From Euprymna scolopes (Eukaryota): a DNA stretch of 64,000 nucleotides. Shown in pieces: positions 1 to 64,000 of the stretch; within the stretch, counting starts at the first letter, position 1; the number at the start of each line of letters is the position of its first letter. The stretch lies in assembly GCA_053919585.1 (NCBI GenBank), contig CM132795.1; one strand, written 5' to 3'. The position numbers and the translations under genes are program-made. The notes beneath the pieces were generated by a model, which was given only the letters and a program-made list of their open reading frames with translations, made no database searches and was not told where the DNA came from.

Positions 1-181
1 TACATATTACTATACATACAGTACTATTTCTTAGTACATATTACTATACATATATTACTATTTCTTAGTACATATTACTATACATATAGTACTATTTCTT
101 AGTACATATTACTATACATATAGTACTATTTCTTAGTACATATTACTATACATATATTACTATTTCTTAGTACATATTACT

Positions 182-218
<37 letters not shown>
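1..218. repeat. Minisatellite, 34-bp unit (tacatattactatacata[t/c]a[g/t]tactatttcttag), 5 full copies plus a partial copy running into (TA)n
   Basis: Units start at 1, 35, 69, 103, 137 and 171; directly visible. Confidence 0.95.
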
Positions 219-221
<3 letters not shown>

Positions 222-2194
222 CTACAGATGTGTGTGTGTTTTTCTAGAAATTTCCAATTTAGAAACGTAAAACCTGCTTATATACCATTAATGACTTTGT
301 CTTCAGATCTCTTCAAGTGAAGCTAAAAGAATTAAGAGAAAAGTAAAGACAAAGGTTCAGTAATTATACTATCCTCATGCGTCTGTCTTGGTGTTAATTC
401 TGTTGTGCTTAGCGTACAGCCATAGTCAGATTCGGTGATGATCTTTTCGAATGTGTAAGTCATCTGCAAATCAGCTGTTCATTTCTCAATTCTCAGTCAA
501 AATATTTCATGTTCTCTATACTATCATTCGCAACAACTTAACATACCAAAAGGCAATTCAATATTTTACACCAGCTCAAAGTAGTCTTGTTTAGAATTAT
601 TATATGATCTCATAAAACTGAATTTGTAAAGGCCTCTTGCTTAATGATCGAACAATCAATCATAGGACTTGGCCAGACAACACTGAAGTATCGTCTCTCT
701 CTTTTCTAAAGTCTTTTGACAGACTTTCATACTTTGCAGTCAATAAATGAAACCGGGAAATGGTAACAGTTCTTCGAAAATGATAAATGAGATAATACAC
801 AATTTACTAGGAATTTAGCCAAAAAGTGTCTGTGAAGCACACATTCCTGTCCTTATTCCACAGTGAAATACAACAAATCAAACATGTTATCGAGGATAAC
901 CCATTAAAAATGCCACCCATGGAATCGTTAATAATATTCATAATCTTTTTATAGAGTTCAACTATATTTAATATAAATGACCTTCAGTCCATGTCTGACT
1001 TGTTCAGTAAGATTTAGTTATGAACGCCTAAAACTTATTGCTTTACTTTCGTTCAATGTTATGCCAGGCACTTTAATAAAGGTCTTATCGGTAATAAGTG
1101 TGGTCCTGAATGGCCTTCGTATTCACCAGATCAGAGTTACCCAGATTTTTATTTGTAGGGATTACCTCAGAGATAATGTCTTCCAAAACAATCCCTATAC
1201 TATTCCTGATGGTCATCACAACCAAAATCAGTGCTGAGAATATGTTTCAGAGTTATCGTATCCAGGTATGTTATCATTGAATGGTGATAAAACAATCTAT
1301 TGGACATGACTGGAACTTGATAGGAAAACTGGGCAGAGGCTCAAGTTTATTTGTACGAACTCTGGTTTACTTGTAGAAAAAATGTGAATTTTATTAACGT
1401 TTCTAATAGTTGGCATTGTTTGGGGGAGGGGGTCAACCTATATAGTTTTTCATTTCTAAATTTCTTTCTTGTTGTTTTGTTGATTCACTTTTAGTATCAG
1501 GTAATATGAAGATGTGAATAAGAAAGCGACCATGAGTTATACTACAACTAGCAAAACCCGTGTCCCACAAATCAATGTCTATAGCATAAGAACATTATTC
1601 TAAAATATATATCCAAGTATGCTTATATGTTTCCGTGTATCTAATTCACTTTAAAACTAACTGATCATTATGAAAATTTGAACACAGATGAAAGGCGCTG
1701 TAATTGGAATGAGGTTTATTTTAATTTAGTTTGATGCAAAGGTGGTGGAAGCCCTACAGAAAAATTCAAATACCTCTGATTTTTTTTTTTTTTTTTTTGA
1801 AATTTTGATAATGGGTATTAAACACCAAATAATATTTCCTAAATTTCTGTTTTGCTTTGCATTTTAAATGCATTTCAAAGGGAATAATATGGGCCTAACC
1901 TAATGTTTTAAAAGTTAAATATTTCAGATTTGCATTGAATTTAATTCATAGAAATTAGACAGCAATTAATCAGGATTCTTTGAATTTCAAATTCTTAAAT
2001 GTATACAATTTTAAGCTTTAAATTTAAGACATTTTTTTATAGTCAAAATTATATAATGGATTTGATCAAAATTGGAATAAGGATTCCAGACATAAAGTTC
2101 AGTATTTCGATTTTAATTTTAGTATGGCCACATATATTGATGCAAAGCTGGTCAGTTTGGGGAATAATTTTTACCCTCCTCGTATCCTACTATA

Positions 2195-3292
2195 TGTGAC
2201 ATTACAAGTAGGCTTATGGCAAGTCAGACCCGGTGTTGTTATAGAGACAACGTGGTGTAACTTTTTATTCATTTTTTAAAGAGTGTGGTCACTTAAAATT
2301 CTGATAACAAGCGAGAGAGTTGCATAATTGCTTTGTCTGTAAAAAGATGACATTTCCGGTGGATATTGTATGGAAAGGCGACTGGCAGCCTAGATTCACA
2401 GGTGAAAGCAACCTTAGTGCCCCACTCCCCCACCCCAGAGTAGATTTTAGAGTGAGAACAAACTGCCTGGGAAATTATTAATATGCGGTGTGATTTAACG
2501 ATGGGGAACTGATTGCATCTAGGGACATGGAGACAGTTGATTGGTTGGGTAATTCACCTAACCACCCACTTTCCAAAGTATAAAAAGGTGTGCAGAGCAA
2601 TTTTAAACTGAATTTTCGCCGTTCTTGTGGAGATTTTGAAAGTGACCTCCTCCACTCAGCCGCGTTGTCTTGAACTGACAACCCAGTAATGCAAAAAAGA
2701 TCCCTCTTTTCTTTCAACAGAACAAAACCGACAAATGCTAGAGTTCAAAATAATGCATGAACAGGGAACTAAAAAAAAAATAAAAAAATAAAATAAAAAA
2801 CACAATCTCAATCCGGGTGAACAAATTTCAGTGTTGAAGGATAGATTTCTCTGCATATTTTTTTTTGTTTTATTTTTCCTGTACAAAGTTTCATTTATCA
2901 TTTTATTTGCTGAATATATTCTCGTAGATCGAACTCGGATCTCATTGCTTTTATTTTGCCGAATTGGAATGGAATTGACATTTATTTCAGCAAAAGCCTT
3001 CTTTCATCAGAGCACAGCATATGAGGATTTGAGAAGATGTTTTCTAACATATGACCGAAGCTGGAACCACATTCAAACTTAGCCAGAGGTGAAATCTGAA
3101 CCCAATAAGCCTTTTTGCTTCCATTTCTAGCCTATTTGAAACTTGCAAACTCGAAAGGGAGACTTTTCAGATCTTTTGTGAACTATTTGATCCTGGAGAC
3201 TTGACAACCGCCATAGTCATACGAACTCTATAACTGTCGCATCTGACCTCTGACATAGTCTATCAATGGAGCCACAATGTGGATGGGTTATA
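2195..3292 (+). mobile_element. Possible solo LTR
   Basis: Starts TGTGAC and ends GTTATA (near-inverted LTR-like termini), has an internal TATAAAAAGG at ~2579, TA-rich flanks and no ORF; no second copy in the window. Confidence 0.25.
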
Positions 3293-3761
3293 ATATATAT
3301 ATATATATATATGGAAGTTTTTCACCTTGTAAAACTATATTAAAAAAAAAAGTTAATCCCAAGTTGTTCATAGGAAAACTATTTTACTTGTAAATTAATC
3401 TATCTCTTGCTATCACTGTATTAGTTTGCTTTCAAGAATTTATGCTATCCCTAATATTATTTCGAGATAATCAGTTGTTTACCATTAAAAATATTTCGGG
3501 ATCTTAAAACAAAGCGGTATTTTATATCATGGTTTCCCAGCAATGTTAATTAAAGGCCACCTCCCTTAAATAACAAAAACGTTGCAGTTATCAAATATAG
3601 TTTTGTTGTTTCAGATTAATTTTGCAAACCTATCCATGTTAGTAAAAACAAGTCATTCATCTTTGAATCTTAAGAAATGTTTTATTTACAAAACTAAATC
3701 CATTATACTATTTATCACTATTATTATTCTATTTCTCTTGTGCGAGTATATATATATATAT

Positions 3762-4299
3762 TGTGTCAGGTCATATGCTGCTGGTACCATGTAACCCAGT
3801 ACTACCTGCCTCATGGTCGGGTCACCGGCGACTAAACTGGTTCCCCCACCAGACTTGTTTGGTGAGGAAGGCGGCTAGTCTCCCTGAAGGATTAAAAACA
3901 AGACCTTTCAAAGGGCGAATGGGCCCTTTTTCTGAGTCAATGGCCAACTAGCACCGTGTATATTTCAGTGTATGTATATATGTGTTGGGGTGGAGAGGGC
4001 TCCCGTATGCCATGGTGAAGGCAACCTTTCTAGGAGAAGCAAATCTCTGATTTAAAAAAAACATAAAGCGAGAGACCAGTACCCGCATTAAGCTGGTCTG
4101 CAGTTTAATTTGTTGCTGGTTATCTTGGTCTTGCTTGTTGCTGGATCTCAACATTTTGAACCGAGAGAGAGATTTAGCTGTCGTACAAAGCTAAGACTCT
4201 GTAACATCATTTTTGTATAGATACTCCCTTAGGCATTTGGGCTCATGGACTTTAAGTGTCCGAGGGAGTGGCACTCGTCTGGCAAGACGTTGCAATCAT

Positions 4300-4300
<1 letters not shown>
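3762..4300 (+). mobile_element. GC-richer non-coding interspersed element between two (TA)n tracts, containing an RTE-5'UTR-like motif
   Basis: Abrupt composition change. GGCAACCTTTCTAGGAGAAGCAAATCTCTGA (~4020-4050) resembles, from memory, a conserved motif of RTE-clade LINE 5' UTRs. Confidence 0.4.
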
Positions 4301-4358
<58 letters not shown>

Positions 4359-4901
4359 CACCACCATTGAGAGAGTAGGCCAGTGAACATGACAGCGTAA
4401 CGTCACTTCCTGATCAACTTGTAGGTATAGATAGTTTCCGTTATTCAACCACGTGATCACGCTAACAGCCATAAAAATATGGCTGTGTTAACGATTGTCC
4501 ATGTATGTTTTAAAGAGAAAAAACAATTCTCAATTTGGATAATAATTATTATAATTGCACATTGGGATAATTTTAATCTAACAAAATATAGTAAGTGAAC
4601 TCGTTTTTGAACTTTAATTTTATTTTTTTTTACTTTTATTTTATTTTTTTTACTGCAAAACAAACAATTTTTATATAATGTTTTTCAGACCGTTCTTTTA
4701 ATAATAAATAAAACTTTTCACTGAGTATTTCCAAATATTTTAAAGTTAGCATTTTTCACGGCAGTTTTTTTTTTTTTTTTTTTAACGATCGGTGAATTTT
4801 CAATATTTTAGCATTGGGCATAATTTATTTCTTTGAAATATATTTAAAATTTCAAGTTTTTGTTTTTTATAACATTTTAACTGTAAATAATTTACATGAT
4901 G

Positions 4902-5477
4902 GGTTTGTTTTACTATACACATAGATTCGAAAAAGTTGTCAAAAAGCAAATATATGACAAATAAATGTTATCAAAGGCAAGACAAGTTACTTTTCTACCA
5001 AACTGGATAAATCTTTAGTGTTTTTATTTAATGTAAAGTGTTTATTCAGCTCGAAAAACATTGTGTTTACCGATGTATTTGAAAAATGCAAATGGCAGCA
5101 TGCTTGTTTGGGAAAACCAGTTTAAACAAAACAAATATACAAAATACTGTTAGAAACTCGCTCAATATATGTTACCGTGACATAGGTGGACATGTATTCA
5201 GTGAGTTTCTAAAAGTATTTTGTATAATTTGTTTGTTTTAACTCATTTTCCCAAACTTACCGAGTTCAATAGCGAGCATGCCAACATTTTTCTTTTTAAA
5301 ATATATCGGTAAACATTGCATGATTTTTGAAGCGATTACACATTTTAAAGTGAGAAAACCACTAAAAACTTTTCCAGATAGGTAGAAGAGTAACTTATTT
5401 TGCCTTTGATAACATTTATTTGTTATATATTTGTTTTTGACAACTTTTTAGAATCTATGCGTACAGTGTTACAAACC
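4902..5477. mobile_element. Foldback/MITE, ~575-bp imperfect palindrome
   Basis: Left arm (tactatacacatagattcgaaaaagttgtcaaaaagcaaatatatgacaaataaatgttatcaaaggcaa...) is the reverse complement of the right arm (...ttgcctttgataacatttatttgttatatatttgtttttgacaactttttagaatctatgcgtacagtg); centre ~5180. Confidence 0.85.
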
Positions 5478-7166
5478 TAAAATTTAATTTAACTTGAAAA
5501 TACTATTTAAAATACATGTGCATACACTGCACATGCATAATAGTAATAATAATAAAAAAACTAGTTGTGAAGGGGCAGAGAGGATGGAAAGACTGAGATG
5601 GGAGAGTACTAAGCATATCTCCACTGGAAGTGTGCAGTTAAAATCTGGTACCTTGGGGAGGCATTTTGTCACCCGAACCCCAGGAAACACCAATGGCCGA
5701 TGCCAATGAGAAATCGGTGAAACAGCTGTTGCGACAACATGCAATCATCTGTACAAGTGGTCAAGAGGTGGAGAACACTGGAAATCTGGGAAGACTTGTT
5801 GTCACTTGGTCTCCAGAGAACACCACAGGTTACTGCCAGTGAGAGATCACTGATGATGGCTTGTGAGACAACTAATACGCTACACATTTTGATGAAAAAC
5901 ATGGAAAAAAAATAGACATAGAAGAACAGAAAACCAAAACTTTAAATATAATTTCTGTATTTAAAGTAGTTATTTAAATATTTCAACATAATCTTGTGGG
6001 CAAAATCCAACTTCACAATAAGGGGCACTCTGGATAGGAGCAAAAATAATCTCAATCATCAAAGATTTCTCCTCCACCGCCCGAGGACAGAAAAGGTAAA
6101 GTGTAGCATAAAAATAGATACTACACTGTGATCTTGTTCCGAAGGCCAAAAAATGTGTTTAATGTTTTTTTAATTGTTTGTTTCCTAAATTCATAATTCA
6201 GTTTTATCAGTATTAACTTGTATATTGCTTTAAAATTACTTAATTTTACATAGATAATATTTATATTTTATATTAAATAAAGTTCAGTTTAAGTATTAAT
6301 CGAACTGTGTTCCTTTTTCTTTTTAAAATGTTTTATTGCTCTTTTTCAAATGGTCCTCATATAGTACTGACAGTCTGACAAATCTTACCTACATTGCCTG
6401 CAGACATTTTTCAGTTAACAGGCCTTCTTCTTACTCTCGGTGGCCGTGGAGAGAGAAAGAGATAAGAGAATCTGCTAAATATACTATTTCTCTAAATAGA
6501 TGTATGATAGACAAGTATAATATCTACAAATTTATTTCTAATCTATGAGAAACATAAAAAATAATTACCCAAATCATTATGATTGAAAAAGAAAAATCAA
6601 AAATAACATTTGTAATGATTTTCCTTTCGGCTGCTAAAGTTTTAGTTTCATTCTTTCCCCCCATTCATAATCTATCATTTCCAGTGTTTTTGAGTCTTTT
6701 CCAAAGCAGTTCTGATATCAGAAACATGGCATCATGAGTCTTAATCAATGAAGATAAGATCATCTGCAATCTCCTCGGCTGTTCTGCAGATGAAGACAAC
6801 TGGAGACAGTTGGCTCAAAAACTAAAAGATTTTTCTACCTAATCTTGGCATTCTAATATTAGCTTCTATTATTTATGTTCAAGTTAAATATGACAAGTAT
6901 GAGAAAGGAATAGTGAGAAAACTTTCAACATGATAATGATGGTTTGGGAATTATTTCTTTAAATTGATATTCTTTTAGCCTCATACTCACCAAAGTGTAT
7001 TTTAAACACTGACACATATATAGTAAGATGAGGTTGCAGAACACCCACATACATTTCTTCATAGCTTGGGATTTCAACTGGAATCACTTTTATACGATTG
7101 TACAGTTTTTTGTGTTTTTTTTAATATATAATGCCAGACAAGTACTCATATTTTAAATACACACAC

Positions 7167-7397
7167 ACTAGCAGGCCACCCAGCATAACCCAGTCACAGG
7201 ATACGCTTAAATATATTTTAATTTATGCAGATTACGTATTATTATAGAAACAATTCTCTATCGATTATTATATTGAACCTAATATATAGTAGTGAGATCA
7301 AAACTAAAAAATATAAGACTTGGGTGCCATCAGCTAGAATCGAAACCAAAATACAGCTCTCTACCCTCATTCCTTAATCTCTGAACCACACCCATAC

Positions 7398-7400
<3 letters not shown>
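7167..7400 (+). mobile_element. Helitron-like non-autonomous repeat, terminal fragment
   Basis: Starts ACTAGCAGGCCACCCAGCATAACCCAG...ATACGCTTAAAT; the same terminus recurs at 15047 (+) and at 8450, 16336, 18888 and 31465 (-). Confidence 0.55.
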
Positions 7401-7430
<30 letters not shown>

Positions 7431-7699
7431 CACACACACAATTCACCTTTCATCCCTTTTTAAAAAATGGAATTGCCTGACCGTGGAAGACAAGATTCGA
7501 GCAAGACCGCACGTTCCAGTTTTTTAATTATCTATACATACATATGTGTATGTCAAATAGAGGAAGCAAAGAAGACAACGTATGAGGGTGTTTCCAGAAA
7601 TAACTTAGTTCTATGTATTTATACTCCTATAATTTTTTGTGTGTGTGTGTATTGATATTCATATTAAAAACCTTTTCTCTATTTATCTATGAACAGAAA

Positions 7700-8104
7700 A
7701 TACAACTTTGTTATATATGCGCCGGTGAATTACAAAAGATCTAGCTAATTTGCATATTCTTTTAAACATTCTTTTTAATTAATTCCTTGCTAGTTTCTCG
7801 GTTTTCATATAGGATGATCATCTTTAGTAAACTATTACGTGTAATTATATTTATGCAGATATTCTTCATGATTTATACTTGCGTAGTATTTGCATAAAAA
7901 GGTTATAGTAAATACAAACCTCATTTTATGTATATACTTATGTATGCGTATATATACTTGTTTTAAAAAAAATGCCTACCAAACTCCTCTGTCAGTTTTT
8001 GGGCTACAGACATGAAAATTAACATATAAGGTATTCTAACTTAAGCGAAAATTTATATTTGGGGTTTAGCCGGGGAATATCAGTGCAAAAGTGTGAAAAT
8101 TAAG

Positions 8105-8135
<31 letters not shown>

Positions 8136-8452
8136 AATTTGCGAGGTGAAGGTTGAATGACAGTATTACGAATATGCATGCGTAACGTAATAACTATTGG
8201 TCCATGTTTTAATTTTTAGCCTTGAAGCAAACATGTCTTTATAGCTCAGGCATTAACGTGAAAAGAAAAAGTAAATTGTAAGCTAAACGTTTTGGTTTCG
8301 ATTCTTGGTGGTGGTGCACGATTCTTTTTTTAAAAACTTTTTAAATTATTACTTTACATTGGGTCCAATATAATAAATGCGAAATCTACATTAATCAAAA
8401 TGTCACATTTAAGTGTATTTTAAGACCGGGAAATGCTGGGCGGCTTGCTTGC
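7700..8452 (-). mobile_element. Helitron-like non-autonomous repeat (~750 bp)
   Basis: Colinear homology with 30815-31465 over its length (agatctagctaatttgca...gcctaccaaactcct...tagctcaggcattaa...). Confidence 0.65.
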
Positions 8453-9069
8453 TTGTGTGCGTGTGTGTAGAGAGGTTAACTTCCTTCTAATATATATTAG
8501 CAGAAGGTTATCACTCAAAACAATCCACATACATTGTTTTCCTAGCTTTCAATTTCAGCTGGAATCACTTTTATACAATTGTCTTGTCTTTTCCAGAAAC
8601 ATTGTCATTAAAATTTTTTTATCAATAACTCGCAAAACGTAGTGCAAACACTGATATATTTTATTTACTGACAAGTCACCGCTCCTCAAGGTTCAAAAGC
8701 CATTCGAGAACAAGGATGAATGATTTGTGTTAAGTGAACGATGAGACAAACACCTTGAAACTTGCAGACGATGGTTGAATCTAGGAAATTTAATTAGCTA
8801 AGAAGACAACTCAACAAGAATTTGTGAACATTTGACTTGGAAGCAACCCTGTAGTATTGCATTCCAAAAACGAGTAGTTCTTAGAAATATCTCTGCTTAT
8901 GAAAGTTTCGTTTAGCTCCAAGTACATAGTGAAAGGAAAGAACTTTTTTTATAATGACTATAGCTAAGCGAGTTTTTACTCAATGAAAGAATCAGAAAGT
9001 TGAAACAGAGAAGAGAAAATATAACGTCTCCTTTGCAAGTGACTGTAGAGAAGAAAAAAAGAGACATAC

Positions 9070-9097
9070 CTCACTAGATTTCAAAACTGATTTTGTA
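9070..9097 (-). CDS. CFAP65: Candidate 28-nt micro-exon of the CFAP65-like gene, (N)TKSVLKSSE
   Basis: Acceptor tttgatacAG and donor GTATGT. Starts in phase 2, matching the phase-2 end of exon 11159-11451; frame is open and ends in phase 0. Confidence 0.6.
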
Positions 9098-9157
9098 CTG
9101 TATCAAAGCATGAAATAGTACTATGTGTGGCACCTCCACAGATTAAAAAAAAAAAAA

Positions 9158-10135
9158 ATTTTTATTCAATTTTCACCCCAAGCAGGACACAGTGCCACTT
9201 TGAAGTAGGGGGCTATTATCAGGGACATAAGTTGCAGGGGTATTATGAAGGGAGATGAGTAGCAAGATGTCTGTTCACATTACACTTGAACTTCTGCATG
9301 TTAGTACAGTTGGGAAAGCAGAATCCCGGAAAGGAGTTCCAAAGTCTAGCAGTTCTGGGGAAGAAACTATTGGAGTAGAAGGCCTAGAGATCTCTACTGT
9401 GAAGGGGTGGGATTTAGCTGCTTGTTGGGTTTGTCGGGGGTATTTACGTCGAGGAGGTACAAGTGCTTGCAGTTCGTCAGAGCATTCACCATTAAACTTG
9501 TAGAACAGGTAGAAGGATGCAACTTTTCGTCAATGGGACAGAGATGACAGTTCAGGACCTATCAGGTTGGCGACTCTCTTCTGAACCCTGTCCAGGAGTG
9601 AGACACAAGCAGCAGATGCACCAGCCCAAATGTGACAACAATACTTCATACATGGGCGAATGGTGGCCTTATAGAGGTACAAGATACTTTCAGACATAAG
9701 TAGTTTTCTAGCACAGTAGAGAGAGCCCACATTCCTCGCAGCAGCCTTGGCAATGCTCTCAATGTATCTATTCCAGTTCATGTTCCCTGTAAACGTTAGG
9801 CTGAGGAGTTTAAAGGAAATACTTTCAGGTAATGTGTTCTTAGCCATTGCTATTTGTGGTAGAGAAGGTTTCTTGTAATTATTGAAGCAGATTGTAGATT
9901 TCCCAAAAATCACAGATTCCTAATTTCTGTTCTTCGATGCGTTTTCTGATGGTTTCAGTGTATTCAGTCTTAGCTGTCGCTATTTCTCTTTTACAGTTAC
10001 TTCTAGCTTCTATATACTTCTGTCCGTTTGAACTGGACATATGTCGGTTGAATCTGCTGTACACATGCTGCCTTTGAGCAATGGCAGCTGCACAAGTAGA
10101 AGTAAACCATTGGAGAGAGTGGGGCTTGCTATAGA
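9158..10135 (-). mobile_element. CR1/Zenon-type LINE remnant (ORF2 3' part, internally deleted)
   Basis: ORF 9530-9913 reads LYLYKATIRPCMKYCCHIWAGA...LLDRVQKR, typical of the C-terminus of CR1-group RT; upstream ORF2 fragment at 9880-10130. Confidence 0.85.
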
Positions 10136-10139
10136 ATAT

Positions 10140-10510
10140 GACAACAGTACTCCATCTTAGGACATATATGGCTCTTAGGCATGCGGGAGATAGTATCAGA
10201 AATAAGATATGTTGCTAGACTAACTCTGTACTATCGTTATTTTCAGAGCAGATCCTCGACTGAGTTTCAGTCCATGCCCATCCCTGAAAAATCTTCAAAA
10301 CAAAACAAAAAAACTCTTCTTTCTACAACCACTGTCAATAGTTCTCTTTTCTCCTTCTCTCTACTTAAAACTTAACAAAACTTCGATGAACAATGTTTCT
10401 TTTCCATAACTGCCCATCTGTGGAATACAATACTGTAAGGCTGCTTTCCAGTCGACTACAACATGGTCGTTTTCAAGCCTAATGGAAAATAAATACTTGT
10501 TCAGTCACCT
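10140..10510 (+). mobile_element. Decayed CR1/Zenon-type LINE 3' fragment
   Basis: RYVARLTLYYRYF...SSTE and a FFP..A.LWN-like remnant; related to 54370-54910. Confidence 0.55.
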
Positions 10511-10574
10511 TAAATAATCATATTCTTTTCAATCACTATCATCATTTCCAACCATCACGATGTATTACATTTTT

Positions 10575-11016
10575 AAATTTTTGAGATGAGGGTTGGTTAT
10601 TTATATTATTTGGATTCTTCGAACTAATGTTCTCATCTTGAGTGTCATTTTCACAACGTTTCTGTCGTTGTAATCTCCGATTTTTTTCAGGTGTATTTTA
10701 CCAAACTCAGAAATCTTTCTATCAAACTCGATATCTGCATGGAATTTCGAACGAAACCCTTCATTTAATTCACGGGTGTGGTATATTCTCATCCCATCAG
10801 CCATGTAGTTGTATTTTCGGTCGCCCAGATTGAGGATTGAACTTTCAAAAGAATGTCTCTTTTACAACTGAATTTTTCGGAGTACTCTAATTACTGGACC
10901 ACGGAAATTCTCTGCAGATTCCCGAGTTTAACAAGATACATCTAAAGAAGGTCGACCAAAACGTTATGAAAATATCACTCAATATCAGAACAGTAGTCCA
11001 AAGAATTCAAATAATA
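10575..11016 (-). mobile_element. Family-2 tRNA-headed SINE-like element (full minus copy 10575-10904) plus an inverted duplicate of its 3' part (10905-11016)
   Basis: The tail acactcaagatgagaaca.tagt.c.aagaatccaaataata is present at both ends in inverted orientation; homologous to six other loci. Confidence 0.8.
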
Positions 11017-11158
11017 CACATTACGATGTAGTCACATTTTTATCCTCGGGTGGCTTTTGGACTTTGATAAGTGGTGGCATCTTAGTAAAAACAAGAACAT
11101 CTAAAATCAAATCAACACACAGTAAACCCTTGTAAAATGTACAATGAATCCTACTCAC

Positions 11159-11451
11159 TTATCAAGAAAAAAATATCTGTATTCTTCTGGATTATTTACT
11201 TCGAATTCTTCGACATCATAAGTCCGAGCTGTGATTCCCAAATGCAAAATGGAACTTTCTGGTGGTTGTGGTTTTTTCCAGTATTTCTTCTTTTGGAATT
11301 TTTTTGTATGCCTAAAAGTCTCCATTTGCTTGTCCATGGGGACTCGCCTGATGGGAGGTAATGTCCTGTAGGCAACCATCTGTTCTTCTTTAAAAGAACT
11401 TTCATCACTGAGAGAAATAAAAGGACATATTCTTCCTGGGGATACGAGCAA
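11159..11451 (-). CDS. CFAP65: CFAP65/CCDC108-like exon, 293 nt (LLVSPGR...YRTLPPI...WKKPQPPESSILHLGITARTY...YRYFFLD)
   Basis: Acceptor tattttcAG, donor GTGAGT, phase 0 to 2. YRTLPPI and WxxPQPP..ILHLGITAR match my recollection of vertebrate CFAP65 (YKTLPPI, WPCPQPP..MLCLGLTAR). Confidence 0.85.
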
Positions 11452-11814
11452 CTGAAAATAGAAAAGATTGAATATTTTGACTATATAAATATTCATAAGA
11501 ACAAGTTAAAAAAATACATTTGAAACAGATTTCATGGCAATTAGAATTCGTTTGCCTTTATATTTCCAGACATTTTTCTACAAGAATGATTTCTATTCAT
11601 TTTTTTGGCACTTATGCATATGTCTTGAAGCAAAAAAATTAACAATAACAACACAAGTGATGCTTTAAAGATTTCTTTTGAAAGCAATGCTCTCAATAGT
11701 TTCATTTTAAACTACAAGTAGCAAAGATCCCAGCGTCGTCCAGGAGAGATTATTTAAAATTTAAAAGCAAAAGAAAATGTTTTACATTCTTTGATTCAAC
11801 ATTTCCTTGCAGAA

Positions 11815-12127
11815 ACTGTGGTATAGTGGAATAAGTATTTGGTAAAATTCAGTTGTAAGTCACACTCTTCTGGAGGTTGAAGGTTCAATACCCAGTGTGG
11901 GCTACACTCAAAATACAATTGTGAATTACATAGGACTTTTACCAATTCATAACTGATGGAACGACAGCATGCTGATCCTGTGGATTACATAAAGTGTTCT
12001 GTTTGAAATTCCCTGAAAATTCTGGAGTTTGACAAAGATACACCTAAAAGTCAGAAGTTACACTGGCCGAAACGCTGAGCAAATAACACTCAAAATGAGA
12101 ACAATAGTTTGAATAATCCAAATAATG
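11815..12127 (+). mobile_element. Family-2 tRNA-headed SINE-like element
   Basis: A-box-like TGGTATAGTGG (~11818), B-box-like GGTTCAATACC (~11882), decayed HHR-like tail ~12040-12078. Confidence 0.8.
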
Positions 12128-12345
12128 ATTTTTTTAGCTTTCATTTTCTACCACAGGTGACTTTTATGAAATTTTTCTATTTTTTTAACTTACACACACA
12201 CAAATATATATAATTTCATGTATGTACCTAATATATTATATTTACTTATAATATTATGTGTTTATTTTCAGTATTTACTCCAACAGTGCTTCATATGCAA
12301 GTAGAGCTAGCTAATAAGTTATGAAAATATATTTATTGAAACTAA

Positions 12346-12541
12346 GCTACACAAAAGCGTCCACGTTTCGTCCCTATAGGGAATCGGCAGGCTAAAATGC
12401 ATGGAATTCGTGCTGCTGAATCTTTTTAATCATAGTTAGTCTAAACACTCCATGGATATATCAAAATAGTCAGTAACATGAATTCGATGCATTTTAGCGG
12501 CCAATTTTCTACAGGGATGAAACCAGATGCCTCTGTGTAGC
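12346..12541. mobile_element. Small MITE/hairpin with ~75-bp imperfect inverted arms
   Basis: gctacacaaaagcgtcc..gtttcgtccctatag..gctaaaatgcatggaattc versus gaattcgatgcattttagc..ctacagggatgaaacc.gatgcctctgtgtagc. Confidence 0.7.
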
Positions 12542-13351
12542 GTAATTGCCACATATAGTTTTTATTACTTACTATACGTATATATTTCTTTATATATATG
12601 CGCGTTTAAGACAAATTGATAATGTTTGATATTCTTTCATGCTAGAATCAATTGAAGTATTTACTAGCGGTAAAGTGCAACGGCTAGCTCTTTCTGTGTA
12701 CTATTGAAGTAGAGACAGCTGGAAACCATGAATGACTGGAAAGCCCTGAGATATTAGAATGAGTGACTTGTGTCATAAGGATTTATAAAAACTTAGACAT
12801 TTTAGCTGCAGCTCAGAACTCCTTGAAGCCCATGAAACATGAGCGGTAGAATTAGAACAACATATAGAAGCAGTAGCCATCAAGAAATGTAACTCATCAT
12901 CAAAGTTCAATAGAACTGCTTTATATGAAAGCTAAGAAGTTCTACAGCAAACCCACTTGAGCTGGAAATGCTTTGGGTTTTCTTAGGACTAGTCACAAAA
13001 TGCACAGAACAGATGGCTAGCTTGCAGTTTGTGCAAACTTTAACAGATAATAAAGACTGTTTGCTTAAACATTGTGGTTTTTAAGTGTTTCCAGTAATGA
13101 CCATGTCATAACTTAGACTTAATTTAAATGCCTATATTAAGTTGCTGTTCACTGTTGTTAAGCATTAATTGGAGAGGGTGGTTCTGAGAAAGCCATATGG
13201 GTATAACAGTTTCATGCGCACCCCTGGAGAAACGACTTCACTAATCTCAATTTATGAATCCTAAACTCATTTGATTGCAGTGCAATGGACTATTATGCGT
13301 AGAGCGCATTTGATACCAAACATACTGCCCACAACACCAACAATAGGAGGT

Positions 13352-13480
13352 GATTATGGCTAAGTGGTTAATGACACAAACTGATAACCTAGGTGTGCTC
13401 AGTTCGAATCCACAGAAGTACTTTCATTTAGGGATGTTGGCAACCGTCACGTGGTCCCTTCCGTAAGTAACCAATGTTTT
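13352..13480 (+). mobile_element. tRNA-derived SINE head
   Basis: A box TGGCTAAGTGG (~13357) and B box GTTCGAATCC (~13402) at tRNA-like spacing; no complete cloverleaf. Confidence 0.55.
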
Positions 13481-13539
13481 TTCTAGAAAAAATTGTAACT
13501 GTAAGATAGTGGGGAAATGAATGCCAACAATGACCATCT

Positions 13540-13860
13540 GATTCAACAGTAACATGAACGATGAGCTGACTGCCAAGATCAAAAAGGCAGGAAAGAGAGA
13601 GAGAAACTAATAATGTTCTGATGTTCTTTCATTCCAAAATGAATTGAAATCTGTTAAGGACTGGTCTCCTGAGTCACATGAGATCTCATGGTTGAAATCA
13701 ACGAAACGACTAAACAAGCGACACAAATGAGTTTAATATAGTTATGTGCAAACGAAAATCAGTCGACTTGCATGTCATATCTGCAGCAAGATTTGTGAAA
13801 ATAAGTTGAGCCTGCTTAGCCATCTGCGTGCCTACAAAAGAACAATCATCCACTATCCAC
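13540..13860 (+). mobile_element. RTE (BovB-like) LINE remnant
   Basis: NSNMNDELTAKIKKA fragment and C-terminal zinc finger CHICSKICENKLSLLSHLRA, both typical of RTE ORF ends. Confidence 0.6.
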
Positions 13861-13870
13861 TAGTGTGTGT

Positions 13871-13912
<42 letters not shown>

Positions 13913-15046
13913 GAAGAAAACGAGACAGAATTAAGAGTATGGTAATGATCTGGTGGAGGCCCTGAAAGAATATTTTTCTGACAGGCTCTTTACCTCTCCT
14001 TTGGTTTTCTCCCTGTTTCTCTCTATTTTTCTCTTTTCTTTTTCTCCTCTCCGTATGCTTGTCCATCGGTAGTCAATTTGGATCCTTTTTATACTTCCCC
14101 TGACTTCATTTCGAGACTTCTTAACTTAGTTGGCATAAAGCTACTCTTAATCAATGGGCTATAACGTTTGCCCATTTTTAACAGACTAAAATGTCTAATA
14201 TATATGTTAATCATGTTGCAATTTTTCTTATTTTCGATTCTAGTCATTTTAATTATACTAAAATTAAAATCTTGCCTTTTGAAGGAGGAGCAAAGGTATT
14301 AATATTAAACTACTAGCTGTATATACCCGACGTTGCCAAGGAGTCTTTACTTTCAATTTTTACCTAACAAATGTCCAAAGAAATTTGAAGACAGACATTT
14401 ACTTTTGTATAAAGATGTGTTACATTCATTCTTTCATTGCAGACAAAGTAGATAACAATGGACACAATAATTGTAAATCAGTGCCAATCAGCTGATGATG
14501 AGATATAATAGAAATATTAACTATTTGTGATACTTCAATAATAAAAAGAAAAGTGAAACACTTACATAGAAAAAAGCTGGATTCGTCTTATTTTTGAACT
14601 TAGATGGCCTCCTGTATCAACCCTGATTAGCTTTAAATAACTCATGGCACACTTTGGCTTATAAACAATCTCCATACTAATTGTAGTTGAAACGTGTTCA
14701 GTAGTTTCGAATTTTGTACTAGACAAGCTGCTAGACGACATTTTAACTTGTGGATATAAATCATAAGACGAGCTAATCTATTTTGATCAGTTGAAATATC
14801 AAACATAATTCAAGGATAAAATATTTGTTATGACATTGATTTGGCATCTTCCTTTTTTATGACTAATACTTACTCCTATGTTGAATAGGATCAAACTTCC
14901 AAAGAAAAAAACTGATGAAAAAAAGGCATTAGCAAACAAATACCATGTTTGTGTTTGCTTGTTTGACTCTGAGATAAAATCCAATGATCATCTCTAAACA
15001 TAAGAAGTAGCATAGATATTTACATGGACAATATTTATATACATCT

Positions 15047-15687
15047 ACTAGCATCCTTCCCGGCGTTGCCCGGTCGTAAAATACGCTTAAATATTACACT
15101 ATAATTCATGCAGATTTCATATTTACTATTATAGAACCAATAGTCTGTTGATTATTATATTGTACCCAATATATACCGGCGTATCCAGGTCATAAAATAC
15201 ACTTAAATCTTAATTCTTGCAGATTTCGTATTATCACAGAGCCAATTCTGTATTGAATATTAATATTGTACCCAATATATAGCAACGATTTCAAAAGTTA
15301 TAAAAAAAATGATTCCCGTATTATTAGCTAGAATCGAACCCGAAACATTTAGCGTTTCAACCTTGATTGTAAACATATGAGCTATCGACAGATAAACAAA
15401 GGTTAAAAATGAAGCGACTTTAAGCTATGAATGTATATTTACGCATTGTGCGGAAATAATAAGTTTTATCGAATCATTCCTACAAAGTTGAACTTTTTTT
15501 TTCAATTTTGACGTCTTAGCAACTATTTGCCGGCTAAAAACCATATTGAAATTGTTCCACGGGTCAAAATTTGCTATAAATCAAGTTTTAAATCCGTAAA
15601 AAAAAGAGTTTTATAGAGATGTTCTATGTACACACACAAGATCACTCATATAAAGTTAAAGTTGTGTTCTCCGCGATAGATATGTTC

Positions 15688-15740
<53 letters not shown>

Positions 15741-16336
15741 TACATGTTCGTGTGCTAGAATCTTATCATTCTAAATGCTATGCAATAAAGCACAATGCAG
15801 AAAATATGCATAAATAGAACTGAGCTAATTTAATTAGTAAAATGAAATCACTCATCTAATAAGAAATCATAAAAATGAATAATTAAAGTTCGTTTTTCAA
15901 AGAATATGCAAATTAGGTGACTTTTATTTAGTAGCTTGCATATCCATGACTGAGTATATTAAGAAGTTCGTTTTAATAATTTTTTTAAATAGAAAAAGTA
16001 GACTTTTAATATCAACGTAAATGCGACGAATAATTCAACTTTGTATGGATATAGATAAATGTTAAAATCACTGTGTAATTATTCTCTCAGAGTAGAGGTG
16101 TTTTAATTAGTCGACTGATAGGTATAATTGCCACATACTCAAAGTTGTATTATAAATGTCAAAAATGAATCATTGTAATAAACCGTAGATTTGTATAAAA
16201 AAACATTTTTCTGTGACTCCTTTTAATTTAAGGTTCGCCGCATCTAAAAAAAGAACACATTATATATAAGTAGAGACATAAATTAAAATATATTTAAGCG
16301 TGTTTTGCGACCTGGCAACATCGGGCGGCATGCTAA
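15047..16336. mobile_element. Helitron-like non-autonomous repeat(s) with inverted termini and an internal (TA)n
   Basis: ACTAGCATCCTTCCCGGCGTTGCCCGGTCGTAAAATACGCTTAAAT at 15047 and a diverged reverse complement at ~16290-16336. Confidence 0.6.
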
Positions 16337-16883
16337 TATTATATATAGGTAGACACCCGGTTCATATTAATGAAAATAATACATAGTCTAGTAAAATAAA
16401 ATGCGCATAATGTGCGCTTGGAAGCCAAAACACAACGCAATATTACGAAAATAAACTAATACTTGTCTGAAATTTATAAATTAAATATATTTTGGAGTCA
16501 AAGTCCATCTTCAGTATTTTGTATGCCGTTTTCCTTTCTTTTTTTCGTTCTTTTTTCTTTTTTTTTTTCTTTCTTGCCATGTTGTAAAGTTGGAGAAAGA
16601 AAAGTCAGTTTGTAAAAATCCGCGCGTTGTCTCTCAGTGTTTTGAAAGGCAGGAACGGTGCGTTGGCTACGCAAGATTAATATCAGGGTTGTGAATTCCG
16701 TTATAGACGTGTTGATTTAATTTGAATAAAATAAAATATCCATCAGGTGCGCTTGAAAGCCAAATCACAACGCAAAGGTAATATGACCAAGACCATGTGA
16801 CATCCTTTTAAAGTGAAAACAATATAACGTTTTTTTTTTATAATGTAAGTAAGCAGAAGAGAAGCCAAGATAAGCAGAGAGCA

Positions 16884-16962
16884 CATACAGCGCCTAGCAT
16901 TCCCAAATGGTTACCCATCTGATACTGGTCAGGGCCATTGTTACTTAACTTTGGTGATTAGA
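16884..16962 (-). pseudogene. 5S rRNA-derived sequence (3' two-thirds)
   Basis: The reverse complement aligns by eye to eukaryotic 5S (..TCACCGAAGTTAAG..GATGGGTGACC..TGGGAAT..GCTGTA) with many substitutions. Confidence 0.75.
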
Positions 16963-18358
16963 GCTACAGAGGTCTCTAGTCCTCTGCTTAAACTATCGTT
17001 TATGATGTCATCCAGACGTTAATAGGTAATGCCGACTCTATGGACAAATAAGAAGCATACTTCATGTTATTCATTAGAAGACCAGTATATGTTGAGAGAG
17101 AGAATTCATTGTTCATAGAATTTCTGAACAATAAGTCTTTTATCTGCAACAATTTTGAAAACTCAATTGAAAAGAAATTATTCACAGATGCCAAATAAAT
17201 ATGTGATTCATTTTACACTTAAAGGAAGATCTTGCGGATCTTATCTAAATATTTTGAGATTTAGATTTTTAAAATGACAAAATGTCTCGAAAGTGCATAA
17301 AATTAATGTTCACAGAAGTTAATGATGAATATGCTATGCTGTTAATAATAATAATAAAAATAAAATAGAAAGTGCGCCATATAACTCTCACTTCCTATTT
17401 ATTTCGTCTTTTAGTCCTCGCATTCCATGAGCGATGGAGGAGGAAGAATTGCTGTTTTCTGGGTTGGAATCTATCCATACAACATTTATCATTGGCTAGT
17501 TAAAAACCATGAAGTGGTATTTGTTTTATTAGTTCAAGTAGCTTCAAATCTTGTCTGGAGCGATTTCCATGAAAAATAACTTCATCAATTTTGATTAGTT
17601 GAGGCAAACGTCAGGATAACTTGAATGTCAGATTGTAAAATTAGTTTTAAACTGTGGCAACATAATAGACATGCAGATTTGATTACGATTGTCAGGAAAT
17701 GTCATTTTTTATCAAAATTATTCACACATTGGATCTAACTAACAATCGTACTTAATTTTTTTTTCTTCAGGTGGGGTGGGAGACATACTTCCACCGGGCA
17801 ACACCAGTACACGTATCCTGCTAGTAGATATATAAAAGATAAGGACACAATTAGAAGATAATTTGCCATTCAACAAGTTTACACTTTGTATTGTTCTGTA
17901 GAGGGGACAGGATGGTCAGCTTGTGTGATAGACGATCCCGTCCCCATGTGTATGGTGAATGTATTGGATGGTAGAAGGATTGAAAAGCAAAAGGTCGCAT
18001 AGTGATGATGAAAACATACCGGTATATATCAGCGAAAGAACGCAGATTGATAGCTGTGAGAGGCTGACAGGCTAGTCAAAAGCGCTGTTGGTGACCGATG
18101 CCCCTATCGGGAGCGACTCTTCATTACATGTTGACTGCTCGAGAGTTCAGCGGAAAAAAAAGAAATATAAGAAACAGGAAGTCACGTGGTTATGTCACTC
18201 TCCAGTTATCAGAGTTAAAGGGCGACAATCGAGTTAGCCTGGGAGTTTTAATTCCCACAGTTCGCTACCGAATATAAATTATTTTTAAAAAAATTGACAT
18301 GTAAACGTTTTAAATCTAGACTTGTAAGAAGATAAAATAAAGATTTGATTGAACTCAC

Positions 18359-18496
18359 CTCAACGTCATTCATTTCTGGAGTGACAGCATCAAGATTCTT
18401 TTCTGTAAGTGTGAATTCCATTTGTTGGCGATTCATTTCCTTCTCCCAAAGTTTCAGCTCCAATTTGTATTTCTCCACTTCCGTATCGTCAGTGAT
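18359..18496 (-). CDS. CFAP65: CFAP65/CCDC108-like exon, 138 nt (ITDDTEVEKYKLELKLWEKEMNRQQMEFTLTEKNLDAVTPEMNDVE)
   Basis: Acceptor tttttctgcAG, donor GTGAGT, phase 0-0. Resembles recalled CFAP65 YHKELQEWKDEKVRQEVEFTITD. Confidence 0.88.
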
Positions 18497-18659
18497 CTGC
18501 AGAAAAACAACAACTAAACTAAGAACGCTACTGTAACTTATCAAAGATTTTCAGGTTTTACCTTTCAATAACATGTAATCAGCATGAATGGAGCAATGTG
18601 CACTGGCACAGACTATGGAATCGGCTGGGCCTAGTTTAAATCCAATTGGACTAAACATT

Positions 18660-18888
18660 CAGCAAACATGTCTTCATAGCTCGGGCATTAACATAAAAGG
18701 AAAAAGTAAATCGTAAGCTAAACGTGTTGGTTTCGATTCTTGGTGGTGCCGCACAAGCCATTTCTTTTTCAACATTCTAAATCATTACTATGTATTGGGT
18801 CCAATATAATATAATAATACGAAATTTTCATTAATCCAAATATAAAATTTAAGCATATTTATGACTGAGCAATGCCGGGCGGCCTACT
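18660..18888 (-). mobile_element. Helitron-like repeat, terminal fragment
   Basis: Homologous to 8225-8450 and 31305-31465. Confidence 0.6.
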
Positions 18889-19333
18889 ATATATATATAC
18901 ATATATATACATACATACATATATTAGTTTATAAACATATATAGTACTGGTTTCAAAAGTTAAAAAAATGATTTGGGGTGTCATCAGCTAGAATCGAAAA
19001 CAAAACTTTTAATGATCCAGCTGCGTTCCTTAACGTTTGAGCTATCAACAAATAATGATTTAAAATTAAGCCACTTAGAACTATGAGTGTATTTGCGCAT
19101 GTGCAAATGTAATAGAAATATGTTGATACGTCGAAATGAACATTTTGCGTTTCTACTTGCAGACATATTTCTGTATGCATTATTCATCCATCCAAACAAA
19201 GATTTCACTTCTTATTAAGCATCCTTGGTGTATGATTACAATTTTCTTTTAATTTCAGTGGTATGTGACCAGTAGTTGAAGAGTTCATCGGTTAAATATT
19301 TACACACAGACACATACATCTACTGTTATACAT

Positions 19334-19391
<58 letters not shown>

Positions 19392-20158
19392 GTGTGTGGC
19401 TGTGTGTGACTAGAAATCAATTTAAATTGGCTAAACCGGAAGGAGATAAATAGAATAAAATGATTGAAAGTATAAAACAATGACAAAACTATCAATTTCC
19501 ATTAGTCACATCTTTTTATATTTTTCTTAATAATTTCCAACTTGATATAAAAGAATCTAGGAGAAAACTAGTTTTAATTGTAAATGTAATAATTTTATAT
19601 TTTCTTTTTGTTGTTCAAACTTTAAGTTTGAAACTGTCTCACACTATTCATGAAAATCTCCGCGTGATATCAAATGCATTATTTAAATTTACTTTCTTTG
19701 CACATCTTTTACTCATGCAATACGGCTGTGAGTGAAATATCACTTTCGTCAGATTAAACTGGTTATCTTACTGTAGAACAACGAAAAAAAAAATGGGAAA
19801 ATTTTATTATGCTATTATAATAGAATGTAGAAGAGATAATTTAGAAGACAGGAGAAGAAAAATCAAGATTTGATTAGCATTGATTGACTCCCTATTTATT
19901 TGCCTCCCCACAAAGGCATAGTTAGACAAGGTCGGGTTTTTATATGGGGTGAGGGAGATTGAGACAAAAGATTAAAATTGATTCAGTTTAGAAGGGGAAA
20001 AAAATGTGGTATTTGCTCCTAGTCAGTCCAAACAAAAGGGCTGATTTCAAATGACCCCAAACACTCAATTACTGTAACCTAGCCACTACTAAACTATGGC
20101 TCACGTGTCAACAGTAATGTGAATACATAAGTATACATAAACATATACATATGTGTCT

Positions 20159-20212
<54 letters not shown>

Positions 20213-20999
20213 CCTGTATTTCTTACTTGTGTCAATTGTCTAGTGGTCTATATCACAGTGTCTTTGATATCTAATGAATGTGTGTATACATAGTATAGAA
20301 ATATTTGTGTACTCTATGTATATAAAATGTTTGTTGTGTGTGCGGCCGCTTCTTCACAAATACATGTAGTTAACAAACGTTTCACAAACTTACACAGACA
20401 CCTTTTTACAATCAAATGATAGCAATATGTCTGCTCATCTCAGACCAAAGCAACCACATACCTTCTTATTGGTCCAAACTCCTAAAAGAACGCCATAATA
20501 ACGAATTATATTTTACATGGGTTTATTCATCTTATGGATTGTCTTGTTGGAGTTTGGCACGCTGAGTCTTTCTACATTTTAATTCCTTACTCTTTCTGCT
20601 TCCAACAGGGTCGTCTATACGCCTGTTCGCTAACACATTTCTCACCAACTCATTAGTTTGATCTGTGCTAACTATTATGCCACCGTGTCCTTCATGTGAT
20701 CTTAACCTTGTTTATTTAAACTAACGAATGTTCCAATCTTCTTTAAAATTCCTACATCGAGATTGTTTATTTTATCTCTGAGGCAAATCCTAACTAAACA
20801 TTCAAAGCTTTAAATCAACATTTTCCAAAATCTAATTGTTTTATTTTTCTAATGATGATAATAATAATGATAATAGACCAGGTTAATCAGCGTTCTCTGG
20901 TCAATATTTAACAACTGGACCACATAAAAAAATTCTATATTATACCTAGAAAAAGAACAAGCAGAGTACATGAGGAAATATTCAGGTATCAAAGACCAG

Positions 21000-21580
21000 T
21001 TGTTGATTGATAAGACCATCGGTGAGGAATGTAGGAAGTCAGAGAAACCTTACCAAAATTGTATGCCCTATTGATTACTGTGGTGCCTTGAATTATTGAA
21101 TTATATAAAATCCATCCAATAATCAAGAAAACCATGGCTGTATATAATAAAATGTGACAAACAAGTATGTTATTAAGCCACACTAATGGAACAATGACAA
21201 TCCCTGATGCCAAGATTTGATGAGGAATTTTCAAAGACAACAGCTTATCTCCTTTACTCTTTTATCTGGAAATAGATCTGCTAAATAAACTAGTGAATAA
21301 AAAATACCAGAGTACCTACACATTGAGCCAGGGCTGCTAACAAGACCCAAACAAAAGAGTCAATCACCTGCTCTTCATACATGACCTCAAGCTGCATGCC
21401 AGTTTAGACTTTGACTTTAGTCGATTGTTGCAGGTTGTATATGACTTCTTCGAAGATATTAGAATGAAATTTGGTTTGGACAAATATGCCAAGTTCTTCC
21501 TCAAAATTGTGATGATCCAAACTAAAAGCATAAAACTTGATGAAGATACTGACATCAAAGACCTAGAAGAGCAGGAATAA
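21000..21580 (+). mobile_element. R4/Dong-type non-LTR reverse transcriptase remnant
   Basis: Decayed motifs GIFKDNSLSPLLF (GIFQGDSLSPLLF), NHLLFIHDLKL (FMDDLKL) and DIRMKFGLDKYA. Confidence 0.7.
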
Positions 21581-22049
21581 AACATTTTTTTTAAATCACG
21601 ATAAATTATAATAATAAATTATTATAAATTATTTGTCAATATTAAAAAAAAGTCATTTAAACGCTGAAGTTTTTAAAGCTAAAATCCCTTCAACAGTTTA
21701 CATTTAAAGACGGGAATTCTTTCGAGATAAGTTGTTGCAATATTAATTTTTATTTTTATCCTTTTAAATTCAAATGTTAATAACTACATTTTATTTTAGT
21801 ATTTAATTTATATTTTTATTTTTTATTTTATTTAATAATAGATTTTCTCGTCCATAAATATTGTTTATTATATCTACCATGTTGATCTTAAAGACACCAC
21901 TCTGTTATATCAGTTAAGATAAAAATGAAATGTAATAAGTTCGCTGGTGTACCTCTCCATTGTACAGTATATCAATACTCTATGGCTGACTGGGATAACT
22001 TCTATACATTTATATAAGATCTACCTCTGTGTTCCATGTATAAATAGGA

Positions 22050-22450
22050 TGTGCCCTGACGGAATGGTTAATTGTAGGTATAGACCGTTTCATACCCTCG
22101 AAAAAGTTTCAGCAAAAACCTAACAGCCAGCCGTGGTTCTCTCAAGAATGTGCTGCTGCCAGTGTGCACAGAAATCACTTTTTCCATTGCTTCCAACGTA
22201 ATAGATGTCCTAAAGCTGCTTTCAGGACTGCCAGCAGCCACTATAAAAAAGTAATAAAGAATGCAAGAGAGTTGTATGCTCAGTCTGTCAAGTCTAAAGT
22301 AGCTGAGCAGCGACTTGGCTCCCACCAGTTTTGGCAAATAGCAAACAGAATTCTGAACAGAAGCGTGTGCTCTATCCCAATCATCATCAATGGACCTGAG
22401 GTAATCTCGTCAGCATCAGACAAGGCCAAACTCTTAGCCAAAAATTGGCA
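22050..22450 (+). mobile_element. CR1/Zenon-type LINE ORF2 internal fragment
   Basis: SQPWFSQECAAA..RNHFFH...FWQIANRILNR...SSASDKAKLLA; homologous to 9880-10130. Confidence 0.75.
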
Positions 22451-23284
22451 GAGAATATGTATGCCATGTAAGAAATATTTGCAAAACCCAATTTAGAATC
22501 AAAAACAAAGTAACTGTCACAATTAGCCATGTCAGTAATAGCATGCAGCTTGGACATTATTGATTGAAAACAAAAAGACATTAATGGTTAGGCACTAAAA
22601 TAGAGAAAATGTTGACACTGTGCAGAGTAGTATACAGAAACCAGTGTCTACAAATTTTTCTCTCAGAAATTGACCATCAAAATTGAGCTACTAATGTGAG
22701 CACTAGCAATATCTGATGAGCTCCCAGAATCCATAACTTATGATGGTACATAACCACTACAACAACCTCCATCACGAAACTGAACACACATTTTGTACAA
22801 TACTGTTTTACAAATGAAACAAAAATACAAAATAAGTTTGCCAAATAGCTTACAAGAATCGTTAAAAATCCACCAAGAATTTTGTTTGAGGAGAACTGGA
22901 AGAATATACCAACCAACAACGAGCCAAATATTTTCTAGATGAATTATCTCAGGAACATATAAATAAAAAAGACTCTGCAGACCGGATAAAAGAATTTCAA
23001 AAATTACCTTGCAAATATACCTGGTGACCAAAGTACAATAGATATACCAACAATTGTGCTTAAAGGCACAGTTAGAACTTAAAATTATCTATTGGGTAAA
23101 GGATTTGAAATCATGAGTGAATGCCTGGAATCCTATAGGGTGCTCTATCCCCAGAAAAAAAAAAAGATAGGAAAATTGAAAAGAAAAAAAATACCTGCTT
23201 ATGCAAAAAAAATTTAACTGATTTTTATAAAACAGTTCTATGTGTATATGTAACGTTATAGTTCTTGTTTGTTTGTTTCTTATA

Positions 23285-23790
23285 ATTTTTTTTACTCACG
23301 TTCACCCCTAACAAGGCATATCACCACTTGGATGTAAGGGGCTATTATTTGGGACCAGACTTAGGAAAGATTAACAAGATGTTGGTTTACGTTACATTTG
23401 AACTTCTGCATATCAGTACAGTTAGGAAAGCAAGTAGTGGGAAGGGAATTTGAAAGTCTAGCTGTTTGAGGAAAGAAACTATTAGAGTAGAAAGCTTTTT
23501 CGTATTTAGGAACCTCAACAGTGAAGGGGTGAGATTTTGTTAAGCGAAATTGTCGATATGTACATCAAGAGGGCACAAATGCAACGAGTTCATCAGAACA
23601 TTTAAATATTTGTAAAACAAGGCACCGATGCAACATTATGGTGATGAGACAGGGGTTGGAGCTTAGTTGACAAAAGTTGGACTTATTAGATAGATAAGGT
23701 CACAAAAATTAATTTTCTAAGAGCGAGAGGCTAGGGATAGGTGCACCAGCCCAGATATGGCAACACTCCATAAGTTTCAGATATAAACCC
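23285..23790 (-). mobile_element. CR1/Zenon-type LINE 3' fragment
   Basis: Colinear with 9160-9660. Confidence 0.8.
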
Positions 23791-23904
23791 TCATAACCCT
23801 ATATATTCTTTAACTGCATAAACCAGAGTACTTGTATGGATGGATAAGTATATTTCATTTTGATCAAATTAGGTAAAACATTGAGAGGCTCCTGCTTGTA
23901 ATTG

Positions 23905-23949
<45 letters not shown>

Positions 23950-23951
<2 letters not shown>

Positions 23952-24860
23952 TAGCATTTCAGCCCGGCGTTCGGCGTTGCCCGAGTGTTTGGATGTGTAT
24001 GTTGAGCCAAAAAAAAAAAAAAAAAAGTGGTAGTATGAAGGCAGGCTCGAACCCGTACCGCAAAGGAGGAAAAGAACGGGGTAAAACCTAACGTTTATGC
24101 TGTTACGACCACCGCCAAACCGGAAGCGACATTTTTTAAAATTAAGGCTAGACAGTCTAAAGGAGAAGATAACTTTAAAAAATATCGGCGAAAAAAGTGA
24201 CTCCCCCCCCCCTGTAGAAAAGTGCCTAGTTGAAGGGGAAGATATTAATGTTTTTAGCCGATTTTTCGATATTTGTCGTATGAAAGATAGAACTTTAAAA
24301 CGATACTGATCTTGGTAAAATTCGTCGCCTCTATTCAAAGTTTAAGGCAGACATGCAAGCCGACAGACATACATACATACATACATACATTTATATATTG
24401 GTAACTAAAATTTTTCGACCGAAACTGATGAAAAAGCTTGCCCTATCACTGAATACCCTTTATGTAAAATTTAAAATATTTAGAAATTGTCTGAGTAATT
24501 TGGAAGAGACCGCAGAGGTCAATTTGTTTTTTAACTCTGACCCCTATTATGACCCCTTAACATTTATTGTTTTGGGCTCAAATCAAGTTATTAAGTTAGA
24601 TCCATGTCCAAGGAACCTATATCTAAAATTTCAAGTGTTTAGACCCAAAATTGTCGGAGGAGTTTGGTAGAGTTCTCAAAGGTCAAATCGTTGAACTTTG
24701 ACCTCTTAACAGCCAAATTTCTGGCCGAAAACCGATCACATCGATTTTCCTAAATCTCAGTACCCTGTATATCAAATTTCGAGTCTGTAGACTAAAAATT
24801 AACAGAGTTATTGCGAAGTGAAATGTACATAGACACGTTAACTTTTATATATATATATAT
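23950..24860 (+). mobile_element. Helitron/Helentron-associated non-autonomous element inserted in (TA)n
   Basis: ACTAGC..CCCGGCGTT..GCCCG terminus, internal (ACAT)n and diverged ~120-bp subrepeats; ends ...TTAACTTTTATATATA, with TA tracts on both sides. Confidence 0.55.
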
Positions 24861-25229
24861 ATATATATACATAGAGAGAGAGAGAGAGAAAAAATACGTT
24901 TTATTTTATTTTATTACGTGAAAATGATAGAAATTACTAAACAAAAATAGAGAAGTTCCTAAAATGTTTAGGGCTTAAAGCAGGCCTACATAATGATAAG
25001 CATTGATTCCTGGGAAACGACAGATGTTCTAAAAAATGTACATCAGGAATAGTTAAAATAGAATTAGATTAATTGGAATCTGAAACATATCAATTATTTT
25101 CTCTCTTGCGCGTTTTATAGCAAGAAACAGATTTGAAAACTTTTCAAATATGACACATAAATAAATTTATCTTATCTTAATATGAAATACTTTAATTAAC
25201 ACTCTTGAATGTTTCCATATTAGCAAATG

Positions 25230-26116
25230 CGAGGTGCTTTCAATAAGTTTCCATTGCTATACATCTTATGAGATGACTAATTTTTATGATTTCAGGTTCA
25301 AATTAATAGCTATAGCAGGAATTAGAATACACCCTACTAAAGTCTGATTGTCACAGCTGGTGAATTTCAAAAATGCAATCTGAATGGGAAGAGACTTTAG
25401 AAGAACGATATGCAATAAAATTTTGTTTTAAACTTGGAAAAAATGCCACAGAAACGTATGGAATGCTTCAGACTCCTTTTGGATGAACTTGCATGAATCG
25501 AGCATCAGTTTTTGAGTGGCATAAGAGATTCAAGGAAGGCAGGGAGTCTGAGGAATGATGAAAGGTGTATGAGGGGTAAGGAAGTCAGAACACCAGAGTT
25601 GATTAGCCAAATAAAGAATTTCATGGATAAGGACTGTTGTGTGTCTATAGAGACAATAAGTGCACAGTTTGATGCCAGTGTGGAAACTGTGCACACAATT
25701 ATTCATGAGGAACTAAAGATGTGGAAGATTTGTGCAAAGTCTGTCCCAAGGGTACAGTCCACAACTCCATCCTTGTCCTTGACTATTTTACCAAGATGGA
25801 CATCAAGACAGTACCTCACTCTCCCTGTAAGCCCAGACTGTGCTCCCTGTGACTTTTGCTTATTCGCCAAGTTCAAGGAAAACCTTGGAGGCCATCATTA
25901 TAAGATGATTGAGGAGATGGAAGAGGCTATGACGAGGGTCATTGGCACACTCACACAAGAGAACTTTTGTGGAACCTTATAGAAGTTGTTGGATTGGTAC
26001 AACAAGCGTAAGGCAACCGGAGGAGATTATTTCGAAGAGGACTAGAGCTTTATGTGAGTACTATCAATAAAAGTGCCCATACGAAAAAAGTCTGGAAACT
26101 TATTGAAGACACCTTG
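25230..26116 (+). mobile_element. Internally deleted mariner (Tc1/mariner) transposon, 887 bp
   Basis: TIRs cgaggtgctttcaataagtttcca / tggaaacttattgaagacaccttg followed by TA; transposase remnants ERYAIKFCFKLGKNATETY and SPDCAPCDF with stops. Confidence 0.9.
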
Positions 26117-27041
26117 TAAATGTCAAATAATTTTTATTTAATAAATATGATATTAATGCTTTTGGAATTCAAATAATTATTAAGGAAAATTCAAAGTTTA
26201 CAGCAAAATAAGTTAAGTTTATCTAGTATTTATCCCGGAAATCCTTTTCTCAATATAGTCATTTTTTGCAAATTATCAGATTTAATACTAATTTTTTCTA
26301 TATAGTTATTCTTAGCAAATTATCAGATTCCATATTAACTGTACACTGCCCACGGAGTTTTCTTTCTTTTTTTTTTTACTTTAAACTTAATGTAGGTTCC
26401 TACATTATTAAGTTTAAAAAATAATAAATTTCAAAACAAAATAAAATTAATTTAAGATCCATTTCAATTTCAGTTTATCTAATAATTGTCCCTGAAATCC
26501 TTTTCTCTATATTTATTTCTTAATTTGCTTTAGTTTGTGTCTTTTCGAAATCACCTTTATATATACACTAGGTAATACTAAAATTAAACTATATTAATCG
26601 CTTATGATTTTGAAAATCAAATTTAATTATCACAATATTGTTTGGTTATTACATTATTAAAAAAATCAACGAAATTGTTATAAAAGTCTAAACTAATTGT
26701 GATATGGTGTTGTTTTAATTCCTATAAAATTAATAGATGTAAATAGCGTCATTAATCTACAATTTAACTATACATGCATCAATATAACCTATACATTCCA
26801 ATTTGTTAAGATTAAAGCCAGAAATTATTTTCTATTCAACTATTTCTAATTTAAATATGTCTAATTTCCTTTCAAATTGTTAAGAATTACAAAGTAATGT
26901 ATTTTTTTTTTTTTACATGTATTTAAACAATATTAAAATGGTTTACATTCTGGGATCAAAATTTTCGCCACATAAAACATTAACTTTGTGTCTAATTCTG
27001 CTGTCACAGGATGGCAATAAACATGGGCAAAGAAGAAGTTA

Positions 27042-28335
27042 CGAGGGGTGTGCAATAAGTAATGCCCCTGACCCACTTCCCTTTGTCTGATCTAGCTGAA
27101 ATTTTGCATATGCAAGGTTTTATATCTCTAAGGATTATCTGGCAAATTACAACTCTGAACTAATTGTGGTTTCTGTTTTACAGGTGTTTGAACTGAGTCA
27201 GGTGTGAAATGGAGCCTGTTGAATGTCGAGCAGTCATCTAGTTTTTGTATTTGAAAGGACGCACAACACAGGAGACTTTTGATGAAATGAAAGAAACTTA
27301 TGGTGATAATGCCCCATCATATGACCTTGTAAAACCCTGGCATCGTGAATTCAAACATGGCCAAAAGTCTGTGGAAACAGCTCTCAGACCTGGTCGCCCC
27401 CCTTCTGCCATTGATGAGGCATCTGTCCGTCAAATTGAGGCTGCCATTTTGGAAGATCGGCGCATTACTATTCGCCAAATAGCCCAAGATGTCAAGATTA
27501 GTACAGGGTCTTTGGAAACTATCATTCATGACCATTTGCATATGCATAAGGTGTCTGCCAGATGGATTCCCAGGTTGCTCACACCATTCCAGAAGTGAGA
27601 ATGCATCAAGTGCTCGAGGATGAGTTTGGAGATGTGCCAAGAAGATGAGTCAAAATTTTTCAAAAGACTGATTACACAGGATGAAATCTGGGTCCATCAT
27701 TTTGATCCAGAGACTAAAGCCCAGTCAATGCAGTGAAAACACTTGGACTCACCACCTCCAAAGAAGACAAGGGTGCAGCCCTCCGCTGGCAAGGTCATGC
27801 TCACAATCTTCCGGGACCAGGACGGAGTAGGGATGACAGATTTCCTGGCAAAGGGTACCACAATTACAGGAGCCTATTATGCTTCACTTTTGAGGAAATT
27901 AAGGGAAGATATCAAAATCAAGACGCGGAGCAAAATCAGTAAAGGTACTCGCCTCCTGCAGGACAACGTTCTGGTCCACAACTCGCATGTCGCCAGATCA
28001 AAAGCACGGGCGTGTGGCTATGAAATCCTCCCCCAATCCTCCCAACTCTCCTGACCTTGCACCCTCTGACTTTCACCTCTTCCCAGCCATGAAGTTGTTT
28101 TTGAAAGGAAAGCATTTCCCAGATGATGCAGCCTTGATTTCTGAAGTCACGTCGTGGTTGGAGGACCAACCTGGGGTGTTCTACAAAAACGGTCTCCAGA
28201 GCTGCATCAAACGATGGGAGAAATGCATAATTCTGGGTGGTTCCTATGTAGAGAAAGACTAATAACTGTGCCAAGTTTTGTTGCTCTAATGCTATGGGAA
28301 GTGGGTCATGGGCATTACTTATTGCACGCCCCTCG
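27042..28335 (+). mobile_element. Full-length mariner transposon (1294 bp) with a disabled DD34D-type transposase (27209-28262)
   Basis: 40-bp TIRs with 2 mismatches and TA target duplication on both sides. Motifs WIPRLL, DEIWVHHFDPE, QDN and SPDLAPSDF; three in-frame stops and one frameshift near 28035. Confidence 0.97.
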
Positions 28336-28999
28336 TATGTAGACTGTGCAGACTTAATTTCTCACTGGCTTCACCAGCCATTTTCTTTGCAGTTTAAGTG
28401 TTAGTGTATTCCAATAATATTAATAGAAAGGAATTTTGAAAAGCGGAATAGTTAATAATTCTCAGAAATTATAATGAGTGTAGGGAGTTCAGGTGTCCCC
28501 TGGGAACCCTGCAAGTGTGGATGCAATTTACTTGGAGCCAAGTTTAGCAAATATCAATCTATAGACACTTTACAATGAAGCAATGTTTACTTGATTAGTT
28601 TTAAAGACTAATATTAGAGACGGAATGGACACTTTGCAATGAATGTTTTCTTAATTAGTCTAGGAAAATGCACCCAAGGTATTGATGCAATATACAATAA
28701 AGTAATTTTCATTTAACTGCGGTTGAAGACTATGCGTCAAGTGTTGCACCACAACATAAAATTAACTGGAGCGAGGTCTCAATCTAAAATAAAATTTCAA
28801 TATTGTTCATTAACATCTTTAGAAAACGTTAAACTTTTAACAAGTTCAGAGTTCTCCTTGTTCTGCAAGAAACTTTATGAGCGAAGTTGTGTTGTAAACG
28901 TCAAGTTTTCAAAAGCAGATTACTTGAGAGCATTTAGATTAGAAATGAAAACTAAAAAAAAAAAAGATGAAGTAATCTTATCAGCAAAAAGAAATGAAT

Positions 29000-30730
29000 G
29001 GGTGGTGAACGATTGACTGATGCAGCACTAGGGTTTCATACTGAGTTGAAGGGAAATGCTGTCTTTCATAAACAGGTTGACTGAAGAAATACCTTGCAGA
29101 TTTCAGCAAGTTCACAATCTTGCAAATAAATACGCTTTTCTTACACTTCTGCTTGATGATAATTATGATTGTCAGCTTGGTGAAGTTGACGAAGATATAA
29201 AGATAATTTCTTTGCCGAAAAGAAGAGATTACAGTATTTGTGAAAGCTTCAGGAAAAGATAAAATCAATGGACCTCTTCAACTTTTGAACTTTATACAGA
29301 AATACCACCTTGGGGATTCCGTCCCTAATATTGTGATCTTGCTGTGCATTTTCCTTATTCGAGCTATTAGTATTGCCAGCTGTGAGCGCTCTGTCTCGAA
29401 ACTGAAGCTCAAAAACTTTCGATCAAAAATGAGCCAGACAAGGCTTACAGACTTTGCAACCTCTCTACAGAGAGGGAACTTGTCGATAGAGTGAATTTTA
29501 ATAGTTATTGATAACCTTGCCGAAAAGTATGTTTGTAAATTTTCCAGCGATTTGATGGCTTGCAATAGTTCTCTTACAAAAAATAAATTCATAGCTTTGT
29601 TTTCAATTCATAAATACATTTATTTAAAAAAAAATTAATTTAATTTAATAAAATAATAACATATTTTTAAAAGGATTGAAACATTATTAACAACAACAAA
29701 TTTCTTAGATTTTGCACTTAAACCGAGCGATTGCACACACGGATTTCAAAAAGCATGGATACAAGACATTTTATTCTCCTCGGGAGGCTCGACCTCTTAA
29801 TAACATTATGAAGAAAAAGAAAAGAAAACTACCTCGCAGTAACTTCTTTTTGATACAGCCATGTTTTTTTTTTAAATCCGGAAATAACAATAATAAAAAG
29901 TAAATAAAAATGATTTTTTAACCTTTTCATGTTTTTAAATTTTCTCATTTAAATTTATAAATTCAAGTTTCAAATATTCTCATTTTAATTTATGAAAAAA
30001 AAAACTTTTCTAAAATGTGTGACTTTCCATTTCTTAAATTTTGCGCTTAAACCGAGCGATTACACACCAGTATTTCAAAAAGCTCCAATACAAGACGGTT
30101 TTTTTTCTCTTCAAGAGGCTCGACTTTTTAATTATACCTTTATGAAGAAAAGAAAACTACATCGGACTATCCTCTCTTTGATACAGCCATGTTATCTGGC
30201 GAACATCCGGACTTTAATGTCAACAAAAAAGTAAATAAAAATGATTTTATCACTTCATAACATTGTTGTCCAAATGTTCTCATTCAAATTTATTATTATA
30301 TTTGTCTGTGTAGCCAATTAATTTAACATTTTTTTTTAATTTGAATTATACATTTTTGTTATGAAAAACACTATTTGGTTTATTTTGTTTCGTTTACATA
30401 ATTCCCCTCAGATTAATGTTTGCATACTTATTATTATTGAAAAGAATTTGTTAAATTAAAATAAAAAAGGGGAATTGTGTAAACATTAGTTCAATGAAAA
30501 TAAATATTTTGAGAGCTTTTTTGGAATTTTGAAGGTTTTAACTGGTTGTCATATGCCAATAGTGAGGGGAAGGGGGGGGTAAGAGGTAATCCTATACCAG
30601 CGAGAGCGGGGGGGGGGACATAACATGTAAATATATGCCACCGGGAAGGGGCAAAACAGGTAATTATATGCCAGCGGGGGAGGGCAAATTTTACGACCGC
30701 CCCAGGCGGCAAAAACATGCTACGCCACTG
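29000..30730 (+). mobile_element. hAT DNA transposon 3' remnant
   Basis: hAT C-terminal dimerisation motif PNIVILL.IFL...SIASCERS.SKLKL..FRSKMSQTRL (29240-29494); right terminus GCTACGCCACTG at 30719-30730; left TIR not found. Confidence 0.8.
29701..30290. repeat. Diverged tandem duplication, period ~330 bp, inside the hAT 3' region
   Basis: tttctta.attttgc.cttaaaccgagcgatt...gaggctcgac...tttgatacagccatgtt...aaagtaaataaaaatgatttt occurs at 29701 and 30030. Confidence 0.85.
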
Positions 30731-30814
30731 CTCCTATAACTTTTTTTGTATTGCTATTCATTTGAAAAATTATTTTTACTGTTAATTAAAAAAAAAAAAA
30801 AAACTTTGTTTAAT

Positions 30815-31026
30815 ATGGGTCGTGGAATTGCATTCATTTGCAAAGATCTAGCTAATTTGCATTTTATTTTACACATTCATTTGAATTAATTCCCTATTAG
30901 TTTTTCGGGATTTTTTTTATGGTTTATCATCTTTAGTTAACTATTACGTGTAATTATATTCATGCAGATATTCTACATGATTTATATTTTATATTTGCGT
31001 AAAAAGGTTATTGTAAACACAAACCT

Positions 31027-31068
<42 letters not shown>

Positions 31069-31465
31069 TAAAAAATTTTGCCTACCAAACTCCTGTCAAT
31101 TTTTTGTCTACAGACATGAAACTTAATATATAGAGTATTCAAACACATGCGAAAGTTTATATTTGGGTTTTAGCCAGTGAAAGTCAGTGCAAAGTGTGAA
31201 AATAAAAAAATGGAATTTGCCAGGTGAAGGTCGAACGACGGCATTACCAATATGCATGTGTAACATAGTAGGTATTGGTTCATTTTTTAATTTTTAGTCT
31301 TGCAGTAAACATGTCTTTATAGCTCAGGCATTAATGTCAAAGAAAAAGTAAATCGTAAGTTAAACATTTTGGTTTCTATTCTCGGTGGTGGCGCATGAGT
31401 CATTTTTTGTTTTTAGACTTTTTAAGCGTATTTTACAACCGGGCGATGCCACGCAGCCTGCTAGT
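30815..31465 (-). mobile_element. Helitron-like non-autonomous repeat
   Basis: Homologous to 7700-8452; ends ...ccgggcgatgcc.cgcagcctgctagt. Confidence 0.65.
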
Positions 31466-32120
31466 GTATATGAGAGATATATATATATATATCCTAATCG
31501 AAATTGATTGAACAAATTGCAAACTTTTTAAATGATGAAAGATGAAAGAACACATCATAATCAAACCTAAATATATTGAATATTAACAAGACATAATAAT
31601 CAGATATCAATTTCTATTTAGTTCTAAGATAGCAACATATGAATTGGTAAAAGTTTTGTTAAACTTTTTTTTCTAAGTATGCCTGATTATAGATTACGTG
31701 ACATAGAATGGTCTCCCATTGACTGATTTAGCTACGTTGTCACAATATAAAAGTTGTAATACGAAGTTCACTTCTTCTTTCCTATTCTTTTCATTTTGAC
31801 ATGTAACATCATCGGTCATTCGGCCTCAATCTAGATCAGTTCTGCCAACATGCATTTGAGGTAGGAACTCTACACATATAAGAAAGTACGCTTTTCATAT
31901 GTCTACATATTAACCTTTGACATGTCATATTTGGTTTAGTACTTTTTTGTAGCGTATTCTAAGAAGAAATTCGTTACATGATTAAGAACAAAACTTCTGT
32001 AAAGGGAGGGAAGGAGTCAATTGTTCCATTCTGTCAACGTGTGTAAATTAGCAGATTATACTGAAATATTTGCATTTTTAGGGCTGTGTTCTTTTGAAGG
32101 AATATTTTGCCGTCCACCTG

Positions 32121-32230
32121 TATACAGCATTTAAGATTCCCAAATGGTCACCCTTCTAGTAATAGCCAGGTTCAATGCGGCTTACCTTCAGTAATGTGAT
32201 GACACCTGCTGTGTCAACGTGATTATCCCG
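32121..32230 (-). pseudogene. 5S rRNA-derived sequence, near full length, diverged
   Basis: Reverse complement ataatcacgttgacacagcaggtgtc..actgaaggtaagc..cctggctattactagaagggtgaccatttgggaat..gctgta aligns to 5S rRNA. Confidence 0.7.
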
Positions 32231-32559
32231 TGTTACTCTTAGTGCAAAATAAATTCTGATATAACTTAAAGTATAAAAAAATGTATTTAGTTTTTAAATT
32301 CTCTCTTATGTATACAACATTGAAATAGATCCTGTGGTGAAATCCCAGTTTGTGAGCTTTGGTGAGTGACCTCTTGGTTGTCATTACCCCCTGCCTACTC
32401 GACCAAAAGTTATGCCCGCAAAACAAGTTAATTTACAAATCATTTGTATGATTAACATACTTGTGGTTTAGGCAGAAAATAGCCTAATAAGAAAATAGCC
32501 TAATACCGTAAACTCAACAATCAACTCCAACTTTTATTCATAGATTTAGCCACAGAGAA

Positions 32560-33185
32560 ACCAAACGTTAGAATAAAAAACTTTAAATTCATTTTATTTA
32601 CAGGCAACAAATACATTGAATACATTGCCAAGGTTGCTGTAAAGAAGGTGGGGTATCTCAACTCTGTTAGAAAATTCACATCTGATTCTGTATCTTTACA
32701 AAGCCACGATTCGCCTATGCATAGTATTGTTGCCATCTATTACTAGTATCTCTCTCTCTTAAACAGAGGCCAAAAAAGGCTATCCAACCTAATAGTTCCC
32801 ATACTATTAACCAAGCACTAACTCCTGTCTCATCCCCGTGCCTGTTTTACAAATATTTTAATGGAATCTGCTCTGACGAACTTGTAGCACTTCTGCCTTC
32901 TCAACGTACATACCCCCATCTAATCTAACAAGTATCAAAATACCAGGACTTCACTGTAGAGGTCCCTAGATACCAAAAAACCTTTTGTTTTAATAGTTTT
33001 TTTTCTTTGAACTGATAGACTTTAGAATTCTCTTCTGATCTCTTACTTTTCTGATTGTACTAACATATTAGAAATTTAAATGTAATGCTGCTCAACTCCC
33101 TACAGTGTTCTTGCAGATATAATCTCAAACAGTAGCCTCTTTCGTCCAAGTAGCAATATGCCTTTTTGGAGTGAATAAAAGTAAA
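32560..33185 (+). mobile_element. CR1/Zenon-type LINE 3' fragment
   Basis: YIEYIAKVA.KKVGYL...KATIR..YCCH...FYKYFNGICSDEL; same family as 9158-9880. Confidence 0.8.
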
Positions 33186-34371
33186 CATAAATAAACTTCA
33201 TTTATTTTTTCTTTAGTTTTAACATTTCACGGGCGTTGTTTCGGAAAAAGAGGAAAGAATTTTTTTCTGGGTCGAGATCTATCTCACAAATATCGTTGAC
33301 ATGTTTTCACCTTGAAGTAGTGTTTCTTTTTAGCTTGCTACAAGTAGCTTCATGCCTTGTCTGAACCGTTTTCCATAAACAAAAACTATATTTTCAGTTA
33401 ATACTAAATGGGATGTTTGTAAAATACATCAAATCTCTTGAATAAAACCGATACTGAACAAATACTAACTTGTAACCTAGTATTCGAGTAATAACTGCAA
33501 TCACTTAAAAAAAAAACAGTTGACAAAAATAACTTGTATATTAATCATTTCCTCCATCCTGATCCATAATATTGGTAGGATCCAAGTGACTTCGGCCTGA
33601 TCTTTAAAAATCTATCGATGTTATAATAAGGTTAATTTCCTTCCAGTATCGTTTCTTTTGAAACTGTTCTCTAACAATGCCCATTAATTGTTGTTATTAT
33701 ACGCGATTGTCAAGATCTTTTTGATTCTACTGAATAACTTTAAAATCTCATGATATATCTATTCTGTTCAGACACAATTCATCTTTTAAACCTCCATCGA
33801 AATACTACATACAATATGTGTTTATATGATTAGTGTTAATGTTATCATGAAAATCACATCCGTTAATATTTGCTTGCATCTAATGATGAATTAAGTTTAG
33901 ACCGTGAACTGAATTTAATAAGTTTATCAAGGTAAATAATCGGAATATTTGCAAAAAAATTGATTCATCATTGCATCTTTTATAATGTGTTATTTTAATG
34001 GCTTTGAGAATTACATCTATCTCAACTGTTTGTCTTAATTTTCCATTAATTTCAATGGGAAATAAAGCCAAATATTTCAACTGGGTTTAAATACTTCAAT
34101 AGATTTATAAACTTTTGGCACATATTTTGGTGAGGAATCATGTGCGATTTTTAGTAAAAAAAACAAAATAGTGATAGTTATGTGTTTACAAAAAATAAAC
34201 CCATGGTCTGCTTTCTACTCTCTTAATAACAGCATACAATCAAGAATTTTCATCATTGACCATGAGTCACCACTTATCAAGGCTGAGAAGCCACGTGAGG
34301 ATAATGATTAATAAGATGGATATATTGACAGTTGAACAATGAATATATGAGAAAATTGTAAACTGTAACTC

Positions 34372-34590
34372 AAAACTTGTGGAACTCTGTTCCGTCTGCC
34401 TGCTTCCCACCGGACTACGACTTGGATGTCTTCAAGTCTAACGTTAACAAATTCCTAATGAACCGCCCCCTTAAGTAAACACTTCATCAAATCTCCACAC
34501 TAACGTAATGTACTTGCAATAACCCTTATCCCTGAGTGGCTTCCGGGCCTTGATAAGTGGTGATCACTGTGTAAAAAAAAAAAAAAAAAA
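34372..34590 (+). mobile_element. LINE 3' end with poly(A) tail
   Basis: KLWNSVPSACFP.DYDLDVFKSNVNKFL-like end, then 3' UTR (cctgagtggcttccgggccttgataagtgg, also seen ~11040-11075) and an A-run. Confidence 0.7.
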
Positions 34591-35304
34591 CAGCAACCGA
34601 GCAGAAAAACAGCAATTTTTCCTCCTTGATCGGAAACATTGCTCAGGTAATGCGAGGACTAAAAGACAAAATAATAAGCAAGTGAGAGTTATGTGGTTGC
34701 CAAAAATAAACCTACGGACTGCTTTCTACTCTCTTAATAGCATACGGAAAAAAAAATACCACAAAGAAAGTTCATAATTGATTATGAAGTGAAATGTTGT
34801 AATATTTATGAACAATATATCCAATCTTATATTCCAGAAAATGAATCTCAAACTGCTTGTTAATAAAAATGTGCGAATAATTTTGATAAAAAATAACATT
34901 TCCCTGACAATCGAAATAAAATCCACGTCTATCATGTAGCCACGGTTCGAAACTACTATTGCAGTCTGGCATTCAAGTTACTCTGACGCTACTTGACTCG
35001 AATAATCTAAATCGATGAAGTTTTTAATGGAAATCAGTCCAGACAAGACATGAAGCCACTTGATCTCAGAATTTAAAAAAACAAATACCAGTTCATAGTC
35101 AAAAACTAGCCAACGATAAATGTTATATGGATAGATTACAACCAAGAAAACAGCAATTCTTCCACCTTTATCAGAAACATAACTCATGAAATTTGAGATT
35201 TAAAGGACAAAATAAGGGAAGATAATCTTATAAAAGAACGAAGATGGAATAAATTATTTGTCAAATAAGAAGCGATAAATCAAAACATAAATTCTTTATT
35301 TCTG

Positions 35305-35497
35305 CATTTTTGAGATGAGGATTGATAATTCGTATTATTCGGACTACTGTTTTCATCTTGAGTGTGTGCAAGGGCCTGTGGCGTAGTGGATAATGTATTT
35401 GGTAAAATTCAGTTGTAAGTTGCACTCTTCTGGAGGTTGAAGGTCCAATTCTTAGCAGAGGTGATACAAAAAAAATACAATTGCGAATTATACAAGA
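35305..35497 (+). mobile_element. Family-2 element: inverted 3' tail (35305-35365) abutting the tRNA-like head
   Basis: ttttgagatgaggattgataatt...catcttgagtgt followed by GGCCTGTGGCGTAGTGGATAA...GGAGGTTGAAGGTCCAATTC. Confidence 0.75.
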
Positions 35498-37122
35498 TTG
35501 CTCATTTATATTTCGTTGAGTTCAATATTTCATATGAAAAAGGAAGCACACATTAATTGGTTAAATTGATTCACATGACATATAAAGTTTCAGTCAGATC
35601 GACCTAGTAGTTTCTGAAAAAAAGATGAACAGACTAAGATAAATATAATATAGATTTCTAGCAGAGTAATTATTGAATTGTTTTAGTTTTAATAACTTTA
35701 AATCTTCTTTTGTTTCATTGTAATTCAGTCGAAGTTCTCAGAAATAAAGCCCCCTTCCTCCCCTTCCTAGGCCTAACACTTAATCTCTATATGAGATACA
35801 TAGATATTCGAATATATATTTCATTAAAGTTCTCCTTTATCTCTCAAACACTGAATTAGTAAAGAAGTTGAGAACATAATTTCTTCTTCCCCAATTGATC
35901 ATTTAAGCATATCTTTCTTGTGATCTCTTGGTCTTAGTGGACTCCAGGACAAGAATTCATTTAGTCTGGCAGAGTATCCAGCTTCATGCTGTTACTTGAG
36001 GTAACATTGCTTGGAGAAGATGCACCATTCCTCAAAAAAGCCATTGTGGGTTAACTATACTGAGATCTTATTTGGGCAGCGAATACTATGCCATATTGAA
36101 CATTTAGTCACTGTTTACTTGTATCCTCATGTTATGTTATCATGACAAACCCATGTAAAGAGAGACATAGTGTCTAGTAGGCATTCAAGTTCTCTCCTAT
36201 ATATGCCTGTTGTAGTGAACCATAAGTTTAAATAGTTTTAATCTAAAAATTCAGAAGTAATAATAAGCAGTGGTTTCATGTGCGCCAAAAGGAGGACGTG
36301 TTCAGTTTGCAAGCTATTGTTCTTTATAATGCTAGTTACTGAGCAACAGTCAACCAGCTCTCTTTTCTGTGCAATTACCATTAGCTAATATGTTTCAACC
36401 ACAATTCTGATAGCACATAGGGATATGTGATCGCTGTTAAACAAACAGAAATTCTGGTGAACTCAAATAATATCCGATTTAATATCCGTTTTACAGGTTG
36501 GCCTGCATTGAATGGCTTTTAGAAACTGTCTTCCAAACTCGCCTATCTCTAACCAGGTCTTTATTTATCCATCAGTTTGTTCAGTTAACAGCCCATTGTT
36601 CTGGAGCAGTAAATGAAGTTATTCTTTCCATACTTTTTTGAAATCGTACGACCCACTTTAGAAATAGAATGCTTACATAACCAGATGTCATTGCAAGGGA
36701 TGCCAATGTGAAGGGTCGGAACCTGGAAGCAGTCATGTGGAATCAGGATATTTAATGTGAGCGTGTGAACTCCACCATCTCGACATTGGTCGGAAGAGGA
36801 TGATGATGATGTGTGTTAACTTGGAATCATTATAAGATAGAATTGCAATCAGTCACATGACATAGACATTTAAAAGGTTAATGTGACTTGTTAAATTAAA
36901 TAAAACTTGTGAAAACATTTTACCTTTTGTACTGAACCTTAAAGCACAATGCTAGAGCTATAATAAAAGCACTTCAAGAAAGGATTTGAAAAAAAAATAT
37001 GTAGATTCACTTTGACTTGTACAACAATGTCTTATTCACTTTAGTTTTAACTCTTTTCTGATTACTTAATCCAGAATTCAATGGTTTTGCAAAAAGATTT
37101 TATGCTTCAAATTCTTAATATC

Positions 37123-37167
<45 letters not shown>

Positions 37168-37194
37168 TGCTTTAGTTATCTATTCACTATGTAA

Positions 37195-37600
37195 GTTTTG
37201 TATATATCATCTGATGCAGTTTCTAGCCATACTTAACACTGATTCAATTTAACCCATATATGGAATCTTGGGGGGGGGGTATTACTACTTTGCTGAAAAG
37301 TTAGGATTATATATTATAACCCTGCACCAGTAAATAGAGATGATGATATGAATTTCAGCAAGAGTTATATAGTACATGTCTGAATAACCTTATGGCACAG
37401 AATTAGACTGATTTGCAACTAGCATAATTAAGGCGAGGGTTCAAAAACTAGGTCCTTAAGACAAAACGTGCTAGAAATACAGGTGTCGAATGATATCACA
37501 TAGAGATGACGTCGGGTGTTCGGGAAAATAAACAGAATTTATAGAGTTTGAGTCTGGAAACGACATGCATTTGAAAATGTAGAGAGAATCTAAATGAATA
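37195..37600. repeat. Copy 1 of a ~400-bp diverged direct repeat (copy 2 at ~40033-40415)
   Basis: Shared blocks ctgatgcagtttc, ctgattcaatttaacccatat, atgaatttcagcaagagttatatagta, tgctagaaat.caggtgtcg and gagagaatctaaatgaa. Confidence 0.85.
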
Positions 37601-38754
37601 CTGCCTCGAGGCTTTACCTGTGCATTGACCATCTTAAGATAAAGTTAAAAAACAAGTTAAAAGTAACCAAAATTAGATTGATCTCGCCTCTTATGAACAA
37701 TCACTCTCCAAATAAAACCTTTGAAAACCAACAAATCTCCATTGTGTTTTATGCATGAGTAGATTAGTGTTCAGTTACATAGAAAATCAATAACCACAAG
37801 GAAACAACTACACATGGAAAAGCAATCATAAAAAGAAAATGAAAGACCAGTGACCGCACACGTATGTAAAAAGACTGTTTCGTTTATTGTTTTTTATTTG
37901 CTCACTAGCAAAACTGCACAAATTCACAATGTGCATTTTACGTAAAAGACATGTGCATCAACTGTCTTTTAACTTTTATGAAAATGGTAGTAATTACAAC
38001 TAAGGTGTGATCATCAAAGATAAACAGAAAAAAAAAATGAAAAAAGATATGAATAAATGACATTAAATCACCGGAAAAGTTGATTTAATTCCGTTGCATA
38101 AGAAAAATACTTTTTGAAAAAAAAGTCCATTAAATTGTCAATATAGAATGAGTGGCATCGGTAAAAAATACATTCCATCTTCAAAAATGCTTTCCATTCT
38201 CAACTGATACCTTATTGTGACCTTTATTAAGAATTATTATCAATCAATATTTTTTAAAATTCCTATGGCATGCGATTTCATACAGGGTGTTGTAGTTTTG
38301 GCTAATTTGAATCAGTCCATGTTGATTGCAAAGGTTAAATCGAATCCCATCTTTTCAATATGCACGAATAATTTAACGCAAGCGAAAGTCATTTCAAACA
38401 AATGATTAATGATGAAAGTTATGTCGAATGCACAGTATCAATTATTAATTTTCGTTCTCTCAATTTCAAAGAAAAAATATTTCAGTTCCAAATGACAGAA
38501 GAAAATGAATGCTTAAATGTAATAATCGAATGCAAAATAGACTCTGCTTTGAGAAAAGCTTAACGTCATCAAAACGTGGAGAAAATTCCGGAAGATTCAA
38601 TTTCAAGCGGAACTCCAATTTTGTAGGAATGCAGCCCAACGTGAATTTTAATGAGGTCATAAAAATTGAATTTCTTGAATTCATTTAAAAGGCCAGAATA
38701 GTTACGAAATTTCTTGTCATAAAATAAGTGTTGGAGAATAAGATTTATCATAAT

Positions 38755-39258
38755 GGTTCTGAATTTTTGAGATGAGGATTGATAATATGCATTCTTTCGA
38801 TTATTCAGACTATTGTTATTTGCAGAACATTTCAACAGATGTTAACCTCCGACCTCGTTTAGGTGTATTTATGTCAAACTCTGAAATCTGTATGGCATTT
38901 CGAGCGAAACACTTTTCTTAATCCACAGAGTTAGTATGCTTGTTCTAACTGGACAGGACTGCAATTTGTAGTTATTGTATCGCTCGTAGTTATCCGTTAC
39001 GCCATGGATCCTTGCAAACAATTCATATATGAATTTTGAGAGCCATTAAATTTCTGCAAAGACTTCTACCCATGCATGGCAGACAGAACGAGTGCATGCT
39101 TATTCTGTGGATTCAATAAAATGTACCATTTTAACTTCCACACAGATTCCTGAGTTTGACAAAAAGATCCCTTGAAGAAGATCGTAGTTTATATCAGCCA
39201 AAACATTGTGCGAATAACACTAAAGATGAGAACAGTCGTCCAAATAATACCAATATAA
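38755..39258. mobile_element. Family-2 element, head-to-head inverted pair
   Basis: Minus copy ~38755-39020 and plus 3' duplicate ~39060-39258 carrying the shared tail. Confidence 0.75.
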
Positions 39259-40032
39259 TGATATACTATTTACATTTCAATGAGTTCAATATCTCACATG
39301 AAAAAAGAAGCTTACATTAATTGATTAGATTGGTTCGCATGACAATTTTACACATTATGGCTGGAATCATAAAGAGAAAGCAAACCGATTCGTTTCAGTG
39401 TCTATCTATTGACACATCCGTTATTAATGATTGAGCTCCATACAAGCAATCCGGAATTAAAAGGTTCTTGCAAATGTTTCAGCCTGTTTTTAAATCACTA
39501 AAAGTATTAATTTTTTATTTTAATAATTTAAGTGAACAGTTGTTCAGAAGTTTGATTAGCTTGGTAGTACCACTGGAGCACATGAAGTAGCTGGTGCTAG
39601 ATTGATTGCAAGGTTTTGGAATGTATGCAGTAACTTTTTATGTACTCATGAGTCACTGCTTATCAAGAACCAAAAGCAACTCGACGATAAGGGTTAAGTT
39701 CAGGTATTGTGCTATTTCTAACTAGCATAGCGTTAGCACTATTCAATATGTGATAAGTTTATTAGGCATGTGTAGGCAGTGTTATGGTGCAGCAAAGTAA
39801 ATCCTGGCTAGTGAAGGGTGAGAAATGCGTTGCATAGCGAGAAGTGATATTATAATAATACAATGGATGTAATGGATAATTTGTGAGTCTTAAAAGAGAG
39901 GCATAGATCTGATGACTTCAGAAGAAGATTTGGAGAGTAGGAAAATGTTTGCAAAACAGATTTTGTTGGTATGGTCATTTTGAACGAATGCATTAGAGTT
40001 ATTGAATTTATAGATGTAGAACAATTAAAATT

Positions 40033-40415
40033 ATATATCACCTGATGCAGTTTCAAGTCATACTTAAGACTGATTCAATTTAACCCATATTTGGATCCTT
40101 GAAGGTTACTACTACTGAAGAGTTAGTGCCCTATGCCATTAGATAGAGATGATATTAACTAGCATGAATTTCAGCAAGAGTTATATAGTATATGTCGGGA
40201 TAACCTGCCGGTAAACGGAAATAGGCTGACCTGCAACTAGCGTAATTGAGGCGAGCATTTAAAGATTAGCAAAACTTGCTAGAAATGCAGGTGTCGGATA
40301 ACATGACATAGGGATTACATCAGGTGTTCGGGGAACAAAACAGAATTTCTAGAGTAAAAGTCATGAAGCGAGGCAGGCGACATGCATCTAAAAATATGGA
40401 GAGAATCTAAATGAA
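40033..40415. repeat. Copy 2 of the ~400-bp diverged direct repeat
   Basis: Colinear with 37195-37600. Confidence 0.85.
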
Positions 40416-40804
40416 AATTGTCTCTGGTCAGTTGGCAGGGGAAAACTAAGGATGGACTTTAGATAAAGATGGATAAATAAATACCTGACCAAAGATAGAT
40501 TAGTTTGGAAATATATTTCTAAAAGCCATCTAATACAGCCAGCATGCAAAACAGACGTTAAACCGAACATGATGATGTATATTTTATCATGTAATACCGG
40601 GAAACATTTATCTAAGCAAATGCTTCAGTAAACAAATTGTTCAAAGAAGAGTCATTGTTCTATTGAATTCATAAATGGGCTTATTGCAGGGATGCATACA
40701 TTTTCCAGGCTTCAGTAATCACTGTAAACATATTTGAGACTTGATCAATACTGTGTTAATCGCTGATGGGCCAGGAAACTGGAGTTCAAGCCTCAGTCAA
40801 GTCA

Positions 40805-41030
40805 TACTAAAAACTCCCCAGAACTGCTAGACTTTGGAATTCCATTCCAGGTCCCTGCTTCCCCAACTGTACTGATGTGCAGAAGTTCAAGTGCAACGTG
40901 AACCAACATCTTGCTGCCCAAATCCCTACATAGTACCCCAGTAGTTGTTGCCCCTGTTAGTAGCCCCCTATACCAAAGTGGCAATGTGACTTGTATGGGG
41001 TGAAAATGTGATTAAAAAAACAAAACAAAA
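40805..41030 (+). mobile_element. CR1/Zenon-type LINE 3' end
   Basis: PRTARLWNSIPGPCFP....VQKFKCNVNQHL plus 3' UTR and A-rich tail; reverse-complement homology to 9160-9360. Confidence 0.8.
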
Positions 41031-42225
41031 AACTCAAATATTTGATGACTCTTTGCAATACACTCAACATTATAAGGATCAAGGTTTAATAGTCATTTAA
41101 GAATGGGAATGATGCCAAGTCATCAATGAAAAGCGGAGGGGGGGTGCGTGATAGCCTTGCTTCTCCCCCCCCCCTTCTCATATGCACGCCGTATGCTAGC
41201 ACTTTCCTAAGCGGTGAACACAACTCTATTTTTTTATTGTTTTTTATTAACATTTAATGTTATATATTCATTTCTGTGTCATTACTGTTGTGTTTATCTT
41301 TATTTTTAGTGATCGTTGGGCATAATTTGAGCTTTTTTTGACGTAAATTTCTTACTCTTGGAACGGATTAAGTCTGTTTCTATTAATTCAAATTGGAATC
41401 ATTATTTTGAGATACGATGTTTTTGAGATACGTAAGTGGTCATGGAACAAATTTAATTCAGATCCCAAGTGTGTAAACTGTGTAATCTTACTCAAATTCG
41501 TTTTGGTTATAGGAATATTTCTTGAGTTTTATAGTGATATCTACAGGGGAAAACGTGAGCTAATGAAATTTACGAAAGAAAGGCGAACTCTAGGATATGA
41601 TTATTCTAATAAACGATTTAATGCTAACACAATAGGAATCACAAAATATGAAGCAGAAGTTTTTTTTTTGTAAAATTGAACACATATTAAGGGCGCTCAA
41701 CAGTTCAAATTTCAGTAGTCTTATATCTATAACTATGCTTTGTTTCTTACTGAATCTTCTCTTCTCTGAATCTTTCCTCCTTGCATATATGATGTACGTA
41801 CACATGACAGATATATCGTACACCAAAATCATATAAATTGATCAAGTAGTTTTATTTTTAAATAAGAAAATCAAATATTGCTAAACGAACAGCGACGATG
41901 TCGTGATGCTAACTTGAAAACAGTCTGAAGAAACAAAGGGAAATAATTATTCCAAATAATTCAAAACCATTTTTAACATTAGGAGTGGAACATTAGAAAA
42001 ACTCAAATTCTCTTAAAAATAGTTTTATAAAGAAAATCACCTGATAAATTAACGTGATTTTTGGTGTACGATGTTTTTGTGGATACAGTATATGGATTAT
42101 TTATTTATTTTATCTTATTTACTTTTTTTTTTCTTAACGAACGAATTCTAGACAAGTGCCGATTACCCTTTCATTCAGAAGAGGATAATCTACACATGAA
42201 ATAAAAATATAATGATTTATTAAGT

Positions 42226-42562
42226 TTCTGAATTCTTCAGATGAGGACTGAAAATTTTTATTATTCTTATCTTGAGTGTTATTTGCACAACATTGAAGAG
42301 ACCTAAGACAATTCTAGTATGAATTTTGAGAGCCTTACATTTCATATAAGAATTGTCTGCAATGACCCATGGCATAATGGATAAAGAAAACTGCAATTGT
42401 AAATTACTTCAGAGTTTTACCCAATCATAACTGACACAACGAGAGCATGCTACGCCTGTTCTCTTCAAAATTCCATGCAGATTACTGAGTTTGACAGAAA
42501 GATTCCTGAGTCGATTAGTTACACCTGAAAAAGGTCAGCAGTTGCATCGACCGAAACATTAT
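42226..42562 (+). mobile_element. Family-2 element with inverted 3' tail at its 5' side
   Basis: Inverted tail 42226-42295, head ~42352, HHR-like acacCTGAaaAaggtc...cgaccGAAAcatt at 42521-42560. Confidence 0.75.
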
Positions 42563-43647
42563 CTAAGTCTAATAAAGCATTCGTTTTACGAGATAAAGTG
42601 TATCACATTTAAGGCCAATTCGCGCATCACTTTTGTTGGACTTAGAGCATCGTTGTTTGTTTGAACGGTTTTTCAATTAGCAAGGAATTTGCCGAATTTG
42701 AATAAATTTGCCGAGAACGGGAACTAAATTGTGGCTTTTGTCAAAAATATTTCATCTTAACAACGCTCAGTTCATTGGAGACTGTCAAATTCAATTTGGT
42801 TGCCAAGTTCACTGTCAACTCTGGAATGGAATAGTAATATAATCATTCGATTTTTTTTCTCAAAGGAAATAAATTTCAATGTCAAGATCACCTTGATCAA
42901 ATCCGAGAAAAACAAACAAACAAACAAACAAAAACAGACGATGCCAAAATTGCACAGATCCAATTCAGTTTAACTGCTCTGTATTCAATTAAAGTTCATG
43001 ATTATTTGATTTCCTTCTTTCGCTACTTGCTATGGATATGTTTTTGAGGGATTGCATTTAAAGATATTTTGCCTTTAGGGAAATGGATGTAAAAAAATGT
43101 TTAATGTCATAACTTTTGCTAATCCGGATTAGTAAGCAACTGCTAAAAATGTTGCGGGAAAATATAATTGCATTCATAATGCATCCAAATAACAGAATAT
43201 CTGATTTATTGTTGTTTTTTTTTTGTCAAAAAAATATAGATTATCTTTGCAAGCATAGCGAGATTACTTTGATCCGACATTTAAAAGGACTTAACAGTTT
43301 TACACTCTCCAGTTTTAGGATGACAAAAAATTAATATAAAATAAAGAGTTTGTTTTATTTAAGTTGTCAGACGCCATTTAAGCGAATTTACAAAACGCAA
43401 ATAAAAATACGCTGGTTTGAATCAGCTAGAAAATGAAGAAATAAAACCAATTTGGAAAAATGGAGAAAAATTCTCTTTTTTTTTTATAAAATGCAACGTA
43501 ACATGTCATTAAGTTAATAGAAAACATTAAAACTATGATGCCATGTCTCTCAGTATTTTTCTAATAAAAACACTTGATTCAAATCATTTTGTAAAATAAT
43601 TTTATGAGATTAATTATTAGTTACTTGTGTACATCAACCCTCAAAAA

Positions 43648-44580
43648 ATGATCGGAAAAATTATGCTTCGGCAGTGTTCACACTACTGCTCATCGTCGTG
43701 GAAGAGAATTGGGCCTTTTCTGTTGATTAATGTTGGGTGTGGTCAAAGTTTCTGATACATTTCATCGATTTGTTGGCAGTACTTCTCTGCCGTAATGGTT
43801 TCGCCTGCATTCAAAAAACTAATGTATGAGACCTTTTGCAGACCACAAAACAGTCAACATAACCTTCCTTTAATGCAACTCTAGCTTCATAAAGTGTCAT
43901 GGAGCTTTGTCGGCGTCGAACCACTAAGCTGAGCGTCGGCAGTAGTTGTAAAGAACTTGCTTTTCATCACAAGTCACATCCTGATCGAGAAACAGGTCGT
44001 TCTTGTTGCATAAAAGAGAAGATGACACTTAATAACGGTGTTTAATTTGGTTATCGTTCAATTCGTGAAGCACCCATTTATCAAGTATTTTTGTCGATCC
44101 AGTCTCTCTCAAGTGGTTAAAAATTGTCGTATACGTTACGTCTAATTCGGAAGCAAGTACACGAACAGTTGTGCATGGATTGGCTTCGACTAAGGCTCTT
44201 AATTGATCGTTGTCAACATCCGATGGCCGACCACTACGCTCATCATCTTCAAGACTCTCGTCGTTGCTACGAAATTTCTTAAGCCGCCATTGTGCTGTGC
44301 GTTCTGTAGTGGTTCCTGGGTCAAATGCTTCCTTGATATCGCCGCGAGCTGCTTCAGAAGCTTTTCAGCCTAACTTGAATTGTAATAAGAAAATTGTGCG
44401 AATTTGCTTTTGTCGATCTTGTATTCAACGTTCTGAAAAGAAGACAATTGTTTTAAAACGATTGTAATTTAAACGATTAGACAGAGTGAAAAACGGTCTT
44501 TAAATAATGTAAACTCATTTGAAAATACATAATTTAAAATCAAATTAAAAATTTCATAAGAATTTTCTGATCCTCTCCTA
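43648..44580 (-). mobile_element. Decayed mariner transposon
   Basis: Minus-strand remnants QIRTIFLLQFKLG*KASEAARD, SLEDDERSGRPSDVDNDQLRALVEANP and NRKGPILFHDD; partial TIRs atcggaaaaattatg / cataagaattttctgat. Confidence 0.85.
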
Positions 44581-44616
44581 TTTTTTGTTTCTTTTAAATT
44601 ATTAAACATTATTTTT

Positions 44617-45042
44617 GGCGCTTGTTAAGATCGTAGACAGATCGTTTTGTTTTAAGTATGTAGTTTTAAGCATAAACAGCAGTACTTACTTGTCATATTA
44701 AAAATAGTAACATATCCAAAAATTAGGAAAATTCATCGAGTAGAAAATCATTTATAGTTAAAAGTAATTTTTACAGAAAAATGGGTGTTGCGAATACAGG
44801 GGACATACTTATCTCCATTTTCGTTATTTTAATGACTGACAGACTCTTTTAACCTTATAGCGATGGACTTTTTCTTTTCTTTTTTTTTTACTAAAAACAC
44901 AATAGTAATTATTCTACTCGATAAATCTTAGTAATATGTTGATACATTGCTATTATCCACATGACAATTAAGTACTGTTGTTTTTGTTTAAAGGGACATA
45001 TTTTTAAAAAGTCGATCTGTCGCCTCTATCTTAACAAGCACC
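44617..45042. mobile_element. MITE with ~150-bp imperfect terminal inverted repeats
   Basis: ggcgcttgttaagat..gacagatcg..acagcagtactta.ttgtcat..atcgagtagaa versus ttctactcgat..atgacaattaagtactgttgt..cgatctgtc..atcttaacaagcacc. Confidence 0.8.
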
Positions 45043-45891
45043 TATAATATTTTAGCAAGTACACAAACTTAATACTTCTTACAGTGTTTCTCACAGAAAA
45101 AAAATTCGCCATTAAAATAAGAAGTTATCACCACCGTTACCGCATATATATATATTTTTTAAAACTTTTACAAAATATAACTTTTATTTTTATTTTTGTG
45201 TTTTGTATTACAAAATAAACTATTTTTACTGACAAAACATCTGTTGAAAATTGAGTTGAAAATCCATTTTATAATTTCTTCTTATTTGACATCAACAATG
45301 CAATTCTGCCCTCATAACAGAATATTTTAACTTGTCGATCGAATAATGATAACATTATTTCATGAGAAAAATTCTTCCCATCGATGATGACAATGGAAGT
45401 TATGAAGCTGACACAAAAGGTGAGAGGTTAATCCTACGCTTTCCGCTTTGGTGTAACATGACCAAAGTTCCATAGACATTTTATTCTTAGCTCAAGTTAA
45501 GATTCATTCAAAATATTTATGAGAAATCTATGAAAGGTTGGTGAAAGTCAATCTGCATAAATTATTCAATTTTTACATGAAATTCTGATTGCGTACAATT
45601 GTTTCCTTAGCAATGTACGATTGTGGGTCACAAATTGGTAAAGAATTGGAAATCTACGATTCGACAGTTTTTCTGGGTAATCACTTAAAGCACGTTCAAT
45701 CACGAAATCGACTAATAAAATTACGAACAGCGAAACAGTACCTTATGTAGATGACTATAATGCTCCCTATTTCGGGTTGAGCATATTGAGAAGTGATATA
45801 CAAACTGCCATTAGCGTATTAAGCGATGCTTTTTTTTGTAAACAAATCGAGCATAAATATTTGGACGATGTCAAAACATCGTTAATTCACT

Positions 45892-46037
45892 ACCCGTATA
45901 GCGTAATGGTGATAAACCTTTACTGTCGTTTGGGCGGTCGGGTTTTGATCCCGGCTTGAGGTAGTTGTCTGTCTAGCCGCACTGATGACCTGTGATACAG
46001 CAAAGCAGTACTGTGTTTGGATGACTATATACATATA
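45892..46037 (+). mobile_element. tRNA-Asp-like head + hammerhead SINE, copy with inactivated ribozyme core
   Basis: Same sequence family as 49681-49826. CTGATGA at 45982-45988 is retained, but GAAA has become AAAG and the cleavage-site TA has become TG. Confidence 0.85.
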
Positions 46038-46589
46038 ATGTAATGTCAGCTGTGTGAGGTTCTATGTTTGTGTGATACGCACATATGCTTTTTGAAAAGT
46101 TATGGAATTTATGTCAATCTCAAAAGAATATGACCTCCTTGTTGAAAGCAGTCGGTCTCAAGACTAATACACCTGTGTACAGCATAAGGTCTAGCATTAT
46201 CATGATGACGAATGACACTGCACAAAAATCCAAACTATCCTGGAATAATATATCTCAAATATATGTATATAAATATGTTTATATCTCCCCACACAAACAA
46301 TTAGGTATGTTCATATATGTATAGGACAAAAGGTAAAACAAATAAAACACTGGCAGGAATGTTAAAAAAAAAAAACCTAGAGACTTACCGGTTTTATTCA
46401 GATTAATAAGCATCTTCAGAAAAAAATGAAGATTTTAATTTAGTCTTAAAATCTGCACCGTTTCGTATTTAATTTGTATTTACTTTTGTTTTGTTTTTTT
46501 TCTCCCATCTCCATGACATTTAATTTTATGATATATCATGTATTTTATTCTTTCATCATTATGAACTATGGAATATATATTTTTAGGAA

Positions 46590-46845
46590 CATGTATCAGT
46601 ACAGTCAGGGAAGCAGATAGCAGCAAGGGAATTCCAAAGTCTAGATGTTCAAGGGAAGAAACTATAAGAGTAGAAAGTTTTCTAGGATTTGGAGACCTCA
46701 ACAGTGAAGGGATGTGATTTTGTTGCTAAGCAGATTTGTCAGGGATATGTATGTTAAAGGGACACAAGAGCAATGAGTTCATCAGAGCACATTCTATTAA
46801 AATACTTGTAAAATACCACAGAGATGCAAAATTGTGGCGATAGGA
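46590..46845 (-). mobile_element. CR1/Zenon-type LINE 3' fragment
   Basis: Colinear with 9295-9540 and 23405-23650. Confidence 0.75.
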
Positions 46846-47930
46846 TGCAAATAAAAATTTTGCTGATAAAATAAGTTTAAAAATAACGACACGTGACCAG
46901 AAAATCTAAGTAATCGCATTCATCAAAATTAGCAAGAAAATTTTAATAATGCAATTTTGCATAAATTACAGAAATCGCATGATAAGAGAAACAAAATTGC
47001 AAAGAATAATCTAGTCTAATTATGATTCGTAGTTTAATGGCCCAAATAGATCAATTCTGAAGCTATGATTGAATGTTCAGTTTTGTTCAAAGATAATTTA
47101 TTCCAAATTTGCATGTGTTAACACCTCAAGACTGGATTATTAAAACATTCTGATAAAAATTAATGAACATGAAAAGATAAAAGTATTAATAAAATACAAA
47201 AATAACAAATATTACTTGTCAAGGAAAACATTATCTGACACATTGCATGCAATCCTATTCCATCAGCTTGTCCATATAAAAACGTGCATGTTTTTTTATT
47301 TCATAAAAATATTTTAGAGAATCTTTTTTTTTTTTTTTTATTAATTTAAAGTAAAAAAGGGTAAAAAAAACTTTTCTCATCATCCTTTGCACTGGCGTTC
47401 ATGAATTAAAAATAATGAAAGTAAAAAACGGCAGGAATATTTGCTATTCCAGCTTGTGACAAATTCTGAACAAAACCATCGCAATAAAATTAACCTCGGC
47501 AAACTTGTCATGTTTCCATGGTTGGATAACTGCAAGCATTGATTTAAAATTAAACCATGAATGAGCAGTGACATTCCGATAATGAAGTCGCTCTCTTAAA
47601 ACTTGTTTGTTTTTTTTAATTTTTTTAGTATAGCTTCAATAAAATTACGCCAACCTGCTACCAAAAAGTAAAATGATTTACAATGGTTTTGGAAAACCGC
47701 ATTGAGGAAAGAAAGCGAAAACACAGCATTGACATTTTGCCATCAGTTTGGGTCAAATATCTCTAAGTATTACTGATAAACCTAAGTACACACACCGATA
47801 AGAACGCAATGTTGTATCGAGTTTTCCAGTGATATAAGCATCATTTACTAATAATTTAAATTATTGACACAACATTTCAAGAAATTGGATGACAAATAAC
47901 TTTATTTGAATATTCAGTATTACAATTACG

Positions 47931-48432
47931 GTTCTGAATTTTTTAGATGCGGAGTGATTATTTGTATTATTTAGATTCTTCGGACTACTGTTCTCATCTT
48001 GAGTGTTATTTTCGCAACATTTCGCTCGATGTAACCCGACCCTTTTTAGGTGTATCTTATCGATCTTCGGAATATTGCCATCGAATTCAGAAATTTGCAC
48101 GAAATTTCTAATGGAACCTTTTATTTAATTCACGGAGTTAGCATGCTCTCGTTCTGTTAGCTATACTGGTCGAAGTCCTAACCAATTCGCAATTGTATTT
48201 TCAGTGTCGCCCACACTGAGGTACACTCTTCTGGAGGTTGAAAGTTTAACTTTTACAACTAAATTTTACCAAGTACTTTATCCACTGCATCATGGGTCAT
48301 TGCGGACAATTACAATTGTGAATTATTTAGGACTTTCATTTAGACATGGCTGACGGAACGAGAGCAAACTAATAAACCGTCATAAAAATAACACTCAAGA
48401 TGAGAACAGTAGACCAAAGAATCCAAATAATA
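47931..48432 (-). mobile_element. Family-2 element (full minus copy to ~48310) plus inverted, internally deleted 3' duplicate
   Basis: Tail is present at both ends in inverted orientation; head atgacccatgatgcagtggataaagtacttggtaaaatt on the minus strand. Confidence 0.8.
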
Positions 48433-49051
48433 CGCGCAGCATTAGTGCTCATCTTTTTAATCCTATGCCAACTTTCACTTACAAAGACTTAAGACGACAA
48501 CGGTGACCTAGTTCAACCTGTTGGAACCTATAAGGCCACTAGATATTCACGAAGGAAGATCCCGTAATAGTACAAGAGTTTTTACATTAACACATAATAT
48601 TTTAATTGATCCAATTGTACAAATTAAAAATCCAACGTAATGAAAAGATTAAACTATAATTTAACTCATTTGGGGGATTTAAAAAAATATATATTTTATT
48701 ATTGGGACAAAGTTGCTATATTTTAAAATGTTACTGATCTTTATTTATAGCGAGTATATTAACGTAATTTGCGTCTTTAAGCAAAAATGTCATTTATCTA
48801 TTCAGTGACATTAGGTTATATGGAAAATGCTTGGTAAGATTATTTAATTTGATAGACATGAATTGATATAAAGGTCAGATGTCCTTATGCGCGTGTAGCA
48901 TTGAGGTAGTTGATTGATCTCATCAAATGACTGCTAATAAATATTAAATGTATAAACAGTAAAGATCTAGAAATTAATATGAAGGAATCACAGGGTAGTC
49001 AGATGAAATAAGTATTTAGTCTGTCATCTTTGAAGATATTAGCAAGAAACT

Positions 49052-49200
49052 NNNNNNNNNNNNNNNNNNNNNNNNNNNNNNNNNNNNNNNNNNNNNNNNN
49101 NNNNNNNNNNNNNNNNNNNNNNNNNNNNNNNNNNNNNNNNNNNNNNNNNNNNNNNNNNNNNNNNNNNNNNNNNNNNNNNNNNNNNNNNNNNNNNNNNNNN
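49052..49200. other. Assembly gap (149 N)
   Basis: Run of N. Confidence 1.
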
Positions 49201-49459
49201 CGAAGGTCTTTCTGCTCATCATGGTATATTTTGCTTTATTCCCTAATCATCTTTATCATTTCCTGGAAAAGCCCCCACCTCCCAAATAGGGCGAAACGTT
49301 GAAAATTTCCTAAAAGGCTAAATGTTTTTCTTTCTTTTTCTATAACGTCATAATATCATACTTATATATATATATATATATATATATAAGTTCGAGCACT
49401 TTGCGACGGGTAAATGCTAATTTTAGAGGCATTTGAGGAGAAATATTTACGGGCACTGA

Positions 49460-49619
49460 TTCTTGTTCTGATGGTTAGAGCCACCGACTGTCAACGCGAT
49501 GATTGTAGGTTCGATCCACGGCGGGGAAAAGGTGTATGTCTAGCCGCACTGATGAGTTGTGATACAACGAAACAGTACTGTATGTGGATGACTATATATA
49601 TATATATATATATATATAT
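49460..49619 (+). mobile_element. SINE: tRNA-Asp(GTC)-like head + hammerhead ribozyme + (TA)n tail
   Basis: Head TGGTTAG..CTGTCAACGCG..GGTTCGATCCACGGCGGGGA resembles eukaryotic tRNA-Asp; the HHR follows within ~20 nt. Confidence 0.85.
49544..49587 (+). ncRNA. Type I hammerhead ribozyme motif, intact core
   Basis: Stem I CCGCA/TGTGG; CTGATGA 49549-55; stem II GTTGT-gat-ACAAC; GAAA 49569-72; palindromic stem III CAGTACTG; GUA site, predicted cleavage after 49582. Confidence 0.9.
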
Positions 49620-49680
49620 TGGTCAATAGTTTACTGGGATAAATTTACCCACAGAAAAAGTGAAAAATGATGTAGAATCA

Positions 49681-49826
49681 ATATATATATATAGTCATCC
49701 ATATACAGTACTGTTTCGCTGTTTCACAGCTCATCAGTGCGGCTAGACAGGCAACTACCTCAAGCCAGGATTGAAACCCGACCATCTGTACGACAGTCAA
49801 GGCTCCTAACCACTACGCTATTGGCG
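49681..49826 (-). mobile_element. SINE: tRNA-like head + hammerhead ribozyme + (TA)n tail, tail-to-tail with the 49460 copy
   Basis: Minus strand reads TAGCGTAGTGGTTAG (A box)..CTGTC..GGTTTCAATCC (B-box-like)..gtctagccgcaCTGATGA... Confidence 0.85.
49699..49742 (-). ncRNA. Type I hammerhead ribozyme motif, intact core
   Basis: CCGCA-CTGATGA-GCTGT-gaa-ACAGC-GAAA-CAGTACTG-TA-TATGG; one mismatch in stem I. Confidence 0.85.
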
Positions 49827-50106
49827 GCTGCTTAACTATTGACCAATAAGGAGCTACACTGTCGACCTGAGATGACAAAAATGATCAATTATCTTCATTC
49901 AGAAATTTGGCGGTATGAAGAGAGCATGAAAGTATTTAATTATTTTGAAAAGCTCCCCATGAAAGGGTTCTTAAAATCTTTGAAAGTTCACAAATCAAGT
50001 CCCGGCCATAAAATATAAATATTTGATTTTTTAAAATGAATGAACTCACATTCATTGAGTTGCATTTACAAATGGATTGAGGACTGAAAGGGTGGGGGGC
50101 GAAAAT

Positions 50107-53080
50107 GTATGGAAGTTTGTACGGTAAAAATTGGAGACAAGGATGTTAGATTTCAACTTGACAATGGTAGAGATTTGTCTATTATAAATCACCATACTTG
50201 GTGAAAAATTGGAAAACGAGGATAATAAGAACCAAGAAAGTTGCTCCTTCAGTAACTGGAGAAAGAATAAGATTCGAAGATGAGATTACTACTAATGTAA
50301 CGTTAACGGATAAGGCACTGAAACTGAAGATGTTTGTGTTAAGAAACACTGAAAACCTTTTTGGTACAAACTGGATCCAAAAATTTGAACTCTGGGACTC
50401 GCTCATTAGCGATTTTTGTCAAAAAGTGAATAACCTTACAGCCGACGCTGAAAAACTAAAAGACCTGAAAGAGTTGTTCCCCAATGTCTTATATATATTT
50501 TTTCTGAAAAACTAGACTGCTGTAAAAAAATGGAAGCGAAGTTCAAATTACAAGATAATGCTACCCCAGTCTTCAAAAAGAAACGAAGCGTACTCTTTGC
50601 CTCTATGCAAAAGACCAGGGAAGAACTGGACAGACTCGTTAAAACAGGAATTTTGACCACGGTCACCTACAGCAAGTAGGCTCTCCCCACTGTGTATGTA
50701 AAGAAAAAATTTAAAGATATCAAAGGCTGTGCAGACTTCTTGTCTGGGTTGAATGCAACACTAATGGATCATCATGTCCTTTACACAGCTCCGAGGAAGC
50801 GTTGACTAAACTAAATTGAGGGAAGCGTCCTTACCAATTCCTGTTGAAGAAGAAAGCTCAAAACATTTGTGTATTTCTACTCACAAAGGACTATTTGAAT
50901 TCAATAAGTTAGCTTTCAGAATCAAAGTAGCACCAGCTATCTTTCAAGAAATAATCGATACAATGTTGAGTGGCCTTGATTTTTCTGTCAGATACTTGGA
51001 GGATATTCTAATGAAAAGCTAAACTATAGAGCAACATAGGAAACACGTTTTTTCAGGTATTCGAAAAGATAAATGAGTATGGATTCACACTTAAAGACAC
51101 TAAATATTAATTTTTCTTTAACAAAATATAGTACTTAGGGTAGATAATAGATAAAAACGGTTGACGACCCGATCTAGAAAAGTCCATAGCAATAAAAAAA
51201 AATATGCCTGAGCCAAACACTATAACAACATTTCAAAGTTTTTTAGGCTTAGTTAACTACTACCAATCTTTCATTCCTAATATGCACACATTGCACGCAC
51301 TTTTAAACAAACTACTTAGGAAGGACAAGGTTTGGAACTGGACTGCGGAATGCAAGATGGCATCCAAAAAGCTGAAAGAGGTGCTCATATTGGAACTATA
51401 CCTGACTCATTACAACCCAGATTTAGACATTATCGTCGCAAGTGATGTGAGCACATATAGAATCAGTGCGTGTATCCTGCATAAAATGCCAGACAGATCT
51501 GCAAAACCTACAGCAAATCTGTCGAGAATCCTACTATTTGCAGAAAGGAATGATTCCCAGATAAAGAAAGAATCCTTAAGTGTCATTTTCGCGGTAACAA
51601 GATTCTACATATACCTGCATGGATGACACTTAATTACAAACATATCACAAGCTGCTGATCTCTATCTTTGGCTTGAAGAAAGGGTTGCCCATATTTCTCC
51701 ATCTTTGGAGCCTGTTCGCCGTATGTGTATACGGCGAACAGGCTCCAAAAATGGGGAATAATCCTACTGAATTACGAATTTGATATGGAGTTCGTTCTGT
51801 CAAAGAAATTAGAACATGCAGCCGGCCTATCTCGGTTAATATCAGGAACTGGTGAACCACTAGAAGACTCTGTGATTGCATCACTATGATCAGGCAGAGA
51901 TTACAGTTCAATCCTATGCAACACTATGAAAGAACTCTCTGTTAGCCTGGACGATATAAAGAAAGAAGCCGAAAGTGACGACTTTATAAGAGAAACCAAG
52001 GAAAAACTGCAGACTGATGAACAAGTAACAGAGATTTTCTCAACATGCGACCAGGTATTATCATATCAGGAGAGAGTAGAAAAATCTTAAAGGATTTTCA
52101 CATAAGACACCTTGGCGCCACCAGAATGAAAAGTGTAATGCGTTCATACATGTATTGGAGAAATATAGACAAGGATATTGAAGAAAAGGTGAAAGCATGC
52201 AGGGGGTGTGTACTAGCTGCTAAAGTTGCACCAATTCAATTTAGTCCATGGCTCAAAGTGAACTACTTGTGGCCACGGATACACATGGACTACACGAAAT
52301 CACTTGTTGGACAGTACTACCTCATAGTAATGGACAGTTTCTCCAAGTAGCCAGAGGTCTTTAGGTGTAAAAGTCCGACTACTGACTTCACTATAAAAAC
52401 TCTTCATGAGTTATTTGCACGGTTCAGAGTGGTCGATTGTTTAGTGTCAGATAATAGCACTCAATTTACATCCGGAGACTTTAAAGAGTTTATGGAGAAC
52501 TTCCAAATGGACCGCATCACAACTCTGGCACACCACCCAAAATCAAACGGACAGGCAGAAAGATTCGTGGACACCTTGAAGAACACTCCATCTGAAAATG
52601 CTTTGCAACAATTTCTTAAGTTGTACTACATAACTTCTAACGAGAATACACCATCCCAGATGTCTCCGGCGGAAGTGATGTTTGCTAGAAAAGCATGGCC
52701 AGTCTTTGGCAGATTATTGCCAAAAACAGATAAAATCTGCAAAGACAACTGTTCCCATGCCAGGAGAAAAAATGTTCTTGCAGATGCACAAGGATAATAA
52801 GACTTTCTGGGAACAGGGAATGTTCTACATGATGGAAGGACGCACTTTAGATAAGTCAAGTGAAACTCTGCCAGAAGAGATGTTAGACCTACTGTAGGAC
52901 GCGTTTGATTTATTTAAATCAAATTTATCAAATTAATTTATTTAGGCTGCGTTTATTTATTTAATACAGAAATACGTTGTTCCGGCAGAAAAAGGAAACT
53001 GATGGATCCCTTGAAAGTCAACCTGATAAAGAAAAACATTAAGAATACTTTGGGGAAATAAATCTTCTGAGGTGGGGGTA
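50107..53080 (+). mobile_element. Decayed Ty3/Gypsy LTR retrotransposon pol (protease-RT-RNase H-integrase)
   Basis: In order: FQLDNG (protease), THKGLFEFNKLAF..APAIFQ..YLEDI (RT), IVASDVS (RNase H), H..HLG...CRGC, RIHMDY, SDNSTQF and SNGQAERFV (integrase). Many stops and frameshifts; purine-rich tract ~53069-53078. Confidence 0.93.
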
Positions 53081-53257
53081 CTCTGGGGTAGTTAACACAC
53101 CTATATCCATGGGCAATATGGATTCATCTGGCTTATATAATGACAGACATTTCTACTTTCAAGCAGAAAGTACACTCATAGTTTAACCACTCGCAGTGAA
53201 CCCCAGTACTTTTACCTTATAATTGTGACCACTAAAACCGGACCACTATACATAAAT

Positions 53258-53307
<50 letters not shown>

Positions 53308-53409
53308 TGTCCAATCAGAGTAAGACAACAATAGCATAGAAAATGTTAAAATTGAAGTGGATGAATAAATAATTGTAGAGAAATATTTAATAGAAATTGA
53401 CCCGTCCGT

Positions 53410-53902
53410 GTTATTTGGATGTTTTGGACCACTGGTCTCCTTTGGAATGCTATTCTCACAACGTTGTGGCCTTATCAAATTTGGAAATCATGCTGTCAAA
53501 CTCGGAAATTTGCACAGAATTTCGAACAAAACCCTTTATTCTATCAACTTTGATTGTATAGAAGGCCTAAGTAATTGTACAATGACTACTGTTATAGTGG
53601 ATAAAGTACTTGGTAAAATTCAATTGTAAGTTACAGTTTTTTGGAGGTTGAGTGACATTTAAAAATACATTTATGAATTACTTAGAACTTTTATCCAGTT
53701 GTGGCTGATGGAACGAGAACATGCTCTCCTGGTGGATTAAATGAAAGATTACATATAAAATTCCATGCACATTTCCTGAGTTCGACCAGATATACCTGGA
53801 GAAGCTCAGAGGTTACATAAATCGAAAGGTTGTGCGAATAACTCAAGATGAGAATAGTAATCCAGATAACCCGAATTATCAATCCTCATCTCAAAAATTC
53901 AG
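53410..53902 (+). mobile_element. Family-2 element (plus copy from ~53573) preceded by an inverted duplicate of its 3' part
   Basis: Head gttatagtggataaagtacttggtaaaattca; tail cctggagaagctc..gaaaggttgtg..caagatgagaa..cctcatctcaaaaattcaga; inverted part 53410-53540. Confidence 0.8.
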
Positions 53903-54369
53903 AGGCTGAAATTGGTCTCTGTATTGACGTTTTTTGCAATGATTTCTTAACGGTGAGAAGATGGTTAAAAAGAGAGATAACCAAAGCATAAAAATAATCT
54001 TGATTGAACAGAGGCACAAATTGTGATCAATTTAAAATGAAAACATTGTCTCAAGTGAAAATTAAATCGTTTAAATTATCTAAAAATAAAAGAAACTCAC
54101 CCCTAATTACTTATGTTGCTTAACATTTGAAGACATTTAAAGCAAGTGTAATAAAATTAACATGGATTTCAAAATTGTCTTTTTTTGTACACTTTGGCAT
54201 AGATTGGAATACAAAAAGTGATAAAATAGTGCTGTGCCCACCTTACGGATAACAATGAACTCTTTCCTTTACCCTAAAGACCAGGAGAGTCTACCTCTCG
54301 GAGTTATGCACACTTGGCATTCGTATGACCACTCTTCTTATTCATTGTATTTGATTTTCTCGCAGAAAG

Positions 54370-54910
54370 TACCCGACTGCTGATGCACTTCTCTACTTAT
54401 ATGAGTAAGATCCGTCCTAATATGGGGTACTGCTGTCACATTTGGGGGGAATCATCTCTTCTCTCATTTACAGTCCTTTCTCTTGAAATATTTTTCTTTT
54501 TCGCTATTCTATTGCTATTTTCATAGAAGAGGCTTGACTGAGCTCCAATCTCTGTTTCTTTCTTATAAGACATTCACAGCAACTACTTGTCTTAATAATG
54601 CAACTTCAAAGAAATTTTTTTTCTGCTGCGTATCAAACAGAATTTCCATAAACAGTTTCTTTCCAAGACCTTCCCATCTGTAGAACAGATTACTATGGGA
54701 CTGCTTCCTTGCAGATTACAACACAGCCATTTTCAGATCCAATGTTAACAAACACTTGTTGTAAACCGTTTTCATAATGAGTCATGTTTTAATCATTCCT
54801 TACATCGTTTTCGGTATTATCATGCTATTCGTTATCATTCAAATGACGAGCCATCTATTGTATTAAATATTGTCTTCGAGTGGCTTTAGGCCTCATTAGT
54901 TAAAAATTTG
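54370..54910 (+). mobile_element. Decayed CR1/Zenon-type LINE 3' fragment
   Basis: LYLY.SKIRPNMGYCCHIWGG...LFYCYFH...SFFPR...FRSNVNKHL. Confidence 0.75.
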
Positions 54911-55341
54911 TGCTTATGCTTAGTTTTATTCTGATATAAATATATATGAAATATGCATAAATGCATTACAGTCAGTAGCACAGAAAAAAAACTGATCTAT
55001 CCCAACACCATATATGACATTAAACCTCACCTGCTTCCACATATAAATAAAATACAGTAAATATATTTTCAAATTTACTTTCATATAACATATGAAATAA
55101 AAAATAAGCATAACTGATCTCCAAAATATTTTATTACTGTATTTTTAAAATAAGCATAATTTAAATTGAAAATACCCAACTGAAACTTTGCCTTTAAAAC
55201 GAAACTTTAAGCTAAAATTTAAAAAAAACAATTAAGAGATAAAAATAAAATATAGTTTTAGAATCTGAAGATTAAAAAGAAAAATGAAATAAAACTGCTT
55301 AATGTTTGCATGCAGGAAAACAACTTTGTAGCCAAACTTAC

Positions 55342-55458
55342 CTCGCAAATAAGATCAATATCATAAAACCCAGGCAATCCACAATCCATGAAGGATAACT
55401 GACAAAGTTTACCTTCTTTGGGTTGAAGCAAACCCTTGACCGGATTTACTGATAGAAG
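55342..55458 (-). CDS. CFAP65: CFAP65/CCDC108-like exon, 117 nt (LLSVNPVKGLLQPKEGKLCQLSFMDCGLPGFYDIDLICE)
   Basis: Acceptor tttcatttcAG, donor GTAAGT, phase 0-0. Resembles recalled CFAP65 VSVSP..GVVAP.E...FYSADLVCK, which directly precedes the peptide of exon 18359-18496. Not in the supplied ORF track. Confidence 0.85.
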
Positions 55459-56264
55459 CTGAAATGAAACGAAAGTAAAGACTTAAAATTTCTAAGAAGA
55501 TTTAAAGATAAACATGACCACTGTCCACAATGGTCATGTCAGTGAATAGACACAATTGAGAAAATCAGCTCAAACTTAACCCATATTGATTCTTTGAACT
55601 CGGTATCATTTGAATTGAGTTACAAGAAATGCCATCTTATTCAATATATTTAGTGGAAATGGAAATAAATTCAAATCTTTATATGAATTTTGTCTGATGT
55701 CCTAAATTGAGGCCAACATGTCGATTGTAATGGTAGTCCAGGTAGATTTGTAGTTTTTTCTTATGTTGAGTTCGTGTTTTCCTATCTTCTGCCCTGAATT
55801 TGCAATTTGATTATATCCAGATCAATAGCTGACTATGGTTTTCTATTTATAAAGTCATAAAACGAGGCTGTAGTTACTTCCTTTTATCATCTTTCCCACA
55901 CGTGATCATATCGTCTATATCATATGTGAGGGAAATAAAATATTACTAATTTGTATGCAGTTATTGTATATTAAAAGTCATGTTACCTGCACGACAGTCA
56001 ATGTGGTATGGAATTCTAGCTTGATTTCGAGATCACATTGAATCTTTCGATAGCTCGGATAATATCACCTATGTGAGCTATGTTTACAAGTGAAACGTAG
56101 TAGTCACTCAATTAGACTGGTCGACAATGACCGTTGATCCATGATTGATTCTTCTGCTCAGCGTCTTTTGTGTCCTATTGTTGACTAGTTCTTTACTTCT
56201 TACGCCAAGGCATGCCACTGTCATGCTGCTCCTCATAACATCACCAGAACCCAATTAGGCAGTT

Positions 56265-56780
56265 CAGGTTCAACATCAGTCTGCCCGCCATGGGTGGCCC
56301 TACCAGATTATAGGAGACTATATTCTCATTCATCTACAAGTTAGGTCTGAAATGAGTCTCTTTCATCCAACAGTATAGCCTTATGAAGCAATCCTGGACT
56401 GTTGCCACCTATAACGTCGGGTAGGTATTTGCAAAGGATATTTGCCAAGATATATTTAACACTGTTCGTAGCATCTGGGTGTACATACCGTCTAATTTTC
56501 TTTTCAATCTTTTGCTTCAACCTGGACACTCACTAAAATATTGGAAAGAAAGCTAGATGGCATGTATCCCCATATGCTATGAATAGTATTAAATATATCT
56601 TGGCAAGATCATTCTACAAAACAGCAACTTTATGGCAATTTACCTGCCATATCTACTATCATGGAGCAACGATTTGCCAGTCACCACCAGAGGAGACAGT
56701 AAGAGCTGGTGAGAAATGTATTGCTGTGGACTCCATAGCACGGGCGCACAAGCATAGGATGACCTAGATCCACATACATA
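56265..56780 (+). mobile_element. RTE-clade LINE remnant (internally deleted)
   Basis: TWTLTKILERKLDGMY.HML..VLNISWQDHSTKQQLYGNLPAIS at ~56520-56660. Confidence 0.7.
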
Positions 56781-57590
56781 CAGCAAATTGCACATGACGC
56801 AAACTGAAATCCTGAAGATGTGAGGCAGTTGTTGGAAGACAGGAAAATCTAGAGAGAAAGATAGTCACATTGTTTCGGGCAAGGAGTTCGACCAGATAAG
56901 ATGATAGGAAGTTATGTGTATCTCTGCTAGTCTTATTAATAGGGCCATGACAACAGAATATTCTTTTCATTGTTTTGACTCTCGAGTATATATCCGACAC
57001 AGACACAGTTAATCAACCGAGATCCACATCACTCTATATAAAAACATATATCAACGGATACACACTCGAAAGTAATAACGATAAAAAGAATATGCTGTTG
57101 TCCTAGCCCTACTTATTAACAATAAATTTTAGTTTATGACAACTTTAAAAAACAACAGTATTAATTGTTACTTCAGTTCAGCATAGAATAAAACGTTAAT
57201 TTATCTGCAATAAATTGTTTAAAATACGTTCTATGCATTAATTAATGTGCAAAACAGTTGAAATGTCATAAAGCAGTAAAGGAAATACTTTACAGTTGTC
57301 AACTGGCTGATAAAGCAAAAGTCACATTGAAATAACATCTATTATACCAGAACAATCGAGATTTGATAAAGACAATTTTTATTTTCTAAGACATATTTAA
57401 AAGTTATTGGAAAAATAAACATTTGTAGCTCAAATATAACTAACCTGCATTTATCATATATATATATATATATATATGATTAGTTTTTTTGGAAAAAGAA
57501 TTCCAGCAGAGTGCTCAATTAAAAGGAAAATCCAAATTTTAAGAGCGTACTTATATTTTGTGTACAGAAAGTTGTTAGTTGAGACAGGTC

Positions 57591-57663
57591 ATTGGTACCG
57601 TCGGTTTCAAGCCCGATAATAAGGCCCGTTTAAGGTATCCTTATCGAGCTCTCTTCAGCCAAT
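57591..57663 (-). ncRNA. Type I hammerhead ribozyme motif in the inverted Penelope arm
   Basis: Exact reverse complement of 60700-60772. Confidence 0.85.
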
Positions 57664-58390
57664 ATTCGTCTATCTTATAACCGGAAGTGTGAAGTATATA
57701 TACCTCGCGAATCCACGTTCAAATCTCGTTTTGTTTAACCCCCCCCCCTTTTTTTTTTTTTTTTTTATCTATCTATATCTATCTATATATATATATATAT
57801 ATATATATCGGGTAATGTAATACCTAATTTTCAACTTTGAATTATTTAAATTTAAGATCTAATTTCGAAAAAATGTTTTTTTTATATGAATCGATTTTAA
57901 TTTGAACCCCATTTAATTTTAAAATCTCTTTCCTTATGTATAAAAACTTTAAAATCTGTATTGGTATCGGTTAAAAACTTAAAAATTCGTTTAATTATAT
58001 CGAACATTTAAAAATTTTCCAAAAATACGTTTAAAGTTTTAAAAAATATATTTTTAATTATATCGAATCACGTTTAAAAATTTCGTTTAAAAATTTCGAA
58101 ATACGTTTAAAAATTATTTTTTAAAAACCCAAATCTTTCAAGGTTTGGGGAAGTGAGTATTTATCTATCCTAAGTGATTTCCCTAGTTTATTAACATTAT
58201 TATATTTTTCTATAGTTTTAAATTCGAAATAGATTATAAATTACATTTATAAAATATAATATATATATATATATGACATTAATTAAAAATCTACAATATA
58301 ATTGCGATTAAAATCCAAGTTTACCGACTAATTATTTATGTATTTACAATTTTTTTTCCTTATATATATATATATATATAAAAACCACAT

Positions 58391-58962
58391 CTAAGTGTTG
58401 TTCTTTTCATTGATCCAATTTATTAGGAGACCCTTCCTTCTATGTATGCAACTTTTCAAAGCTTCACTCCTCACATTTAAACATTTTATTTTTGGGTCAT
58501 GAATGGACCGGAGGATGTAGTATTTCTCTGCGTTACAGAGTGAGCATTGACTTAATTCCGGGACGTATGCTGGTCTATGCTCTATTTTTCTCCATTTTAT
58601 GGAAAAGGGTGTATTTTTTTCTTTAAGCTCCCACACGCGGGTAGCTAATGCTGTATTCATCCTTGTTTTAGCTCTAAAGGAGCTCATATGTGCATAATAT
58701 CTTTGTTTAAATTGGCCTTTTGTCATACCTATATATATTTCCGGTATATTTGTGGATTGTTCCGTTACTGTGGCCTCATAGACAAGGGATTCAGCTTTAC
58801 AATTACCCTCCAATGGACAGCTATTTTTGGTCCTGCAAGAGCAGCCTGCGTTATCTATCTTTTTTGGTTCTTTGGATATTATCGACTTTATTGATGGAGC
58901 TGTCGAGTAACTAACTTTCACCGTGTTTCTATTAAAAAGTTTATGTAGTCTATGTGTTCTTG
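58391..58962 (-). pseudogene. Inverted partial copy of the Penelope-like GIY-YIG endonuclease region
   Basis: Identical to the plus ORF except SKEPKK/SKELKK and CSC/CFC. Confidence 0.9.
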
Positions 58963-59983
58963 CAGACAAATTACAGACAAATTATGTAGTCTATGTGTTC
59001 TTGCAGACAAATTACAGACAAATTTAGATAGAGTAGATTTTTTAGATGCCACTCTAGATCTCGAGAAGAAAATACACAAACCCTTTCACAAACTAAATGA
59101 AAAACTCATGTATATAAATAAGGGTTCATGCCACCCACCCACAGTGTTTAAAAATATGGTAGCGAACATTAGCCAAAGGATTTCACGGCTTTCTTCGAAC
59201 GCTGAAGTGTTCGAGAAAGCAGCACCATATTATAATGACGCACTGCATCAAAGTGGGTTCAATGAAAACATAAAATTTCAACAAACCCAGAATAAAGAAA
59301 ATATAAAACGAAAGAGGAAACGGAAAATAATCTGGTTCTTACCTCCGTTTTCATTGAACACTAAAACTAGAGTAGGGCATTGTTTTCTTAGCCTTCTAGA
59401 CAAACATTTTCCAAGAACACATAGACTACATAAACTTTTTAATAGAAACACGGTGAAAGTTAGTTACTCGACAGCTCCATCAATAAAGTCGATAATATCC
59501 AAAGAACTAAAAAAGATAGATAACGCAGGCTGCTTTTGCAGGACCAAAAATAGCTGTCCATTGGAGGGTAATTGTAAAGCTGAATCCCTTGTCTATGAGG
59601 CCACAGTAACGGAACAATCCACAAATATACCGGAAATATATATAGGTATGACAAAAGGCCAATTTAAACAAAGATATTATGCACATATGAGCTCCTTTAG
59701 AGCTAAAACAAGGATGAATACAGCATTAGCTACCCGCGTGTGGGAGCTTAAAGAAAAAAATACACCCTTTTCCATAAAATGGAGAAAAATAGAGCATAGA
59801 CCAGCATACGTCCCGGAATTAAGTCAATGCTCACTCTGTAACGCAGAGAAATACTACATCCTCCGGTCCATTCATGACCCAAAAATAAAATGTTTAAATG
59901 TGAGGAGTGAAGCTTTGAAAAGTTGCATACATAGAAGGAAGGGTCTCCTAATAAATTGGATCAATGAAAAGAACAACACTTAG
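58952..59983 (+). CDS. Penelope-like element ORF remnant: RT end/thumb + Cys-rich linker + GIY-YIG endonuclease (the first ~21 codons are junction-derived)
   Basis: VDFLDATLDL; YINKGSCHPP; CxC-x5-C-x5-C (CFCRTKNSCPLEGNC); LVY..IYIGMT...FKQRYYAH; CSLC.AE; LN.RSE...C.H; uninterrupted to TAG. Confidence 0.88.
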   Translation: MCSCRQITDKLCSLCVLADKLQTNLDRVDFLDATLDLEKKIHKPFHKLNEKLMYINKGSCHPPTVFKNMVANISQRISRLSSNAEVFEKAAPYYNDALHQSGFNENIKFQQTQNKENIKRKRKRKIIWFLPPFSLNTKTRVGHCFLSLLDKHFPRTHRLHKLFNRNTVKVSYSTAPSIKSIISKELKKIDNAGCFCRTKNSCPLEGNCKAESLVYEATVTEQSTNIPEIYIGMTKGQFKQRYYAHMSSFRAKTRMNTALATRVWELKEKNTPFSIKWRKIEHRPAYVPELSQCSLCNAEKYYILRSIHDPKIKCLNVRSEALKSCIHRRKGLLINWINEKNNT

Positions 59984-60699
59984 ATGTGGTTTTTATATAT
60001 ATATATATATATATATAAGGAAAAAAAATTGTAAATACATAAATAATTAGTCGGTAAACTTGGATTTTAATCGCAATTATATTGTAGATTTTTAATTAAT
60101 GTCATATATATATATATTATATTTTATAAATGTAATTTATAATCTATTTCGAATTTAAAACTATAGAAAAATATAATAATGTTAATAAACTAGGGAAATC
60201 ACTTAGGATAGATAAATACTCACTTCCCCAAACCTTGAAAGATTTGGGTTTTTAAAAAATAATTTTTAAACGTATTTCGAAATTTTTAAACGAAATTTTT
60301 AAACGTGATTCGATATAATTAAAAAAATATTTTTTAAAACTTTAAACGTATTTTTGGAAAATTTTTAAATGTTCGATATAATTAAACGAATTTTTAAGTT
60401 TTTAACCGATACCAATACAGATTTTAAAGTTTTTATACATAAGGAAAGAGATTTTAAAATTAAATGGGGTTCAAATTAAAATCGATTCATATAAAAAAAA
60501 CATTTTTTCGAAATTAGATCTTAAATTTAAATAATTCAAAGTTGAAAATTAGGTATTACATTACCCGATATATATATATATAGATATAGATAGAAAAAAA
60601 AAAAAAAAAAAAGGGGGGGGGGGATTAAACAAAACGAGATTTGAACGTGGATTCGCGAGGTATATATACTTCACACTTCCGGTTATAAGATAGACGAAT

Positions 60700-60772
60700 A
60701 TTGGCTGAAGAGAGCTCGATAAGGATACCTTAAACGGGCCTTATTATCGGGCTTGAAACCGACGGTACCAAT
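60700..60772 (+). ncRNA. Type I hammerhead ribozyme motif in the Penelope 3' repeat
   Basis: Stem I ATTGG/CCAAT; CTGAAGA 60705-11; 11-bp stem II GAGCTCGATAA/TTATCGGGCTT; GAAA 60755-58; short stem III CC-gac-GG; GUA site, predicted cleavage after 60767. Confidence 0.88.
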
Positions 60773-60801
60773 GACCTGTCTCAACTAACAACTTTCTGTA
60801 C

Positions 60802-60840
<39 letters not shown>

Positions 60841-62999
60841 TCTGTCATTGAATGAATGTATTTCTATTCATTATTTAACTTTTCCGAAGTGGCAAAAAAT
60901 GGACACATCAACCCCGAAAGAAGTGAAATAGCCCGGAAAAACGTTTATAAAAAATATAACAAAGGACAAACAATGAGTTATGTTTCCTCGCCTGCAATTC
61001 ATTTCGGAAAATCCATAATCCAAGCTGAATTCAATCATGTGGAAATTCCGGTTTGAGGCATTTTTTTTTATAAAAGGAAACAGATTACTGATTATCTGTG
61101 TCTTCTTCTTGGACGTATCTATATTTTTTCGTTGTCTTCTGATCGTTTTTTAAGCTACAAATCAAAAAGGGGCCTCTTGGATACAATACAGAATTGGTCA
61201 TAGAAGTAGGAGACGCTTGATGATCAACAAGATGAGACTCTGATTCGGGTTTTACTTTGAATTGAAACTTGTCTATTTTTCTTCTTTAGTAATATCTACA
61301 GCATCATCTTTTTTTTTTTTGAACTGCTTTCATATACACCTTCTACAAAATCCAATGTGTTATACACGTGATATTTTAAAGTGAGTTTGGAATTAGACAG
61401 TAGAAAATGTTTTATGTATTCGTATAGGTGTTGTAGCGCTATATGTCGGTAATAATCAAGAAAAACACAGTATAGTAAACAAAAGGTGCATTAGCAACCA
61501 ACCATATGTTATAGAAATACACGTCATTATTCTAGAGGTTATAACTGTCAAAAATCGCCAGCCAATAACGCGTTAAATGTATATTTATAGTAATTAAAAA
61601 ATCAGAAAGACAAAAGAAATCACAAATAAACGAAAAAACTGTGTGTGTGTAAGGCTTTAATAGGCTGAGCTCTTACGTTCTATTAGTGTTTTTGTGAAAC
61701 ATATAACATGAAATTCAAGATAAATATTTCAGTTCAAACTCGAATTTGTTTTAATTCCATTTCCATTGTCTAATTTTGGTTGGACGCGATAAAGCTGAGA
61801 ACTGAAATGTAAGTCAGAATAAAATTATCACATTTTGTGGGATGAGAAACATTCCCAACAATTGTGGCGTTGGCATTATAAATGCATTCGAAAATAATAC
61901 CATTTCATAGTGAATAAAAGATATTTGAGTTAAAAAAAAAACAACTAAACAAATGGAGAAATAAAAAAGAAACTAATTTAATAAAACCAATGCGGATTCT
62001 TCACAAAGGAACCATGGCAACAGACAACACAAAAGAGAAATTAGGAATTGAACAAATACTAACAGTTAAGCACAAATAGATAATATATATAAATGAATTA
62101 TTATATAAATATATTTAAATTGTTACATCTAAACTTTAACATTATGGAATAAAGATTCTTGTTTTTGACAGTGTTGGTGATGAAGTGGATACTGATCTGG
62201 CATACCGTGTTCGATTCCTGTAAGATTATTAACACTAATTTAATTATGGCTGCTGATTGTGATACTATCGACGCCCCCCAAGTGTTAGGAAGGGAAAAAT
62301 GTTCTTTGATATAACAGGGGTGCATTCGAAATGAATGTTTGTGTTTAAAGCATAGTCGAACCATGGTACTTGACGTCTGCATTTCAAACTTTAATTCAAG
62401 CTATTATATAAAAATAATTTCATAAAATCAGCAGTAGGTTCTCTAGAGTGCAATGTAGACTACAATATATTGAGAACTGTCACTGCAAAGAAGTATGAAG
62501 CTTCTCTCAGAGCACAGTGGAGGTTCCCCGATTAGAGCAGGCGATCAAATGATTTGAATGAAAAAAATGGTCGATTTCATTGATTTCAATTGCAATAAAA
62601 ATGTTGAACATTCGTTGATCCTCATTCAATTCCAGGCAAAGAATCGTAGATACCAATGCCACCAAGAGTATAAAGAAAGGACAAAAGTCATGCAATGCTA
62701 ATTCATATGAATTATGTTATTGTAATATACAACTTTAATATAAAATGATATTGTGAATTTCTTAGCAATGATCACCGTTTTTTTCTATTATTAAAATTGT
62801 CAGAATTTAACTTTTTTCACCTTTCCCTTACTATGATTTCATATCTACTAATGATCAGTAAATCAAGCGATTTATTATAATACAAGTTTATTTGGCAAAC
62901 AATAGCAAAGTGCAACAAGCCATATAAAAAGATAAGCGGAAGATATTTATATCCACAGTCCGAATGCTTGTCTAAGATCGTTTTGAATCAGGATATGAT

Positions 63000-64000
63000 A
63001 ATATTCGTAACGGTCACTTCTGAAAAATTGTTTCACAGAGCAGAAACACTGTCTTCTTTCTACTGAGCAGAAAGCGATGATCATACAACATTTGAGGGTG
63101 CCTCCAGGGGCAATGAATTGGTGCTGGAGTGAAAAGAACTTCTTTAAAAGGTAGACGTTAGCGATATTGTATACACGAATCAAGTCTCCCTATGCCTACC
63201 CAAATAAGAATAGATTTACTCTTTGGAGCCGCTCATTGTAGGTAAGTGTTAAGTGTCCAGTTATTATCCTTAGTTTCTAATCTTGAACACGCTCCAGATG
63301 TAGATAAGGATTAGTTTCTTGGATGGCATACTTAAGAATAGATCGTAACAGAGTTATGTATAAGGGGCAGAGAATATCTGCTGTTAAGTTGAGAAAGCAT
63401 CCCCAGATCAAGTAGAGAATATATCTAGCCTTGTTTGCTATCTCTATACAATGGCACACTGGTTTGAAGGAGCTGATCACAACCCTGCCAAAGTATGTCA
63501 TATTAGTAAGGATATTGAGTAGTTAAGGTGAAAATCCGATAGTCAAGGAAGTAGCAGATGATGAGTTGATAAGGAAATGCAGAGTTTAGCAGTTAATCTC
63601 TACCTGAAGTCCAGGAATAAACTTTGTTTAATCTTGAAATTCGTTACGTCTAAGTAATGCGTTTCACATCGTCTGCAAAGAATAGTACTTTTACAGTCAA
63701 TTTATCTAGGAGATTATTAACATGCAAGAGCAATTATAACAAACCAATTATAAAATCGGAGGCGACAGTGGTGAAGTGTATGTCAGCATACAAATCGATG
63801 AAGTAGGCATAACATGTTCGAGTTTGTTTCTACAGCAACATTTTTACTGTGAATGTTGGACAGCTTTACTTGCCCAGTCCCATGAGTACATGTGTCTAGA
63901 GAAGTAAATCCAGAGCGTGAATGTCAGTGAAACCGAATCAACCCGGTCAAAAAGTCACATTTTTGCTTACCATCTAAAGTCCCCAGCTACCACAGATTTC
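63000..64000 (-). mobile_element. Decayed CR1-group LINE
   Basis: Minus-strand VVAGDF (endonuclease), FADDVK (RT), HC.EIANKAR...LYITLLRSILKYA...LERVQ and YNERLQ...GDLIRVY. Confidence 0.8.

What the first reader, a model, noticed from the sequence alone, without database searches (positions are those of the whole stretch)
49460..49826. Minimal SINE made of a tRNA-Asp-like Pol III head fused to an intact hammerhead ribozyme
Seen: three ~140-bp copies (45892-46037 +, 49460-49619 +, 49681-49826 -) share the layout A box / CTGTC anticodon loop / B box, short linker, type I hammerhead, (TA)n tail. Two copies keep all core nucleotides (CUGAUGA, GAAA, GUA). Stem II shows a compensatory change (GCTGT/ACAGC versus GTTGT/ACAAC) although the two heads have diverged strongly, which suggests the ribozyme fold was conserved during amplification. 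Stem III is a palindrome (CAGTACTG), and stem I can extend through an internal loop (GTC/GAC). Established: Schistosoma Sm-alpha, newt satellite 2 and retrozymes are HHR-bearing repeats, and palindromic stem III allows dimeric hammerheads. Inference: this is a self-cleaving, Pol III-transcribed retroelement associated with TA microsatellites, possibly mobilised by Penelope-like elements. I do not know a description of this family but cannot verify novelty.
Basis: partly seen in the sequence, partly recalled or inferred. Interest (0 to 1): 0.88.

Follow-up and report, generated by a model that had tools for sequence, protein, structure and literature searches.

The report
Hammerhead ribozyme retroelement in TA microsatellites
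The three copies belong to an abundant, young, non-coding mobile repeat of a 5.9-Gb mollusc genome. Its unit of about 290 bp joins a tRNA-like promoter module to a self-cleaving hammerhead ribozyme, which makes it a new member of the known retrozyme / Sm-alpha class, not a new 140-bp kind of SINE.

Summary
All three copies carry A-box and B-box motifs and a type I hammerhead (HHR). The core is intact in c2 and c3 and decayed in c1. All three end in (TA)n.

The "140-bp minimal SINE" is a truncation artefact. The true unit is 284 bp in family A (c3, c1) and about 312 bp in family A2 (c2). Each unit is a spacer, then the tRNA-like module, then the HHR.

Insertions are 0.5- to 2.5-unit head-to-tail arrays. 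Their 3' end is fixed at ...GGATGACTATA(TA)n and their 5' ends vary. TA repeats usually lie on both sides.

An exact 29-mer of the HHR tail occurs 10,861 times in the genome. At least five families (A, A2, B, C, D) share the layout with different sequences. This gives clear covariation in stems I and II and an 8-10-nt palindrome at stem III that predicts a double hammerhead.

Young Penelope-like elements with ORFs of about 806 aa also end in (TA)n, but the 3' ends I sampled show no homology to these units.

PolyA RNA reads cover the element but show no ends at the cleavage site.

Verdict: a retrozyme / Sm-alpha-like non-autonomous retroelement, a new member of a known kind. Earlier scan notes on other DNA of this genome reached the same reading.

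The parts
45728..46037 (+). c1: an old, decayed 1.1-unit copy of a family-A-like element. It has a partial upstream HHR (45728-45757), a spacer, a tRNA-like module (A box 45899-45909, B box 45941-45951), a degenerate HHR (45971-46025) and a TA-rich tail.
   Evidence: It is 77.5% identical to the 284-bp unit over unit positions 1-283. The sequence was read. The core is mutated: AAAG in place of GAAA, and a GUG site.
49389..49619 (+). c2: a family A2 copy, 5'-truncated inside the spacer (unit position 119 of about 312), with (TA)n on both sides.
   Evidence: It is 91% identical to unit A2 positions 119-312. Boundaries were set against 19 other A2 loci.
49464..49518 (+). c2 tRNA-like module: an A-box-like motif at 49464-49474 and a B box (GGTTCGATCCA) at 49508-49518.
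   Evidence: The family A2 consensus has 3 A-box and 1 B-box mismatches to the consensus motifs, with a 33-nt gap. The positions in c2 were read. No tRNA was called.
49538..49592 (+). c2 type I hammerhead with an intact core. The predicted cleavage is between 49582 and 49583.
   Evidence: Hammerhead_3 scores 22.4 bits, E = 0.21. Helices are shown and covariation.
49681..49833 (-). c3: a family A copy truncated exactly at the start of the tRNA-like module (unit position 155 of 284). It ends in GGATGACTATA(TA)n and lies tail-to-tail with c2.
   Evidence: It is 97% identical to unit A positions 155-284. The 5' end is shared with 5 other loci.
49768..49820 (-). c3 tRNA-like module: A box TAGCGTAGTGG at 49810-49820 and B box GGTTTCAATCC at 49768-49778.
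   Evidence: The A box matches the consensus 11/11 in this copy and the B box 9/11, with a 31-nt gap.
49694..49748 (-). c3 type I hammerhead with an intact core. The predicted cleavage is between 49704 and 49703 on the minus strand.
   Evidence: Hammerhead_3 scores 22.4 bits. Helices are shown and covariation.
49593..49693 (.). Target (TA)n microsatellite remnants at 49593-49619 and 49681-49693, with 61 bp of unique DNA between them.
   Evidence: Sequence. In family A, 27 of 30 3' flanks and 19 of 30 5' flanks are TA repeats.
49617..49848 (.). A 15-nt perfect inverted repeat (49617-49631 and 49834-49848) that brackets c3 plus adjacent unique DNA. It may be a junction scar of integration.
   Evidence: pair I8. 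It was not found at the other 89 loci.

Best explanation
The copies belong to a superfamily of non-autonomous, non-coding retroelements of the animal 'non-LTR retrozyme' / Sm-alpha type.

Shown:
- A unit of about 284-330 bp consists of a spacer, a tRNA-like A/B-box module and a type I hammerhead, followed by a short A/T-rich end.
- Units are dispersed over all chromosome-size contigs as head-to-tail arrays of 0.5 to at least 2.5 units.
- The 3' end is invariant inside a (TA)n microsatellite and the 5' ends vary.

Inferred mechanism:
- Transcripts that hold two or more units, or two RNAs, pair through the 8-10-nt stem III palindrome to form a double hammerhead.
- This cuts out unit-length RNA, which a host tRNA ligase may close into circles.
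- The reverse transcriptase/GIY-YIG nuclease of a Penelope-like element nicks (TA)n. The TA 3' end primes on the UAUA that follows stem I. Copying a multimer or a circle then yields 1.x-mers with ragged 5' ends.
- The tRNA-like module most likely supplies an internal Pol III promoter, as in Sm-alpha. This is the least secure step.
For: - Unit and arrays: alignments of 30+20+20+20 loci show homology extending 140-190 bp upstream of the tRNA-like part and second, 5'-truncated units. Exact-word hits recur at a 284-bp period, up to three in a row. L091 is a 2.5-unit array.
- Ends: 31 of 31 family A copies end at unit position 14...GGATGACTATA|(TA)n. Lengths run from 143 to 712 bp. Flanks are mostly TA repeats.
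- Abundance and youth: 10,861 exact 29-mers against 0 for the reversed control. First-look candidates number 1,644-2,996 per family, with copies 91-99% identical to the query. Family C has 234 exact HHR words.
- Ribozyme: five families keep the core, the NUH site and three helices with different sequences. Of the cells, 90.5% are paired, against 20-42% when partners are slid. Six pairs change on both sides, and 0 of 500 shuffles reach the observed covariation score.
- Double hammerhead: cofolding two copies gives this fold as the minimum-energy structure in all five families. The central dinucleotide of stem III is self-complementary in every family (UA, UA, GC, CG).
- Promoter module: A and B boxes lie 26-44 nt apart in all five families, against 3 chance pairs in 128 kb. 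Family A has no T4 run in 30 of 30 copies. There is a 5'-end hot spot at the start of the module, in 6 of 31 copies.
- Helper: the GIY-YIG search gave 15,395 candidates, many with open frames of about 806 aa in tandem/inverted sets. Five sampled copies end in (TA)n after a 570-nt 3' UTR with an HHR-like motif.
- Literature: pLTR partial tandems, (TA)n targets and 3' HHRs are PLE hallmarks (PMC8557442). Retrozymes are described as PLE derivatives (10.64898/2026.07.22.740005).
Against: - No cleavage or circles were seen. In two polyA RNA-seq runs, reads cross the cleavage site into (TA)n (146-176 reads), no read ends pile up at the site, and 80-84% of reads run into unrelated flanks. Most signal is therefore read-through of embedded copies. 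PolyA libraries are, however, poor at detecting such RNAs.
- Monomer folds do not form stem III, and their energies are not better than shuffles (z from +0.03 to -1.07). The whole unit is not markedly structured (z = -1.45), unlike the 'highly self-paired' retrozyme circles.
- Rfam scores are below the gathering thresholds.
- The tRNA-like part is not recognised as a tRNA and lies inside the unit.
- Families A2, B, C and D have TTTT 13-55 nt after the cleavage site. A Pol III transcript from the head could therefore not carry the downstream spacer in those families.
- There is no significant similarity between the units and the 3' UTRs of the two PLE lineages sampled, so the helper is not identified.
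Confidence: 0.72

Rival explanations
1. One reading: a minimal, roughly 140-bp Pol III SINE made only of a tRNA-Asp head and a hammerhead. It would be transcribed from the head and retroposed as such.
For: c3 and five other family A copies begin exactly at the head (AAGCAGCCGCC) and end at the TA tail, spanning about 143-150 bp. Families C and D have TTTT right after the ribozyme, so head + HHR + terminator looks like a compact Pol III gene. A and B boxes are present.
Against: In family A, 25 of 31 copies carry conserved sequence upstream of the head, up to 2.5 units. c1 and c2 themselves include spacer. The same holds in families A2, B and C. No tRNA of any identity is detected.
Confidence: 0.1
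2. Solo or partial pseudo-LTRs of an autonomous Penelope-like element that I did not sample. The repeats would be pieces of a coding element, not an independent non-autonomous family.
For: PLEs form partial tandems with HHR-bearing pLTRs and are abundant here (PMC8557442). An unchecked earlier scan note (s1-295599) reports a GIY-YIG relic followed by a tRNA-type module and an HHR.
Against: The 3' UTRs of two PLE lineages (seven copies) lack the unit, and alignment scores are no better than shuffles. Arrays consist of units only, with no ORF longer than 64 aa. In 90 loci only one (L016) has a PLE nearby, and it is about 750 bp away.
Confidence: 0.1
3. An ordinary tRNA-derived SINE moved by a LINE, in which the hammerhead is a non-functional relic.
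For: No cleavage ends appear in RNA reads. Hammerhead models score below threshold. LINE RT fragments are common in the loci.
Against: The ribozyme architecture is kept in five families whose stems differ by compensatory changes. Head-to-tail 1.x-mers with a fixed 3' end in (TA)n are not the LINE/SINE pattern. There is no poly(A) and no recognisable LINE-derived tail.
Confidence: 0.06
4. A satellite DNA that spreads by recombination or replication slippage in TA-rich DNA, not by reverse transcription.
For: There are tandem units with a 284-bp period.
Against: Arrays are short (at most about 3 units in the sample) and are dispersed on at least 44 contigs. They have a precise common 3' end and ragged 5' ends.
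Confidence: 0.02

Closest known systems
Sm-alpha / Sj-alpha elements of Schistosoma (SINE-like, tRNA-derived, hammerhead-bearing; Ferbeyre et al. 1998 and Laha et al. 2000, as cited in PMC2770079)
   Same: A tRNA-derived Pol III-type module plus a type I hammerhead in one short non-coding unit. The hammerhead has a stem I internal loop. Copy number is at least 10^4, with both tandem and dispersed copies.
   Different: There is no sequence relationship and the phylum differs (a mollusc). Here at least five families share the layout. The head is too decayed for tRNA detection, whereas Sm-alpha is called tRNA-Gln by tRNAscan (PMC2770079). Integration targets (TA)n. Cleavage has been shown for Sm-alpha but not here.
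Animal non-LTR retrozymes (coral, mussel, axolotl; PMC7229834, PMC7761336)
   Same: A type I HHR inside repeats of about 170-400 bp, arranged from dimers to multimers. GC content is 45% or less. There are no LTR, PBS or PPT features and no ORF. A weak helix III favours dimeric cleavage, as in amphibians.
   Different: Retrozymes are said to lack promoters and conserved motifs (PMC7761336), whereas these carry an A/B-box module. Arrays here are mostly 1.x-mers with a defined 3' end in (TA)n. The circular RNA that defines the class functionally was not shown. The unit is not predicted to be strongly self-paired.
Penelope-like elements and their pLTR hammerheads (PMC8557442; Cervera & de la Pena 2014, PMC4209133)
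   Same: Partial tandem insertions, adjacent inverted copies, a (TA)n target preference, an HHR near the 3' end, and hammerheads that need dimers.
   Different: These units have no RT/GIY-YIG ORF. The HHR here is a full canonical type I with a 3-4-bp stem III, not the minimal PLE variant. No homology was found to the PLE 3' UTRs sampled.
Newt satellite 2 hammerhead repeats
   Same: A repeat of about 330 bp with a type I HHR whose short stem III makes it active as a double hammerhead (Forster 1988, cited in PMC7761336).
   Different: Newt repeats form long satellite arrays. These are short, dispersed arrays with retroposon-like ends.

Membership tests
Hammerhead ribozyme, type I | Conserved core: CUGANGA, GAAA and an NUH cleavage triplet (H not G) | tested here: met
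   c2, c3 and the consensus of families A, A2, B, C and D have all three (GUA or GUC sites). c1 fails this test. Family B has a U.U at the base of stem II in its major variant.
Hammerhead ribozyme, type I | Three helices around the core, open at stem I, supported by covariation | tested here: met
   In total 90.5% of cells are paired, against 20-42% in slid controls. Six pairs have double changes, and 0 of 500 shuffles reach the observed score. Stem III pairs are invariant, so they are uninformative.
Hammerhead ribozyme, type I | Score at or above the Rfam gathering threshold (RF00163: 34 bits) | tested here: not met
   Hammerhead_1 scores 23.6 bits (family D) and 17.8 bits (family C). Hammerhead_3 scores 22.4 bits for c2 and c3. 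Nothing passes at gathering level. The likely cause is the short stem III.
Hammerhead ribozyme, type I | Self-cleavage | tested here: inconclusive
   PolyA RNA-seq shows no ends at the site, and reads cross it uncut. The libraries are unsuited to this test, and single embedded copies cannot form the predicted dimer.
Animal non-LTR retrozyme | Type I HHR inside head-to-tail repeats of about 170-400 bp, non-coding, low GC, no LTR/PBS/PPT | tested here: met
   Units measure 284, about 312, about 309 and 265-320 bp. The tandem period is 284 bp. GC is 0.33-0.45, and the longest open stretch is 64 aa.
Animal non-LTR retrozyme | Expression as unit-length linear and circular RNA | tested here: inconclusive
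   RNA-library contigs and reads hold the element. No back-joined reads and no unit ends were seen. Genomic tandems would in any case mimic circle junctions.
tRNA-derived SINE | Internal Pol III promoter: A and B boxes at tRNA-like spacing | tested here: met
   All five families have both boxes, with 0-3 mismatches each and gaps of 26-44 nt. The background is 3 pairs in 128 kb.
tRNA-derived SINE | Head recognisable as a tRNA (cloverleaf or CM score) | tested here: not met
   ARAGORN (also at a relaxed threshold) found none in the window and 90 loci. The Rfam tRNA model gave no match at E up to 5-10.
tRNA-derived SINE | Element begins at the head and ends in a LINE-type tail or poly(A) | tested here: not met
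   The head is internal to the unit. Only 6 of 31 family A copies start there. The tail is a fixed short motif merging into (TA)n.
Penelope-dependent non-autonomous element | PLE-type insertion anatomy: partial tandems, inverted neighbours, microsatellite target | tested here: met
   c2 and c3 lie tail-to-tail. The PLEs of this genome also end in (TA)n.
Penelope-dependent non-autonomous element | Sequence shared with the terminus (pLTR) of an autonomous PLE of the same genome | tested here: not met
   Local alignments of units A, A2 and B to the 3' UTRs of two PLE lineages are no better than dinucleotide shuffles. Only two lineages could be fetched.

The most novel reading that the evidence does not exclude
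These could be promoter-bearing retrozymes, in which the tRNA-like module kept in at least five families is functional. It could act as an internal Pol III promoter, a reading fitted by the terminator-free 284-nt unit of family A, which would allow multimeric Pol III transcripts. Alternatively it could be a handle for tRNA-processing or ligase enzymes. The palindromic stem III would enforce cleavage only in multimers. A still-active Penelope-like element that shares the (TA)n target would copy the product. That would give the first animal retrozyme system with both its transcription signal and its helper in view.
Probability: 0.3. Interest if true: 0.6.

Novelty: new member of a known kind. 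Interest (0 to 1): 0.4.

Why it matters
Reviews of animal retrozymes leave two questions open: how the elements are transcribed ("no promoters") and which autonomous element moves them (PMC7761336).

This genome offers a favourable case:
- several very young families (up to 99% identical copies) with a conserved A/B-box module;
- a precise 3' junction in (TA)n;
- a young Penelope-like family with intact ORFs and the same target.

It also bears on repeat annotation. If this 5.9-Gb, 46-contig mollusc genome is a decapodiform cephalopod, it belongs to a group reported to hold almost no SINEs and about 40% unclassified repeats (PMC13218726). More than 10^4 of these tRNA-like/ribozyme units would then be unrecognised there.

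The kind of element itself is not new.

Tried and rejected
- Rfam at gathering level: nothing.
- ARAGORN and the Rfam tRNA model on the heads: nothing. 'tRNA-Asp' is therefore dropped.
- Monomer and unit folds are not better than shuffles. The dimer energy gain is not significant against shuffles in 4 of 5 families (5-39 of 100 shuffles do as well); only the predicted topology is informative.
- I looked for a PLE link by sequence. BLAST and Smith-Waterman of the units against seven 3' ends from two PLE lineages gave only TA-repeat hits or chance-level scores.
  - An eye-caught resemblance between CTCTTGA...GTTGAG in the PLE HHR-like motif and the start of the spacer failed this test.
  - So did a resemblance between the PLE end TCGGATTTAATCC and the family A B box (44 of 300 shuffles score as well).
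- I looked for an inverted duplication of the flank at other loci, as seen at c3: none.
- ORFs in the loci and window gave no PLE protein next to the elements, except in L016.
- RNA reads showed no cleavage ends and no back-joints. The strand bias over the spacer cannot be interpreted without knowing the library chemistry.

Full report
**Observation**

All three show the stated order: A-box-like motif, B-box-like motif, hammerhead core, TA repeat.

c2 (+) and c3 (-) keep CUGAUGA, GAAA and a GUA site. c1 has lost all three signatures. The stem II difference (GCUGU/ACAGC versus GUUGU/ACAAC) is real.

Rfam finds nothing at gathering level. In E-value mode it gives Hammerhead_3 at 22.4 bits for c2 and c3. 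ARAGORN finds no tRNA.

**The real unit**

The window lies in a 5.9-Gb assembly with 46 chromosome-size contigs and about 33% GC. Sequencing runs that hold it carry mollusc labels. A decapodiform cephalopod is my inference (PMC13218726 for size and karyotype).

A search of the genome with c3 gave 1,644 first-look candidates. The 40 that were scored were all 95-98% identical.

Aligning 30 loci with their flanks showed that homology continues about 140 bp upstream of the tRNA-like part. Many loci also carry a second, 5'-truncated unit with its own hammerhead.

- The family A unit is 284 bp: spacer, tRNA-like module, HHR.
- The exact word CGAAACAGTACTGTATGTGGATGACTATA occurs 10,861 times, against 0 for its reversed control. 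Hits often recur at a 284-bp period, up to three in a row.
- L091 is a 2.5-unit array.
- All 31 family A copies end at ...GGATGACTATA followed by (TA)n.
- Their 5' ends lie anywhere, giving lengths of 143-712 bp. Clusters sit near the unit junction and at the first bases of the tRNA-like module; none fall at unit positions 34-110.
- TA repeats flank 27 of 30 3' ends and 19 of 30 5' ends.

In the window:
- c3 (49681-49833) is a copy truncated exactly at the head.
- c2 (49389-49619) is a family A2 copy that starts inside the spacer.
- c1 (about 45728-46028) is an old 1.1-unit copy, 77.5% identical to the unit.

The "140-bp minimal SINE" is therefore a truncation product and not the element.

**A superfamily**

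The fetched loci happened to contain other elements of the same design. Searching with them defined these families:
- A2: about 312 bp.
- B: about 309 bp.
- C: 265-320 bp, with copies 99% identical.
- D.

Each has a spacer, A and B boxes 26-44 nt apart, a type I HHR 19-30 nt further on, an A/T-rich end and (TA)n. A-box plus B-box pairs are rare elsewhere, at 3 in 128 kb.

None of the heads is recognised as a tRNA. They are best called tRNA-like Pol III-type modules of unknown parent.

**The ribozyme**

The five families keep the core and an NUH site, but their stems differ.

| Helix | Variants seen |
|---|---|
| Stem I | UGUGG/CCGCA, UGUAGG/CCUGCA, CGUAG/CUACG, AGUGG/CCACU |
| Stem II | GCUGU, GUUGU, AUCC, GAGGU, GUCG, each with its complement |

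On an alignment of nine representatives:
- 90.5% of cells pair, against 20-42% when the partners are slid.
- Six pairs change on both sides.
- No shuffle out of 500 reaches the covariation score.

Only four to five lineages are independent, so the statistics are modest. The pattern is nevertheless that of a maintained hammerhead.

Stem III is an 8-10-nt perfect palindrome in every family: ACAGUACUGU, ACACUAGUGU, ACACGCGUGU and ACACGUGU. As a hairpin it can form only 3 bp. Monomer folding does not recover it and is no better than shuffles.

Cofolding two copies gives the classical double hammerhead as the minimum-energy structure in all five families. In that fold stems I and III form between the two copies. 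This matches what is established for newt, amphibian and Penelope hammerheads (PMC7761336).

**Helper**

A GIY-YIG search found 15,395 candidates. Many have open frames of about 806 aa and sit in tandem/inverted groups.

Five copies of the dominant lineage share a 570-nt 3' UTR. It holds an HHR-like motif with a one-base insertion in the CUGANGA box, and it ends in (TA)n. A second lineage does the same.

The target preference and the partial-tandem anatomy therefore match Penelope-like elements (PMC8557442). They also fit the recent proposal that animal retrozymes derive from them (10.64898/2026.07.22.740005).

However, the units show no significant similarity to these 3' UTRs. The helper is inferred, not identified.

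**RNA**

Contigs of four polyA RNA-seq runs hold 63-75% of the element's words. Raw reads of two polyA runs cover the element on both strands.

- 80-84% of the reads run on into unrelated flanks.
- 146-176 reads pass from the ribozyme into (TA)n uncut.
- No ends accumulate at the cleavage site, and no back-joints are seen.
- The spacer is strongly strand-biased.

Most of the signal is therefore read-through of embedded copies. Cleavage, circles and Pol III transcription remain untested, because polyA libraries are unsuited to detecting them.

Two features bear on Pol III. Family A has no T4 run in 30 of 30 copies, which would let Pol III read through several units. The other families have TTTT 13-55 nt after the cleavage site, which would stop it. 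The promoter role of the head is thus the weakest link.

**Comparison and verdict**

The architecture is that of Sm-alpha/Sj-alpha (PMC2770079) and of the animal non-LTR retrozymes (PMC7229834). The integration features are those of Penelope-like elements.

What is particular here:
- the host phylum;
- five families with a conserved A/B-box module, whereas retrozymes are said to lack promoters (PMC7761336);
- the precise (TA)n junction;
- the youth of the copies.

I file it as a new member of a known kind, of moderate interest.

Earlier notes of this scan on other DNA of the same genome reached the same reading. I treated them as leads only.

Noticed in passing
window 49617-49631 and 49834-49848: A 15-nt perfect inverted repeat (TATTGGTCAATAGTT) brackets c3 plus 48 bp of unique DNA. 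It looks like a fold-back junction made at integration. It was not seen at the other 89 loci.
   Followed up: partly
units of families A, A2 and B (e.g. window 45776-45790; L091:463-477): The spacers share the motif GTTGAGCA(Y)(W)TT about 20-30 nt after the unit start, although the rest of the spacer has diverged. Its function is unknown.
   Followed up: partly
L075:1786, L023:1067(-), L040, L060:1400, L084:24, L094:1083: A palindromic, MITE-like repeat in (TA)n carries a hammerhead-like CTGACGA-ATCC...GGAT-GAAAC motif on both arms of a long inverted repeat. It does not have a simple hammerhead topology.
   Followed up: no
L068:472, L014:791, L024:2690; L036:745, L082:505 and 2814: Two further hammerhead-like motif families have no tRNA-like head. 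One has a CCUAUAGG palindrome at stem III. They may be Penelope-type or other retrozyme ribozymes.
   Followed up: no
G000:C3:22986700-22988400 (L092), L093, L094, L096, L097; G000:C12:14496712-14504984: A very young Penelope-like family has open frames of about 806 aa and tandem/inverted copies. Its 570-nt 3' UTR ends in (TA)n and holds an HHR-like motif whose CUGANGA box has one extra U (CUUGAAGA).
   Followed up: partly
G000:C553:29800-31550 (L095): A 36.8-kb contig whose best GIY-YIG match reads like a bacterial UvrC gene. It is probably a contaminant or symbiont contig in the assembly.
   Followed up: no
G000:C11:1.68-2.16 Mb: Sixty-one of the 62 scored tRNA model hits (the 61 best) lie in one half-megabase stretch, which suggests a large tandem tRNA gene array.
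   Followed up: no
window 11804-11962 and 13342-13481: Two other A-box/B-box pairs without a hammerhead are probably unrelated tRNA-derived repeats. A family B tail fragment sits at 13858-13906 before a (TA)n run.
   Followed up: no
window 51165-52794: Fragments of an LTR-retrotransposon pol gene (RNase H-like domain, E = 1.5e-19; weak integrase core).
   Followed up: no
L091:734-860 (family A spacer): In two polyA RNA-seq runs the spacer is covered 5-10 times more in one read orientation than in the other, while the ribozyme region is covered on both. This hints at a strand-specific transcript of multi-unit copies, but the library chemistry is unknown.
   Followed up: partly
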